Source of the DNA: Elusimicrobiales bacterium
GTDB taxonomy: Bacteria > Elusimicrobiota > Elusimicrobia > Elusimicrobiales > UBA9959
Reading direction: 5' to 3'
Length of the DNA: 50,519 nucleotides
Assembly (NCBI GenBank): GCA_036171915.1
Contig: JAVHRY010000039.1
Coordinates: forward strand, 1 to 50,519
The translations under genes were made by a program, and so were the position numbers. Under the pieces are notes generated by a model that was not told where the DNA came from, did not search any database, and saw nothing but the letters and a program-made list of their open reading frames with translations. Shown piece after piece: positions 1 to 50,519 of this stretch (its first letter is position 1; each line of letters opens with the position of its first letter).

Positions 1-113
1 GCGTCCAGTTAGCGGCGCCGGCCGGGGAAGCGAAAACGAGAAGGAGCGCGAGGTGTTTTATCATTTAATATACGGGCGGGCAGCTCCCTGCCGCCGCGCC
101 CCGCAGCTACATT

Positions 114-1565
114 CTAGAACTTATGCCACAGCATCTGCGTGGTCACGTCGTGGTGGAACAGCACCTCCGAGGTCTTTACGATGGTGCCCAGCTCCTTGGG
201 GCTGCGGTCCGCGGCGGCCTGTTTATGCGCGGCGTACTTCTCGTGCGGGGCGGCCCCTAGCACGCCCTTTATGAAGTCGCTCCCGCGGAAGATGCGGATA
301 GCGTCGTAGATATTGCCGGGCAGGAAGCGCACGCGGTCGCGCTTGCTTTCGTCCCTGGTCAGCGGATCGCCGTCCAGCGCGGTACGCAGCAGCGCGTACA
401 GGGCCAGGTAGGGATTGGCGTCCGGGGCCACGGAGCGTATCTCCAGGCGCGCGGTCTTGTCGTTGCCGGCCGGGATACGGATCATGGCGCCGCGGTCCAC
501 CGAAGACACCTTTATCTGGTTCGGCGCCTCAAAATGAGGGTCCAGGCGCCGGTAGGCGTTCACGCTGGGGTTAAGAATAAGCGACAATTCCTGCGCGTGG
601 TTGAGGATGCGCGCTACCACGTCCCAGGCCTCTTTGGAAAGGCCGTCCTCGCCTTTGGCGTCGTGGAAGATATTCTTCCCCCCCTTGGAGAAGGAGAGGT
701 TCAGGTGCATGCCGCTGCCGTTCACGCCCGCCACGGGCTTGGGCAGGAAAGTGGCGGTCATGCCCATGTTGGCGGCAACCTGGCGGCAGACCAGCTTGTA
801 AAGCTGCACCAGGTCGCAGGCGCGCACCACGCCCGCGTGGGAGAAATTCAGCTCGAACTGCGACGGGGCCACCTCGGGGTGGTCCTTCTCGTTGCGGAAA
901 CCCATCGCCCGCTGCGCCTCCGCGGCGGTGTCGATGAAGATCTTCAGCGGGGCCAGCGGCAGCGAATGGAAGTAGCCGCCGGAAGAAATAAGTTCGAAGC
1001 CGTTCACCTCGTTATAAGCCTGCTCGGCGTTGGAGCCCTTCACCACGAAGCCCTCCACCTCGCCGGCCACGTTGGCGGTCAGGCCGCGCGTCTTTTTCAT
1101 TTCCGCCGCCAGTTCTACCAGGCGCGCGCGGAAATCAGATTCGTACGTGGTCTTGTCGCGGCCCAGCACGGTGCCGAACATGATCACCTTGCCGGGGCCG
1201 AACACGTCGGAAGGCAGCCAGACGATGCTGCCCCAGTCTATGCCCAGGCGCAGATCCGATTCCTTCTGCGCGGAGAACCCGCGGATGGAGGAGCCGTCGA
1301 AGGTTAGATTGTCGTTGGACCGCAGGAAATACTGCTTGTCGTAGTCCAGCATCTGGAAACGCCCCTCAATATCGGTAAAGCAGACCGTTACGGCCTTAAG
1401 GCGTTTTTCCTTCTGCAGGTAGGCGCAGTATTTTTTTTCAAGTTCCGCCTGGGAAAACTTTTCGGCGGCTTCGGCGGCCTCGAGGTTCAAGACCTCGAGT
1501 TCGTCGTAGGGTATCTCCAGGAAGTTCTTGAGCGGCACATTTTCCACAGGCATGTTTTTTGGCAT
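114..1565 (-). CDS. glnA: Glutamine synthetase (type I family) with N-terminal extension
   Basis: 483-aa ORF with GS motifs FDGSSIRGF, HPEVAPSQFEL, FLPKP..GVNGSGMH, NAYRRL, RIP and RLEIRS..PDANPYL; GAGG RBS upstream. Confidence 0.9.
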   Translation of the reverse strand: MPKNMPVENVPLKNFLEIPYDELEVLNLEAAEAAEKFSQAELEKKYCAYLQKEKRLKAVTVCFTDIEGRFQMLDYDKQYFLRSNDNLTFDGSSIRGFSAQKESDLRLGIDWGSIVWLPSDVFGPGKVIMFGTVLGRDKTTYESDFRARLVELAAEMKKTRGLTANVAGEVEGFVVKGSNAEQAYNEVNGFELISSGGYFHSLPLAPLKIFIDTAAEAQRAMGFRNEKDHPEVAPSQFELNFSHAGVVRACDLVQLYKLVCRQVAANMGMTATFLPKPVAGVNGSGMHLNLSFSKGGKNIFHDAKGEDGLSKEAWDVVARILNHAQELSLILNPSVNAYRRLDPHFEAPNQIKVSSVDRGAMIRIPAGNDKTARLEIRSVAPDANPYLALYALLRTALDGDPLTRDESKRDRVRFLPGNIYDAIRIFRGSDFIKGVLGAAPHEKYAAHKQAAADRSPKELGTIVKTSEVLFHHDVTTQMLWHKF

Positions 1566-1595
1566 AGACTACCTCAAGGATATGGATTTAAGATA

Positions 1596-1645
1596 ATTAT
1601 ATATGATTTTAGTCTAAATATCAAGGTTTTAGGTCATAATCCACA
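1596..1645 (-). promoter_or_regulatory. Probable glnA promoter (-10 TATAAT) with two upstream TAG(G)TC-type boxes
   Basis: ATTATA at 1596-1601 reads TATAAT on the minus strand; tagtctaaatatcaa (1610-1624) and taggtcataatccaca (1630-1645) resemble the boxes at 19.6-19.8 kb. Confidence 0.4.
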
Positions 1646-1654
1646 ATAGTTATC

Positions 1655-3964
1655 CTACATCACCTTTTTTATGGCCGCCAGCACCTTATCCGGGGTAAAA
1701 GGCGCCTCGTAAAGCCTTGCGCCGGTGGCGTTATAAATGGCGTTGGCAATGGCCGGCAGCGGGCCGTTTATCCCTATTTCCGACACCGACTTGGCGCCGA
1801 AAGGCCCGTTTGGCTCCCAGGTGGGAATAATAAAAGTGCGCACCGGGGGGGTGTCGGCGGCAGAGAAGATCTTGTAGCGCCTGAAAGAGGCGTTGAGCGG
1901 AGTGCCGTTGGAGGAGAATTCCATTTCCTCGGACAGGCTGTGGCTTATCCCGTTCAAGACCGCGCCGTCGTTCTGGCCCTCCGCCAGCTGGGGATTTATG
2001 GCCGTGCCGCAATCCACGCAGGAGACGTAGTCCAGGATCTTTACCTTGCCGGTTTCGGTATCCACCTCAACGTCCACGAAGTTGGCCTGGAAAGGCGGCG
2101 GGGAAGTATGGGCGAAATGCGAGGCGGAGGCCGTTATCTGGTGCTGGTCGTAATAGTACAGCGAGGTGTTAGCCACCTCGGAAAGGGAGCAGGAGGCGCC
2201 GCTCCTGGCGACCACTTTCCCCCCGTCCAGGGACAGCTCCTCTTTTTTCTGGTCCAGGATCTTAGCGCCGACTTCCAAGATCATCTCCCGCACCTTTTCG
2301 GCGGTCTTCTTCACCGCGCCGCCGGAAATAAAGGTGGTGGAAGAGGCGTAAGCCCCCACGTCGAACGGGGTGATATCCGTATCGGAGGAGGTGACGATGA
2401 TATCGTCGGTCTTCACCCCGAGCACCTCGGCCGCTATCTGCGCCAGTATGGTGTCCGAGCCCGTGCCCAGGTCGGCCGCGCCTATAAGCAGGTTAAACGA
2501 GCCGTCCTCGTTCATCTTGATGGTGGCGCAAGCCATGTCAACCTCGGGGATGCCGGAGCCCTGCATCATGCAGGCCACGCCCAGGCCGCGGCGCACCGGG
2601 CCGCTCTGGTTGGCGTATTGGGCCTTTTTCTCGGTCCACTTTATCTCGTCGGCACCCTTCTGGATGGCCTCGGTAAGGCCGCAGGAGGTGATGACCTGGT
2701 CAACACCCTCGCGCCCCTCGCCCATGGCCTTGAATACGGGTGAACCTTCGCCCAGTTTTATGTAATTCATTTTCCTGAATTCCACCGCGTCCATGCCTAT
2801 TTTCTCCGCCATCATATCCATCAGGCATTCCCAGGCAAAAAAAGACTGCGTGGCGCCGTAGCCGCGGTAGGCCCCGGCCACCGGCATGTTGGTATAGACG
2901 CTGCGCCCGATGAATTTTATATTGTTCTTTATGCGGTACATCGGGATAGTGTGGGACCCCGCGCACATCATAACGGTAAGCGCGTGCGAGCCGTAAGCCC
3001 CGGTATTAAGGGTTATCTCCAGCTCCGCGTCGGTTATGGTGCCGTCCTTTTTAACGCCGGCCTTGATGCGGGCGACCGAAGGGTGCCGGGTGCGCGACGA
3101 GATAAAGGTCTCTTTGCGGGTATATTCAAGCTTGACCGGGAGGCCGGCCTTAAGCGCCAGCGCGGCCACGATGTCCTCCAGCACCTCCTGCTTGGAGCCG
3201 AAGCCGCCGCCTATGCGGGGCTTTATAACGCGTATCTTTTTGACGGGGAGCTTAAGCGCCTGCGCCACTATGCGGCGCACGTGAAAGGGCACCTGCGTGG
3301 AGGTTCTGAGCACCAGGCGGCCGACGTTATCGAAGTAAGCTATGGTAACGTGCGGCTCCAGGGCACAGTGCTGCAGGTACGGTATTTTCCAGCTGTGTTC
3401 CAGCACGAAATCCGCTTCCTTGAACCAGTCGCCGTTCTTAACCTCGAACTCATACTTGGCGGCGATATTATGCTTGACGTCCGGGATGTTCTTGGAATCC
3501 GGCTCGTCGTGTATCATCGGCGCGCCGTCCTTCATAGCCTCGACGGGGTCGAACACGGCGGGCAGCAGCTCATACTCCACCTTTATTTTAGAGAGGGCTT
3601 CCTGGGCGGCCTCGGGGGTAACGGCGGCCACGGCGGCCACGCGGTCGCCCACGTAGCGCACCCTGTTGTCCAAGGTATAGGTATCGTAAGGCGAGGGCTC
3701 CGGGAAACCCTGCCCGGCGGTGGTATGCGGCACGCGCGGCAGGTCCTTGTAGGTAAGCACGGCTTTCACGCCGGGAACTTTCAGCGCGGCGGAGACGTCT
3801 ATATTTTTAATTTTTGCGTGCGCGTGCGGGCTCCACAGTATTTTGCCGCACAGCAGGCCCTTTATGTCCACGTCGTCGGTAAAGGCGGGCTCGCCGCAGG
3901 CCAGGCCCAGCGCGTCCATTTTCAACACCGGCTTGTTAACGACTTTAAGATTTTTAGCGTCCAT
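1655..3964 (-). CDS. Xanthine dehydrogenase family molybdopterin-binding subunit (XdhD-like)
   Basis: 769 aa; SPHAHAKI, TTAGQGFPEPSPYD (XdhD-like), GGGFGSKQE, AYRGYGATQ, GAYASSTT, GPFGAKSVSE. Confidence 0.9.
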   Translation of the reverse strand: MDAKNLKVVNKPVLKMDALGLACGEPAFTDDVDIKGLLCGKILWSPHAHAKIKNIDVSAALKVPGVKAVLTYKDLPRVPHTTAGQGFPEPSPYDTYTLDNRVRYVGDRVAAVAAVTPEAAQEALSKIKVEYELLPAVFDPVEAMKDGAPMIHDEPDSKNIPDVKHNIAAKYEFEVKNGDWFKEADFVLEHSWKIPYLQHCALEPHVTIAYFDNVGRLVLRTSTQVPFHVRRIVAQALKLPVKKIRVIKPRIGGGFGSKQEVLEDIVAALALKAGLPVKLEYTRKETFISSRTRHPSVARIKAGVKKDGTITDAELEITLNTGAYGSHALTVMMCAGSHTIPMYRIKNNIKFIGRSVYTNMPVAGAYRGYGATQSFFAWECLMDMMAEKIGMDAVEFRKMNYIKLGEGSPVFKAMGEGREGVDQVITSCGLTEAIQKGADEIKWTEKKAQYANQSGPVRRGLGVACMMQGSGIPEVDMACATIKMNEDGSFNLLIGAADLGTGSDTILAQIAAEVLGVKTDDIIVTSSDTDITPFDVGAYASSTTFISGGAVKKTAEKVREMILEVGAKILDQKKEELSLDGGKVVARSGASCSLSEVANTSLYYYDQHQITASASHFAHTSPPPFQANFVDVEVDTETGKVKILDYVSCVDCGTAINPQLAEGQNDGAVLNGISHSLSEEMEFSSNGTPLNASFRRYKIFSAADTPPVRTFIIPTWEPNGPFGAKSVSEIGINGPLPAIANAIYNATGARLYEAPFTPDKVLAAIKKVM

Positions 3965-4007
3965 GGTTTCCTTTAAAAAGTCTATTCCCGCTGCCCGGCT
4001 CCGAAGT

Positions 4008-4514
4008 TCAGCGCTTAGCCCTGAGCCTTTTCGCCGCGTCCTTTACAGCTTCCACCTGTTTTACGTAGCCGGTACAGCGGCACAGGTTGCCGTCCAGGGC
4101 CTTGCGTATCTCCTGCTCTGTCGGGTTCGGGGTCCTGTCCAGCAGGTGTTTGGAGGAGAGTATCATGCCGGGGATACAGAAACCACACTGCACGGCGCCG
4201 GCCGCCACAAAAGCCTCCTGCAGGGGGTGCGGATCGCGCACCGAACCCAGGCCCTCTATGGTGGTTATTTCCCCGCCGTGGGCGGTTACCGCCGGGGTTA
4301 GGCAGCCCAGCACGGGGCGCCCGTTCAGAATAACGGTGCAGGAGCCGCAGTCGCCGGTGTCGCAGCCCTTCTTGGCGCCTTTCCAGCCGTGCCGGCGCAG
4401 CGCGTCCAGCAGGAATTCCCCGTTCTTAACGGAGAGTTCTTTTTTTTCGCCGTTGACGGTAAGCGAGATCTCGAAAAAACCGTTGCGCGTTTCTATCATG
4501 TCGTTCTTTTTCAT
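4008..4514 (-). CDS. (2Fe-2S)-binding small subunit of molybdenum hydroxylase
   Basis: GCDTGDCGSC..C, QCGFC and GNLCRCTGY motifs. Confidence 0.93.
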   Translation of the reverse strand: MKKNDMIETRNGFFEISLTVNGEKKELSVKNGEFLLDALRRHGWKGAKKGCDTGDCGSCTVILNGRPVLGCLTPAVTAHGGEITTIEGLGSVRDPHPLQEAFVAAGAVQCGFCIPGMILSSKHLLDRTPNPTEQEIRKALDGNLCRCTGYVKQVEAVKDAAKRLRAKR

Positions 4515-4527
4515 ATAGGGTTCCTGA

Positions 4528-5328
4528 TCAAAGAGATTTCACGAAGCGTACAAGCAGGTTCACGGCGGCGGCCTCCCGGTACTCGCCGGCGCGGACCGCG
4601 TTGAGGTCGGCCGCGAAAGCCCCGGCGGGGGAAGCCCCCGACAGCAGGGCCTTTTCAGCGGCTGGCGAGCGGAAAGGCCTGGGAGCAAGCGCCCCGACCG
4701 CGACCCTGGCCTGAGTTACAGCTTTCCCTTTTTTCTCGGCGGCGAAGAACAGGGTTATATAAGACTCCCAGCTGGATTTTGTCTTGGCCAGTTTTACGAA
4801 TTCGCATTTCCATTTTTTAGTTTTAGCCGGGATCACGATCTCGGTAATAAGGCAGTCCAGCCCCGGGCGCAGGCCCGCCGTGTAAAGGGCTGAAAAATCC
4901 AGCAGTTTTGTGCCGCCTTTAACCTGCAGGCGCACCTTGGCGTCCAGGCCAAGCAGCACTACGGGAAAAATATTAAAGGAATGCGGCCGGGCGATATTGC
5001 CGCCGATGGTGGCCATATTGCGTATCAGCTGGCTGGAGCATTTAGCGGCGGCCGAAGAGATAACGCCCCCGGCCCAGCCCCTGCAAAGCCGGTCGCGGTC
5101 TATCATGTCGAAAGTGGCGCCGGCGCCTATTACCAGGCCGCCGCCGGAGAACTTTATCCCTTTTATGGGCAGGTTCTTCAGGTCCAGGTAGGTATCTACC
5201 GTGTCCGGCAGGGTTTTAGCCACCAGCGTGCCGCCGGCCAGCGCCATGGCCTTGTACTTTTTATTAAGCAGCAGCGTTAAGGCCGCCTTTATGCCGGCGG
5301 GGAAAGCGTAGTATTTAATGTTTTTCAC
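4528..5328 (-). CDS. FAD-binding subunit of molybdenum hydroxylase (YgfM/XdhB-like)
   Basis: LAGGTLV and IRNMATIGGNI motifs; GGAG RBS; directly upstream of the 2Fe-2S and Mo subunits. Confidence 0.88.
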   Translation of the reverse strand: MKNIKYYAFPAGIKAALTLLLNKKYKAMALAGGTLVAKTLPDTVDTYLDLKNLPIKGIKFSGGGLVIGAGATFDMIDRDRLCRGWAGGVISSAAAKCSSQLIRNMATIGGNIARPHSFNIFPVVLLGLDAKVRLQVKGGTKLLDFSALYTAGLRPGLDCLITEIVIPAKTKKWKCEFVKLAKTKSSWESYITLFFAAEKKGKAVTQARVAVGALAPRPFRSPAAEKALLSGASPAGAFAADLNAVRAGEYREAAAVNLLVRFVKSL

Positions 5329-5397
5329 AATTCTCTCCTAAGATTAGAACCCAAACACTACTTTAGCTGAACAATGCCTTAAGCGGTACTTTTCAGA

Positions 5398-5523
5398 TTC
5401 ACAGCAGAGTCGCAAAGAACGCAGAGCACAGCGCTTCTGTTATCTTCAAAAAAACGATTCAAATCCCAAACGTATACCGCTCGCCGTTACTCCTCTCTGC
5501 GGACTCCGCGCCTTTGCGGTAAA
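5398..5523. repeat. Imperfect inverted repeat made of CGCAGAG-like units (REP-like extragenic element)
   Basis: ttcacagcagagtcgcaaagaacgcagag (5398-5426) versus the reverse complement of 5495-5523, tttaccgcaaaggcgcggagtccgcagag: 21/29 identical. Confidence 0.55.
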
Positions 5524-5539
5524 ATCCTGGTCCACTACG

Positions 5540-7258
5540 CTATTTACTACTTGCTTCTTCAAAATAAGGGTGCGGCAGATAAGGCTGGCGGTCCGGCTTA
5601 TTTTCCGTCGGTTTAAGTTCCATTTCCTGCACCAGCAGCGCCGACGGCGCAATTATTGAAGCAGGCACAAAACCGCGGTTATAGAAGAACGGCCCGGACT
5701 GGTAGTAATTGTAAACGTAATCCGCGTCGGAAACAAGCTGGATGTCGCGCAGCGCCCGGAAGGTGACCCCGGTCCAGTCGGCCGGGCCTATTAAACGCTC
5801 GGAGCCGTCCTTAACGCTTACCCTGTAAGCGAGCACCGGCCCCGCCAGCAGGTCTTCGCTCTTTTTATCCGCCTCGGGATCCAGGCGGCGCACGATAAGG
5901 GCGTAGTCCAGCCCGCTGTCCGCGGCCATAGCCAGCAGCTTCTTTTTAAGCTCGGCGACAGGCGCGCGCTTTTCGGGCTGGGCCTTAAAAAAAACGCTGC
6001 CGGGGCGCGGGGTGGCGAATTCGCTGGTAAAACCGCGGGCGTGGCCGTTTGAAACCCGGAACTCCTTAACCGGGGCCCGGCCCATATAGAAATTCACGAG
6101 TTTCCCGTTTTTAACCAGTTCAAGCGGGGCCGGCCGCACCCCCTCGTTGTCTATGGGATAGCTGCCGTTCAGGTCAACGCCTTTATAAGCCAGCTCAAGC
6201 GGGTTGTCGGTAACGCTCATGAAAGCGGGCAGAACGCGCATATTCAGTTTTTTTGTCAGTTCTCCGGAAGCTATGTAGTAGTGCAGCCAGTCTTCGTGGT
6301 CGGCCCAGGGCTTGCGGGCATAAGAAATATCGCTTACAAAAAGCTGGTTCAGGAATTCAGCGGCGGCCTGGTCTTCGAACAGCACCGGCCCCAGGTAAAC
6401 CTCGGCGGTAGAGGAATCCACCAGGTAGCTCATCTCCCTGGCGAAGTTTTCGGTTTCAGCGGCTAAGGCCTCATAGGGCGGAACCGCGCCAAGGGAGCGC
6501 CAGGCAAAGGCTTTCGTGTCGGAGATCTTGTGCCCGGCGCGGTCCTGCACGGAGACGCTTATATTCAGTTCGACCTTGTCCCACCAGTAGCGGTAGGAGG
6601 AACCCTCGCTGTTTACAAAACGCACGGTGCGCAGCGCGCGGTTGAAAGCCACCTGCGACCCCTGCACCCTGGGATAGCTGCGAAAGATAGCCGACAGTTT
6701 TTTTACGTTCTCCCGCCAGGCGGCGGCGTCAAAAGGTTCAGCCGCGGCCCTGTCGTTAAAGAAAGAGACTTTTGGGGCGTCGGAGAGGTCGCCGTAGAGC
6801 TCCGTTATGTTCTTCTTTTTTTGGTAGGCTTTTTTCTGCGAATACTTCTCCAGCGCTTTCTTATAGATGTCGTCGGTAAGCGACCAGAGCGAAAAACGTA
6901 TGGCGTCGTAGCCGTCCTCTTCGTTCAGGGAGGCCGAGCCCGGCTCGTAGGCGTCGAAGTCCTGGCCGACGTAGCCGGAATTGTCAAAGTCACGGTCCCC
7001 CACGCGCAGGTCAACCATGGCATTGCGGGCGATATTAACGTTTTCGTCGCGCAGCGCCCCGAACACGGCGGAGACCGAGTTCTCGGTGGAATCAGTTACG
7101 TAATAAGACGCGAAATAAGGCCTGTCCAGACTGTCCATTTTAAGGCGGCTTATAGTGCGCTGCATCTCGTCCGTCATGGCCTTAAGGACCATATCGTCCG
7201 CGGCAGCGGCGGGAAGGGCCGGAGATAAGACCATCAGCAGAAGCAGATATTTTTTCAT
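5540..7258 (-). CDS. TldE/PmbA-like non-catalytic subunit with signal peptide
   Basis: 572 aa; paralogous to the upstream TldD (DLRVG, DNEGV, SNGHARG); no HExxxH; N-terminus MKKYLLLLMVLSPALPAAAA. Confidence 0.8.
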   Translation of the reverse strand: MKKYLLLLMVLSPALPAAAADDMVLKAMTDEMQRTISRLKMDSLDRPYFASYYVTDSTENSVSAVFGALRDENVNIARNAMVDLRVGDRDFDNSGYVGQDFDAYEPGSASLNEEDGYDAIRFSLWSLTDDIYKKALEKYSQKKAYQKKKNITELYGDLSDAPKVSFFNDRAAAEPFDAAAWRENVKKLSAIFRSYPRVQGSQVAFNRALRTVRFVNSEGSSYRYWWDKVELNISVSVQDRAGHKISDTKAFAWRSLGAVPPYEALAAETENFAREMSYLVDSSTAEVYLGPVLFEDQAAAEFLNQLFVSDISYARKPWADHEDWLHYYIASGELTKKLNMRVLPAFMSVTDNPLELAYKGVDLNGSYPIDNEGVRPAPLELVKNGKLVNFYMGRAPVKEFRVSNGHARGFTSEFATPRPGSVFFKAQPEKRAPVAELKKKLLAMAADSGLDYALIVRRLDPEADKKSEDLLAGPVLAYRVSVKDGSERLIGPADWTGVTFRALRDIQLVSDADYVYNYYQSGPFFYNRGFVPASIIAPSALLVQEMELKPTENKPDRQPYLPHPYFEEASSK

Positions 7259-7275
7259 AAATTTTATTTCCCGGC

Positions 7276-8961
7276 TTATTTATCCGTAAACGGGGGGTTC
7301 AGCACCGGCGGCTTGGCGTTGGATTTCTGCACCTTTTCCGTTTCCATTTCCGAGAACAGCAGGCTCGGCGCCACCGCGGACACCGGCACCCAGCCGGACT
7401 CAGCCCCGCAGGAGCCGTTGAATACGCCGTAATCGTCGCTGGTGACCAGTATGCGCGCGAAGGTCTGCAGCGGCGTGCCTATAAGGTTAAGCCCGCGGGC
7501 CGGCTCGTCCGGCCGCCCGTCGGCGTAGACCTTGTAGGCCATAGTCGCCTGCACGGAGAAACTCTGCGGCAGGGAGCGTTCGGTTATGGTAAATCCCCCC
7601 GAAATATCGGTGACCAGAAGGCCGTAAGGCTTGCCGGCCTTCTTAACTTCGGCTATAAGCCGGGCCCGCAGCTGGGCGTAAGGCACGGTGCTGGAGGAGA
7701 CCGCTATCAGGTTCCCCTGCCGGGCCACGGCGCCGCGGCTTTCGGAGCGGCGCCCGTGGCCGTTGGAGACCGGGAAATTTTTAATGGGCGAGCGGTTCAT
7801 TATAAACCCCTTAAGCACGCCATTCTCCACCAGCACCGCCTTCTGCGCCTTGACAGCCTCGTCGTCATAGCGGTAAAAGCCGCGCAGGAATTGGCCGTCC
7901 TGCCGGTACTGGGTGGGGTCGTCGTAAACAGTAAGGAAGGCCGGCATTATGGACTGACCCACTTTTTTTGCGAAGGTCTGGCCGGACTCTTCGCTCTTCT
8001 GACGGTGGCCCTCCAGGCGGTGGCCGAGTATTTCGTGGAAAAAAACCCCGGCGGCGCGGTTTTCAAGCAGTACGGGGCCGGTATAAGGCTGCTCCGGCGG
8101 CGCGGCCCTCAGCGCCTTCAGTTCGGCTATGGAGCCGTCGATATCTTTGGCTATAAGGCTCTCGCCGGGGATCTCGCCGGGCTTGTCCGAGTCGTATATC
8201 TTTACGCGCGAAAGTTCCATGCCGTCGGGAGTGCGGGTGTACAGGGAATAAATGAAGCGCACGTAGGTATTGCCGGTCACTATCTCCGAACCCTCGGAAT
8301 TAACCATGTAGCGGTTGACGGTCTGCACCGAGAAGGAGACGTCCGAATCGTAGATAAAGCCGCTTGACTTGAATTTTTCGGAAAGGCGGCGCGCCATACC
8401 CCGGAATTTAGCCTTCTCAAAGGCAGGAAAGGAGTATTTTTCATAGAAGTTATCGGCGGGGCCGCTGGAAAAATCGTTAGACTTGTCCTCTTCTTCGGCC
8501 GTTACGCTCTTGTTCATTTTAACTTTAGCGTACTGGTCAAGGGCGGCTTTATAGGCCCTGTCGGTGAGGTTCCAGATCTCGGCGCGCAAAGGGGCGGGGT
8601 CGTCCTCCACCGGCAGCGTAAAGGCCTCCTGACTCTTTGAATTTGTATAGGCGTAATCGCCTTTTATCTCGTGCGTATTATCAAGCGTGGCCGAGCCCAC
8701 GCGCACGTCCACGTCGAGCTGGCGGCTGCGCCGGTTATCTTCGCTGTAAACCGAACCCTCCTGGGCCGAAACGTTATAGGAGGTCTTATCATAGGCCTCG
8801 TAGCCTATATAGTAAAGCGGCGCGGGCTCCGCATTTTTAAGCTTTTCGGCGGAACGGTCAAGTTCGGTCTTTAAGGCCGAGAGGAGCGGGTCCGAAGCGG
8901 CCGCCTGGGCAAAAACAGAGCAGGGGAACGCGAGCAGTACGGCGGCAAGCAGTTTTTTCAT
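7276..8961 (-). CDS. tldD: TldD family metalloprotease with signal peptide
   Basis: FFHEILGHRLEGH zinc motif, DDEAV, SNGHGRR, C-terminal CGAESG Cys ligand; signal peptide MKKLLAAVLLAFPCSVFA. Confidence 0.85.
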   Translation of the reverse strand: MKKLLAAVLLAFPCSVFAQAAASDPLLSALKTELDRSAEKLKNAEPAPLYYIGYEAYDKTSYNVSAQEGSVYSEDNRRSRQLDVDVRVGSATLDNTHEIKGDYAYTNSKSQEAFTLPVEDDPAPLRAEIWNLTDRAYKAALDQYAKVKMNKSVTAEEEDKSNDFSSGPADNFYEKYSFPAFEKAKFRGMARRLSEKFKSSGFIYDSDVSFSVQTVNRYMVNSEGSEIVTGNTYVRFIYSLYTRTPDGMELSRVKIYDSDKPGEIPGESLIAKDIDGSIAELKALRAAPPEQPYTGPVLLENRAAGVFFHEILGHRLEGHRQKSEESGQTFAKKVGQSIMPAFLTVYDDPTQYRQDGQFLRGFYRYDDEAVKAQKAVLVENGVLKGFIMNRSPIKNFPVSNGHGRRSESRGAVARQGNLIAVSSSTVPYAQLRARLIAEVKKAGKPYGLLVTDISGGFTITERSLPQSFSVQATMAYKVYADGRPDEPARGLNLIGTPLQTFARILVTSDDYGVFNGSCGAESGWVPVSAVAPSLLFSEMETEKVQKSNAKPPVLNPPFTDK

Positions 8962-8983
8962 CTGGCTCTCCTGTATTTAGGAA

Positions 8984-9826
8984 CTATTTTTTAAAAGGAT
9001 CAAGCGCCCGCCCAAGAAGAACGCCGCACATCTCGCGACGGTAGGCGGCCTGGCTGCGGGAGTCCGTTATGGGGGCGACCTCTGTTTTAACCAGGGCCGC
9101 GGCTTGCGCTATCACCCCGGCGGACAACTTTTTACCGGTCAGCCAGGCTGAGGTCTTAGCGGCGTAAAAAGGCACCGGGGCCACCGACCCCAGGGCCACG
9201 GAAATTTTTTTTACCAGCCCGCCCGAGAGTTCAACGGCCACGGCGACCGCCGCCTTGGAGATGCCGAAATAGGCGCGCGGCCCGAGCTTAAGGTAAGCCC
9301 CGGAGTGGGGACGCTTGGGCGCTTCAAAACAAATTATCAGTTCGTCGGGCCGGAGCGCGGTGCGCTTGGGGCCGAGGAAAAAGTCTTTCAGCGGGAGGCG
9401 GCGCTTTTTACCTCTGAGCGCAAGATGCACAAAAGCTCCCTCGGCGATAAGGGCGGTAGCGCCGTCGGCGCAGGGGCTGCCGTTGGCCGCGTTGCCGCCG
9501 AGCGTGGCCATATTGCGCAGGCTGGGGCTCGCGAAATGCGGGATGGCCGCCAGCAGCGCGGGGCACCAGCGGCGGGCGGCCGCGGAGCTTTCTATCTCCG
9601 AGATTTTTACTCCGGAACCTATAAAAACGGCGGCCGCCGTCTCCTTGATCCCGCGCAGTTCGGGGAGATCGCTTATATCCACCCAGCACTCCGATCTTTC
9701 GGCGCCGGCGTTGTCGGCGGTTACGATATCGGTGCCCCCGGCCAGGTAGCGCCTGGTTTTGGCCAGGCCGGGCAGGGTTTTCCAAAGGTCCTTGAGGTTA
9801 GAGGGTTTTACTATGATTTCAGGCAT
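8984..9826 (-). CDS. FAD-binding subunit of xanthine dehydrogenase family enzyme
   Basis: LAGGTD, LRNMATLGGNAANGSPCAD and PITDSRSQAAYR motifs. Confidence 0.9.
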   Translation of the reverse strand: MPEIIVKPSNLKDLWKTLPGLAKTRRYLAGGTDIVTADNAGAERSECWVDISDLPELRGIKETAAAVFIGSGVKISEIESSAAARRWCPALLAAIPHFASPSLRNMATLGGNAANGSPCADGATALIAEGAFVHLALRGKKRRLPLKDFFLGPKRTALRPDELIICFEAPKRPHSGAYLKLGPRAYFGISKAAVAVAVELSGGLVKKISVALGSVAPVPFYAAKTSAWLTGKKLSAGVIAQAAALVKTEVAPITDSRSQAAYRREMCGVLLGRALDPFKK

Positions 9827-9854
9827 AGCCAGGGGGCAGGAGACGCGCCGTATC

Positions 9855-10325
9855 TTATTTAACAGTCTTCGCTTTTTCCACCGCGGACAAGATCTTCTCG
9901 TAACCGGTGCAGCGGCAGAGGTTTCCGGTAAGCTCCAATTTTATATCTTCAAGCGTAGCGGCGGGTTTGCGCCGGAGCAGCGCTTCGGAAGCTATTATTA
10001 TGCCGGGGGTGCAGAAACCGCACTGTACCGCGCCTTCGGCCATAAAAGTTTTCTGTAACGGATGCAGCCCGCCGGCCCTGCCCTTGATCCCTTCTATCGT
10101 GACCAGATCTTTACCGTGCAGCTGCACGGCCATCATAAGGCAGGAGTTAACGGCTTTCCCGTCCACCAGCACCATGCAGGCGCCGCATTCGCCTTCACCG
10201 CAGCCTTCCTTGGTGCCTTTCAGGCCCAGGTCCAGGCGTATGAAGTCAAGCAAAGAGCGGGAGGATAAAACCTCCCGCTCCAGAGCCGCGCCGTTAACGG
10301 AACATTTAAGCGCGAAAACCTTCAT
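9855..10325 (-). CDS. (2Fe-2S)-binding small subunit of molybdenum hydroxylase
   Basis: GTKEGCGEGECGAC, QCGFCTPG, GNLCRCTGY; start moved to ATG 10325 (MKVFALK), 1 nt after the upstream stop. Confidence 0.9.
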   Translation of the reverse strand: MKVFALKCSVNGAALEREVLSSRSLLDFIRLDLGLKGTKEGCGEGECGACMVLVDGKAVNSCLMMAVQLHGKDLVTIEGIKGRAGGLHPLQKTFMAEGAVQCGFCTPGIIIASEALLRRKPAATLEDIKLELTGNLCRCTGYEKILSAVEKAKTVK

Positions 10326-10326
10326 A

Positions 10327-11529
10327 TCAGAACTTGGAGCCCACTCCGAATACGAACCGGCCGCCGGTAAAGGTAAGGTTGTCTTTTTCGACAGCATAGC
10401 CTCTGGTGAAAGAGGTGGCGTTTATTTCGGCGCGGTATTCCATGAAGAAAGTGGTGCTGTCCATATTGAACCTGAGCCCCACCGGCACCCTGAACATGAG
10501 ACCGACAGCGGTCTCATTTAAGAGAAGACCGGTATTGTCCCTTATCGAGCTGGATTTTATGTTATTGATGGACATCCCAAGCCCCACTCCCAGGTAGAAC
10601 TGGGCTTTGGTCATAGTCCTTAAAAGCAGGTCTCCGCTAAGGCCGATAGAGGTGGCGTCTATATAACCGGCGGGCAGAATACCGGGAAGCAGCACGTTAC
10701 TGATCACTATATGCTGGGCTTCCACATAATGTTTTGACACCGAGAACTCAAAATCCCCGCCGATGGGGCCCTTTCCGTAGCCGCCTACCCTGAACCCCAA
10801 GGGGCCGGTGCCGCTGGTAATAAGAGCTTTCTGCTCCGCTCCGCCGAATTTTGTGGTATCCCATTTTATATCGGTAGTCTGAGCTCCGACTCCACCCATT
10901 ACGTCAAAATAGCCGTATTCATCCTTGCTCCTGACATAAGGCGCCGCCGTTTTCTGCACCGGCGGCTGCTGGTAAACCTGCTGCTGTGGTTCCGGCTGCT
11001 GGTAGACGGGCTGCTGGGGCTGCTGGGGCGCGGTAGCCGCGTCGCCCACCCAGTTCTTATCCAGCGTGACCTGCGAGGCGCCTATGGCCTGCGCGGTCTC
11101 GGTCTTTATCAGGCGGGCGTTAACTTCTATCTGGCCGCCGGAGGTTTCCACCAGCGTGCCGGTTATTATAGCCTCAACGCCCAGCACCTTGCCCAGCTGC
11201 TGCGCGCTGGAGGCGTCTATAGTGCCCGAAGCCTGCAGCTTCAGCTCGGCCATCACCTTGTCCAGCACGGAGCGCTCGATAATTTCAAACTTATGCATGT
11301 TGATCATTTTTATCGTCAGGCGCTCGGAGATCACCGAACCGTCCTTGGTGGCGCCGGCCCTGCCGTCGGCGTAGGAGAAGGGGATTATGGCTATTTTTTT
11401 GCCCTGTATCCCGGCCCCGGCCTCGGTTATCTCGGCTGCCAGCTGCTGATAACCGTCAGCCGCGTAAGCCCCGGCGGCAAAAGCCAGGCACAGCAGACCG
11501 GCGGAGAAAGTTTTAGTTATGCGTTTCAT
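10327..11529 (-). CDS. Secreted FlgO/CsgG-like domain protein fused to a C-terminal outer-membrane beta-barrel
   Basis: Signal peptide; KIAIIPF..IIERSVLDKVMAELKLQASG..LGKVLGVEAIITGT..VNARLIKTET (CsgG/FlgO-like); P/Q-rich linker; beta-strand C-terminus ending FGVGSKF; start at ATG 11529 with GGAG RBS. Confidence 0.7.
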   Translation of the reverse strand: MKRITKTFSAGLLCLAFAAGAYAADGYQQLAAEITEAGAGIQGKKIAIIPFSYADGRAGATKDGSVISERLTIKMINMHKFEIIERSVLDKVMAELKLQASGTIDASSAQQLGKVLGVEAIITGTLVETSGGQIEVNARLIKTETAQAIGASQVTLDKNWVGDAATAPQQPQQPVYQQPEPQQQVYQQPPVQKTAAPYVRSKDEYGYFDVMGGVGAQTTDIKWDTTKFGGAEQKALITSGTGPLGFRVGGYGKGPIGGDFEFSVSKHYVEAQHIVISNVLLPGILPAGYIDATSIGLSGDLLLRTMTKAQFYLGVGLGMSINNIKSSSIRDNTGLLLNETAVGLMFRVPVGLRFNMDSTTFFMEYRAEINATSFTRGYAVEKDNLTFTGGRFVFGVGSKF

Positions 11530-11546
11530 GGTATCTCCCTGGTTAA

Positions 11547-13829
11547 TCACCCTTTCCTCATTTCTTCCCAGATCTTCTCAGGCAGCAGCGGAACTGATCT
11601 GACGCGCGCGCCGCAGGCGTTTTTAATGGCGTTGGCCACAGCCGGCGCCACACCAATAAGAGGGACCTCGCCCATCCCTTTGGCATGATAAGGCCCGGAC
11701 TTATACGGTTTTTCCACGAAAACTATATCATATTTGGGTTTATCAGCGGTAGTAGCTATGACATAGTCCGTGAAATTAGGGTTCACCATTATGCCGTTCT
11801 TATAGATAAGGTTCTCATACATGGCCCAGCTCATGCCCTGCAGAATTCCGCCCTGCGCCTGGCCCATGGCCAGCTTGGGATTGACTATTTTACCCACATC
11901 ATAGGCGGCCCAGATCTTCTTAACCCTGGCCACGCCGGTCTTCAGATCCACCTCTACTTCGGCGGCATTGGCCGAATAGGAGTAGATAACATAGGCGTCA
12001 CCCTGCCCGTTTTCCATTTTAAAAGTGGTGCGCGGCGCGATGTACCAGCCCTCTTCGCACATTTTCTGGCGGCGCAGCCAGCAGCCGGCTATGACTTGCT
12101 TGAACCCCACGGCCTTCCCGCCCATGGAGAACAGGCCGTTAGCCGCGGTCATGGGCTTTGAAGCGTCGGCCCCTTCAGCCACGAGGATGTCGAAGGCGGT
12201 TTTGAAAACGCGCTCCCTTATGGGGGTGGCGGCTTCTATAATGGCGTTGCCGCTCATCAGCGTGGTGCGGCTGGCCACGGTAGGGCCGGAGTCAGGCACC
12301 TTGGAGGAATCCACTTCCTCCACGCGCACGCTTTCATACGGGGCGTTCAGGGTTTCGGCGGCTATCTGGGCCAGCACGGTCAGCGCGCCCTGCCCCATTT
12401 CGGCGTTGCCCACGTTAACTCCTACGGAAGAGTCTTTATAAACGTTCACAAGAGCCCCGGCGCGGTCAAGGTAGCGGCCCTTGGCGCCCAGACCCACGCC
12501 GTAATAAGCGGCGGAAAAACCTATGCCCGTAACCTTATCGCCTTCGGCCGCGGGTTCTGCGGCCCGCTTTCTGTCCCAGTCGGAGCGGCGGCGCACCTTC
12601 TCTACTATCTCGCTGAGGCCGCAGGATGAATTAAGTTTCTGGCCGGTGACCGTTCTATCCCCGGGCTCCAGCAGGTTCTTCAGGCGGAACCGCACCGGGT
12701 CCATGCCCGTCTTCGCCGCCAGCTCGTCGATAAGCGACTCCTGCGCGAAGCAGACCTGCGGCTGGCCGAAGCCGCGGAAGGCGCCGGACGGCACCTTGTT
12801 GGTGGCGGCCGCGTAAGTTTTTATGTCCACGTTGGCTATTTTATAGGGGCCGGCGGCGTGCACGGTGCCGCGCCAAAGCACTATGGGGGAAAGAGTAGCG
12901 TAAGCCCCGCCGTCCAGCACGTACTTAACGCGGCAGCCGGTAATATTGCCTTTCTTATCGGCGGCGTAGGCCACGCGGGCCCAGCCGGGGTGGCGCTTGG
13001 ACATGCTCTGAAAATCTTCTTTGCGCCCATAGATAAGTTTTACGGGCCTTCCGACTTTGGCGGCGCAGATGGCCGCGTGCGAGGCCACCAGGGCCGGCAC
13101 GTCTTCTTTACCGCCGAAACCGCCGCCGGTAACGGTCTGTAATATCTTAACCTTGTGGTAAGGCACCCCGAGCGCCGCGGCTACCGCGTCCAGGATGTAA
13201 AAAGGGCACTGGGTGGTACTGTGCACCGTCATGCCGCCGCCCGGCTCCGGCAGGGCTATGGCGCCCTGCGTCTCCAGGTAGGCGTGCACCTGGTAATTGG
13301 TGGAGAATTCCCCCTCCACGGTATAGGCCGCCTTTTTAAAAGCCTCGTCCACGGAACCTTTTTTAATCACGAAACTGGAAATAACATTATCTTTTCCGTA
13401 GATCTTTAAAGAATCTTTTTCCAGGGCTTTAAGCGGGTCTTCCACGAAGGGCAGCTCTTTATATTTTATTTCCACCAGGGCCGCGGCTTTTTTAGCCGCC
13501 CGGGCGGTACCGGCCACTACGAGGGCCACCGTCTCCCCGGCGAAGCGCGCTTCTTTTTCCGGCAGGAAAGGGTAATCCTGCATTACCACCGGCCACTTAT
13601 TGACGCCTTTTATGTCCTTATATGTAACCAAAGTTACATAGCCGGGCACCCGCCCGGCCTTCGCGTCGGAGATGGAGATTATTCTTATCCTGGGGCGCGG
13701 GGAGCGCACCGCGGCGGCGTACAGCATGCCGGGGAATTCCCTGTCGTCCGCGTATTGCGCCGCGCCGGTAACTTTTATTAAAGCGTCTTTTCTGGGCAGC
13801 GATCTGCCCACGAACGAAAGTTTTTTCAT
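11547..13829 (-). CDS. Xanthine dehydrogenase family molybdopterin-binding subunit (purine hydroxylase/PucD-like)
   Basis: 760 aa; GGGFGGKE, AFRGFGQPQ, EMGQG, SGPTVASRTT, AKGMGE (catalytic Glu). Confidence 0.92.
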   Translation of the reverse strand: MKKLSFVGRSLPRKDALIKVTGAAQYADDREFPGMLYAAAVRSPRPRIRIISISDAKAGRVPGYVTLVTYKDIKGVNKWPVVMQDYPFLPEKEARFAGETVALVVAGTARAAKKAAALVEIKYKELPFVEDPLKALEKDSLKIYGKDNVISSFVIKKGSVDEAFKKAAYTVEGEFSTNYQVHAYLETQGAIALPEPGGGMTVHSTTQCPFYILDAVAAALGVPYHKVKILQTVTGGGFGGKEDVPALVASHAAICAAKVGRPVKLIYGRKEDFQSMSKRHPGWARVAYAADKKGNITGCRVKYVLDGGAYATLSPIVLWRGTVHAAGPYKIANVDIKTYAAATNKVPSGAFRGFGQPQVCFAQESLIDELAAKTGMDPVRFRLKNLLEPGDRTVTGQKLNSSCGLSEIVEKVRRRSDWDRKRAAEPAAEGDKVTGIGFSAAYYGVGLGAKGRYLDRAGALVNVYKDSSVGVNVGNAEMGQGALTVLAQIAAETLNAPYESVRVEEVDSSKVPDSGPTVASRTTLMSGNAIIEAATPIRERVFKTAFDILVAEGADASKPMTAANGLFSMGGKAVGFKQVIAGCWLRRQKMCEEGWYIAPRTTFKMENGQGDAYVIYSYSANAAEVEVDLKTGVARVKKIWAAYDVGKIVNPKLAMGQAQGGILQGMSWAMYENLIYKNGIMVNPNFTDYVIATTADKPKYDIVFVEKPYKSGPYHAKGMGEVPLIGVAPAVANAIKNACGARVRSVPLLPEKIWEEMRKG

Positions 13830-13842
13830 ACCCGCCTTCCCT

Positions 13843-14661
13843 TTAGCCTTTGGCCTTCTCTCCGGTCACGCGCATGTGCGCGCCATCGCGCTTGTAATGA
13901 TCCGCCATTATCTCGGCCAGCACGGAAACCGCTATTTCCCCGGGGGCCTTGCCGCCGAGATTCAGCCCTATGGGCGAATGTACCCGCGTATCCTTCAGGG
14001 GATAAAGTTTTTTCTTCGCGAGCAGGCGGAAGATCCCGCGCACTTTATCGGCGCTGCCGATCATGCCGATATACGGCGCCCGCGTAGGCATGACGGCCTC
14101 CAGGCACTCTTTGTCCAGCGCGTGGCCGCGCGTCACTATCACCACGCGGGTATCCTTGTCCACGCCGGCCGCCGCCACCGCTTTATGCGGAACTTCGTTT
14201 ATTATAGCCAGAGCGCCGGGGAAGCGCTCCGCATTGGCGAATTCCTTCCTGTCGTCGGCCACCAGGTAGGGATAGCCGGCCAGCCTGCAGGCCTCGGCTA
14301 TTTTAAACCCGACATGGCCGCCACCAAGTATCAGCACCTTGAAGGGGTTTTTATAAACGTCTATAAAAATTTCCATTTTGCCCATGCAGAGCATGCCGGT
14401 ATTCCCGCCGGGCTTCAGGTCGAAGACGAACTTGCCGCCAACGCCGCTCTTTATGCACACTACGGCCTGTTTTATAGCCAGGGCTTCTATGGTTCCGCCG
14501 CCCACCGTGCCTTCGATGGCACCGTCGGCGTAGACCAGCATCTTGGCGCCGGCTTCGCGCGGGGTGGAGCCGCCTACGGAGATCACGGTTACAAACGCCG
14601 CGCTTTTGCCGCCGTCTATGGCTTCGGCCAGCATTTTAATAATATTCCTGGATTCTTTCAT
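13843..14661 (-). CDS. xdhC: XdhC/CoxI family molybdenum cofactor insertion chaperone
   Basis: GSTPREAGAKM, GTVGGG, GGGHVG, TRGH..D, YIGMIGS, PIGLNLGG..PGEIAVS. Confidence 0.92.
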   Translation of the reverse strand: MKESRNIIKMLAEAIDGGKSAAFVTVISVGGSTPREAGAKMLVYADGAIEGTVGGGTIEALAIKQAVVCIKSGVGGKFVFDLKPGGNTGMLCMGKMEIFIDVYKNPFKVLILGGGHVGFKIAEACRLAGYPYLVADDRKEFANAERFPGALAIINEVPHKAVAAAGVDKDTRVVIVTRGHALDKECLEAVMPTRAPYIGMIGSADKVRGIFRLLAKKKLYPLKDTRVHSPIGLNLGGKAPGEIAVSVLAEIMADHYKRDGAHMRVTGEKAKG

Positions 14662-14681
14662 AAGGCAATTATTTTACTAAT

Positions 14682-16214
14682 TTACAGCAGCTTATAGATC
14701 CCGACCTGTTCGGTTTTTCCTTTTAAAACGGTTTTACCGAGCGCCTCGAAGTTAAGCGCGCCGCCCAGCGAGCCCCTGGCTTCGGCGAGCGCAGCTTCGC
14801 TCACTATTATGTCAGTGCAGAAGTCCTTGGTCTTGGACTGCAGGCGCGAGGCGATATTAACCGTGTCGCCGATGAAGGTGTACTCCAGCCTGGAGAAAGT
14901 GCCTATATTGCCCGCCACCAGCCGCCCGGAGTGTATCCCTATGCCGAAGCTTACCGGCACCGGGGCCTTACCGGAGGCGTTGAACTCGGCCAGGGCCGCG
15001 CGCATGTCGGCGGCCGAGCGCAGGGCGTCGGCGGCATAATCCTTGGACCCCATGAGCGGGGTATAGATGGCCATTACCGCGTCGCCCATGAATTTGCTGA
15101 TAACGCCGTTATGGGAAGTGATAGGCGGGGTTATGAACCGGAAATAGTTGTTGAGGAATTCCACCACGGCGGTGGCGTCCATGGTCTCGCTCAGGGGCGT
15201 AAAATTCCGGATGTCGCAGAACATCACGGCAGCCTCTATATCCTCTCCGCCAAGGTTGACTTTTTTATTCTTTATAAGCTCGCGCGCTATCTCTATGGAC
15301 ATGTACTTGCCGAACGTGTCCTGCAGCTCCTCGCGCTCCTTCAGGCCGTCCACCATTTCGTTGAAACCGGCCTTGAGGTTTCCGACCTCGTCGGAAAAGT
15401 AGATGCGCGTCCTCACCCCGTAGTCGCCGCCGGCCACGCGCTTCATCTTGGCGATCAGCCCGTCCAGCGGTACCTGGATGCCGTTGTAGACGCTATAAAG
15501 GCCGTTAAACAGCACCGCGCTGGAGAGGAACAGCATGAAAACGAGCGCCCCGGAGAGAGCGTCCCAGGGTACGCGGTTGAGGAAAGCGACGTAGATCAGC
15601 AGGAAAGGCAGCATCGCGAAGCCGGCGATCAGCGTGGAGACTTTCACGTAAATGGGAATGGAAAAACCGGCCCTGAGGCGGGACAGCTGTTCCGCCGGGT
15701 AAAGCGCTTCCATAAGGACCTTCTGCTTGGACAGGTGCGCGTCGATATAGACCACCAGCAGCGCAGCCTCGGCCAGGAAAGCCACACCTCCCGCGACATA
15801 CTCCTCGTTCGAAAGCCTGCCGGAGACCGCAGCCTGGAGCGCCAGCGCCAGGCCCTGCGCGATAATGATCATCAGAAAGCCGTCCCGGTAGATATTGCCC
15901 AGCCGCCGGCGTATCTTTTCTTTTAGCTTTTCTTCGGGGCTCCTGATATACAGGTAAGCGGGCCTGCCCCAGAGATAGGCGAGCAGGATCATGACACAGA
16001 ACTGAAAACCGAAACTCGCGCCGAAGTTCTCCGAGGCCGCGCCTACGCGGACCAGGGACCAGTGCACGCGCGCCGTTTCTTTGGCCTCGAGCGCGGCCAT
16101 GGCCATCCTAAAAAAACCGGAATTCACCAGCGCCAGCATCAGCGGGATGGCCAGGATATTTAAGAACTCGTTTAGTTTCTTTTTACGCTCTTTTTTTTCG
16201 GAATCGGAGAACAT
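14682..16214 (-). CDS. Membrane-bound class III adenylate cyclase with HAMP domain
   Basis: Several TM helices, HAMP (DEVGNLKAGFNEMV), catalytic FCDIRNFT, SKFMGDAVM, EYTFIGDTVNIASRL. Confidence 0.9.
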   Translation of the reverse strand: MFSDSEKKERKKKLNEFLNILAIPLMLALVNSGFFRMAMAALEAKETARVHWSLVRVGAASENFGASFGFQFCVMILLAYLWGRPAYLYIRSPEEKLKEKIRRRLGNIYRDGFLMIIIAQGLALALQAAVSGRLSNEEYVAGGVAFLAEAALLVVYIDAHLSKQKVLMEALYPAEQLSRLRAGFSIPIYVKVSTLIAGFAMLPFLLIYVAFLNRVPWDALSGALVFMLFLSSAVLFNGLYSVYNGIQVPLDGLIAKMKRVAGGDYGVRTRIYFSDEVGNLKAGFNEMVDGLKEREELQDTFGKYMSIEIARELIKNKKVNLGGEDIEAAVMFCDIRNFTPLSETMDATAVVEFLNNYFRFITPPITSHNGVISKFMGDAVMAIYTPLMGSKDYAADALRSAADMRAALAEFNASGKAPVPVSFGIGIHSGRLVAGNIGTFSRLEYTFIGDTVNIASRLQSKTKDFCTDIIVSEAALAEARGSLGGALNFEALGKTVLKGKTEQVGIYKLL

Positions 16215-16224
16215 TTTTCGCCCT

Positions 16225-17463
16225 TTAAATGAATTTTAGAAAAACCCAGTATATTATGGCATTTATGAAAGTGAGCGGGACTCCCACGCGGGTGAACTCC
16301 AGGAAGGTGATGGTGGTCCCGTTCTTTTTCTCGGCGGTCTGGATTATGATCACGTTGCTGGCGGCGCCCAGGATGAACAGGTTGCCGGCTATGGTGGAGG
16401 CGGCGGCCAGCGCCATAAAAACCCGGGTGCCGGCGCCGGCTTGTTTAAGCACCGGCAGGTAAAGCGCTGCGAGCGGCACATTAGATATGAGCTGGCTCAG
16501 GACCACGCTGACCGCCATAACGGCGCCCAGCCCGGTGATGTCGGCCCCGGAGCGGGCAATAAGCCCCTGGAAGAAGCCGGTGCCCCAGACCGCCTGCATC
16601 AGCACGAACATGGCGGCGAAGAAGGCCAGCGTGCTCCAGTCCACCTTCCTCAATATCTCGAAACGGCGGGGGCTTAGCAGCAGGCCGGGCACGGCGGCGG
16701 CCAGCGCGATCCACGTAAGGCCGAAATCCAGCGACGGGGCGAACCAGGCCAGGGTTATCTTGGCGGCTATCGTAGTTGCCAGCAGAAAAACCGTTACTTT
16801 TGCCAGGCGGGCCAGCGCCTTGTCCTTAACCGGCTCCTGCGAATTTTTCAGCGGGCAGCTGGTGAATTCTTCAGGGTAGAAATAACGCACCAGCAGAAAC
16901 ACCGCGCCCAGGTTCAACAGCGTGGGAGCGGCAAGATACTTCAGGAAAGTCAGAAAAGGCGCGGGGATCCCGCCGTTAACTGCTACAAGAAGGTTCTGGG
17001 GGTTGCCTATGGGGCTCATTACGCTGCCCACGGTTATGGAGAAAGCCAGCGCCAGCAGCAGGGCTTTGGGCGGGATATCGTGTTTTTTGGCTATCAGCAG
17101 CACCACCGGGGTGCCGATTATGGCCAGGGTATCGTTCATCAGGAAAGCCGAAGCTATGCCCATGAAGAAGACCAGCAGCAGCAGCAGTTCCTCTTCCGTG
17201 CCGGCGCGCTTGAACACTTCATACTTGGCGTGGGCGAGCCAGCCGCTCATTTCAAGCACCTGCCCGGCGGCGAACATGCCGAATAGAAAGACCATAACTT
17301 CCGGGTCTACGGCCGCCAGCGCTGCGCCGGGCTTAATGGAGCCGGCCAGCAGCACGGCAGCCGCCCCCGCGCACATCACCTGCCAGATCTGGAAACGGAA
17401 ACGCCCCACCTGTCTTACGGCGATCAGGAGGAAAACCGCGGCGAGAATTATGATGGGGAACAT
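16225..17463 (-). CDS. ArsB/NhaD (SLC13/CitM-like) anion transporter
   Basis: Highly hydrophobic 412 aa; SAFLMND, SPIGNPQN, VDWSTLAFF, SQLISNVP, STIAGN..GAASNVII. Confidence 0.88.
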   Translation of the reverse strand: MFPIIILAAVFLLIAVRQVGRFRFQIWQVMCAGAAAVLLAGSIKPGAALAAVDPEVMVFLFGMFAAGQVLEMSGWLAHAKYEVFKRAGTEEELLLLLVFFMGIASAFLMNDTLAIIGTPVVLLIAKKHDIPPKALLLALAFSITVGSVMSPIGNPQNLLVAVNGGIPAPFLTFLKYLAAPTLLNLGAVFLLVRYFYPEEFTSCPLKNSQEPVKDKALARLAKVTVFLLATTIAAKITLAWFAPSLDFGLTWIALAAAVPGLLLSPRRFEILRKVDWSTLAFFAAMFVLMQAVWGTGFFQGLIARSGADITGLGAVMAVSVVLSQLISNVPLAALYLPVLKQAGAGTRVFMALAAASTIAGNLFILGAASNVIIIQTAEKKNGTTITFLEFTRVGVPLTFINAIIYWVFLKFI

Positions 17464-18065
17464 CAGCCAGCCTTCACCAGCGCCTCGTAATCTTCCGGCG
17501 TGTCGAAGTCGCGGATTATCCCGGGGTCTTTAACTTCCAGGTCGGTTATCTTTACGGCGGGATGGTGCGTTACCCAGTGCAGGCCCTTTTCCAGCGGCCC
17601 CTCGAAGCAGAGCGCCTTATGGGCCGCGGGGATAATGATGGGGTGGCCGCGCTTCAGGCGCGAATCCGCGGCCCTGAAAGTACGCGGGATAACTATGGAC
17701 TCTTTGTTTAAAAGCCAGCGGGCCGCGACCTTCTTATAGGTTTCTACGTCTATAGCCGGCTGGTCCGCCAGGCAGACCATAAAGCCCTCTGAAAATTCCG
17801 CCGCCGCGGCTAGCCCGGCCCGCAGCGAAGAAAGCTGCCCATGCTCCGGGGCCGGGTTCAGGACCACCTTCTCCCCCGCCGGCACCCAGCCGCCCAGTAT
17901 CTCCCGTGAGTCCCGGCCCAGCACTACCACCCGGTCCTCCACGCCCGCCCGGCGCAGCGCGCGGCAAACATGCTCCAGGAAAGGCAGGCCCCGCCACTGA
18001 AGCAGGGCCTTGGGCCGCCCCATCCTGGAAGACTCTCCCGCCGCAAGTATGATCGCTGAAATCAT
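17463..18065 (-). CDS. mocA: Molybdenum cofactor cytidylyltransferase (MocA-like nucleotidyltransferase)
   Basis: IILAAGESSRMGRPKALL, GQLSSLRAG, LADQP, GHPII, DFDTPEDY; xdh context. Confidence 0.8.
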   Translation of the reverse strand: MISAIILAAGESSRMGRPKALLQWRGLPFLEHVCRALRRAGVEDRVVVLGRDSREILGGWVPAGEKVVLNPAPEHGQLSSLRAGLAAAAEFSEGFMVCLADQPAIDVETYKKVAARWLLNKESIVIPRTFRAADSRLKRGHPIIIPAAHKALCFEGPLEKGLHWVTHHPAVKITDLEVKDPGIIRDFDTPEDYEALVKAG

Positions 18066-18218
18066 GATCGAAAGTTAATTTCCCAAGGGCAGATCTGCCG
18101 GCTACATAAGGGCGCGTTTACCTACCGGCTGCGGGGAGGAGAACCACCCACTAAAGGACCGCGCCCAGTCCGAAAAAAAGCATCAGCTTGTGCGGCCGCT
18201 AAAGCGCCTCCGCCGGGG

Positions 18219-18581
18219 TCACCCCTCCCTTCTTACCGTCTCGTGCGAGAAGGCGGGCAGGCAGATGGCGATATACTCGGCCCCGTCCGGTTCAGGCGTG
18301 GAATAGCGCACGCGCTCGCCCGGCTCCATTATAATGGCCTGCTTGGCGCGCACGTCGTACGTGCCGGTCTGCGTCTCCACGCGCAGCAGGCCCCGCAATA
18401 CCAGGGTGTATTCGGTAAAGCGCGGCTGCTGCGGGGGCTCTTCCCAGCCGCCGGGGCTGACCATGCGGGCCACGCTTATAGTGGTGGTCTTGGAATTGAC
18501 GCGGCCGATATACTCCTCTATGACTTTAGGCTTATTGCCGGAAGCCTGAACGAGCATAGGTTTTTCAATGACGGTGGCCAT
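18219..18581 (-). CDS. Cupin domain protein
   Basis: GWEEPPQQPRFTEYTLVLRG..VRYSTP..AEYIAICLPAFS; start at ATG 18581 with GGAGG RBS. Confidence 0.8.
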   Translation of the reverse strand: MATVIEKPMLVQASGNKPKVIEEYIGRVNSKTTTISVARMVSPGGWEEPPQQPRFTEYTLVLRGLLRVETQTGTYDVRAKQAIIMEPGERVRYSTPEPDGAEYIAICLPAFSHETVRREG

Positions 18582-18703
18582 GGTCCCTCCCAGGATATCG
18601 TACAGCACAATTCTATCAAAAAACCAGAACTCCGGGCGCCGCCCCGGGGATATGGAACGGCCCTAAAGCCGCGCGGGATACGCGGCTTACCTGTGTAAAT
18701 TTG

Positions 18704-18735
18704 AAAGCCGGGCCCTTTTAAAGGACCCGGCTTTT
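18704..18735. terminator. Rho-independent terminator hairpin downstream of the lipoprotein gene
   Basis: aaagccgggcccttttaaaggacccggctttt, a near-perfect stem with A/T flanks on both sides. Confidence 0.65.
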
Positions 18736-18759
18736 ACTATTACAAGGCAGCCCGCTTTA

Positions 18760-19521
18760 TCAATAGCACTGGCCCTGGTACGTTATTATCTTTTCCGTGC
18801 TTGAAGCGTGGCCCTGGAAATCGGCCAGGCTCTTGCCCGCCTGCATGAAGCTGGCGTTAATGTCCCTGAGAGTGGTCTCATAGTAGAAGCGGACATACAT
18901 ATTGCCGGGGCGGTTGACCCAGACGGTATTGCAAACCGGGGTGTGCGGCACGGGGCCGGGGTTGGGTCCGTTGAAGCCGGGGGCGCCGGGAAACTGGCCG
19001 AATTTAGCGATCTCGGTTTCCACGGCTTCAATGGCGGTATCGGTTCCCGCGGCCTTGGCGGCGTCGAGTCCGCGGCAGATGGTCTGGGGGACCTGGACAG
19101 TGCAGTATTCATTCCCCGATTGCTCGGCCGTTTTCTCCACCTTGGTCACGATGTTGCCGGTCAGGTCGAAATTCTGCTTGAGCTGGGCGGCGGTAAGGGT
19201 GAAGTTGTCGGAGATGTTTATATTCTTGTCGAAGTTAAGCTCTACGACCGTGGCGGGGTTGGCATTGGAAACTTCCAGCTTTATCTGCTTCTGCTGGCCG
19301 TTCTGCCCTATGGTGGCCTTAGTGTTGAACTGGCCGGCGGGAATTACGACGTTCTTCGCCTGGGTACAGTTCCAATCCTGGTTCTGGTCGCAGTTCCCTT
19401 CCTGCGCGAAAGTTATCTGTTCGTGCACGCCGAGGAGACCGTTGAAGGTGATCTCTCCGCAGCCCACAAGAAAAGCCATAACCGCGGCTATTCCCACACC
19501 GGCAAGTATTCTTTGTTTCAT
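18760..19521 (-). CDS. Hypothetical Cys-containing lipoprotein
   Basis: Start ATG 19521 (GGAGG RBS); MKQRILAGVGIAAVMAFLVG-C lipobox; 253 aa; no recognisable domain. Confidence 0.7.
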   Translation of the reverse strand: MKQRILAGVGIAAVMAFLVGCGEITFNGLLGVHEQITFAQEGNCDQNQDWNCTQAKNVVIPAGQFNTKATIGQNGQQKQIKLEVSNANPATVVELNFDKNINISDNFTLTAAQLKQNFDLTGNIVTKVEKTAEQSGNEYCTVQVPQTICRGLDAAKAAGTDTAIEAVETEIAKFGQFPGAPGFNGPNPGPVPHTPVCNTVWVNRPGNMYVRFYYETTLRDINASFMQAGKSLADFQGHASSTEKIITYQGQCY

Positions 19522-19614
19522 GTAATTATTCCCTCCGTAATTCCGCTGGTATAGTTGAAATCGCATGTCGCCTAACCTAAAGGATATTAGACAAAAATAG
19601 CACGCTTGCCTGTA

Positions 19615-19849
19615 AGAGCCTAAAGACCTAGCCCATACTAGGCCGAAAGACCTACACGGCACCGGATCATGGCAGTAAAACAAAAAGGCCGGCTCGATCC
19701 AGACATTAAGGAACAAGAAGGTCCGGGAAACTTTTTATATTTATGCCCGGTTCCAGGCTCTCGCCCGCTGCCGGTTATTCCGGCCTATGTACCTATATTT
19801 TACCGGGCCTCTTAGCCCTAAAACCGAAAGCCTTAGTACCCTTGGACCA
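19615..19849. promoter_or_regulatory. Cluster of TAGG-N8-CCTA-like operator boxes between divergent genes
   Basis: agagcctaaagaccta 19615, taggccgaaagaccta 19639, ccggcctatgtaccta 19780, gggcctcttagcccta 19805, tagtacccttggacca 19834. Confidence 0.5.
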
Positions 19850-19908
19850 AGCCCTTCGCCATGGTATAAAATACAGACGAAAAAAGCCGGTGACTTCAGG
19901 AGAGGTAA

Positions 19909-20802
19909 ATGAAAAATATAGTTAAGGCAGCGGCAGCGGGCCTTCTGTACTTCGGTTTTGTTTCAACTCTCGCAGCGGCAGGGAACACGGTTCTCGGGGC
20001 GGCCGGCTTCGACGCGGAGGCTGTCGCGGTCCCGGCGGCGCCCGCCCCGGCGGCGGTCAACCCTGTGGTTGTCCCCGATATTTTCGGCTGCCTTGGTTAC
20101 GGAAAAAGCGCCCGGGCAGAAGTTATCTACGGCGAAAAAGGCCTGAAGGCCGCGCTGGCCGCTCCCATAACGTCCATTAACCTGGAAGAGATAAAAGGCG
20201 CCTATCTCAGGACGGCCGTCAATTTCACCACCGGCGCCGGCACCAAGGTGTCTGTGAGTTCCTATAAAGCCTCCAACTGCCCCGACGGCGGCAGTTCCTG
20301 CGCCACTAAAGACAAGATCTTCCTGGTGCTTACCACGGACAAGGGCGCGAGCTATTTTGTTAAGGGTATAGATATCGTCAACTTCGGGATCTTCATGCAT
20401 GGCTCGAAAACGGTAGCCATAGACGGAGAAAACTACGTTTTAAAGGCTTACGCCAACGTCTCTTCCCCGGATAACAGTAAACTGGAAATCAAAGGGCCCC
20501 GCGGCACGGTTGTAAATTCCAGCCTGATTCAGGTGGCTGACGCGCAGGCGCGCAGGGGCGTGGACGTAGCGCTCTCCAAGCCCTATAAACTTCTTTACGG
20601 CAACGAAATACTGCAGGGTCCACAGGGCGTAAGATTTGGCCCCGGGCTGCAGGTGGTACTGGCGCAGTACCCGGTTACGGATAAGTCCGATACCCAGATA
20701 TTTAACATCTCCGAGGTTAATCCGGCGGGCGTAAGCTTCCCTTTCGAAAGCGGCTACAGCTTTAAGCTGGAAGGCGGCTTTATAGGGATATACAAGATAT
20801 AA
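19909..20802 (+). CDS. Hypothetical secreted protein
   Basis: AGGAGAGG RBS; signal peptide followed by Ala/Pro-rich VPAAPAPAAV segment; 297 aa. Confidence 0.75.
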   Translation: MKNIVKAAAAGLLYFGFVSTLAAAGNTVLGAAGFDAEAVAVPAAPAPAAVNPVVVPDIFGCLGYGKSARAEVIYGEKGLKAALAAPITSINLEEIKGAYLRTAVNFTTGAGTKVSVSSYKASNCPDGGSSCATKDKIFLVLTTDKGASYFVKGIDIVNFGIFMHGSKTVAIDGENYVLKAYANVSSPDNSKLEIKGPRGTVVNSSLIQVADAQARRGVDVALSKPYKLLYGNEILQGPQGVRFGPGLQVVLAQYPVTDKSDTQIFNISEVNPAGVSFPFESGYSFKLEGGFIGIYKI

Positions 20803-20810
20803 GCGGCCGT

Positions 20811-22187
20811 TCAGCAGCCGGCCTTTCTGTAAAGGCGGGCGGCGGCGATGTTAGCGCGTTCGGCCAGCTTGAACTCGTCCACGTTGACAAGGCGGCCGTT
20901 TTTAACGACCACCTTGCCGTTCACTACGGTGTATTTCGTCCGGTGCGTGGCTCCGCAGAAAAGCAGCGAGGCCAGCGGGTCGGACTTGGAGCCGACAAAA
21001 TCCAGACCGCTCACATCGAAGATAGCGATATCCGCGGCTTTGCCCGGTTCTATGGAGCCGATATCCGCCCGGCCCAGCACCGCCGCCCCGCCTAGGGTGG
21101 CCAGCCTGAAAGCGTCGCGCGCCGGCATGGCGTCCACTCCGGCCCTCACGCGCTGGACAAGCATGGCCTGGCGTATTTCCCCCAGCATGTCGGAAGAATC
21201 GTTGGAAGCCGAGCCGTCCACGGCTATGCCGACAGGGACCTTGTGCTTCATGAACATCCGCACAGGCGCTATGCCGGAACCCAGGCGCAGGTTGGAGCAG
21301 GGGCAGTGGGCCACGCCCGTATGGGTCCGGCCCATCTTTTCAGCTTCGGCTTCGTTGATGTAAACGCAGTGGGCGAACCAGGCGTTGCCTTCGGTAACCC
21401 AGCCCACTGATTCCATGTATTCAAGCGGGCGCATCTTAAAAAGTTTTTTGCAGAAGGCTTCCTCGTCGATAGTCTCGGCCAGGTGGGTATGCATGCGCAC
21501 GCCCCATTTCCTGGCCATTACCGCCGTGAGCTTCAGGAGTTCGGTGGTAACGGAGAAAGGCGAGCAAGGCGCCAGCGCTATGCGCGTCATGGCGAAGTCG
21601 TTCGCGTCGTGGTACTTATGCACCAGGCGTTCGCAGTCCTTCATAATGAAATCTTCGGTCTGCACCACGCTGTCCGGCGGCAGCCCGCCCTTGGAGCGGC
21701 CGCGCGACATAGAGCCGCGCGTCGGGTGGAAGCGCATGCCGAGTTCGCGGGCGGCTTCTATCTGGGTGTCTATGAAGAAACCGCTGTCAGCCTTCGGGAA
21801 CAGGTACAGGTGGTCGGTGCTGGTGGTACAGCCGGTCAGCAGCAGCTCGCCCAGGCCGGCCTGCGTGCTGGCGTACACCGCCTCGGGGTTGATGTGCTTC
21901 CAGATATCGTAAAGGTAGATCAGCCAGTCGAAAAGTTTGGAGTCCTGCGCCTTGGGGAGATTGCGGGTAAGAGTCTGGTAAAGGTGGTGGTGGGTGTTCA
22001 CAAAACCGGGCAGCACCACGCAGCCCTTGGCGTCAATGACTTTATCGGCCCTCACTTTCAGGTTTTTCCCTACCTTCTTTATTTCGGGGCCTTCGATGTA
22101 GACTTCGCCGCCGTTTATCTCGCGGCCTTTCCCGTCCATCGTGGCCAGTACCAGCGCGTTCTTTATCAAAAGGGATCCGGGTTTCAT
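20811..22187 (-). CDS. 8-oxoguanine deaminase-like amidohydrolase
   Basis: PGFVNTHHHLYQTLTR, APCSPFSV, HTHLAE, AHC, CPCSNLRLGSG, VDGSASND. Confidence 0.88.
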   Translation of the reverse strand: MKPGSLLIKNALVLATMDGKGREINGGEVYIEGPEIKKVGKNLKVRADKVIDAKGCVVLPGFVNTHHHLYQTLTRNLPKAQDSKLFDWLIYLYDIWKHINPEAVYASTQAGLGELLLTGCTTSTDHLYLFPKADSGFFIDTQIEAARELGMRFHPTRGSMSRGRSKGGLPPDSVVQTEDFIMKDCERLVHKYHDANDFAMTRIALAPCSPFSVTTELLKLTAVMARKWGVRMHTHLAETIDEEAFCKKLFKMRPLEYMESVGWVTEGNAWFAHCVYINEAEAEKMGRTHTGVAHCPCSNLRLGSGIAPVRMFMKHKVPVGIAVDGSASNDSSDMLGEIRQAMLVQRVRAGVDAMPARDAFRLATLGGAAVLGRADIGSIEPGKAADIAIFDVSGLDFVGSKSDPLASLLFCGATHRTKYTVVNGKVVVKNGRLVNVDEFKLAERANIAAARLYRKAGC

Positions 22188-22287
22188 AATAGTCTCCAGC
22201 GATATATTATAGTAAAATTGAATTATCGGTCACCTCGCATTAAACCGGGGAAAACGGCCGCTTCCGCTATTATTGTAAAATATAGTT

Positions 22288-23253
22288 ATGCTCAGGCCTG
22301 CCGGACAAAATAATAAGTTTAAAAAACTCACGCTGGCCCGCCCCCTCGGAAACCTGTCCGAGCTCAGGACTAAAGACCCTTTTATTTCGGACCTGGCCGC
22401 GCTTCTTACAGGGGTAAAGCCGGTAATTTATATCGATTACGGCGGGGCGGACTGGAACTATATAAAAAAAATAGCTGCGGCGCTTAAGCTGCGGTATGTT
22501 TTCCCCGGCGAGCTTCACCCGGGCGCCGGCAATTACCATCTAAGGAGCAAGCGTAAATTCCTGCTGCTTGGAAGAAGCGAGAAAGCGCTGGCAAAAGCCG
22601 CCGCCGCCTGGCGCGAATCGGTGCTGGGCCTGGACTGGGGAAGCGCCCTGGGCTACCCCGACTGCTGCGTGCGGGCCTATTTGAAGTGGAAAATGACCGC
22701 CGCGCCGGGCGGGCCTGACCTGGTGGAGACGGAATATTATGGCACGCCGGAAGCGCGCGCCATAGATTTCAGGCTCAATAATGTTTATAATTTTTTCTCC
22801 CGGGTTACGGAGGACCCGCGGGACAGGGAGAATTACCGTCTGCTAAACGCCGTAAATACGGAGGTAGACCTCCCCGCCCTCAATATCATAAGCTGGCATC
22901 CCTGTTCTTACGGCTGCGCGGCCAGCCTGAAGGCCGGCCGCGAAGTGTTCAGTTTTATGTCTCATTATATGCCGGCCTATGCGGACCATCTGAAAGGGAT
23001 TCTTTCAAAACCGGTGCTCTTCCTCGGGAAATATTTTTTTCTGACTTTCACCGGCCAGGCGCGCAAGGGCCGGATAGACTATAAAGGGATCTGCAGTCCC
23101 CGCTCCCTGATGAGCAAGGAGCAGATCATGACCGCGGTTAACGCCTCCGTGCCTTGCGGGACCAGCCTGAGGCTGGAGATAAAAAAGGCGCAAACACTTT
23201 ACCCCGGCTTCAAGCCTTTCCTGCTGAATTTTGCGGACAAAAACGCTGAATAA
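22288..23253 (+). CDS. Hypothetical protein, DUF483-like (LGYPxCC and HxPCSxxC-type motifs)
   Basis: 321-aa ORF with GSALGYPDCC and WHPCSYGC motifs; TAAAAT 6 nt before the ATG and no RBS. Confidence 0.6.
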   Translation: MLRPAGQNNKFKKLTLARPLGNLSELRTKDPFISDLAALLTGVKPVIYIDYGGADWNYIKKIAAALKLRYVFPGELHPGAGNYHLRSKRKFLLLGRSEKALAKAAAAWRESVLGLDWGSALGYPDCCVRAYLKWKMTAAPGGPDLVETEYYGTPEARAIDFRLNNVYNFFSRVTEDPRDRENYRLLNAVNTEVDLPALNIISWHPCSYGCAASLKAGREVFSFMSHYMPAYADHLKGILSKPVLFLGKYFFLTFTGQARKGRIDYKGICSPRSLMSKEQIMTAVNASVPCGTSLRLEIKKAQTLYPGFKPFLLNFADKNAE

Positions 23254-23269
23254 CCGTGCTGGAGAAACC

Positions 23270-25828
23270 ATGAAGAACAAGATCACCTTTCTAACCGACG
23301 CCCAGCTTAAGGCCGAGGCGGAACGCTGCCTTTACTGCGAAGAGAAGCCCTGCAAAACGGCCTGCCCCGCGGACTGTTCCCCGGCGGACTTCCTGATGGC
23401 GGCGCGGCAGATGGGCAAATCCGACATAAAACGGTCGGCCGCCCTGATCATGGGGCACAACACCTTCGGCGGCGTTTGCGGCGCGGTCTGCCCCGACTGG
23501 TTCTGCGTAAAAGCCTGCTCCCGCAAACTTTTCGACAACCCCATCAACATCCCGGCCGCCCAGGCGGCCATAGTGCAGAAAGCCAAGGAACTCGGCGTGA
23601 TGCCCAAGTTTAAAAAGGCCAGGCCCAACGGCAAAAAAGCCGCCGTCGTCGGCGCTGGCCCCGCCGGCTTAGCCGCCGCCGGCACGCTGGCGCAGCTGGG
23701 CTACAAAGTGGACGTGTTCGAGAAGGCCAAGAAGGCCGGAGGGGCGTCAAGCCTTATCCCTGAAAAACGCTTTCCCAAGGAAGTCCTGCGCACCGAAGTA
23801 GAATGGGTCAAGACCCTCGGAGACATTTCCATAAAGACCGGCTCCGCGGTAAAAGACCCGGCCGCGCTGCTGAAGAAGTACGGCGCGGTCATCGTGACCG
23901 CCGGCGTGGCGGAGCAGATCAAGCTGAACATCCCCAACGAGAACCTGGGCGTGGAAGGCCTGGAGTTCCTGGCGAACGTAAAGAAATATCCTCTTAAGGG
24001 AAAGAACGTGGCCGTGATAGGCGGCGGCGCCGTGGCGGCCGACTGCGCCGTGATAGCGCTGGAAGCCGGCGCGCACAAAGCCGAGATCTTCACCCGCAAG
24101 AACATCGGCCATATCCAGCTGCCCGCTAAGGAACTCCGCGACATCCTCAATTCCGGCATCAACATCAACGCCAAGTCCCGCATCACCGGCATCCTGGCCG
24201 AGGGCAAAAAGATAAAGGGCATCACCGTGGCCCGCCTCGACGATAAAGCCAACGACATAAAAGGCTCCTGCCAGGTCCGCTCGGACATAGACTTCGTCAT
24301 CCTGGCCATCAAGAACATCCCGGTCTTCAAGGATACCAAGACCAAGGGCGTTTTCCTCGCCGGGGACTGCCGCAACGGCGCCTCTACCGTAGTGGAATCC
24401 GTGGCCTCGGCCAAGAACGCCGCCCTGTCCGCGCACGCTTACATGGGCGGCAAGGGGCCGCGCGCCGAGCTTTTCCCGGACACCGTCAGCGCCTACGAGC
24501 GGGCGATCATCGACGGCGAACACACTTATACCCAGAAAGTCTGCGGCCTGACCGACGCCTGGTCCACCGACAAGAAGAGCGCCGTCATCCTGAAAGGCAG
24601 GAGCATGCTGCCGGTAGACCTCACCACCGACTTCTTCGGCCGCAAGCTGAGCTCCCCCTTCATCATCTCGGCCTCCCCCCACTCGGACGGCTACGCGCAG
24701 GTGAAGAAAGCCTACGAGGCCGGCTGGCCCGGCGTGGTGATGAAGACCGCCTTCGACGGCCTGGACATCCACATCCCGGCCGAATACATGGTTACTTTCG
24801 ACCAGAACACCTACGGCAATTCCGACAACGTTTCCGGCCATGCGCTGGACCGCGTCTGCAAAGAAGTGGCGAAGCTGGTTAAGGAATACCCGGACCGCCT
24901 GACCGCGGCCTCCACCGGCGGCCCGGTGACCGGCAACGACGAGTTCGACAAGAAGGGCTGGCAGAGCAATACTCTGAAGCTCGAGAAGGCCGGCGCGATG
25001 GCCATCGAGTACTCGCTGTCCTGCCCGCAGGGCGGCGACGGCACCAAAGGCGATATCGTCTCGCAGGACCCGGAGCTCGCGGCCAAGATCATCGGCTGGG
25101 TGATGGAAGTCTCCAACCCCGAGATCCCGAAGCTCTTCAAGCTGACCGGCGCGGTTACCGCCATCTGGCAGGTGGTCTACGCCATCAAGCAGGTTTACGA
25201 CAAATACCCCGATAAGAAAGCCGGCATCACGCTGGCCAACTCTTTCCCGGCGCTGGCCTTCCGCGAGCGCCTCTCCGGCAAGGGCGACTGGGAAGAGGGC
25301 ATGATAGTCGGGATGAGCGGCGAGGGCGTGGCCCCCATCAGCAACCTGACCATTTCCAAGGCCGTGAACCTGGGCGTGCCTATCTCCGGCAACGGCGGGC
25401 CGATGGACTACAAGGCCGCGGCGCATTTCCTGGCGCTGGGAGCCAAGTCCGTGCAGTTCTGCACCATCGTGATGAAGTACGGCTACGGCATCATCGACGA
25501 GCTGAACTGGGGCTTGAGCCACATACTCGAAGAGAAGGGCTACAAGTCGGTGGAGCAGTTCATCGGCTGCGCGCTGCCTAACCCGGTGACGGGCTTCATG
25601 GAACTGACGCCGGTGAAGGGCATTCCCTCCGTGGACGCGGAACTGTGCCGCCATTGCGGCAACTGCGAGCGCTGCGGCTACCTGGCTGTTAAGCTGGACG
25701 GCAACAAGGTGCCCGCGTTCGACGCTTCGAAGTGCGTGGGCTGCTCGCTCTGCGCGAAGAAGTGCTTCGCCGGGGCCATCAAGATGCGCAAGCGCACCCC
25801 CGCCGAACTTAAAGCCTGCCCGGAATAA
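23270..25828 (+). CDS. Single-chain dihydropyrimidine dehydrogenase-like flavo-FeS oxidoreductase (PreT-PreA fusion)
   Basis: N-terminal CLYC..PCKTACP/VCP..C..AC FeS clusters, GAGPAG FAD site, GGGAVAAD NAD(P) site, FMN barrel with LSCP, C-terminal 2x[4Fe-4S] (CRHCGNC, CVGCSLC); start ATG 23270 with GGAG RBS. Confidence 0.85.
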   Translation: MKNKITFLTDAQLKAEAERCLYCEEKPCKTACPADCSPADFLMAARQMGKSDIKRSAALIMGHNTFGGVCGAVCPDWFCVKACSRKLFDNPINIPAAQAAIVQKAKELGVMPKFKKARPNGKKAAVVGAGPAGLAAAGTLAQLGYKVDVFEKAKKAGGASSLIPEKRFPKEVLRTEVEWVKTLGDISIKTGSAVKDPAALLKKYGAVIVTAGVAEQIKLNIPNENLGVEGLEFLANVKKYPLKGKNVAVIGGGAVAADCAVIALEAGAHKAEIFTRKNIGHIQLPAKELRDILNSGININAKSRITGILAEGKKIKGITVARLDDKANDIKGSCQVRSDIDFVILAIKNIPVFKDTKTKGVFLAGDCRNGASTVVESVASAKNAALSAHAYMGGKGPRAELFPDTVSAYERAIIDGEHTYTQKVCGLTDAWSTDKKSAVILKGRSMLPVDLTTDFFGRKLSSPFIISASPHSDGYAQVKKAYEAGWPGVVMKTAFDGLDIHIPAEYMVTFDQNTYGNSDNVSGHALDRVCKEVAKLVKEYPDRLTAASTGGPVTGNDEFDKKGWQSNTLKLEKAGAMAIEYSLSCPQGGDGTKGDIVSQDPELAAKIIGWVMEVSNPEIPKLFKLTGAVTAIWQVVYAIKQVYDKYPDKKAGITLANSFPALAFRERLSGKGDWEEGMIVGMSGEGVAPISNLTISKAVNLGVPISGNGGPMDYKAAAHFLALGAKSVQFCTIVMKYGYGIIDELNWGLSHILEEKGYKSVEQFIGCALPNPVTGFMELTPVKGIPSVDAELCRHCGNCERCGYLAVKLDGNKVPAFDASKCVGCSLCAKKCFAGAIKMRKRTPAELKACPE

Positions 25829-25832
25829 AGCT

Positions 25833-27161
25833 ATGACGAAAAAGACCATATTTATAAAGAACGCCATTATCGCCACGCTGGGCGATAAGAACAAGGTCCT
25901 GACGGGTTACGCCCTGCTGATAGAGGACGGCCTGATCAAGAAGCTCGCCCCGCAGAAGAATTTCAAGGGCAAATACTCCAAGGTTATCGATGCCTCCGGC
26001 AAGCTGGTGATGCCGGGCTTTATAAACGCCCATATGCATTTCTACAGCACGTTCGCGCGCGGGCTGGGCAAAGCGGCCCCGTCCAGGAGCTTCATTGAGA
26101 TATTGAACAATCTCTGGTGGCGGCTGGACAAGAAGCTGACCAACACCGACTCCTACTACAGTGCGGTGATCCCCCTTATCAACGCCATTCGCAAAGGCAC
26201 CACCACCATAATAGACCACCACGCGAGCCCCTTCGCCATTACCGGTTCGCTGGACGCGGTGGAGAAGGCCGCGCGGGAAACCGGCATTCGCGCCTGCCTT
26301 TGCTACGAAGTGTCTGACCGCGACGGCAAGGAAAAGGCTAAAGAGGGACTGGAAGAAAACTCGGCTTTCATAGCGCGCTGCGCCGCTAAAGACGACAATA
26401 TGGTAAAGGGCATGTTCGGCCTGCACGCCTCTTTTACTATTTCGGACGAAACGCTGGAAGAGGCGGCCTACCGCGGCCACAAGCTGGGCGCGGGCTTCCA
26501 CGTGCACACGGCGGAATCCCAGGCGGACCAGCTGCAGTGCGAGTCCCACCACAAGCTGCGCGTGGTGGAGCGCCTGCGCGATTACGGCATACTCGGGCGC
26601 AAGTCCATAGCCGCGCACTGCGTGCACGTGGACCAGAAAGAAACGGAGATCTTAAAAGAAACAGGCACCGCCGTAGTGCACAACCCGCAGTCCAACGCCA
26701 ATAACTCCGTGGGTATCGCGGATATTACGGGGATGATGGCTAAGGGGATTCTTGTGGGTCTTGGTACGGACGCGATGACGGTGAACATGCTGGAGGAAGT
26801 GCGCGTGGCGCTGTGGCTGCAGCACCTCAAGCGCGATCCCTCACAGGGCTTTATGGAGGCGGCGCAGGCGCTGCTGGTGAACAACTCTAAAATAGCCAAC
26901 CGTTATTTCAAGGGCTTAGGCGAGCTGAAGGAAGGCTGGGCTGCGGACCTGGCGATAATAGACTATATTCCCCCCACGCCCATGGACGCCGGCAACTTCT
27001 ATGGCCACCTTATATTCGGCATCTCCCAGAGCACGGTGGACACCACCATAGCCGCCGGCAGGATCCTTATGGAAGGCAAGAAGCTAAAGCTGGACCTGGA
27101 CGAGGCGGAAGTATCGCGCAAATCCGCCGAACTCGCCAAGAAGCTGTGGAACAGGTTTTAA
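25833..27161 (+). CDS. ssnA: Putative aminohydrolase SsnA
   Basis: PGFINAHMHFYSTFARG, LWWRLD, IDHHASP, CYEVSDRDG, FGLHASFT, HNPQSNANNSVG, LGTDA. Confidence 0.88.
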   Translation: MTKKTIFIKNAIIATLGDKNKVLTGYALLIEDGLIKKLAPQKNFKGKYSKVIDASGKLVMPGFINAHMHFYSTFARGLGKAAPSRSFIEILNNLWWRLDKKLTNTDSYYSAVIPLINAIRKGTTTIIDHHASPFAITGSLDAVEKAARETGIRACLCYEVSDRDGKEKAKEGLEENSAFIARCAAKDDNMVKGMFGLHASFTISDETLEEAAYRGHKLGAGFHVHTAESQADQLQCESHHKLRVVERLRDYGILGRKSIAAHCVHVDQKETEILKETGTAVVHNPQSNANNSVGIADITGMMAKGILVGLGTDAMTVNMLEEVRVALWLQHLKRDPSQGFMEAAQALLVNNSKIANRYFKGLGELKEGWAADLAIIDYIPPTPMDAGNFYGHLIFGISQSTVDTTIAAGRILMEGKKLKLDLDEAEVSRKSAELAKKLWNRF

Positions 27162-27344
27162 GAGTTGTAAGATCCGGCTCCGACCCGGGAAAAGCCTTCA
27201 GTTCCGGGGACAAAGCGCTCAGCCGGCGTACCCGCGGGCCGGTGGAGAGCCGCTAAAGCGGGGGAAGGCGGCAGCAGGCTCCTGGACAGATCCGCGCCTG
27301 ATATTTGTTAAACTACAGACAGAGCCCCGTTCAAAAGGAGTATT

Positions 27345-27722
27345 ATGCGCATATTAGTAGCTGAAGACGATGAGATGCTCCGCGCGTTCCTGGTGGATTT
27401 TCTGACCGGCCTTGACCATGAAGTAAAGAGCGTGGCCAACGGCGCGGAACTGATAAAACTGGCGATGGCCGAGCGGCCGGACCTGGTCATAACGGATCTG
27501 AATATGCCGGAGATGGCGGGGGATTCGATGATAGCCATGATAGACATGTATCCCGGCCTGGCCGGCCTGCCGATCATCATCATTTCCGGCGCCTCGGACG
27601 AGGCCAAGGAAAACATGGGGATCCCGGAAGGAATACCTATACTGGACAAACCGTTCGATTTCGACAAACTCAAAGCCGAACTGGCCAAAGTGGCCGCGAA
27701 GCTCCCACAATCCCCGAAATAA
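27345..27722 (+). CDS. Single-domain response regulator (CheY-like receiver)
   Basis: ILVAEDD, PDLVITDLNMPEM (phospho-Asp), IISG, LDKPF; AGGAG RBS. Confidence 0.92.
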   Translation: MRILVAEDDEMLRAFLVDFLTGLDHEVKSVANGAELIKLAMAERPDLVITDLNMPEMAGDSMIAMIDMYPGLAGLPIIIISGASDEAKENMGIPEGIPILDKPFDFDKLKAELAKVAAKLPQSPK

Positions 27723-27828
27723 AGAAGAACGAAAAAGAGGTCAGGTCTTTACTTCCGGCCTTTCGCGTTCCAACACCCCGCTTGCGCCGGCTTGTTCCGG
27801 CTGATTTTTTTATCCGGGAAGCAGCTGC

Positions 27829-27999
27829 CTAGGAGCCTGTCCGGCGTAAGGCTTTCATGACGAAATTGCCGATTTTGTAGCCGAGTCGCAGCGGCGCGGA
27901 ACTAGCGCCCTCGACGGAGGTTGTAAGTCGAGCGTCACTAAGGCGCAGGACAAAAGCGGCAGTTGCAGGCGAAATTGCTTATGTCGGACAGGCTCCTAG
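27829..27999. mobile_element. MITE family A, copy 1 (171 bp including both CTAG ends)
   Basis: Terminal inverted repeats CTAGGAGCCTGTCCG(G)C(G)TAAG / CTTATGTCGGACAGGCTCCTAG; same length as and ~92% identical to 46139-46309; no ORF. Confidence 0.9.
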
Positions 28000-28994
28000 A
28001 ACGTCTGCGTCACTTTATTAAGGCCCTTGGGGTTGTCGGGGTTGAGGCCTTTTGAGAGGGCCAGGCGCAGGGCCAGTTTTTTCATGCGGATGTCCACCGG
28101 GACGCAGTTGAAAGGGAACTTCAGACGGCCGGGGCGGACTACCTCGTACGGGGTGCCGCGCTCGTCCAGGGCTTTTTTCACTTTCAAGATATCTTCGTGC
28201 AGTTTATCCGAGGGAGTGAAGAGGAAAACAAGGTCCCCGGAAGTATAGGCCCCGACGGGGCCGTGCAGGAACTCGGCGGCGGAATAGCCGAGGGCGTGGG
28301 ACTTGGCCATCTCGCGGAACTTCAGGGCGGAATCCTCGGCCACGGCGTTGTAAGGCCCGCGCCCTACGAAACCCAGCATAGGGGCTTTCTTTATTTTCTT
28401 AAGCAGTTCTTCCCCGCCGTAATCTTCCTCCACGGCCCGGCGGGCCTCCGCTAAAGTATCCTCGAAAGATTCAGGGTTGAACGCCCGGCTCCAGACCTGC
28501 GCCGTCCACAGCACGGCCCAGAGCTGCAGTTCAAAGCTTTTGGTGGCCGCCACCGGCAATTCTTTTGAACGGGAAAGGAGTATATGCCGCCCGGCCAGGC
28601 GCGCCAGGGGGTTGTTCTTCAGGTCCGGTTCGTTGGTAACGGCCACGCCGCGGGCGCCCCATTTCACAAGCCTGGCCAGGCAGGCTACGATGTCGCTGCT
28701 GCGCCCGGACTGGGAGAAAGCCCAGACGGCCTGCCCTTTAAAATTAAGGGGTTTACCGGCCTCAAAGATGGAATGCGGGTGTATAAAGTTGGTGATAGTG
28801 CCGCAATAGCCTTCCCAGATATACTTGGCGAACAGCGTGGCGGTGCCGGAAGAGCCGCGTCCCACAAGGTAAACCACCTTGTCTTTTGAGCGCAGCGCCA
28901 GTTTTTCAAGCTCTCCGGAGCGCTCCGAGAATTTTTCCAGCAGGGCGGGTATCTCGGCTATGTCGCCGTAAGTAAGGGTGTCTTTAATGTTCAT
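27996..28994 (-). CDS. SIS-domain sugar-phosphate isomerase/deaminase (GlmS C-terminal-like)
   Basis: VGRGSS, FSQSGRS, VAATKS, ALKFRE, AEFLHGP, NPDNPKGLNKVTQT; no glutaminase domain. Confidence 0.85.
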   Translation of the reverse strand: MNIKDTLTYGDIAEIPALLEKFSERSGELEKLALRSKDKVVYLVGRGSSGTATLFAKYIWEGYCGTITNFIHPHSIFEAGKPLNFKGQAVWAFSQSGRSSDIVACLARLVKWGARGVAVTNEPDLKNNPLARLAGRHILLSRSKELPVAATKSFELQLWAVLWTAQVWSRAFNPESFEDTLAEARRAVEEDYGGEELLKKIKKAPMLGFVGRGPYNAVAEDSALKFREMAKSHALGYSAAEFLHGPVGAYTSGDLVFLFTPSDKLHEDILKVKKALDERGTPYEVVRPGRLKFPFNCVPVDIRMKKLALRLALSKGLNPDNPKGLNKVTQTF

Positions 28995-28996
28995 GA

Positions 28997-29839
28997 TCAG
29001 CCTGTAATTTTTCTTTTCTCCTCGCGCAGTTTTTTAATGCCCTGTTCTATGTCACGCAGGTCCATGCCGGTGCGGCCGTAATGGGCGTGTTCAATGGGCG
29101 AATCGGGGCAGATGTAAGTGCCGCGCCTTACGCCTTTAGGGTCTTTTTTAAGGCCCAGCCAGATAAGCCAGGGTTTAAGGTCCGCAAAATCCCTGGCCAC
29201 CAGCTCGGGGTTGGAGCGCATGATAAGGCGCTCGTCGCCAAAACCGTCCAGCACGGCGGCCGAATGATACCCCGCTTCCTTGGCCGCTTCCACATCCCGA
29301 TGGGTATCCCCGATAACGAAGACGTCGCCCGGCCGGACCGGAGTTTTGATGATTTTAACCGCGCGCTCCACGGCCTTTTTCAGCACCTCGCTGCGGTGGC
29401 GGGAATCGCAGCCGTAGCCGCCGAAGGAAAAGTGTTTGACCAGCCCGGACGGCTCCAGCTTTATAAACGCCCCTTCCTTAAGATTGCCTGTGCCCAGCCC
29501 CACCAGCGCGTCCCTGCGCCCGGAAAGTTTCACCAGGAACTTTTCCACGCCCCTTACCTTGGAGTATTTCTTAGCCTTACAGGAGGCCTCTACTTCCAGA
29601 GGCAGGCGGGCTATGTATTTTTTCGTAAGCTCGCGCATTTCCCGGGCACCAGGCTTGCGGCCGGAGCCGGCCTTGAAAGCGCTCTCAAAATTGGTTTTAT
29701 CCGTGGCGCCCTGCAGCTGGAAAGAAGCGCAGGCGTCCGGGTGGCCGGTCATGGCATGCACCGCGTGGTTTAGGGCGCGGGCTCCGGCTCCCCCGGCCTT
29801 GACCAGGGTGCCGTCTATATCAAAAAGGATGATCTTCAT
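28997..29839 (-). CDS. HAD family hydrolase with C-terminal extension
   Basis: LFDIDGTL motif I, TGN motif II, VIGDTHRD motif IV. Confidence 0.85.
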   Translation of the reverse strand: MKIILFDIDGTLVKAGGAGARALNHAVHAMTGHPDACASFQLQGATDKTNFESAFKAGSGRKPGAREMRELTKKYIARLPLEVEASCKAKKYSKVRGVEKFLVKLSGRRDALVGLGTGNLKEGAFIKLEPSGLVKHFSFGGYGCDSRHRSEVLKKAVERAVKIIKTPVRPGDVFVIGDTHRDVEAAKEAGYHSAAVLDGFGDERLIMRSNPELVARDFADLKPWLIWLGLKKDPKGVRRGTYICPDSPIEHAHYGRTGMDLRDIEQGIKKLREEKRKITG

Positions 29840-31086
29840 TTAAGCCTGTAGACTATCTTCCCGTTCTTTACCGTCATCACGCACTGGTTAGCGCCGAAAT
29901 AGTAGCAGAGCTCGCGGTAATCGTCGGCCCCGTAGAAAGCCAGGTCGGCCCGCAGGCCCGGCACTACCGCGCCTGCCCTGTCGCCGATACCCAGCGCCCA
30001 GGCCCCGTTCACCGTGGCCGCGCAGAGGGCTTCCTCCGGGGTCATGGCGCAATGCGTGCAGGCGGCCGCCAGCACGAACTGCATGTTCCAGCACGGGCAG
30101 GTTCCGGGGTTGAAATCCGTGGCGAGCGCCACCGGCACGCCTTCCGAGATCAGTTCCCGCGCCGGCGGGTACTTGGCGAGGCCCAGGTAGAAGTTCGAGG
30201 CGGGCAACAGGGTGGCTATCATGCCGGCATCCCGCATGGCGGAAATATCCTCGGAGTAAACGTGGTCCGCGTGGTCTGCGCTGATGGCGCCCGCTGCTAT
30301 GGCCGCGCGGGTGCCGCCGTAGTTGGAAAGCTGTTCCGAATGCACCTTGGTCTTAAACCCAAGGCGGGCGGCCTCTTTAAGATAGGCTGTGGTCTGCTCC
30401 GGGGTAAAATAGCCCTTTTCACAGAAGATGTCGGCAAAAACCGCCAGTTTTTCGGCCGCGGCCCTGGGCAGTACCTCGGCCGTGACATAAGCCAGGTATT
30501 TGTCCGTATCGCCGTCGAACTCCGGCGGCACGCTGTGCGCGGCCAGCAGCGTGGGCAGCATTTCAAGCGGCGTAAGTTTTGCGGCCTCCCGCACGGCCCG
30601 CAGCATTTTAAGCTCTGACTCCAGGCTCAGGCCATAGCCGCTCTTTACCTCGGCGGTGGTGGTGCCGCATTCAATAAAGCGCCCCGCCCGCGCCGCGAGC
30701 TGCCCGGCCATGGCCCGCTGCGGCTGGCGCCGCACGGCGCCGACGCTGGAGATTATCCCCCCGCCGGCGGCCTTTATCTCCTGGTACGAGGCGCCGGCGG
30801 TGCGCATCGAGAAATCCTTAAGGCGCGGTTCGGCAAAGACGGCGTGCGTATGGCTGTCCACGAAACCAGGCAGGCAGACGCCGTTCACTTCTATTTTTTT
30901 CGCTTTAGCGGCCAGGCGGTTGCGCGCTATAGCCGCGCGCGGCCCGGCCGCCACTATAAGGCCGCCCTCCACCAGCACCGAAGCGTTCTTCACCAGGCCG
31001 ATCTCGCGCATGGCCCCGCCCGCGCGGGGAGCGGGCTCCCCGGCGAAGGTCAGGAGCTGCTTGATATTTGTGAACAGGATCGCCAT
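29836..31086 (-). CDS. hutI: Imidazolonepropionase
   Basis: PGFVDSHTHAVF, EVKSGYGL, DIFCEKGYF, HSEQL, ALATDFNPG. Confidence 0.95.
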   Translation of the reverse strand: MAILFTNIKQLLTFAGEPAPRAGGAMREIGLVKNASVLVEGGLIVAAGPRAAIARNRLAAKAKKIEVNGVCLPGFVDSHTHAVFAEPRLKDFSMRTAGASYQEIKAAGGGIISSVGAVRRQPQRAMAGQLAARAGRFIECGTTTAEVKSGYGLSLESELKMLRAVREAAKLTPLEMLPTLLAAHSVPPEFDGDTDKYLAYVTAEVLPRAAAEKLAVFADIFCEKGYFTPEQTTAYLKEAARLGFKTKVHSEQLSNYGGTRAAIAAGAISADHADHVYSEDISAMRDAGMIATLLPASNFYLGLAKYPPARELISEGVPVALATDFNPGTCPCWNMQFVLAAACTHCAMTPEEALCAATVNGAWALGIGDRAGAVVPGLRADLAFYGADDYRELCYYFGANQCVMTVKNGKIVYRLK

Positions 31087-31142
31087 ATTTATAAAGCGCC
31101 GGGCTCCGACCGTTCCATATTTTCTTCGATCCGCTTCATTCT

Positions 31143-31640
31143 CTACCTGAAGTTGTCGAACTGCAAAGCTACGCCGAAGTCACCGCCGCGAAGCAGGGTC
31201 ATTACGTTCTGCAGCTCGTCCTTGGATTTGGAGCTGACGCGCAGCGTATCGCCCTGTATGGAGACGTTGGCCTTAAGCTTCTGCTCCTTAATGGCCTTCA
31301 CTATCTCCTTGGCTTTTTCAATCGGAATGCCCTGCTGCACTTTCACGGTCTGCTTGGCCGTTCCGCCCAGCGCGCTGTCGATCTTCTGCGGCTGAAAGTT
31401 CTTAAGCGGCAGGCCGCGCTTGGACAGCTTGGTAAGCAACACGTCGTAAAGAGCTTTCACCTTGTAGTCGTCGCAGGAGGACAGCATTATGGCATTGGCC
31501 TTTTTATCGAAGTTTATTTCCGAGTTGGACCCCTTGAAGTCGTAACGGTTCACCACTTCCTTCAGGGCGATGGATATCCCCTCGTCCACCAGGTTATAGT
31601 CCACTTTAGAAACCACGTCAAAACTGAAATCAGAAGCCAT
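31143..31640 (-). CDS. yajQ: YajQ family nucleotide/c-di-GMP-binding protein
   Basis: SFDVVSKVD, NRYDFKGS, QGIP..KAKEIVKAIK, IQGDTLRVSSKSKDELQ, LQFDNFR. Confidence 0.95.
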   Translation of the reverse strand: MASDFSFDVVSKVDYNLVDEGISIALKEVVNRYDFKGSNSEINFDKKANAIMLSSCDDYKVKALYDVLLTKLSKRGLPLKNFQPQKIDSALGGTAKQTVKVQQGIPIEKAKEIVKAIKEQKLKANVSIQGDTLRVSSKSKDELQNVMTLLRGGDFGVALQFDNFR

Positions 31641-31656
31641 ATATATCCTCCATAAT

Positions 31657-33309
31657 TTATTTAAGCATCGGTACTTTTACGCCTGTCTTTTTGGCGAAAT
31701 CTCTAGCTATTTTGTAGCCGGCGTCCGCGTGGCGCAGCACGCCCATGGCAGGGTCGTTGGTGAGCACGCGCTCCAGGCGCAGCGCCATCTCTTTGGTGCC
31801 GTCGGCCACGGTCACTTGGCCAGCGTGCAGGGAATAGCCCATGCCCACCCCGCCGCCGTGGTGAAAAGAGACCCAACTGGCGCCGGAGGCCGTGTTGATC
31901 AGCGCGTTAAGGATAGGCCAGTCGGCTATGGCGTCGGAACCGTCCTTCATGGCCTCGGTCTCGCGGAAAGGGCTCGCCACGGAACCCGAGTCCAGGTGGT
32001 CGCGGCCGATCACGATAGGCGCGGAGATCTTCCCCTTCTTCACCAGGTCGTTGATGCGCATGCCCATGACATGCCGCTCGCCGTAACCCAGCCAGCAGAT
32101 GCGGGACGGCAGGCCCTGGAACTTGACTTTTTTAGTGGCCATATCCATCCAGCGCCTGAGATGCGCGTCCTTGGGGAACAGGTCCAGCACCAGTTTGTCG
32201 GTAACGGCGATGTCTTTAGGGTCGCCGGAAAGCGCGGCCCAGCGGAAAGGCCCTTTGCCTTCGCAGAAAAGATCGCGGATGTAGGCGGGCACAAAGCCCG
32301 GGAAGTCATAAGCTTTTTTCACGCCCTGCTTGAAGGCCATGGTGCGGATATTGTTGCCGTAGTCGAAGGTAACAGCGCCGGCTTTCTGAAGTTTAAGCAT
32401 AGCCTCGACGTGTATGGCAATGGACTCCATGGAAAGCTTTAGATATTTCTTCGGGTCCCTGCGGCGCAGTTCTTCGGCGGCTTTTACGCTGTACCCCTTC
32501 GGGATATAGCCTTTCAGCGGGTCGTGGGCCGAAGTTTGGTCGGTCAGCACGTCTATCTTCACGCCGCGGCGGGCCATATCGGGCAGCACCTCGGCGCAAT
32601 TGCCGAGCAGGCCTATGGAAAGGGGTTCCTTTGCCTTCACCGCTTTTTCGGCCATGACCAGAGCCTCGTCGAGGGACCTCGCCATCGTATCCACGTAAGC
32701 CGTAGCCAGGCGCTTCTGTATGCGGGTTTCGTCGGCTTCTATAACTATAGCCACGCCGCCGTTCATGGTTACGGCCAGAGGCTGCGCGCCGCCCATGCCG
32801 CCCAGGCCCCCGGTAACCACAAGTTTGCCGGCAAGATCGCTCTTGAAATGTTTGCGGGCGCAGGCGGAGAAAGTTTCGTAAGTGCCCTGCAATATGCCCT
32901 GGGTGCCTATATAGATCCAGGAGCCGGCCGTCATCTGCCCGTACATCATAAGGCCTTTCTTTTCCAGCTCGTCAAAAGTTTCCCAGTTGGCCCAGTTGCC
33001 TACCAGGTTGGAGTTGGCTATTATAACGCGGGGACAATGTTCGTACGTGCGCAGCACGCCTACGGGCTTGCCCGACTGAACAAGCAGGGTTTCATCGTTC
33101 TCCAATTTGCGCAGAGAGGAAACTATGGCGTGGTAGCAGTCCCAGTTGCGGGCGGCTTTGCCGCGCCCGCCGTAAATTATCAGGTCTTCCGGGCGCTCGG
33201 CCACCTCGGGGTCCAGGTTGTTCATCAGCATGCGCATGGCCGCTTCCTGCTGCCAGCCCTTGCACGTAATTTTATTGCCGCGCGGCGCCCTGATCTCTTT
33301 ATAGCTCAT
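31657..33309 (-). CDS. hutU: Urocanate hydratase
   Basis: [58 protein letters not shown]. Confidence 0.97.
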
Positions 33310-33354
33310 TTTAAATTTCCTCCAGAAATACCCAGCCGCTCCTCAATTCGCGTG

Positions 33355-34875
33355 TCAATCCACGAAGTAGCCGCTTAAGATCGCGTCGGCCACCGCTTCT
33401 ATGCGGCCGGAGAAAACCTCGTCCCCCTTGAAGGCCGGCGAGATCTTGCGCAGTTTAGCCAGTACCGCCTCCAGCCTGGCGCTGGATCTGAGCGGGCGAT
33501 GGAATTCAATACCCTCGGCGGCGGCCATCATTTCGATGGCGTAGATGCGCGCGACGTTCGTTACCACGGTTTTCAGTTTGAGCGCCGCGTTCATCCCCAT
33601 GCTGACAAAATCCTCTTTGTTGGCGGAGGTGGAGATGGAATCGGCGCTGGCAGGGTGGCTAAGGATCTTGTTCTCGTTGCAGAGCGCGGCGGCCGTAACG
33701 TGCGCTATCATAAAACCGGACTCAAGGCCGGGGTTCCGGGCCAGGAAGGGCGGCAGGATCTTGAAGTCGCTCACCAGCTGCGCTATGCGCCGCTCGGAAA
33801 TATTGCCGAGCGCCGTTATCGCTATGGCCGCGAAATCAGAGGCGAAAGAGACCGCCTGGCCGTGAAAATTCCCTCCGGACAGCACCTCTATTTCCCAGCG
33901 CTTTTTCCCTTCCACCACCAGCGGGTTGTCGGTAACGCTGCCGAACTCCGTCTCAAAGACCCCGAGCGCGTACTCTATGGCGTCGCGCGAAGCGCCCATG
34001 GCCTGCGGCATGCAGCGCAGCGAATAGGGGTCCTGCACGCGCTTGTCGTTGGCTGAGTGAGAGGCGCGTATTTTGCTGCCCTTCAGGAGAGCTTCAAGCA
34101 TCCGGGCGACCCCGACCTGGCCCGGGTGGGGTTTGAGCGCGTGTATGCGCGGGTCAAAAGCCACCGGGGTGCCTTTAAGCGCCTCAAGGCTCATGGCCCC
34201 GGTCAGCACGGCGGAGTAAAAAAGGTTCATGGCGGCAAAGAGGGAAAGCCCCCCTACGGACTTCATGGCCTGGGTGCCGTTTATCAGGGCCAGCCCCTCT
34301 TTTTCTGCCAACTCAACAGGTTTTATGCCGGCTCGCTTAAGCACCGCGGCCGCCGGGCTCCAGTCGCGCTCGCCCGCGAACCTGGCCATGCCTTCCCCGA
34401 TAAGCACCAGCGCCATGTGCGCTGACGGCGCAAGGTCGCCGCTGGCGCCGACGGACCCCTTGGAAGGGATAAAAGGGATAACGCCTTTATTTACCAGTTC
34501 GGACAGCCGCCTGACAAGCACCGGGCGCACGCCGGAATTCCCCATGGCAAGCTCGTTAACCCGGGCGAACATCAGCCCGCGGGCCTCGGCGTCGTCAAGC
34601 GGGGCGCCTACCCCGCAGGCGTGGCTGCGGATAAGGTTAACCTGCAGGCTCTTAAGGCTTTCGCGCGAGACGCGCTGGCTGGCCAGCTCGCCGAAGCCGG
34701 TGTTTATGCCGTACATCACTCCGTCCTCCGCGAGCAGGGCTTCAAGGCCGGAGCGGCGGGCTTCTATAAGTTTCAGGGCTTTCGGCGGAATGGCCACCTT
34801 GCGGTAGCCGTAGGCGACTTCGGCAAAATCCACGATATCCGGCACGGACCCCAGCATGAACGGCTTGTTGCTCAT
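33355..34875 (-). CDS. hutH: Histidine ammonia-lyase
   Basis: YGINTGFG, GSVGASGDLAP (MIO Ala-Ser-Gly), QDPYSLRC, SGGNFH, EDFVSMG; next to hutU. Confidence 0.95.
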   Translation of the reverse strand: MSNKPFMLGSVPDIVDFAEVAYGYRKVAIPPKALKLIEARRSGLEALLAEDGVMYGINTGFGELASQRVSRESLKSLQVNLIRSHACGVGAPLDDAEARGLMFARVNELAMGNSGVRPVLVRRLSELVNKGVIPFIPSKGSVGASGDLAPSAHMALVLIGEGMARFAGERDWSPAAAVLKRAGIKPVELAEKEGLALINGTQAMKSVGGLSLFAAMNLFYSAVLTGAMSLEALKGTPVAFDPRIHALKPHPGQVGVARMLEALLKGSKIRASHSANDKRVQDPYSLRCMPQAMGASRDAIEYALGVFETEFGSVTDNPLVVEGKKRWEIEVLSGGNFHGQAVSFASDFAAIAITALGNISERRIAQLVSDFKILPPFLARNPGLESGFMIAHVTAAALCNENKILSHPASADSISTSANKEDFVSMGMNAALKLKTVVTNVARIYAIEMMAAAEGIEFHRPLRSSARLEAVLAKLRKISPAFKGDEVFSGRIEAVADAILSGYFVD

Positions 34876-35462
34876 ATTTTTCCTCCGCTTTTTTTTATCA
34901 GGTCGGCCACGGTTACGGCGCCGCCCTCTTTAAGGATACTTACAAAATACTCAAAGATCTTGCGCGTCATCTCCACGTCGCTAAGCGCGCGGTGCCAGCC
35001 CTCGCTGGAGATATTCAATTCGGCGGCTATGCTGCCCAGCCGGTTGCTTTTGAACTTCCAGTTTTTCCGGGCGAGCAGGAGCGTATCAAGCACGGGCCGC
35101 CGCGGGAATTTAAGCCCGACGCGCTCGAATTCCATGGACAGGAAAGCCAGGTCGAATTCGGCGTTGTGCGCCACTACCACGGAATTTTCCAGCAGGGCCA
35201 GCAGCCCCGGGACCACGCCGCCGAAAGAGGGGCTGCTTTTGACCATGTCGTCGGTAATGCCGTGTATTTTCGAGACCTCGGGCGGGATGGGCCCGCCGGG
35301 ATTAACCAGCTCCGCCAGTTTACCCAGGCGCTCGGCCCCGCGGAAACTTATGGCGGCCACCTCGCAGACCCGCGTGGTCCTGGGAGAAAGCCCGGTGGTC
35401 TCCACGTCTATAAAGGTAAAAACCGCTTCTTCAATGCGGGATTGCCCGATGTTGCCGTTCAT
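34872..35462 (-). CDS. DEDDh 3'-5' exonuclease (DnaQ/epsilon-like)
   Basis: FIDVETTG, HNAEFD, HRALSD; start ATG 35462 with AGGAG RBS; stop overlaps the hutH start (ATGA). Confidence 0.88.
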   Translation of the reverse strand: MNGNIGQSRIEEAVFTFIDVETTGLSPRTTRVCEVAAISFRGAERLGKLAELVNPGGPIPPEVSKIHGITDDMVKSSPSFGGVVPGLLALLENSVVVAHNAEFDLAFLSMEFERVGLKFPRRPVLDTLLLARKNWKFKSNRLGSIAAELNISSEGWHRALSDVEMTRKIFEYFVSILKEGGAVTVADLIKKSGGKI

Positions 35463-35473
35463 GCCTGTAACTC

Positions 35474-36187
35474 CTAAAAATAACCGTAGTAAATATACCT
35501 TGTCCACAGGCCCAGGCCCGCCGTTACGGCGAGGCTCAGTCCCACGTTAAGCGCAGACAGATCGATAATGCGCTTACGCTTCACATACAAGATCTGGAAC
35601 ACCCAGGCCAGCGCGAAAGGGACCCACCAGCGGCCCGCCACAAAAAAGAAAGCCCACAGGACCAGGCGCTCAAAGATCAGAAAATATTTCTCGTCGAAGC
35701 GCGGAAATTCCTTGCAAAAAAGATCTTTTTCCACGAAGTAGATGAGCACCGTGGTGAAATGAGTGACCAGCACAAGCATAACGGCTAGCCCCGTCCATTT
35801 TTCCGACATTATAGAAGTACTGTCGGGCACGACCACGGGGGAGATCATGAACAGCACATAAAAATGCAGGAACTGGTCCACCAGGAAACTCACCGTGCCG
35901 TCCCGGTAGCCCATCCCCTTCATGCTGTAGAGGCGCAGCTCATCCACGATAAAGTGCAGCGCGAACATCAGCGAAAGCGCCCACCAGCCGTTGACGGGGA
36001 ACTGCCCTATTTTAACCCAGGTATGGGAGAGATACGGCCACACCAGCGCCACGGACACTATAAAGTGCGTAATGCAGTGCAGCAGCATGCCCCACACATA
36101 CTGGCGCTTAAGCCTGTTCACGATATTAAACTGCAGCGTGAAGTCAGCGAGCAGGTGCGAGAGTAAAAGGCGCCAGAATATTATCAT
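35474..36187 (-). CDS. DUF3307-like integral membrane protein
   Basis: LLSHLLADFTLQ, LLHC..H, HFIVD, VDQFLH His/Asp motifs in TM helices. Confidence 0.75.
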   Translation of the reverse strand: MIIFWRLLLSHLLADFTLQFNIVNRLKRQYVWGMLLHCITHFIVSVALVWPYLSHTWVKIGQFPVNGWWALSLMFALHFIVDELRLYSMKGMGYRDGTVSFLVDQFLHFYVLFMISPVVVPDSTSIMSEKWTGLAVMLVLVTHFTTVLIYFVEKDLFCKEFPRFDEKYFLIFERLVLWAFFFVAGRWWVPFALAWVFQILYVKRKRIIDLSALNVGLSLAVTAGLGLWTRYIYYGYF

Positions 36188-36188
36188 G

Positions 36189-38366
36189 CTATTTCGAGGT
36201 CAGGTTGAATGCCCCGTCCCAGTCCTTAGGCCGCTCATGCGCATATTGCTCCGACAGTTCAAAATAGAACCTGGAGGGCCCGTCCCCAGGCCTAGCCGCG
36301 AGCGCGGCCTTGAAGTCTTTGGCGGACTCGGCATATTTACCGGCGTAGAAGTTGGCGATACCGGCCCCGTAAAGCTGCAGCATTTTAGCGATCTCGGGCG
36401 ACGCCCCGCCTTTGCGGGCGAAAGGCTCATAGACCTTTACCGGGATAGCCTTGCCTACCACCCTGATCTGGCCCAGGTAGCGGGCGTCCAGCAGGTCTTT
36501 AGCCTCGTCGAACACGAACTCGCTGGCCATGATGCGCGAATGGAAGAACTTGTTAGCCCCCTCCAGCCGCGAAGCGAGGTTAACCGAGTCGCCGATAGCG
36601 GTGTAGGAAAAACGGTTTTTAGAACCCATGTTCCCCACGGTCATAGGCCCGGCGTTGAGGCCGACGCGGAAGGTGGGCTGTATGGTCTTGTCCTTCGCCT
36701 CGGCGTTAAGCCTGTCGTTGACCGCCACGCATTCCACGGCGGCAAGCAGGGCGCTGGTACGGTGATTCTTCAGTTCCAGGGGCGCGTTCCAGAAAGACAT
36801 TATACAGTCGCCCATAAACTTATCGACCACGCCGTCGTGCCGCAGTATAACGTCGGTGAGGCCGGAGAGGTAGGTGTTCAGCATGGCGGTAAGCTGTTCC
36901 GGGGTGAGCTTTTCCGATATGGTGGTAAAACCGGCGATATCGCAGAACATGGCCGTCATGTCGCGCTTTTCCCCGCCCAGCGAAAGCTTGGACGGGTCCT
37001 TGGTTATGATCTCCACGACCTTGGGCGACAGGTACTGCCCGAAGGTATTCTTTATCCACTTCTTCTCCCTGCCTTCGGCAAGCCCTTTATCGGCGGTTAT
37101 GTAGGCGAAGGGCAGGAAGAGCGCCAGGAAGATGGAGCCGAACGGCATAAGGATACAGTTCGAGATCAACACGACATCGGAGATGACCATGAAGCCAAGA
37201 ACCGAGCAAGACACCAAGATAAGCGTTTTAAGAGAATACCGGCGCAGGAAAACCGGGAGCCAGGGGAGCAGCAGGATAAGCAAAGTAGAGTACACCACCG
37301 AAAGCGGCCTGCGGAAATCCCCGGCCAAACGGTTATCCAGGAACGTAGCGTGCACCTCTACCCCGGGGAACTGCTTCATGAACGGGCTCGGCATATGGTC
37401 AAACGCGCCAACAGCCGTAGACCCGATGAATGTTATGCCGCCTTTCAGCGCCTCTTTCTCCTCGGCACTGAGCCGGTCCGAGAGGATGTCCGCCACCGAA
37501 ATATGCCTGAAACTGGAAACCTTTATATTTTCCTTGTTCGTGTCCCAGCCGGGGTGCAGTTTACGAAAGGTATAATAGCGGTAATTAAGCGTTTGCTCCG
37601 CATTTTCATTCAAAAAAAGATTAAGTATAGGTTTCTCCGCATAAACGGCATAGGCGGCCATCCCTATCGAAGGGACCGCGCTGCCTTCGCATTCTTTACC
37701 GCACTTGAGATCCTTTAAGCCGGCTGAAGCGTAAGTCAGCCACTTGTCGACATAACCGTCCAGGTCGGTGTCTGTTCCGTAGAAGGGCATATACCGCCTT
37801 ATCTGCCCGTCATCGTCCATTGTTTTCTCAACATGCGGCTGGGCGATAAGAACGCTGGCTTTAGACAACCCCTTTAACGGCAGCTTTACCAGCCCCGTAT
37901 CCGCGTCCACATGCAGCAGGTTGATAACGTTGCCTGCGCGGGCCACGGCCTCTACATACTTCCGGTCGTTTTCCGGATTGTCCCTGTCCGGCTCGGACAG
38001 CATGATATCGACCACTATGCCTTTCACGCCAAGTTTGGTCAGCTTATCCACGACTTCCCCGTAGTAGCGCCTTTTGATCGGCCAGCCGTAACGTTCCAGG
38101 GTAAGTTCATCCAGCGCGGTAATAGTGATCTTCGGGTTGGCGGGCTTGTTAATGTACTTACCGAAAAAGAAAGTGGGAGAAACCTCGCTTTGAGTAATAT
38201 CGAACAAGGAAAGCATAGCCGGCAGATTGACTATGAAATGGTCCCAGCTGTAATCTATCGGCCTGGTGACGGGAAAGACCAAAGAAAACAAAAGCCATAT
38301 CAGCGAAAAAACCGCGGTACCGATATAGAACTTTTTATTGCCGGAAGTTTTATTTTTTTGTTCCAT
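36189..38366 (-). CDS. CHASE2-domain class III adenylate cyclase
   Basis: CHASE2 motifs (YGWPIKR, VVDIMLSEPD, DDDGQIRR, PGVEVHA), TM helices, FCDIAGFT, DKFMGD, YTAIGDSVNLASRLE, TPR-like tail; start taken at ATG 38366. Confidence 0.9.
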   Translation of the reverse strand: MEQKNKTSGNKKFYIGTAVFSLIWLLFSLVFPVTRPIDYSWDHFIVNLPAMLSLFDITQSEVSPTFFFGKYINKPANPKITITALDELTLERYGWPIKRRYYGEVVDKLTKLGVKGIVVDIMLSEPDRDNPENDRKYVEAVARAGNVINLLHVDADTGLVKLPLKGLSKASVLIAQPHVEKTMDDDGQIRRYMPFYGTDTDLDGYVDKWLTYASAGLKDLKCGKECEGSAVPSIGMAAYAVYAEKPILNLFLNENAEQTLNYRYYTFRKLHPGWDTNKENIKVSSFRHISVADILSDRLSAEEKEALKGGITFIGSTAVGAFDHMPSPFMKQFPGVEVHATFLDNRLAGDFRRPLSVVYSTLLILLLPWLPVFLRRYSLKTLILVSCSVLGFMVISDVVLISNCILMPFGSIFLALFLPFAYITADKGLAEGREKKWIKNTFGQYLSPKVVEIITKDPSKLSLGGEKRDMTAMFCDIAGFTTISEKLTPEQLTAMLNTYLSGLTDVILRHDGVVDKFMGDCIMSFWNAPLELKNHRTSALLAAVECVAVNDRLNAEAKDKTIQPTFRVGLNAGPMTVGNMGSKNRFSYTAIGDSVNLASRLEGANKFFHSRIMASEFVFDEAKDLLDARYLGQIRVVGKAIPVKVYEPFARKGGASPEIAKMLQLYGAGIANFYAGKYAESAKDFKAALAARPGDGPSRFYFELSEQYAHERPKDWDGAFNLTSK

Positions 38367-38410
38367 CTTAATGTTCCCTGTCCGCGCCCCTCTAGCACGC
38401 CGGACCCCGC

Positions 38411-40426
38411 TTATTTGACGCTGAATTTGAATACCCCGCCCGCGGAGGCCTCCGCCCAAATCCTGCCGCCGTGCAGTTCCACTATCTTGCGCGAGATGGC
38501 AAGCCCCAGGCCGAAGCCCGCCTCGCCCTCCCCCGCCTTCAGGCGCTTGTATTTATCAAAAACCGCCTCAAGCTGGTCCGCCGGGATGCCTGGGCCGGTG
38601 TCGGAGACGGTAAAGAGCAGGCCCCCGCCGTCCGCCTTAACGGAGGCGGTAATTTTGCCCCCGGCGGGAGTAAATTTCCAGGAGTTGGAAAGGAGGTTCT
38701 CTATTACCCTGCGCAGCAGGGAAGAGTCGGCGGAAAACTCCGCGTTCCGTGCGCCGTCCGTTTCCACTTCCAGCGCGATATTCTTTTCGCCGAATAGCGC
38801 CCTGAAGCTTTCGGCCGCGGCGGAAAGGAACTCCGCGGCGTTAATTTTGCGCTTATCCGGCTTAAGCTGGCCCGCTTCCATGCGGGAGATGTCCAGGATG
38901 TTCTCCAGCAGCTTAAAAAGCCTGTCGCTTGAGTCCTTGACGTTCCTTACATACCCGGCTTGTTTAGTTTCTGGCTGGAATTCTTTTTCCAGCATCTTTA
39001 TATAGCCCTGCATAGTGAGCAGCGGGGCGCGCAGGTCGTGGGCGACGGAGTGGAAGAAATCTTCTTTCATCTCCTGCAGCTTCCGCTCCAGCGTTATGTC
39101 GCGCAGCACCATGAAGATCGCCGGGCTCTGCGTTCTGGCTGAAAGCGTCTGGATACTGACGCGGTAGGATTTTTTTTCGCCGGCGTGGTCCAGTTCCACC
39201 ACGCCGCTCTTTGATGCGGCCTTTTTGTGCACCAGGCCGGCTACCCTGCGGCGCAGCGCCTCGCTGTCTCCGGCGGAGTTATCTTCTATCCCGAGGAGGG
39301 TTTTCGCCGAGGTATTGGCGTAAAGCAGCTCGCCGCGCAGGTCGCATAATATGATGGCGTCGTGGATAAGGCTGACCAGCAGCTCCAGCTTCTGCTTTTC
39401 CTCAAATACTTTTTCCACCTGTATGCCGTGATAGCGGTCCACCTCGCGCATCATGGTATTGAACGCCCTGAGCAGGGCCGAAAGTTCGGCGAACTCGGTT
39501 TCCTCGCTCACCTGGGTCTTAAAGTCCCCTTCAGCCACCCTGAGCGCTCCCGACATCAGCGCCCCTACCGGCATGCCCAGCCGGCGCGCGAACAACAGGG
39601 CCGAAAAGTAGAACACGGTGGCCACGGCCAGTATCAGGAAAGCCATCAGCCAGGTAAGGCGGTTTACTCCTGAAAAAGCCTCCGCGCGGTTTTCAAGCGC
39701 CAGCACGAACAGGTCAAAGCCGCGCACGCGCGCGGCCGCGCCGATATAGTCCCCGTCCTTTCCATTCATCTCAAAAACCGGGCCGCGCTTTAACAGGGCG
39801 CGGACCTCGGCGGCGTCAAACTTCTCAAAGGCTCCGGACAGCGCCAAGGCGTTGCCGTCGGCATCGGAAAGCAGCAAGCCGCCGGTAGCTCCCAGGCGCT
39901 GGGAGCGGAGTTTTTCGAAAAGGTCCCTGAGATTTACCGCCGCAAACGCGTAATAGCCGCCGCCCAGCGGGTACACCATCCGGCAGATAGGCATATCGTA
40001 TATCAGCTCAAAATGCCCCAGTACGGCCCGGCCGCCGCGCGAGGCTTTAAGGAACAGCTGGTCCCCTCCCAGATCCAGGTAGCCGAAATACCTCTCCATC
40101 TCCGGAACGCCGCCGCTCAGGACTTCGCGCCCGTCGGGCCCGGTAAACGCGAGGTAAAGGAACTCGGGGTTGCGCTTGAGCGCCTTATCCAGCGCGCGGG
40201 CGTTCACGTAAGAAGCGTCGGGGTCCCACATGCGCTCAAAACGGCGCGACAGGTCCTGCGCCTCGCGCTCCATCATCAGCGAGCCCATCTGCGACACGTT
40301 CTGCTGCAGGTTCGAGATATCTTTTTTGGCCCGCGCCTGGAAAAAGAATAAAAACAGGCCTGCCGGGACTATCGGGATCAACCCGGCCCCGAACACGATC
40401 AGCAATAGTCTGTTTAATAAGGTCAT
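38411..40426 (-). CDS. Sensor histidine kinase (Cache-like, HAMP, PAS, HisKA, HATPase)
   Basis: VAHDLRAPL H-box, ENLLSNSWKF N-box, DTGPGI and GFGLGL G-boxes; start taken at ATG 40426. Confidence 0.92.
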   Translation of the reverse strand: MTLLNRLLLIVFGAGLIPIVPAGLFLFFFQARAKKDISNLQQNVSQMGSLMMEREAQDLSRRFERMWDPDASYVNARALDKALKRNPEFLYLAFTGPDGREVLSGGVPEMERYFGYLDLGGDQLFLKASRGGRAVLGHFELIYDMPICRMVYPLGGGYYAFAAVNLRDLFEKLRSQRLGATGGLLLSDADGNALALSGAFEKFDAAEVRALLKRGPVFEMNGKDGDYIGAAARVRGFDLFVLALENRAEAFSGVNRLTWLMAFLILAVATVFYFSALLFARRLGMPVGALMSGALRVAEGDFKTQVSEETEFAELSALLRAFNTMMREVDRYHGIQVEKVFEEKQKLELLVSLIHDAIILCDLRGELLYANTSAKTLLGIEDNSAGDSEALRRRVAGLVHKKAASKSGVVELDHAGEKKSYRVSIQTLSARTQSPAIFMVLRDITLERKLQEMKEDFFHSVAHDLRAPLLTMQGYIKMLEKEFQPETKQAGYVRNVKDSSDRLFKLLENILDISRMEAGQLKPDKRKINAAEFLSAAAESFRALFGEKNIALEVETDGARNAEFSADSSLLRRVIENLLSNSWKFTPAGGKITASVKADGGGLLFTVSDTGPGIPADQLEAVFDKYKRLKAGEGEAGFGLGLAISRKIVELHGGRIWAEASAGGVFKFSVK

Positions 40427-40454
40427 TATCAGCGCAAACAGTACATCGGCAATC

Positions 40455-40515
40455 GTGAAGCGCAACCGACCAGAAGTTCTTCTAACCTTGAAACCATTAC
40501 CGGTTTGCGCTTCAC
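40455..40515. repeat. Inverted repeat in the etfA to kinase intergenic region
   Basis: gtgaagcgcaaccg (40455-40468) pairs with cggtttgcgcttcac (40501-40515) with one bulged base. Confidence 0.5.
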
Positions 40516-40518
40516 CAT

Positions 40519-41715
40519 TTACTTCTTCTTTAAAGCTTCTATGAGCTTCGGCACTATCTCGTGCGCGTCCCCTACTATGCCGTATTTCGCCACGTTAAAG
40601 ATAGGCGCGTTGGGATCTTTGTTCACGGCCACTATCACGTCCGAGGCCTTCATGCCCACTATATGCTGCACCGCGCCGGAAATACCGAAAGAAAGATAAA
40701 GTTTCGGGGAAACGGTAGTCCCGCTCTGGCCCACCTGGTGGGATTTTTCCTTAAAACCCAGGTCCACCGCGGCGCGCGACGCCCCGACTACGCCGCCCAG
40801 GAGTTTGGACAGCTCTTCCAGCTGTTTGAACTTTTCTTTGGTTTTCATCCCGCGGCCGCCGGAGACTATGACGCCCGCGCTCTCTATTTTCACTGCCCCG
40901 GTGTCGCGCGCGATATGGCGCTCCAGCACACGCACGCGGCGCAGGCTTTTATCCAGCTTGGCGGCTTCCCGCACTACCAGGACGGAGCGGCCCAGCACCG
41001 GCTCGGAAAGCTTCATAACGTTGGGGCGCACGGTGGACATCTGCGGCCTGGAATTGGGGCTTAAGATGTCGGCCATGATATTCCCGCCGAACGCCGGGCG
41101 CGACTGCAGCAGCAGGCCGTCCTTTATAGCCAGCGCCGTGCAGTCCGCGGTAAGCCCCACGTAAAGAGTGGAGGCCACGCGCGGGGCCAGGTCGCGGCCC
41201 TGGATGGTGGCGCCGTAAAGCATAGCGGAAGGTTTGTGGCGATTTACCAGCGAGACTATAACAGTTGAAAAGATATCCGTGTTGTACTCAAAAAGTTCCT
41301 CGTGCTCCACCAGGTACACTTTATCCGCCCCGTAGGCGCCCAGTTCTTTTTCGTAACCGTGGTTCTTGTCGGTCAGGACTACGGCGCAAAGATCTTCCTT
41401 CAGTTCATCGGCAAGGCGCCGGCCGGCGGAAAGCAGTTCAAACGTTACCTGCTTGATCTTTTTAGGATCTACTTTATCGTTAGTCTCCAAAAGCTCCACG
41501 TAAACCCACACGCCTTTGTAGGCGGAAAAATCGCGGACGGAAGCTTCTTCCCGGGTTATAATTATAGCCCGCACGGGGCAGATCTGCACGCAGGCTCCGC
41601 AGAGCGTGCAGGCCTCGTTCATTGACGCTTTCTTGTCCATCATGTTGATGGCGGCAAAAGGGCAAACAGGGACGCATTTACCGCAGCCTATGCATTTATG
41701 CGAAACTTCGATCAT
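40519..41715 (-). CDS. etfA: Electron transfer flavoprotein alpha subunit with N-terminal 2x[4Fe-4S] ferredoxin domain
   Basis: CIGCGKCVPVCP and CTLCGACVQICP, then GLTADCT, SRPAFGGN, SGGRG, QVGQSG, GISGAVQH. Confidence 0.95.
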   Translation of the reverse strand: MIEVSHKCIGCGKCVPVCPFAAINMMDKKASMNEACTLCGACVQICPVRAIIITREEASVRDFSAYKGVWVYVELLETNDKVDPKKIKQVTFELLSAGRRLADELKEDLCAVVLTDKNHGYEKELGAYGADKVYLVEHEELFEYNTDIFSTVIVSLVNRHKPSAMLYGATIQGRDLAPRVASTLYVGLTADCTALAIKDGLLLQSRPAFGGNIMADILSPNSRPQMSTVRPNVMKLSEPVLGRSVLVVREAAKLDKSLRRVRVLERHIARDTGAVKIESAGVIVSGGRGMKTKEKFKQLEELSKLLGGVVGASRAAVDLGFKEKSHQVGQSGTTVSPKLYLSFGISGAVQHIVGMKASDVIVAVNKDPNAPIFNVAKYGIVGDAHEIVPKLIEALKKK

Positions 41716-41749
41716 CGTAGTCTCCTGGCTTTTTTTAAAATTAACGGCT

Positions 41750-42541
41750 TTACTCCCCGAGGAAATGTTCCCGGCGCATTATCGCGAGTATCTTCTGCGC
41801 GTTTTCCTGGCCCGAACCGGAGGACATTTCAGCCTTCCCCCTGGCGGGCGGAGGATAGATCCTGTTTACCTGCGTAGGCGAGCCCTTGAGGCCCAGGTAC
41901 TGCTCCTCGGCGCCTATATCCGCGGCGTTCCAGACGTGGAAAGGTTTTTTAAGCGAGGCGTTTACCGCGAGGAAGGAAGGGTAGCGCGGCACATAATCTT
42001 TGTGCATGATCATGGTAAGCAGCACCGGCGGGCGGGCTTCCACTATTTCATGGCCGCCGTCTATAAGCCTGCGCGCGATTATCCGGCGGCCGTCCGCGTC
42101 CACGTGTTCGCAGAAGGTTATCTGCGCCATGCCCAGCTGCTGGGCCACTCCGGGGCCGGTCTGGGCGGTATCGCCGTCTATGGCCTGCATGCCGGCCAAT
42201 ACCAGCTCCGTCTTGCCGATCTTCTTTATGGCCTTGGCCAGCGCGTAGGCGGTGGCCCAGGTATCCGAGCCGGCAAAAGCCATGTCGGAAAGCAGGACGC
42301 CATCGTCGGCGCCCAGCGCCAGGCCCATCTGCACCACGCTTTTTGCCTGCGGCGGCCCCATGGACAAAATGGTTACCTTGAAATTATGTTTTTCTTTCAG
42401 CTCCAGCGCCGCCTGCAGGGCGAAATGGTCGTAAGGATTAATAATGCTGGGGACGCCGGCGCGGATAAGGGTGCCGGTTTCGGGGTTTATTTTAACCTCG
42501 GTGCTGTCAGGCACCTGCTTTACACAAACGACAATATTCAT
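41750..42541 (-). CDS. etfB: Electron transfer flavoprotein beta subunit
   Basis: MNIVVCVKQVPD, INPYD, GSDTWAT, QAIDGDTAQTGP, GLKGSPT; start ATG 42541 with AAGGAG RBS. Confidence 0.95.
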   Translation of the reverse strand: MNIVVCVKQVPDSTEVKINPETGTLIRAGVPSIINPYDHFALQAALELKEKHNFKVTILSMGPPQAKSVVQMGLALGADDGVLLSDMAFAGSDTWATAYALAKAIKKIGKTELVLAGMQAIDGDTAQTGPGVAQQLGMAQITFCEHVDADGRRIIARRLIDGGHEIVEARPPVLLTMIMHKDYVPRYPSFLAVNASLKKPFHVWNAADIGAEEQYLGLKGSPTQVNRIYPPPARGKAEMSSGSGQENAQKILAIMRREHFLGE

Positions 42542-42642
42542 TGACGATCTCCTTGGCAAATCTGATGGCGCTCCATGCGAATTAAACCGCGAACGGAACA
42601 ATGTGAATAGCCGCGAATAGAGAGTTTTTTAATTCCCATGCC

Positions 42643-44283
42643 TTACTTCGCTTTAAAGGTCTGCTTCAGCTTGGCGGCCACCAGGTCCATGTCCGCTATC
42701 AGACCCTTCTGCTCCGCCTGTATGGCCTCGATGTTGACGGCTTCGGCCAGGTTGCCGGCGGAGTCCACGCAGCCCAGCACCAGCGCCAGCCCTTCCATGG
42801 CCGTGTTCAGGGCTGCTTCCCGGGCGAACACGCGCGCCATCCCCTGCCACGCTTCACGGTCGAATCGCACTGTTTCCGTATATTTTTTTGCGGCCGCCGC
42901 GGTTGAAAAAATGGCGGCTGTTTCGGCGGCGGCTATAAGTTTGCCGAGCTTGAAGGTGACGTGCTGGTGGCGGGTGAGCTTGTGCACCCGGCACTCTTCC
43001 ATAACCGCGCCGAGCGCCCGCAGCGCCAGGGCCGAGGAGTGCGCGCCGCAGCCGGGCTCTTTAGCGTGCAGCTCGTCCAGCCGGTCCGCCATATCCTGGT
43101 AGTACCTGCCGCGCGATTTTAAATGCTCCTGCCAGCGGCCGCGGTAAATGGTCATTTCAAGGACCTCGCTGGTCCCCTCGTAGATGCAGGTTATCTTTAT
43201 ATCGCGCTTGATCTTTTCTACGGGAAAATCCTTGGTGTAGCCGTAGCCGCCCAGGGCCTGGATGGCGTCGTCGGCCGCCTTGTTGCCCCACTCGGAAGCG
43301 CCGTACTTGGCGATGGCGCCCTCGGTCTGCAGGCCGTGCTCGCCGGAGTCCAGCCGGAGGGAGGTATATTCTATGTAAGCGCGCGCGCCCTCCAGACGCA
43401 CATAATTGGGAACGATAAGTTTATGGGTGTAGCCCTGCTTGTCGGAAAGCGGGCCGCCGCCCTGTATGCGCTGCTGGCTGTAGCGGATGGCCTGCTCCAT
43501 GGCCTCCTCGCCGGCGCCCAGCCCGAAAGCGGCCACCATTACGCGGGTATAGCCGAACACCGCCTGGGCCTGCAGGAGCCCTTTTCCCTCCTCCATGCCT
43601 ATAAGGTTCTCCGCCGGCACGTAAACGTTATCGAGGGAAAGTCCGGCGGTGTTTGAAAGGCGTATGCCGTGCTTATCCTCATGCTTGTTGGCGGAAAAAC
43701 CTTCCATCTCTTTCTCGACTAAAAACCAGGACGGGCCGCCGGGGGCGATGGCCAGCACGGTATGTACATCCGCCACGCCGCCGTTCGAGATCCACTGTTT
43801 GTTGCCGGTTATACGGTAACCAGCTATCTTCCCGTTCTTCACTACGTGCTCGGCGCGGGTGCGCAGGTTCACCAGGTCCGAGCCGGCGTCGGGCTCGGTG
43901 GCGGCGTAGGCGACCAGCAGCTTCTCGGAGGCTATGCGCTTCAGCCATTTTTCCTTCTGCTCCTCAGTGCCGCCCTGGTTAAGCGGGTCGGTGCCGAGGA
44001 ACGTGGCGAACACGCCGGTGGCTATGCCCAGGTCTATGCGGGCCAGCGCCTCGCAGACGCGGTAGATATCGTAGGTGCCGCCGGAAACCCCGCCGTATTC
44101 TTCCGGTATCATCAGCAGGTGTACGCCGAGGATCTCCGGGTCGTACATCTCCTTAAGGATTTCGGCCGGAAATTCGTTTTTCCGGTCCAGCTCGCGGATC
44201 AGGTCAAAGGGGAGGCGCCGTTTGGCGTATTCCCTGAGACTGTCCAGCATTAGATTCCGTGAAATAGCGTCGATGCTTGCCAT
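42643..44283 (-). CDS. Acyl-CoA dehydrogenase with C-terminal extension
   Basis: ATEPDAGSD, GNKQWISNG, QALGGYGY, IYEGTSEV; start ATG 44283 with AGGAG RBS; 546 aa. Confidence 0.92.
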   Translation of the reverse strand: MASIDAISRNLMLDSLREYAKRRLPFDLIRELDRKNEFPAEILKEMYDPEILGVHLLMIPEEYGGVSGGTYDIYRVCEALARIDLGIATGVFATFLGTDPLNQGGTEEQKEKWLKRIASEKLLVAYAATEPDAGSDLVNLRTRAEHVVKNGKIAGYRITGNKQWISNGGVADVHTVLAIAPGGPSWFLVEKEMEGFSANKHEDKHGIRLSNTAGLSLDNVYVPAENLIGMEEGKGLLQAQAVFGYTRVMVAAFGLGAGEEAMEQAIRYSQQRIQGGGPLSDKQGYTHKLIVPNYVRLEGARAYIEYTSLRLDSGEHGLQTEGAIAKYGASEWGNKAADDAIQALGGYGYTKDFPVEKIKRDIKITCIYEGTSEVLEMTIYRGRWQEHLKSRGRYYQDMADRLDELHAKEPGCGAHSSALALRALGAVMEECRVHKLTRHQHVTFKLGKLIAAAETAAIFSTAAAAKKYTETVRFDREAWQGMARVFAREAALNTAMEGLALVLGCVDSAGNLAEAVNIEAIQAEQKGLIADMDLVAAKLKQTFKAK

Positions 44284-44326
44284 TAAATTCTCCTGATAGC
44301 TGCGGGGCTTTCCTGCCAGTCCCCTG

Positions 44327-45808
44327 TTACCTGCCCGCGATCTCCAGATAACCCTTAACTTCGGCCGCGATCTTTTCCGCGTAAGCTTTGTCTTCAAGGC
44401 CTTCCGCGTTTATAAAGACGTTCTCGGCCGCGCAGCGTATGGCCGCCTCAAGCTGGTAGCGCGCGCTCCGGTAGTCCGAAGCCACCTGCCGTGAAACCAG
44501 GGTTTCACAGACGGTAAGCCCGGCCAGGGCCTCCGAGGCCAGGCGCGCGGTCTTTAGCGGCACCTCGGCCGCGTGCTTCAGGGCGGCCTGCATTTTCACC
44601 TTGCGCTCCGGGTCGTCCTTGGGGAGCTTCATAGCCTCCATGAAGCCGTCAAAAGAGGCCGAGTCTTCCGCCACGCAGTTCTGCAGCGCCACTTTGTGCG
44701 AACCCAGGCGTTCGGAAAGGTCGCGCATGGCGGGTTTCTTGGCTTCGTCGAGCTTCTTGCTCCGGAGGCTGATACCCAGGGCCATCTGCCCCAGCGCGCA
44801 GCCCATGGCGCCGTTCACCGCGCCGGCCGAGCCGCCGCCGGGCGTGGGGTCGGTATTGGCGAGCGCGTCCACGAACAGGTTGGCCGCGGCCTGCCAGGAG
44901 CTCAGCAGTTTCAGAAGTTTCGTCTCCAGCACCTGCTCGTCCTTCTTGAAATCCTTTACATTGAGCGCTTCCACGGCGTAATCCGTTATGGCGTCCTGCG
45001 TGGTGAGGCCTATCAACTCCGTGCCGGTAATGGCTATATTTTTAGGGGCCAGCTCTTTGGCCAGCTCGTCCATAACGCGCTTTATGCTGGTGGTGCGGTA
45101 GTCGGTCAGCACGGTGGACATCTGCACCTGGCCCTTGGACTCCAGGAAGATCTCCTTGGCGCGCAGGGCTGGCAGGCCGCCGCCGGAAGTGCGTATTTTC
45201 TTCGCCAGTATTTTGGCGAAGTCCATGTCGGTGGTGGCAAGGTTCACGTTGAAATTCACTATCTGGTTGCGGGCGCCAACGGCCATCGCGCCGGCGGTGG
45301 GGTGGATGTGGTTGGGCCCGAAATCCGGCACGCGCTCCGGGTCCTTGCCGATGACCTCGCGCAGCCCTTCGAACTGGCCCTTGCGCACCTTGGCGAGGTC
45401 CTTGCGGTGTTCGAACTTGGCGGCCCGGTCATAAAGATAGACCGGGATGTTCAGCTCGCGGCCGATCCGCTCGCCGGCCTTCTCGGCCAGCTTTATGCAG
45501 TCCTCTATCGTGGATTCCATCACGGGGATAAAAGGAGCCACGTCGGTGGCTCCCATGCGGGGGTGCTCGCCCTTGTGGCGGTTCAGGTCGATAAGCTGAG
45601 AGGCTTTCTTGGTGACCGCGAACATGGCGTCGGCGGCGGTCTCTACGGGGGCTATAAAGGTGAGCACGGTGCGGTTGTGGTCGGCGTCTTTTTCCACGTC
45701 CAGCACCAGCACCCCGGGCACGGCCCTGGCCGCGTCGACAATAGCGTTTATTTTAGAAAGATCCCGGCCTTCGCTGAAATTAGGCACACATTCGACAAAT
45801 TTACCCAT
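44327..45808 (-). CDS. ftcD: Bifunctional glutamate formiminotransferase / formiminotetrahydrofolate cyclodeaminase
   Basis: VECVPNFSEGR, DADHNRTV, HPRMGATDV, VRKGQFEG; C-terminal cyclodeaminase domain PTPGGGSA..AAEVPL. Confidence 0.93.
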   Translation of the reverse strand: MGKFVECVPNFSEGRDLSKINAIVDAARAVPGVLVLDVEKDADHNRTVLTFIAPVETAADAMFAVTKKASQLIDLNRHKGEHPRMGATDVAPFIPVMESTIEDCIKLAEKAGERIGRELNIPVYLYDRAAKFEHRKDLAKVRKGQFEGLREVIGKDPERVPDFGPNHIHPTAGAMAVGARNQIVNFNVNLATTDMDFAKILAKKIRTSGGGLPALRAKEIFLESKGQVQMSTVLTDYRTTSIKRVMDELAKELAPKNIAITGTELIGLTTQDAITDYAVEALNVKDFKKDEQVLETKLLKLLSSWQAAANLFVDALANTDPTPGGGSAGAVNGAMGCALGQMALGISLRSKKLDEAKKPAMRDLSERLGSHKVALQNCVAEDSASFDGFMEAMKLPKDDPERKVKMQAALKHAAEVPLKTARLASEALAGLTVCETLVSRQVASDYRSARYQLEAAIRCAAENVFINAEGLEDKAYAEKIAAEVKGYLEIAGR

Positions 45809-45895
45809 AAGGGCTCCTTGAACTTGCGCGGGCCGCTATTAGCGCCCGCTTATATATTTAAATTATACTAATTAGGACGAAGGACAGGAAGGTTA

Positions 45896-46357
45896 GGGCT
45901 CGTTAAAGAATAACTGACGCATTTGGGGCCCATATTTGAGCCGGATGCAAGGCGCGACGAACGAGCATACCGGTGGCTGTGGGTGGAGCGAAGCGACACA
46001 ATTCAAGAACAAGTGAGGAGCAAAGCGGCAGCCGGCTCAAAGATGGGCCTCCCCCTTGGGGCTTAGCCGCTTTCGGGCTGCGCCTTCGCGGCATTCCGCT
46101 AAAGCACGTGTAGTACATATTGCTCCATGCCGCTTCGGCTAGGAGCCTGTCCGACATAAGGCTTTCATGACGAAATTGACGATTTTGGAGCCGAGCCGAA
46201 GCGACGCGAAACGAGCACCCTCGACGGAGGTTGTAAGTTGAGCGTCGCGAAGGCGCAGGACAAAAGCGGCAATTGCAGGCGAAATTGCTTATGTCGGACA
46301 GGCTCCTAGCTCCAAAATCAGCTCAGCCAAATGCGTCAGTTATTCTTTAACGAGCCC
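45896..46357. mobile_element. MITE family B (outer element, about 295 bp without the nested insert)
   Basis: Perfect 31-bp terminal inverted repeats GGGCTCGTTAAAGAATAACTGACGCATTTGG (45896-45926 and 46327-46357) flanked by direct TTA (45893-45895, 46358-46360). Confidence 0.88.
46139..46309. mobile_element. MITE family A, copy 2, nested inside MITE B
   Basis: Perfect 22-bp inverted ends CTAGGAGCCTGTCCGACATAAG; 14 substitutions and no indels relative to 27829-27999. Confidence 0.92.
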
Positions 46358-46367
46358 TTAGCGGGAG

Positions 46368-46453
46368 GAAATGCGAAAACCCGCTTTTGGCGGGTTTTCG
46401 CTTCCCCTTGAATCGGGGAGTTCTCAGTTAGTGGCCGTTCTATGCCGGCGACT
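46368..46453 (-). ncRNA. Candidate stand-alone small RNA with three stem-loops
   Basis: Lies between a near-consensus promoter and a 12-bp terminator-like hairpin; AGUCGCCG-GCAUAGAA-CGGCCACU and UCCCC-GAUUCAA-GGGGA stems; no ORF. Confidence 0.55.
46373..46401 (-). terminator. Terminator-like hairpin closing the candidate sRNA
   Basis: gcgaaaacccgc-ttttg-gcgggttttcgc, a perfect 12-bp stem; only a short AUUU tail on the minus strand. Confidence 0.6.
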
Positions 46454-46459
46454 GGATAT

Positions 46460-46488
46460 AATGTAGCAGAAAAGACTTGACTTGTCAA
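46460..46488 (-). promoter_or_regulatory. Sigma70-type promoter TTGACA-N17-TACATT with extended -10 TG
   Basis: Minus strand reads TTGACA agtcaagtcttttctgc TACATT. Confidence 0.75.
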
Positions 46489-46500
46489 GAGCCACCCCGG

Positions 46501-47157
46501 TTACTGCCCCTGGGCGGCCCGGTTCTTCCAGACGCTGTAATGCAGCACTAACATGATATCCAGGTTATCGGCGCTGTTAAGGCTGAAATTGGCGCCCTTC
46601 ATGTTGAAAATATGGTGCCAGCGCAGGTCCAGTCCCGCCCGCGTCCCCCACCAGAAAGGGTAGGTTACCCCGCCGCCAAGGTTAACCCCGGCGCTGGAAC
46701 CGGAATCGGAGGCATAGCGCACGCCGCCGGAAGCGAAAGCGGGCTGCGTCCACTGGTAAACACCCGCCCCGAACACGCCGTAATAAATCTTGTCCCCCTC
46801 AGGGAACGAGGCCCTGACAAAAGGAGTAAAAGAGAATATCTTAAGCCCCAGGTCTTTCATTACACGGTTCTCGTGGCGCAGGGAATAGGACGATTCCAGC
46901 CCATAACTAAGGACCTCGTCCACCCGCTTTAAGGCCGCCAGGCTGAAAGCCGGGGAAGACTTGAACCCGGCATCCTTATCCCCCCAATGTCCGCCGAACG
47001 GCAGCGTCCAACCGCCGCCCCCCGAGATGTAACCGGCGATGTAGCGCGGCGGCTCCGGCAGGTCCTCAAGCCCGGGCAGGCCGTCCGCCGGCGCGGCCGC
47101 GCCGGACCCGGCGCAGGCGCAGAGGCAGAATAGGACCAGGCCCGCGGCCTTTTTCAT
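46501..47157 (-). CDS. Outer membrane beta-barrel protein
   Basis: Signal peptide; alternating beta strands YGVFGAGVY, GVNLGGGVTY, AGLDLRWHHIF. Confidence 0.7.
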   Translation of the reverse strand: MKKAAGLVLFCLCACAGSGAAAPADGLPGLEDLPEPPRYIAGYISGGGGWTLPFGGHWGDKDAGFKSSPAFSLAALKRVDEVLSYGLESSYSLRHENRVMKDLGLKIFSFTPFVRASFPEGDKIYYGVFGAGVYQWTQPAFASGGVRYASDSGSSAGVNLGGGVTYPFWWGTRAGLDLRWHHIFNMKGANFSLNSADNLDIMLVLHYSVWKNRAAQGQ

Positions 47158-48239
47158 CTGCCGCCCCGGGGCAGGATGCCTATCCCCGATCTTACCCGGT
47201 CAAGGGAATAAACCCCGTCGCGCGAAAGAAAACCCGCGCCGGTCATCCCGCTGTTCTTTATAAAGAACGGGATATCCAGGTCGATAAAGTCAAACCCGCC
47301 GAGGCCGCCGGCGAACTGCGCGGACGCGGCGCTGGCAAGCTCGCTCTCCACCATTTCACCCATCATAAGCTTAAGGCTTTTGGCCCTGGCCAGGGCCCAC
47401 ACTTCCCGGGCCCGGAGGAAGCCCAGTTTGGTAAGCTTGATGTTTATCGCCGTCACCGCTTTTTTCCTTATCAGGTTAAAGACGTCGTCCAGGGAATAGG
47501 CGGATTCGTCGGCGCAGACCGGCATGGAGAGCTTTCTTGACAGGTAGGAGAGCCCGGAGATATCGTCCTTGGCCACCGGCTGTTCTAGCACGGCCGGGCG
47601 TATGCCCCGGCCGGCCAGTTCTTTTATGAATTTCTCGGCCTCTTTGGCGCTGTAGGCGCAGTTGGCGTCCAGGTAGATGGCCGAACCCGGCGCGGCTTTT
47701 TTAACCGCCGCCAGCCGCCTGAAATCCTCGTCCATATCGGAGCCGGTCTTAACCTTGAAAATACGGAAACCCCGGCCGCGCATTTTAAGCGTGAAATCGT
47801 AAGCGGCGGCCGCCCCGCCTATCACCACGGTAACGTCGGTCTTCAGCCTTGGCGTATGCCCGCCGAAGAATTTCCATAAAGAGACGCCCTGCAGGCGGGC
47901 CGCCAGGTCCAGCAGCGCCATCTGCGCCCCGGCGAGCGCCGCCCGGTTCCCTTCCAGCGCTTCTTCCAGCAGGCACATGGCGCCCAGGTAATTGGCGGCG
48001 TCCAGTCCGGCAAGCAATTCTCCCGCCCGCTTCAGGTTTTTGACGGTGACGGCGCGCGTTTCCCCGGTTATGTGCGTGGCGATGGCGGCCTCGCCGTAAC
48101 CCCTGGTACCGCCCGCCGTTTCCAGCGTGAAAAGGACGTTCGCCAAGCTGCGGTGGCTGCCGCTTGAAATAGTAAAAGGGGTAAACAATTCCGCGCCAAA
48201 TTCTTTAACCGAAACTTTTTTTATAACAGAATCTTTCAT
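47154..48239 (-). CDS. Dipeptide epimerase (L-Ala-D/L-Glu epimerase, enolase superfamily)
   Basis: PFTIS, GYGEA, FKVKTG, LDANCAY, LEQP, ADES, NIKL, DLD; start ATG 48239 overlapping the upstream stop. Confidence 0.88.
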   Translation of the reverse strand: MKDSVIKKVSVKEFGAELFTPFTISSGSHRSLANVLFTLETAGGTRGYGEAAIATHITGETRAVTVKNLKRAGELLAGLDAANYLGAMCLLEEALEGNRAALAGAQMALLDLAARLQGVSLWKFFGGHTPRLKTDVTVVIGGAAAAYDFTLKMRGRGFRIFKVKTGSDMDEDFRRLAAVKKAAPGSAIYLDANCAYSAKEAEKFIKELAGRGIRPAVLEQPVAKDDISGLSYLSRKLSMPVCADESAYSLDDVFNLIRKKAVTAINIKLTKLGFLRAREVWALARAKSLKLMMGEMVESELASAASAQFAGGLGGFDFIDLDIPFFIKNSGMTGAGFLSRDGVYSLDRVRSGIGILPRGGR

Positions 48240-49378
48240 GAGGTCTTTTCCTTTTCGCCGGACATCTCCCGGCCCAGCAGCATCAGCATCACAACTATTA
48301 GGAATATAAGCACGCTCTGGGCGAGCAGCAGCCAGGTCCCCACAGTGGACGCCGTATGCCTTATATTCCAGGCGCCCAGGCCCAGCGCGACGTTGAGCAC
48401 CACGATAAAACACACTGTCTGTTCCACGCTCAGGCCAAGTTTCATCAGGCGGTGGTGGAAATGGTCTTTGCCCGCGTACTCAAGCCATTCTTTCAAGTTA
48501 GTCACGCTGCCGTTCCTGACGCGGGACACGGTAGTATAAATAATGTCGAAAATCGGGATGCCAAGTATTAACAGCGGCGTGGACAGGGAAACGGCTGGGT
48601 TGCCGGTGGCCCAGCTGCCGTAAAGCGCCAGGCAGCCCAGGATAAAGCCTATAAAGGTTGAGCCGGAATCACCCAGGAAAACCCGGGCCGGGCGCCAGTT
48701 CATGCGCAGGAAACCCAGGCAGGCCCCGGCCAAAGCCGCGGAAATAAAAGACAGCGGGTACTGGCTGGATTTCCACCCTATGCCCAGAAAAAGCAGGGCG
48801 CAGACCCCCCCCATGGTTGAGGCAAGCCCGTCTATCCCGTCCATAAAGTTAAAGGCGTTTACTATGCCTATCAGCCACAGCACCGACAGCACGGAAGAGA
48901 CCGGCTGATTAAAAGGCAAATTAACGGGCAGGCTCAGGCGCAGGCCGAAGAACGTCACCACAAGGGCGGCCGCGACCTGCCAGAAAAGACGGTGTACCGC
49001 GGAAAGCCCCTTCCAGTCGTCAAAGAAACCCACCACAAAAATAATGGTCCCCCCCAGCAGGATGCCGTAAATCTGCGGAGAAAACTGCTGGTTACGGATC
49101 ACCGCCGCGAGGAAAGCCAGGTAAACAGCCGCCCCCCCCAGGCGGGGTATCGGAGTAGAATGGACCTTGCGCGCGGCGGGCATATCCATCGCCCCTATTT
49201 TTACAGCCAGCCAGGCGCTGGCCGGGGCGAGGACGAACACACAGGACATTGAAATAAGGAAAAGGTAAACCCAGCGCAGGCCCTCCGTCCAGGTCCAGGC
49301 TGAAAACCCGCCGGAAGGCAGAAGGACGAGCAGCAGGGCCAGCACGGCTAAAGATAAAAATCCGCCCTGCCTTTTCAT
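48236..49378 (-). CDS. WecA/TagO-like undecaprenyl-phosphate GlcNAc-1-phosphate transferase (MraY family)
   Basis: RKVHSTPIPRLGG, GFFDD, NAFNFMDGIDGL, VFLGDSGS, DHFHHRL. Confidence 0.9.
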   Translation of the reverse strand: MKRQGGFLSLAVLALLLVLLPSGGFSAWTWTEGLRWVYLFLISMSCVFVLAPASAWLAVKIGAMDMPAARKVHSTPIPRLGGAAVYLAFLAAVIRNQQFSPQIYGILLGGTIIFVVGFFDDWKGLSAVHRLFWQVAAALVVTFFGLRLSLPVNLPFNQPVSSVLSVLWLIGIVNAFNFMDGIDGLASTMGGVCALLFLGIGWKSSQYPLSFISAALAGACLGFLRMNWRPARVFLGDSGSTFIGFILGCLALYGSWATGNPAVSLSTPLLILGIPIFDIIYTTVSRVRNGSVTNLKEWLEYAGKDHFHHRLMKLGLSVEQTVCFIVVLNVALGLGAWNIRHTASTVGTWLLLAQSVLIFLIVVMLMLLGREMSGEKEKTS

Positions 49379-50004
49379 TATTTACAATCCAGCAGGGAAT
49401 CCAGCAGCAGCCGGCGGGGCACGAAACCCTCGGCGTATTTAACCCTGTCATGGTAGCCCCGGAAAACTGCGGCGGCCTTGGCGCTTTCCACTATAGACAG
49501 ATTTTTCACGCGCGTTTTAAAGACCTGCGAGCGGTGGCATTTAAGCAGCGCCACTTTTTTGCTTATCACCGAGCCAATGTCCATAAAAATGCCGGGATTG
49601 AAATCTATAGTGGTGGGACACTCGTAAAAAAGGAGATTTTTAGAATAGCGCGCCGCGGTTTCAACCGCCTGCGACACGCTGCGGTGGTCCTGGTGCGTAT
49701 CGGCGCCGCTGTTTACAAAAACTATATCGGGCTTCAGGGCTTCCAGCCTTTCCTCTACGGCGAGGATAAGGTCACGGTTCAAGTGGACCATGGTATCCTC
49801 AAAACCGCCCCAGTACAGTTTTGCCTTAAGCATGGCCGCGCTGCGCTCCTGTTCCGCCAGGCGCAGGCGCGGGTCGCCGCCCACGGCGCCCCGCGTCATG
49901 ACAAGCAGGCTTATCTTATGTCCTTTGGCGGCCAGCTTTAAAAATGTGCCGCCGCAGCCGAATTCAAGATCGTCGGGGTGGGGGCCGATGCCGAGTATTT
50001 TCAT
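49378..50004 (-). CDS. PIG-L/LmbE family deacetylase
   Basis: GPHPDDLEFGCGG, DTHQDH, HRSQ, YAEGF. Confidence 0.9.
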   Translation of the reverse strand: MKILGIGPHPDDLEFGCGGTFLKLAAKGHKISLLVMTRGAVGGDPRLRLAEQERSAAMLKAKLYWGGFEDTMVHLNRDLILAVEERLEALKPDIVFVNSGADTHQDHRSVSQAVETAARYSKNLLFYECPTTIDFNPGIFMDIGSVISKKVALLKCHRSQVFKTRVKNLSIVESAKAAAVFRGYHDRVKYAEGFVPRRLLLDSLLDCK

Positions 50005-50015
50005 AATTTAAATAA

Positions 50016-50519
50016 TTACTTGCTGCTCTCCTGCCCTTCGGTTACCAGGGCTTCCGTTATGGTCTTTTCGCCTTTGGAAAAAGCCGTCAGCATGCTCATA
50101 TTGGCTATGTTATTTATCCAGCGCGGAATACCGCCGGACCTTTCAAAAAGCAGTTCCATGGCCCTTTTATCGAAGATATTTTCAGTCAGGCCCGCTATCT
50201 CAAGCCTGTGCGCCACGTATTTACGGGTTTCTTCAAAATCAAGCGGCTTAAGATGATAGCTGAGCGTTATGCGCTGGCTGAACTGTTTATTCGCGTCCAA
50301 CTTTTCTTTAAGTTCCGGCTGGCCGCTGAGCAGCAGGGTAAGGAGGAACCGGGTTTCGGTCTGGAAGTTAAGCAGCAGGCGCAGTTCCTCGAACACGTTC
50401 ACGTCGTCTATGAGCTGCGCCTCGTCGATGGCGACCACCACGTGCTTGCCGTCCTGGAAAGTGTCGCGCAGAAAGCGCTCTATGCCCATCAGCACGTCTT
50501 CTTTCTGCTTGGGCACGTT
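50016..50519 (-). CDS. ExeA-like AAA ATPase (5' end outside the window)
   Basis: Walker B VVAIDEAQ, EELRLLLN, LSGQPEL, YVAHRL, SGGIPRWINN; Walker A lies beyond the window edge. Confidence 0.85.
   Translation of the reverse strand, partial: NVPKQKEDVLMGIERFLRDTFQDGKHVVVAIDEAQLIDDVNVFEELRLLLNFQTETRFLLTLLLSGQPELKEKLDANKQFSQRITLSYHLKPLDFEETRKYVAHRLEIAGLTENIFDKRAMELLFERSGGIPRWINNIANMSMLTAFSKGEKTITEALVTEGQESSK

Follow-up and report, generated by a model that had tools for sequence, protein, structure and literature searches.

The stretch of DNA studied here, called the window throughout, is contig C39 (50,519 nucleotides) of an Elusimicrobiales MAG of 2.26 Mb in 144 contigs, with 58.5% GC and a completeness of 89%. 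Two genes on the minus strand, encoding a formiminotransferase-cyclodeaminase (44327-45808) and an outer-membrane beta-barrel protein (46501-47157), stand on either side of the locus of interest (45893-46360), around which three nested layers were recognized within 1.3 kb. The outermost layer is a 462-nt two-module MITE (45896-46357) with 31-nt terminal inverted repeats (TIRs) and a TTA duplication on each side. Its interior is made of two hairpin modules on opposite strands, one of which (module 1 below) is split by a second element, here called MITE A, and before that insertion the outer element was 295 nt long. The features, in order along the window, are as follows.

45893-45895, unstranded: left target-site duplication (TSD), TTA, of the outer MITE, read directly; relatives in other MAGs are flanked by TAA or TTA.
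45896-45926, plus strand: left TIR of the outer element (GGGCTCGTTAAAGAATAACTGACGCATTTGG); the repeat finder reports 32-nt arms, 100% complementary, whose first base is part of the TTA.
45927-46049, purine-rich strand plus: module 2, a hairpin holding a 'type 2' core, with a closing 22-bp stem (45927-45948 with 46028-46049).
45981-46009 (+/-2 nt), plus strand: 29-nt insert at the apex of module 2 (GGGTGGAGCGAAGCGACACAATTCAAGAA...), corresponding to a 29-column gap in 4 of 4 relatives.
46050-46065, unstranded: inter-module spacer with a small CCCC...GGGG hairpin, read directly and kept in relatives.
46066-46138, purine-rich strand minus: 3' three-quarters of module 1, a 'type 1' core (nhmmer E 0.006; covariance model 59.4 bits, E 1.8e-17, with this module itself being one of the 75 rows of the model seed).
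46139-46142, unstranded: left CTAG duplication of MITE A; CTAG is found at both of its flanks.
46143-46305, plus strand: MITE A, 163 nt, a whole-length rod hairpin with 23-nt perfect TIRs; the arms given by the finder (46138-46160 and 46288-46310) take in flanking CTAG.
46181-46270, plus strand: type-1 core of MITE A, with stems S1 to S5 and the purine loops GAA/GAA, GA/GA and GA/AA between them.
46306-46309, unstranded: right CTAG duplication of MITE A; at this point relatives of the outer element have GGAGCGAGCC in place of GGAGCTAG[A]CTAGCC in the window.
46310-46326, minus strand: 5' quarter of module 1 (GATTTTGGAG and linker), severed from the remainder by MITE A.
46327-46357, minus strand: right TIR of the outer element, from the repeat finder.
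46358-46360, unstranded: right TSD, TTA, of the outer MITE, read directly.

The outer element has relatives of about 90% identity in other MAGs, and near-identical versions of its TIR are seen at three further loci (L089, L053 and L058). When aligned to four of these relatives, the copy in the window carries two insertions, one of 167 nt, accounted for by MITE A plus one CTAG, and the other of 29 nt at the apex of module 2. The site taken by MITE A is uninterrupted in all four, which are paralogous copies at different loci. Reads from four DNA runs cover MITE A at about 100 times the depth of its flanks, as expected for a repeat, and the same runs yielded a few ambiguous joints (sides of 23-42 nt) and no clean empty-site joint. 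The first 24 nt of the insert at the module 2 apex recur in about 10 genomic copies in varied contexts. Module 2 is homologous to the core of the D-family MITEs described below and to module 2 of the relatives of the outer element; as RNA it is predicted to fold at -47.3 kcal/mol (z -3.8), and it scores only 6.8 bits against our covariance model because of the 29-nt insert.

An earlier, sequence-only reading of this DNA had taken positions 45927-46326 to be a MITE in its own right, 'MITE B', whose ends are unrelated to those of MITE A. This delimitation had to be corrected, as the interval has no terminal repeats of its own, is single-copy in the genome, and is the interior of the outer MITE. 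The resemblance that the same reading had reported between the two interiors was recovered: the right arm of B, followed on the minus strand (46320 to 46310, one CTAG, then 46138 to 46066), aligns with positions 46181-46270 of MITE A, and in the central stem GCGGCAT/ATGCCGC of B faces GCGACGC/GCGTCGC of A, with three pairs differing on both sides and the GCC-GAA / GAA-GGC internal loop retained. The repeat finder reports part of this likeness as an inverted match of 25 nt at 88% (46066-46090 with 46246-46270), and the resemblance goes beyond chance, given that an HMM built from same-genome A-family and hybrid cores only finds the B module with an E value of 0.006 in the 2.26-Mb genome. The left-arm hairpin that had been described was likewise returned by the repeat finder (22 nt, 91%, with the arms listed above for module 2); it contains AAGGCGC, AACGAGCA and AAGTGAG and is a homologue of the type 2 core. 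The alignment of relatives, the covariance model and the homology of the modules also agree with the proposal that B consists of two head-to-head modules and A of one.

The shared module is a rod hairpin of about 90 nt, with versions in both MITE A and the outer element. MITE A has 29 matches in its own genome, 24 in a second MAG (G014) and 15 in a third (G004); the own genome holds 33 strong core matches and about 30 copies of the A ends. A second type of end, D (CAGTCTGCTGAAAAAGCC, with 4-bp YTAR duplications), occurs there as 14 pairs about 161 nt apart, and the type 2 core is the body of these D-family MITEs. The same genome contains hybrids that join D ends to an A-type core, a variant of the A end, longer D elements with extra hairpin cassettes, and a single chimera with its junction at the apex. 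Only three copies without a core, the 'mini-A' elements of 53-54 nt, were seen, and nearly all A- or D-ended copies hold the core. Other copies of MITE A are flanked by TTAG/TTAG or CCAG/CCAG, and copies of D by duplications of TTAA, TTAG or CTAA. An IS630-type TA duplication was considered for both families and rejected, since copies flanked by TTAG/TTAG, CCAG/CCAG and CTAA/CTAA fit a 4-bp duplication better. The flanks therefore favour a predicted duplication of 4 bp for MITE A; at CTAG sites, a model with TA within CTAG would fit equally well. Perfect TIRs (23 nt in A, 32-nt arms in the outer element), TSDs, small size, multiple copies and the lack of a transposase gene are all features of MITEs, and all were found here. 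A search of the 89%-complete own MAG for DDE_Tnp_1, DDE_Tnp_1_2 and ISAzo13 transposases found none. We also considered that a 24-codon frame running through the A core might encode a small peptide, and discarded this candidate because the A and B versions are put out of frame with each other by an indel and the sequence of the loop is not conserved.

The paired changes that the sequence-only reading had noticed between two copies were borne out on larger alignments. In the first alignment (A1; 75 sequences, 21 pairs scored), 88.8% of the cells hold standard pairs versus 24-41% when one side is slid against the other, and double-sided change is seen in 14 of the 21 pairs, with the reservation that the pattern used to find the 75 loci dictated the outer 3-bp stem and the GAA loops, which therefore carry no independent weight. 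The number of double-sided cells was 213, against 82.5+/-7.4 in shuffled alignments, and none of 500 shuffles reached as high. The second alignment (A2) is made of 25 phylum-wide sequences found by the covariance model and shows double-sided change in 19 of 21 pairs, with 88.2% of cells paired versus 28-35% when slid and a score of 0.717 versus 0.204; because these sequences were fitted to the model structure pairing is favoured, and even so the slid controls lie far lower. Stems have different letters in genomes whose cores have a GC content of 0.29-0.31, where a 7-bp stem GCATTTT/AAAATGC takes the place of GCGACGC/GCGTCGC and the loops still read GAA/AAA and GA/GA. The predicted RNA folds of MITE A reach -80.9 kcal/mol on the plus strand and -73.7 kcal/mol on the minus strand (z -7.8 and -8.2, respectively), and that of another locus, L098, also lies well below shuffled controls (z -8.2). 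Taken whole, each strand of these elements forms a long imperfect palindrome. The fold of the core has outlasted changes in its letters, and the core therefore seems to be of some importance to the elements that carry it.

The two strands of the core are not equivalent. Columns of the internal loops are purine in 96% of cells in A1 (1081/1125, the GAA loops being those set by the search pattern) and in 88% in A2 (299/339). Non-Watson-Crick cells in the stems are skewed in the same strand-dependent manner, with 34 G·T versus 12 A·C and 36 R·R versus 9 Y·Y. At the foot of the apical helix, one G·U pair persists in 57 of the 61 cells scored in A1 (14 more being gapped) and in 21 of 25 in A2. The covariance model gives the MITE A core 101.5 bits on the plus strand versus 20.9 bits on the minus strand, and the purine strand is the more stable one in 4 of 4 comparisons with RNA parameters and 3 of 3 with DNA parameters. 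Stems kept by compensatory change, together with loops and a G·U pair kept on one strand, therefore suggest that the core acts in single-stranded form and with a defined polarity. Two-module elements hold their cores in opposite orientations, with one purine-sense core on each strand; from this we infer that opposed cores would free a strand-dependent function from the orientation of insertion.

When one genome for each of 185,579 species was searched for an exact pattern that takes in the two arms of the core, 75 loci were returned, 68 of them in entries titled Elusimicrobia, -ales, -aceae or -ota and the other 7 in entries titled only 'bacterium'. A covariance model of 75 distinct cores was applied to 151 genomes sampled evenly across Elusimicrobiota; it found the core in 32 of these genomes and in 25 of 62 genera. 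In two small-genome genera the same model found it in 0 of 13 and 0 of 30 genomes. The GC content of the cores ranges from 0.29 to 0.73. One match lies on a tailed-phage contig, between the genes for a tail-assembly chaperone and a tape-measure protein. In three low-GC genomes of a single genus, the core is found at one orthologous site, between Iso_dh and semialdehyde dehydrogenase genes as annotated in one of the three. Rfam 15 gave no match at gathering score over positions 45300-47000 of the window, where the best hit (E 0.76) was to a neighbouring terminator-like hairpin, and nothing on any core at 14 further loci representing other core types.

While the interior is recognizable throughout this range, the ends are not. 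Among 178 pooled cores, 132 are enclosed by TIRs of at least 14 nt, which automatic clustering places in 27 groups; these clusters are over-split, and by eye we would recognize about 15-18 types. Cores share a mean column identity of 78% (75 sequences), whereas the ends comprise many types that cannot be aligned. Element lengths cluster at 160-170 nt with one core and at 260-330 nt with two. Three of the end types could be traced to autonomous insertion sequences. The ends of A match, over about 24 nt, those of a 1606-nt element (L119) with CTAG flanks that encodes a 467-aa transposase of the IS1182 family; the ends of D match a 1.38-kb element (L122) with a 384-aa IS1182/IS5-like transposase; and a third type (GGGCCCGCGC) matches a 1.9-kb element (L114) of the ISAzo13 family, frameshifted and flanked by TTA. 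The outer TIR in the window only resembles the ISAzo13-type TIR of the last of these, and no exact autonomous partner was found for it. The earlier suggestion that different transposon ends surround one module is therefore supported, and by these matches the ends around the core come from two or more IS families. A search with nhmmer (E<=10) found no core in any of 6 IS loci, so that the core does not descend from the parent ISs.

To place the constraint, inserted copies have to be considered separately from the lineages to which they belong. Across 26 full A copies in the own genome, private changes per column amount to 0.48 in the TIRs, 0.31 in the linker, 0.34 in the paired core and 0.44 in the unpaired core, in a test of low power that counts 65 private changes in all. 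Gene orientation, taken from a codon-model caller that recovers the known genes round the locus, does not distinguish the strands either. Between co-oriented genes of the own genome, type-1 cores lie sense in 13 cases and antisense in 6, with no significant bias, and type-2 cores in 5 and 5; at loci in other MAGs the figures are 16 and 14, again with no significant bias. Core-holding intergenic regions of the own genome are convergent in 9 cases versus divergent in 3, compared with 135 versus 133 genome-wide. The even decay of inserted copies and the absence of an orientation preference would therefore place selection at the propagation of the elements, and suggest that the lineages still transposing are what is constrained, and not every single insertion. 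As for the structured RNA or single-stranded DNA cargo under selection that the sequence-only reading had proposed, the structured cargo is supported, and the selection is seen between element lineages and not on the inserted copies.

The explanation that we prefer, and hold only tentatively as one approaching an even chance, is that the core may serve as a strand-specific, cis-acting structural chassis for many Elusimicrobiota MITEs, selected at the level of element propagation, a role that we infer from sequence comparison. According to this scheme, the shared module would be the apical ~90 nt of a rod-shaped fold-back common to many non-autonomous elements, and the transposases, from two or more IS1182/IS5-like lineages together with one of the ISAzo13 family, would recognize the outer 20-30 nt only. 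The core would have been joined repeatedly to new ends through nested insertion and recombination, as in the window. Traces of such events are seen in the nesting of MITE A in the core of the outer element, in the hybrids of D ends and A core, and in the chimera joined at the apex, and a MITE A lying inside the core of another element is raw material for core exchange. The helices would be maintained by compensatory change and the purine-only loops and the one G·U pair would be maintained in sequence, on one strand, with the core acting as a single-stranded nucleic acid of defined polarity, either RNA or ssDNA. It might aid mobilization in cis, for example if its folding brought the two ends together when one strand is exposed; alternatively, it might recruit a host factor, or it might help the MITE to be tolerated by making its insertions harmless. 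As DDE enzymes, the transposases of IS1182 and ISAzo13 would be expected to work on ends in duplex form, so that a need for a single-stranded fold does not fit the chassis in an obvious way. Retention at an orthologous site in three low-GC genomes could hint at a host function instead.

A serious rival, possible if on the doubtful side, is that the core is a functional non-coding or cis-acting RNA spread by MITEs, to the benefit of the host or, through the RNA, of the element. A rod with tandem G·A loops might bind a protein, stabilize or insulate neighbouring transcripts, or take part in regulation in trans. Stems that covary, next to purine loops conserved in sequence and a retained G·U pair, are what structured RNA usually shows; the folds of MITE A (plus strand) and of L098 lie as far below shuffled controls as reported above, two-module elements would yield one purine-strand core in RNA transcribed from either direction, and three low-GC genomes keep the core at an orthologous site. 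Against this, cores do not favour one gene orientation (29 sense versus 20 antisense when type-1 cores of the own genome are combined with the loci in other MAGs), and no promoter- or terminator-like site was found inside the elements of the window, using a sigma-70 consensus that may not suit this phylum. The core is moreover no more constrained than the linker in inserted copies, and no Rfam family matches it.

A second serious rival, though in our opinion an unlikely one, is that the core is a neutral passenger, that is, an ancestral MITE body recombined onto new ends, whose covariation would have arisen through template switching or hairpin-templated repair of one arm from the other. The elements are long imperfect palindromes on both strands, the hybrids and apex-joined chimeras speak for frequent recombination, and the even decay of inserted copies would be expected of a passenger. 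However, arm-to-arm correction should perfect the loops, which instead stay unpaired and 88-96% purine, and should not leave the G·U pair unresolved. In addition, the core can be aligned over a GC range of 0.29 to 0.73 while the ends, which transposition requires, cannot be aligned between families, and nearly all A- and D-ended copies in the own genome keep it. Least probable of all, and in our view very unlikely, is a double-stranded DNA site, for instance for a nucleoid or bending protein that aids synapsis of the ends and has the GAA and GA words as its contacts, as such a duplex site would agree with the length near 160-170 bp across unrelated end types, the conserved loop sequences and the CGAAATTG-like words on both sides of the core in several families, but would need no complementarity between the arms to be kept through change, and 19 of the 21 pairs covary.

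Comparison with known systems helps to define what is unusual here. Bacterial MITEs such as Correia, ERIC/IRU and RPE are small, non-coding, intergenic, multi-copy fold-back elements with TIRs and TSDs, mobilized in trans, and to our knowledge their internal sequence is specific to each family. The Elusimicrobia elements are like bacterial MITEs in general, and unlike them in that one core is found across MITE families of different IS families. Our literature search, to which subscription journals and supplements were external, found no Elusimicrobia MITEs and no core shared across bacterial MITE families. BIMEs and REPs, and the pneumococcal BOX elements, are assembled from a small set of hairpin modules in varied combinations and orientations, and REPs in particular are palindromes of 20-40 nt that are linked with Y1 (RAYT) transposases and lack both TIRs and target duplications. 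The likeness lies in the modular hairpins; the difference is that the Elusimicrobia elements have TIRs matching DDE-type ISs. A link to REP/RAYT was also looked for in the own genome and set aside, as its three Y1_Tnp ORFs (C106:18287, C95:149 and C8:63147) adjoin no listed core match and their flanks share no MITE repeat. The attC sites of integrons and the end hairpins of IS200/IS605 are imperfect hairpins used on one strand, where conservation falls on the fold and some unpaired bases rather than on the stem sequence, and it is at these very hairpins that tyrosine or HUH enzymes recombine. They resemble the core as strand-defined hairpins, whereas the ends that move in the Elusimicrobia elements are ordinary TIRs and lie beyond the core.

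The nearest precedent that we found is that of the coral CMITEs. Wang et al. (2010, PMC2872659) describe an interior that is more conserved between families than the TIRs, whose origin is given as unknown and which is absent from the autonomous piggyBac-like transposon, and speculate that it may aid transposition; all CMITE families keep the piggyBac TIR motif, that is, one transposase superfamily. The shared points are a conserved interior, divergent TIRs, and an interior without counterpart in the autonomous element, a likeness of behaviour only, drawn from descriptions and not from homology. CMITEs are eukaryotic, and the portion of the report at hand describes no fold or covariation for them, whereas in Elusimicrobia two bacterial IS families supply the ends and the interior is a covarying, strand-asymmetric hairpin. 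IStrons (PMC4227781) provide a further parallel, as a structured RNA in symbiosis with different DNA transposons, thought to render their insertions harmless. Their RNA, a self-splicing group I intron, measures several hundred nt and is carried by autonomous IS elements. Compared with IStrons, the Elusimicrobia core is a 90-nt rod in non-autonomous elements and has no match to an Rfam ribozyme.

In their TIRs, target duplications, small size, copy number, lack of a transposase gene and ends shared with autonomous ISs, these elements are ordinary MITEs, and what is unusual about them is a phylum-conserved, covarying, strand-asymmetric core shared across IS families. More ambitiously, and as a rather doubtful proposition at this stage, the core might belong to a kind of structured nucleic-acid element that has so far gone unrecognized: a rod, portable and strand-specific, with fixed tandem-purine loops, that would make any pair of ends a successful MITE. 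Such an element would recruit a factor, either conserved in the host or independent of the transposase, to ssDNA, for example at the replication fork, or would act as RNA, and would have been traded phylum-wide among at least two IS families and onto phage.

For those who annotate genomes, these data are a reminder that strong covariation in an intergenic hairpin need not indicate a host RNA gene. They also add to the catalogue of structured motifs a well-supported one, with 19 of 21 pairs covarying, that is missing from Rfam, and provide a practical marker for the genomes and phages of Elusimicrobia. The interiors of MITEs are usually viewed as filler, and here one folded core persists while the ends swap between IS families, which makes it a testable case of what, besides its ends, allows a non-autonomous element to succeed.

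Elements with ends of the D type, whose terminal inverted repeats (TIRs) match an IS1182/IS5-like insertion sequence, and of the A type, whose ends match an IS1182-family element, occur in several rearranged or reduced forms, in the genome of the contig's own MAG (own genome, contigs numbered C) and in other genomes:

C102:26108-26393, C116:18731-19015 and C118:756-1041, own genome: D elements with extra hairpin cassettes
C116:11498-11792, own genome: chimera of two cores (the core being the covarying rod hairpin of about 90 nt)
G024:C26:538861-539187, another genome: 327-nt element with D-type ends that retains an IS1182 transposase fragment
C36:15402, C66:34886 and C143:6109, own genome: "mini-A" elements of 53-54 nt

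The added cassettes come in two sizes, roughly 46 and 125 nt, and their insertion point is fixed: it follows GCAGG, directly 3' of the core. D elements enlarged in this way measure 286 nt. Such cassettes are likewise carried by locus L053 and by several loci of another genome, G004. In the chimera, a minus-strand A-type core is fused at the apical loop to a D-type core, a junction that points to an apical event, either template switching or recombination. The 327-nt element has no core, and its retained fragment aligns with the last 52 positions, at the C-terminal end, of the model for IS1182 transposases; it resembles an intermediate on the way from IS to MITE, formed by internal deletion. 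The mini-A elements also lack the core, and amount to their two A TIRs plus a handful of linker bases.

For many cores of the own genome the nearest ORF boundary lies 36-41 nt away, so that the end of the element abuts the ORF, as judged from crude gene-caller counts only. Because TAA and TAG are present within YTAR, the 4-bp target duplicated by D elements, insertion may preferentially occur at stop codons, the genome being GC-rich.

The apex is also where a word of about 24 nt, GGTGGAGCGAAGCGACACAATTCA, replaces core sequence in several G004 elements. In the own genome this word occurs about 10 times in contexts quite unlike each other, mostly with CGCG standing 5' of it:

45981-46009, window
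C4:17290, C11:21546, C23:372, C29:71, C67:20415, C87:23660, C112:256 and C143:18650, elsewhere in the own genome

Rfam matched nothing around seven of these sites, and the word might be the end or footprint of some other small element. The sole weak Rfam similarities (E 0.76) came from a different feature, directly beyond the right TIR of the outer MITE:

46366-46408, window: GC-rich hairpin with 19-nt arms, 84% complementary, and T-rich flanks

In appearance this hairpin is a terminator for the upstream gene, working in both directions; a simple terminator scan made no call on it.

The core also occurs in two further settings:

L158:2003-2095, L159:1982-2266 and L160:1803-2099, three genomes from a single low-GC genus: AT-rich cores (GC 0.29-0.31)
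L137:7760-7920, 14.9-kb IMG/VR contig of a tailed phage: core-bearing MITE with D-like ends

The AT-rich cores, one or two depending on the genome, show no clear TIRs and occupy apparently orthologous sites with conserved flanks; at L158 the neighbouring genes are Iso_dh on one side and a semialdehyde dehydrogenase on the other. These cores may represent an old insertion, domesticated or decaying. The phage-borne MITE lies between a tail-assembly-chaperone gene and a tape-measure gene, and phages may transfer core-bearing MITEs among Elusimicrobia hosts.

Follow-up and report, generated by a model that had tools for sequence, protein, structure and literature searches.

The window, by which we mean the entire 50,519-nt stretch of Elusimicrobiales DNA analysed here, carries on its minus strand an OMP gene (OMP_b-brl) and, downstream of it on the same strand, the gene ftcD. 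In the gap between them lies what is, as read from the sequence, a self-contained gene for a structured non-coding RNA of about 85 nt, equipped with a promoter and a terminator of its own (Table 1). From a strong promoter of the sigma-70 type (TTGACA, 17 nt, extended -10), transcription would begin at about 46453, and the RNA, composed of the hairpin P1, a conserved unpaired linker of 10 nt, the hairpin P2 with its C-rich arm and a very stable terminator, would end near 46369; both ends, and transcription itself, are predictions. In a consensus promoter scan the promoter matched 10 of the 12 consensus positions, with the TG before the -10 element present.

Table 1. Features of the RNA gene and its surroundings, in the order of the minus strand (positions are those of the window)
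Feature	Position	Strand	Basis and remarks
OMP ORF (OMP_b-brl), upstream of the RNA	46501-47157	-	stop codon TAA at 46503-46501
Palindrome CTTGAC-AA-GTCAAG, overlapping the -35 hexamer	46476..46489	-	sequence; candidate operator or family-specific promoter signature
-35 element TTGACA	46488-46483	-	sequence
Extended -10 element TGC-TACATT (hexamer TACATT 46465-46460)	46460..46468	-	sequence, 17 nt after the -35 element
Predicted transcript start (A at 46453) and hairpin P1	46430..46453	-	start from spacing only; P1 from compensatory changes
Unpaired linker AACUGAGAAC, family consensus AAMUGWGAAC	46420..46429	-	unpaired in single-sequence and consensus folds
Hairpin P2: CUCCCC arm, variable 7-nt loop, GGGGA(A)G arm	46401..46420	-	folds, covariation
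Intrinsic terminator, 12-bp stem GCGAAAACCCGC/GCGGGUUUUCGC, loop CAAAA, tail AUUUC	46368..46401	-	sequence, fold; perfect 12-bp hairpin GCGAAAACCCGC-CAAAA-GCGGGUUUUCGC at 46401-46373, then AUUU to 46369
Nested MITEs, outer element of 464 bp	45895-46358	.	perfect 32-nt inverted ends 45895-45926 and 46327-46358
Inner MITE	46138-46310	.	23-nt ends 46138-46160 and 46288-46310
Predicted ftcD promoter: weak -35-like TTCCTG, 17 nt, TATAAT in AT-rich TAATTAGTATAATTTA	45862..45890	-	conserved box

The body of the RNA after the promoter reads AGUCGCCGGCAUAGAACGGCCACUAACUGAGAACUCCCCGAUUCAAGGGGAA. Its first hairpin is formed by AGUCGCCGGCAUAGAACGGCCACU, 7 bases past the -10 hexamer, and pairs AGU-C-GCCG with CGGC-C-ACU around a C-C mismatch, while P2 at this locus is CUCCCC-GAUUCAA-GGGGAAG. 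The terminator does not figure in the list of the consensus scan because its T-run is short. On the minus strand between 46488 and ftcD the only reading frames are one of 50 aa, whose TTG start lies inside the -35 box, and frames of 43-84 aa inside the MITEs; the indels that separate the homologues are not multiples of three, and therefore no reading frame is conserved among them. The unit is present in a single copy in its genome, a 2.26-Mb MAG estimated to be 89% complete. The outer MITE begins 15 nt past the terminator hairpin and sits between this terminator and the control region of ftcD; its insertion is specific to the genome of the window and is not a part of the RNA gene.

Much of this anatomy had been recognized in an initial annotation made from the letters of the sequence alone. 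The TTGACA-N17-TACATT promoter that it placed on the minus strand is there base for base, the two small hairpins followed by a perfect 12-bp terminator hairpin are present as it described them, and its remark that no ORF follows holds, apart from the short frames of the -35 box and the MITEs. The nested MITEs that it put about 15 nt past the hairpin are confirmed by their inverted ends. It had further drawn attention to the motif AGAAC occurring twice: both copies exist, but the repetition is a coincidence because the first copy falls within the loop of P1, which varies freely among the homologues.

The structure of the predicted RNA is supported on several counts. The 93-nt stretch folds at -41 kcal/mol, as against -20.9 +/- 2.7 for shuffled versions (z -7.39), none of the 200 shuffles being as good. 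In an alignment of 50 distinct sequences, which was fitted to the covariance model and hence favours the structure somewhat, 98.2% of the 1095 alignment cells are paired, and compensatory changes are seen at 12 of the 22 pairs: all 6 of P1, 3 of the 4 modelled pairs of P2 and 3 of the 12 of the terminator. The paired fraction and the compensatory count together were matched by none of 500 shuffles, and when, as a control, the partners were slid by 1-3 columns, pairing dropped to 41-51%. The same three helices were obtained from an independent MAFFT/RNAalifold run on 20 sequences. All three predicted helices are supported by covariation in these alignments.

The distribution of sequence conservation over the RNA is uneven. 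The parts conserved in sequence are the linker (AAMUGWGAAC), the stem of P2, the C-C mismatch of P1 and almost the whole of the terminator, its loop not excepted. Among the homologues, the loops of both P1 and P2 are variable, that of P1 in length as well as in sequence, and the linker keeps its sequence across genera although the adjoining P1 varies. The terminator hardly changes, U-A standing in place of A-U in 9 of the 50 sequences, and the -10 element of the homologues reads either TGCTATAAT or TGCTATACT.

A search for homologues, which the initial annotation had proposed, recovered them from one family of Elusimicrobiales and its sister family. At the level of DNA, a search of 60 relatives recovered the unit from 31 of 36 genus genomes, with identities of 75-84%. 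These matches are confined to positions 12-132 of the query, i.e., from the -35 box through the tail of the terminator, and the flanks on either side are unalignable in an alignment of 20 copies. The -35 hexamer TTGACA is invariant in all 20 genus homologues, and 21 copies from other genera retain the promoter. Run on 150 genomes of the order, a covariance model derived from 20 copies detected the RNA in 36 of the 39 other genomes of the genus (g1; one of these matches is weak, at 31 bits), in genera g8 (6/6), g10 (3/3), g11 (6/7), g13 (3/4) and g17 (3/3), with one weaker match in g18, and in both genomes of the sister family f3. Two of the g10 genomes hold a second, diverged copy of the RNA, the copies lying 1.3-2.7 kb apart and not in tandem. 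A broader covariance model had no match in 98 genomes from 27 other families of the phylum (f4-f30), and in the small-genome sister family f2 the matches are of terminator grade only, the best of them (38 bits) being a terminator without P2. An exact-pattern scan of one genome per species, covering 185,579 prokaryote species, found the core in just 36 stretches, of which 32 are titled as Elusimicrobia MAGs and 4 simply as 'bacterium'. On the strength of these comparisons, the RNA gene is conserved, with covariation, in one Elusimicrobiales family and its sister family.

We also compared the locus with known RNA families. Rfam 15 gave no match at the gathering score in the whole window, and on 221 nt, with E-values of up to 10, the 21 weak matches listed are terminator-like noise only. 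The initial annotation had recognized no riboswitch consensus in the sequence; Rfam is without a riboswitch match here even at an E-value of up to 10. None of the 21 listed matches is to the RsaE/RoxS family (RF01820). Two housekeeping RNAs were considered and set aside. There is no match to the SRP RNA models (RF00169 and RF01854) at the locus, where the three separate perfect hairpins differ from the single long one, with its conserved protein-binding loops, of that RNA, and likewise no Rfam match that would identify the locus as 6S RNA. An SRP-like candidate site elsewhere (C4) has no Rfam match, and the sister family f2, from which the RNA is missing, is also without a detectable SRP RNA.

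Within the genus the gene order around the RNA is constant, namely the MR_MLE enzyme, OMP, the RNA, ftcD and an acyl-CoA dehydrogenase. Of 20 genus loci, 16 have an OMP homologue upstream and 19 have ftcD downstream on the same strand, the twentieth being cut by the end of its contig. Such synteny alone cannot tell an sRNA from a leader. Indeed, in having a promoter, a structured RNA, a terminator and then a metabolic gene on the same strand (ftcD) in most genomes, the locus resembles riboswitch and attenuator leaders. It could be read as a cis-acting leader or attenuator, in which ftcD is also transcribed from the strong promoter and a ligand or a protein decides whether the hairpin terminates. 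The U-run is short (AUUU) and therefore some read-through into ftcD is possible, which together with the recurrence of ftcD downstream lends this reading some plausibility.

The contexts outside the genus are more varied. Among 21 strong copies counted there, 10 are directly upstream of ftcD, which again favours a leader; however, 3 precede a gene for a GT1 glycosyltransferase, 2 an MR_MLE gene (both of these being second copies), 1 an FGE-sulfatase gene and 1 an acetate kinase gene, so that the downstream genes are functionally unrelated. Three further copies (L059, L070 and L073) face a convergent gene and have nothing downstream that they could lead into, and the last is at the end of a contig. 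The upstream gene changes as well, other lineages having AnmK, PAD_porph or a divergent gene in its place.

More pointedly, ftcD appears to have its own means of transcription. Its start is situated about 100 nt past the terminator in most relatives, and a box holding TAGTATAAT is found 45-60 nt before the start codon, always downstream of the RNA terminator. Conservation of this -10-like box extends over 19 loci of the genus and 9 loci of five other genera, with no examined genus lacking it, and we infer that the conserved AT-rich stretch is the promoter of ftcD itself. The box is not listed by the consensus promoter scan, and its -35 element is weak. In the window, the 464-bp MITE additionally parts the RNA element from ftcD. 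Further, inspecting the 50-sequence alignment revealed, upstream of the terminator, neither a stretch that resembles its 3' arm nor one that could pair with its 5' arm, so that no antiterminator alternative is visible. For an attenuator of ftcD we found neither an aptamer class, nor a coherent downstream gene, nor, by inspection, an antiterminator. In these respects, namely the lack of an Rfam match and of antiterminator pairing, the -10-like box of ftcD and the copies with no downstream gene at all, the locus differs from riboswitch leaders, and we consider a leader or attenuator improbable. The initial annotation had itself named transcription reading through as a simple 5' UTR of ftcD as what would speak against an RNA gene; this is unlikely in view of the conserved -10-like box that separates ftcD from the terminator.

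Given the separate box of ftcD, the varied contexts and the want of an Rfam match or an antiterminator, the RNA is therefore best seen as a gene of its own, and we hold it to be a functional and independent one with high confidence. The proposal of a stand-alone small RNA gene in the initial annotation is thereby sustained: promoter, transcript and terminator are conserved as a block, the structure covaries and the unit occurs away from ftcD. A parallel is offered by the 'type I' sRNA genes that are embedded in 3' UTRs but have their own promoter, such as MicL and DapZ of enterobacteria. The OMP gene is without a terminator of its own, and therefore its mRNA probably ends with the same hairpin as the sRNA. 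The stop codon of the OMP gene is followed, 12 nt on, by the -35 box, and both this position of the promoter just after the OMP gene and a hairpin probably common to the two transcripts recall MicL and DapZ. Unlike in those cases, the upstream gene is not constant, and the promoter follows the ORF, at most covering its final codons, instead of being deep inside it.

The more specific suggestion of the initial annotation was that the RNA is an antitoxin, i.e., the RNA half of an RNA/NYN-RNase toxin-antitoxin-like system that has been orphaned from its protein or acts in trans. It relied on the premise that similar leaders precede NYN-domain RNase genes in Patescibacteria, and this premise is the sole point in its favour. 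The NYN family (PF01936) has no match in the genome of the window, which is 89% complete, and there is no NYN enrichment near the homologues, with none of the 80 neighbouring proteins scanned at the window and related loci belonging to it. Not one of the 36 stretches with the core pattern among the 185,579 species is titled Patescibacteria, all of them carrying the titles of Elusimicrobia MAGs or of 'bacterium'. Finally, there is one unit per locus rather than a tandem array, and the neighbourhood is a stable one of housekeeping genes with conserved chromosomal synteny. The antitoxin reading is thus not supported and, in our judgement, exceedingly improbable.

An equally remote reading takes the RNA to be crRNA-like. 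CreA of the CreTA modules and CreR are crRNA-like regulatory RNAs, and the window RNA is like them in having a repeat-like 5' part, made of a hairpin and a short tail, followed by a fixed sequence. In this manner, P1 together with the linker would correspond to a degenerate CRISPR repeat, the remainder of the RNA being a fixed pseudo-spacer guiding a Cas complex to repress a promoter. The first 34 nt are indeed of the size of a repeat, with a GC-rich hairpin and then a tail of about 10 nt ending in GAAC, and the genome has a 23-repeat array whose repeat starts with GTCGCC, as does the RNA of the window, and ends with GAAAC. The GTCGCC start, however, is not conserved, most homologues having GGACGCC, and the likeness to the resident repeat does not go beyond 6 nt at the 5' end. 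Moreover, Cas1 was detected in only 3 of 41 genus genomes, the genome of the window not being one of them, as opposed to the 36 of 39 with the RNA, and the gene resides in a housekeeping neighbourhood and not in a cas locus. It is this phyletic mismatch between the RNA and Cas1 that largely refutes the crRNA-like reading; the RNA differs from CreA and CreR in occurring in genomes without detectable Cas1, away from any cas locus and with a repeat likeness that is weak and unconserved.

The best explanation overall appears to be a self-contained sRNA gene whose product acts in trans as a regulator, a reading to which we accord about an even chance; base pairing in trans as its mechanism falls a little short of that. 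The linker and the adjoining C-rich run would most likely pair with G-rich sites, for instance the ribosome-binding sites of mRNAs, with the linker as a candidate seed for base pairing or, alternatively, for contact with a protein. The pairing would proceed without Hfq, ProQ or CsrA: these families have no match in the genome of the window, which at 89% completeness means that they were not found rather than that they are absent, and therefore any pairing would be chaperone-free or would go through an unknown helper. RsaE/RoxS are C-rich sRNAs of Firmicutes that invite comparison. The window RNA is like them in being a short gene running from promoter to terminator, with hairpins and a C-rich motif able to pair with G-rich ribosome-binding sites, in being conserved within a lineage and in that it would work without Hfq. 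It is unlike them in that its C-run is inside a helix instead of in loops or linkers, and in belonging to a different phylum.

Searches for targets covered the genus, the start regions of one genome and the neighbouring genes. Across 41 genus genomes, the 15-nt complement of the linker and the C-run recurs essentially only at the sRNA gene itself, and the few other 15-mer matches are terminators or coding sequence. Duplex energies of the full 56 nt and of a 25-nt seed against 2585 start regions of the genome of the window, the one genome covered, were no better than those of shuffles, the regions being crude ones that derive from rough gene calls with many false starts. The neighbouring genes show no positionally conserved site in 15 genus loci. 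The best individual match, of 11 bp over the ribosome-binding site of ftsZ in the genome of the window, was rejected as a target, since none of the 29 relatives examined has it in its ftsZ leader. A LolA-like gene (on C101) has a 10-bp match to the RNA.

Two aspects of the RNA itself count against pairing in trans. The C-rich run is placed inside the helix of P2 and not in a loop, and the near-invariance of the terminator, loop included, exceeds what a terminator needs. The latter may point to the binding of a protein instead. Rather than pairing with mRNAs, the sRNA would then titrate or scaffold a protein that recognizes the invariant 3' hairpin, the linker or both. It would fit such a role that the terminator hairpin, CAAAA loop included, hardly changes from genus to genus while P1 is free to vary, that the C-C mismatch is kept in P1, and that no base-pairing target emerged from the searches. 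Set against this, Hfq, ProQ and CsrA were not found as partners, and no conserved gene for an RNA-binding protein was seen in the neighbourhood. In addition, the same AAAACCCGC...GCGGGUUUU core recurs in hairpins that give weak scores elsewhere, those of the sister family f2 among them, and therefore part of the conservation of the terminator may reflect a preferred form of terminator. We regard a protein-binding RNA as a minority possibility, albeit one deserving of attention.

The promoter of the RNA provides a further line of evidence on its potential regulation. Its -35 box is the left half of the palindrome CTTGAC-AA-GTCAAG, the 12-mer of which, TTGACAAGTCAA, occurs 10 times in the genome of the window, compared to about 0.3 occurrences expected by our own estimate, with the same extended -10 element at the same distance in at least 8 of the 10 sites. 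Of 29 family genomes, 27 contain the 12-mer, each of them 2-10 times, and among 29 genomes of the sister family f2 a single one contains it; a reversed control occurs 0-1 times. The motif is also present in genera that are without the RNA (g9, g14 and g15), and therefore the promoter class is wider than the RNA. The other palindrome sites precede orthologous genes in three genera. The genes following such promoters encode a clostripain-family peptidase, an SLT transglycosylase, TPR proteins, and paralogous membrane and glycine-rich proteins; palindrome promoters also precede long G/U-rich leaders and, in one case, a c-di-GMP-I riboswitch.

The palindrome is centred near -29, a position that fits either a repressor site or a lineage-specific promoter signature. 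A factor binding it over the -35 box would probably govern the synthesis of the RNA; the palindrome itself is common to 2-10 other promoters per genome, which appear to serve mostly secreted or envelope proteins. Conceivably, a lineage-specific regulon has the RNA as its riboregulatory arm: a palindrome-binding factor would co-induce it with secreted, envelope and c-di-GMP-controlled surface operons, and the RNA would in turn tune envelope or surface proteins post-transcriptionally; we offer this as a speculative and, on balance, rather doubtful extension of the trans-acting sRNA. Were it true, it would be a case of chaperone-free sRNA action, or of action with a new chaperone, in an uncultivated lineage. 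The promoter signature, which a small number of surface-protein operons have in common with the RNA gene, offers a way into transcriptional control in these uncultivated bacteria.

To our knowledge, almost nothing is known of RNA-based regulation in Elusimicrobiota, and what full-text literature searches returned included no paper describing an sRNA of this phylum. The RNA appears to be a new sRNA family of an ordinary and well-known kind, with a putative function that we read from its sequence and context. Its interest, both for annotation and for the RNA biology of an uncultivated phylum, is moderate, and it is unsurprising in kind. The 50-sequence structural alignment and the covariance model could seed a new RNA family. 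For the annotation of these genomes, the gap between the OMP gene and ftcD is to be treated as a gene and not as an empty spacer, and in the window a MITE could land beside the RNA gene, disrupting neither unit.

The palindromic motif TTGACAAGTCAA, which overlaps the -35 box of the small RNA gene, is not confined to that promoter. Within the family to which this genome belongs, between 2 and 10 promoters per genome carry it, and nearly none do in f2, the sister family of small genomes. The genes lying 3' of these promoters are orthologous across three genera (loci L182-L201), with a clostripain-like peptidase and an SLT transglycosylase among their products, together with TPR, membrane and glycine-rich proteins. 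Behind one of the sites lies a c-di-GMP-I riboswitch (L189:408-486).

Two kinds of conserved leader were observed behind these promoters. After a subset of them comes a conserved leader start, ..GYAGUCUUGWUCUUUUWA.., which resembles an antitermination box. This is followed by several hundred G/U-rich bases devoid of a convincing ORF and then by unrelated genes coding for RmuC, BtpA and proteins of unknown function. The other is a structured 5' leader, ..CUUUGMCCUGAAC...GUGUCAGGRAAAGUUUA.., conserved upstream of paralogous genes whose products are a membrane protein of 300-370 aa and a protein rich in glycine; this leader returned zero Rfam matches at the gathering score.

Features located in the window and in the genome it comes from (G000), with corresponding loci (L, loci; C, contigs of G000)
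Feature	Position	Remarks
Palindromic promoter motif TTGACAAGTCAA	window 46476-46489	one of ten sites in G000
Nine further TTGACAAGTCAA sites in G000	C66, C84, C96, C100, C102, C106, C115, C124, C128	
Promoters with GYAGUCUUGWUCUUUUWA leader start	C84:3567, C106:21483, C128:6119; L184, L185, L188, L192, L194	
CUUUGMCCUGAAC leader	C96, C100, C102; L186, L197, L201	in G000, about 40-110 nt 3' of the palindrome
Conserved AT-rich ftcD box TAATTAGTATAATTTATATATA and short hairpin	window 45809-45890; ftcD leaders of L010-L028, L060-L076	
Nested MITE pair	window 45895-46358	precisely between small RNA terminator and ftcD control box
ftsZ leader	C119:24605-24710	compared with L153-L181
CRISPR array	C143:83-1570	23 copies of a 32-nt repeat, at contig start

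Downstream of the small RNA, the short hairpin that follows the AT-rich box TAATTAGTATAATTTATATATA stands immediately 5' of the ftcD ribosome-binding site, and its pairing is retained while its sequence varies by species. The box and hairpin may form a separate ftcD regulatory element. The spot between the small RNA terminator and this box may also be a preferred landing site for MITEs, since the spacer is likewise enlarged there in three relatives (L013, L016 and L021).

Searches of the wider genome yielded several further observations. The Rfam models for the small and large bacterial SRP RNAs found no match in any of the 25 Elusimicrobiales genomes searched (G000-G015 and G037-G045), a set including 99%-complete ones; the cause may be either that the first-look filter limits what the search tool can find or that the SRP RNA has truly diverged. 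The 6S RNA model likewise had no match in G000, and Cas1 was not found in this assembly, which contains the CRISPR array listed above. Finally, the ftsZ leader of G000 spans ~100 nt and has a strong ribosome-binding site, GGGGAG; in most relatives the ftsA stop codon lies only a few bases from the ftsZ start and a site of the GGGGAG type is missing.
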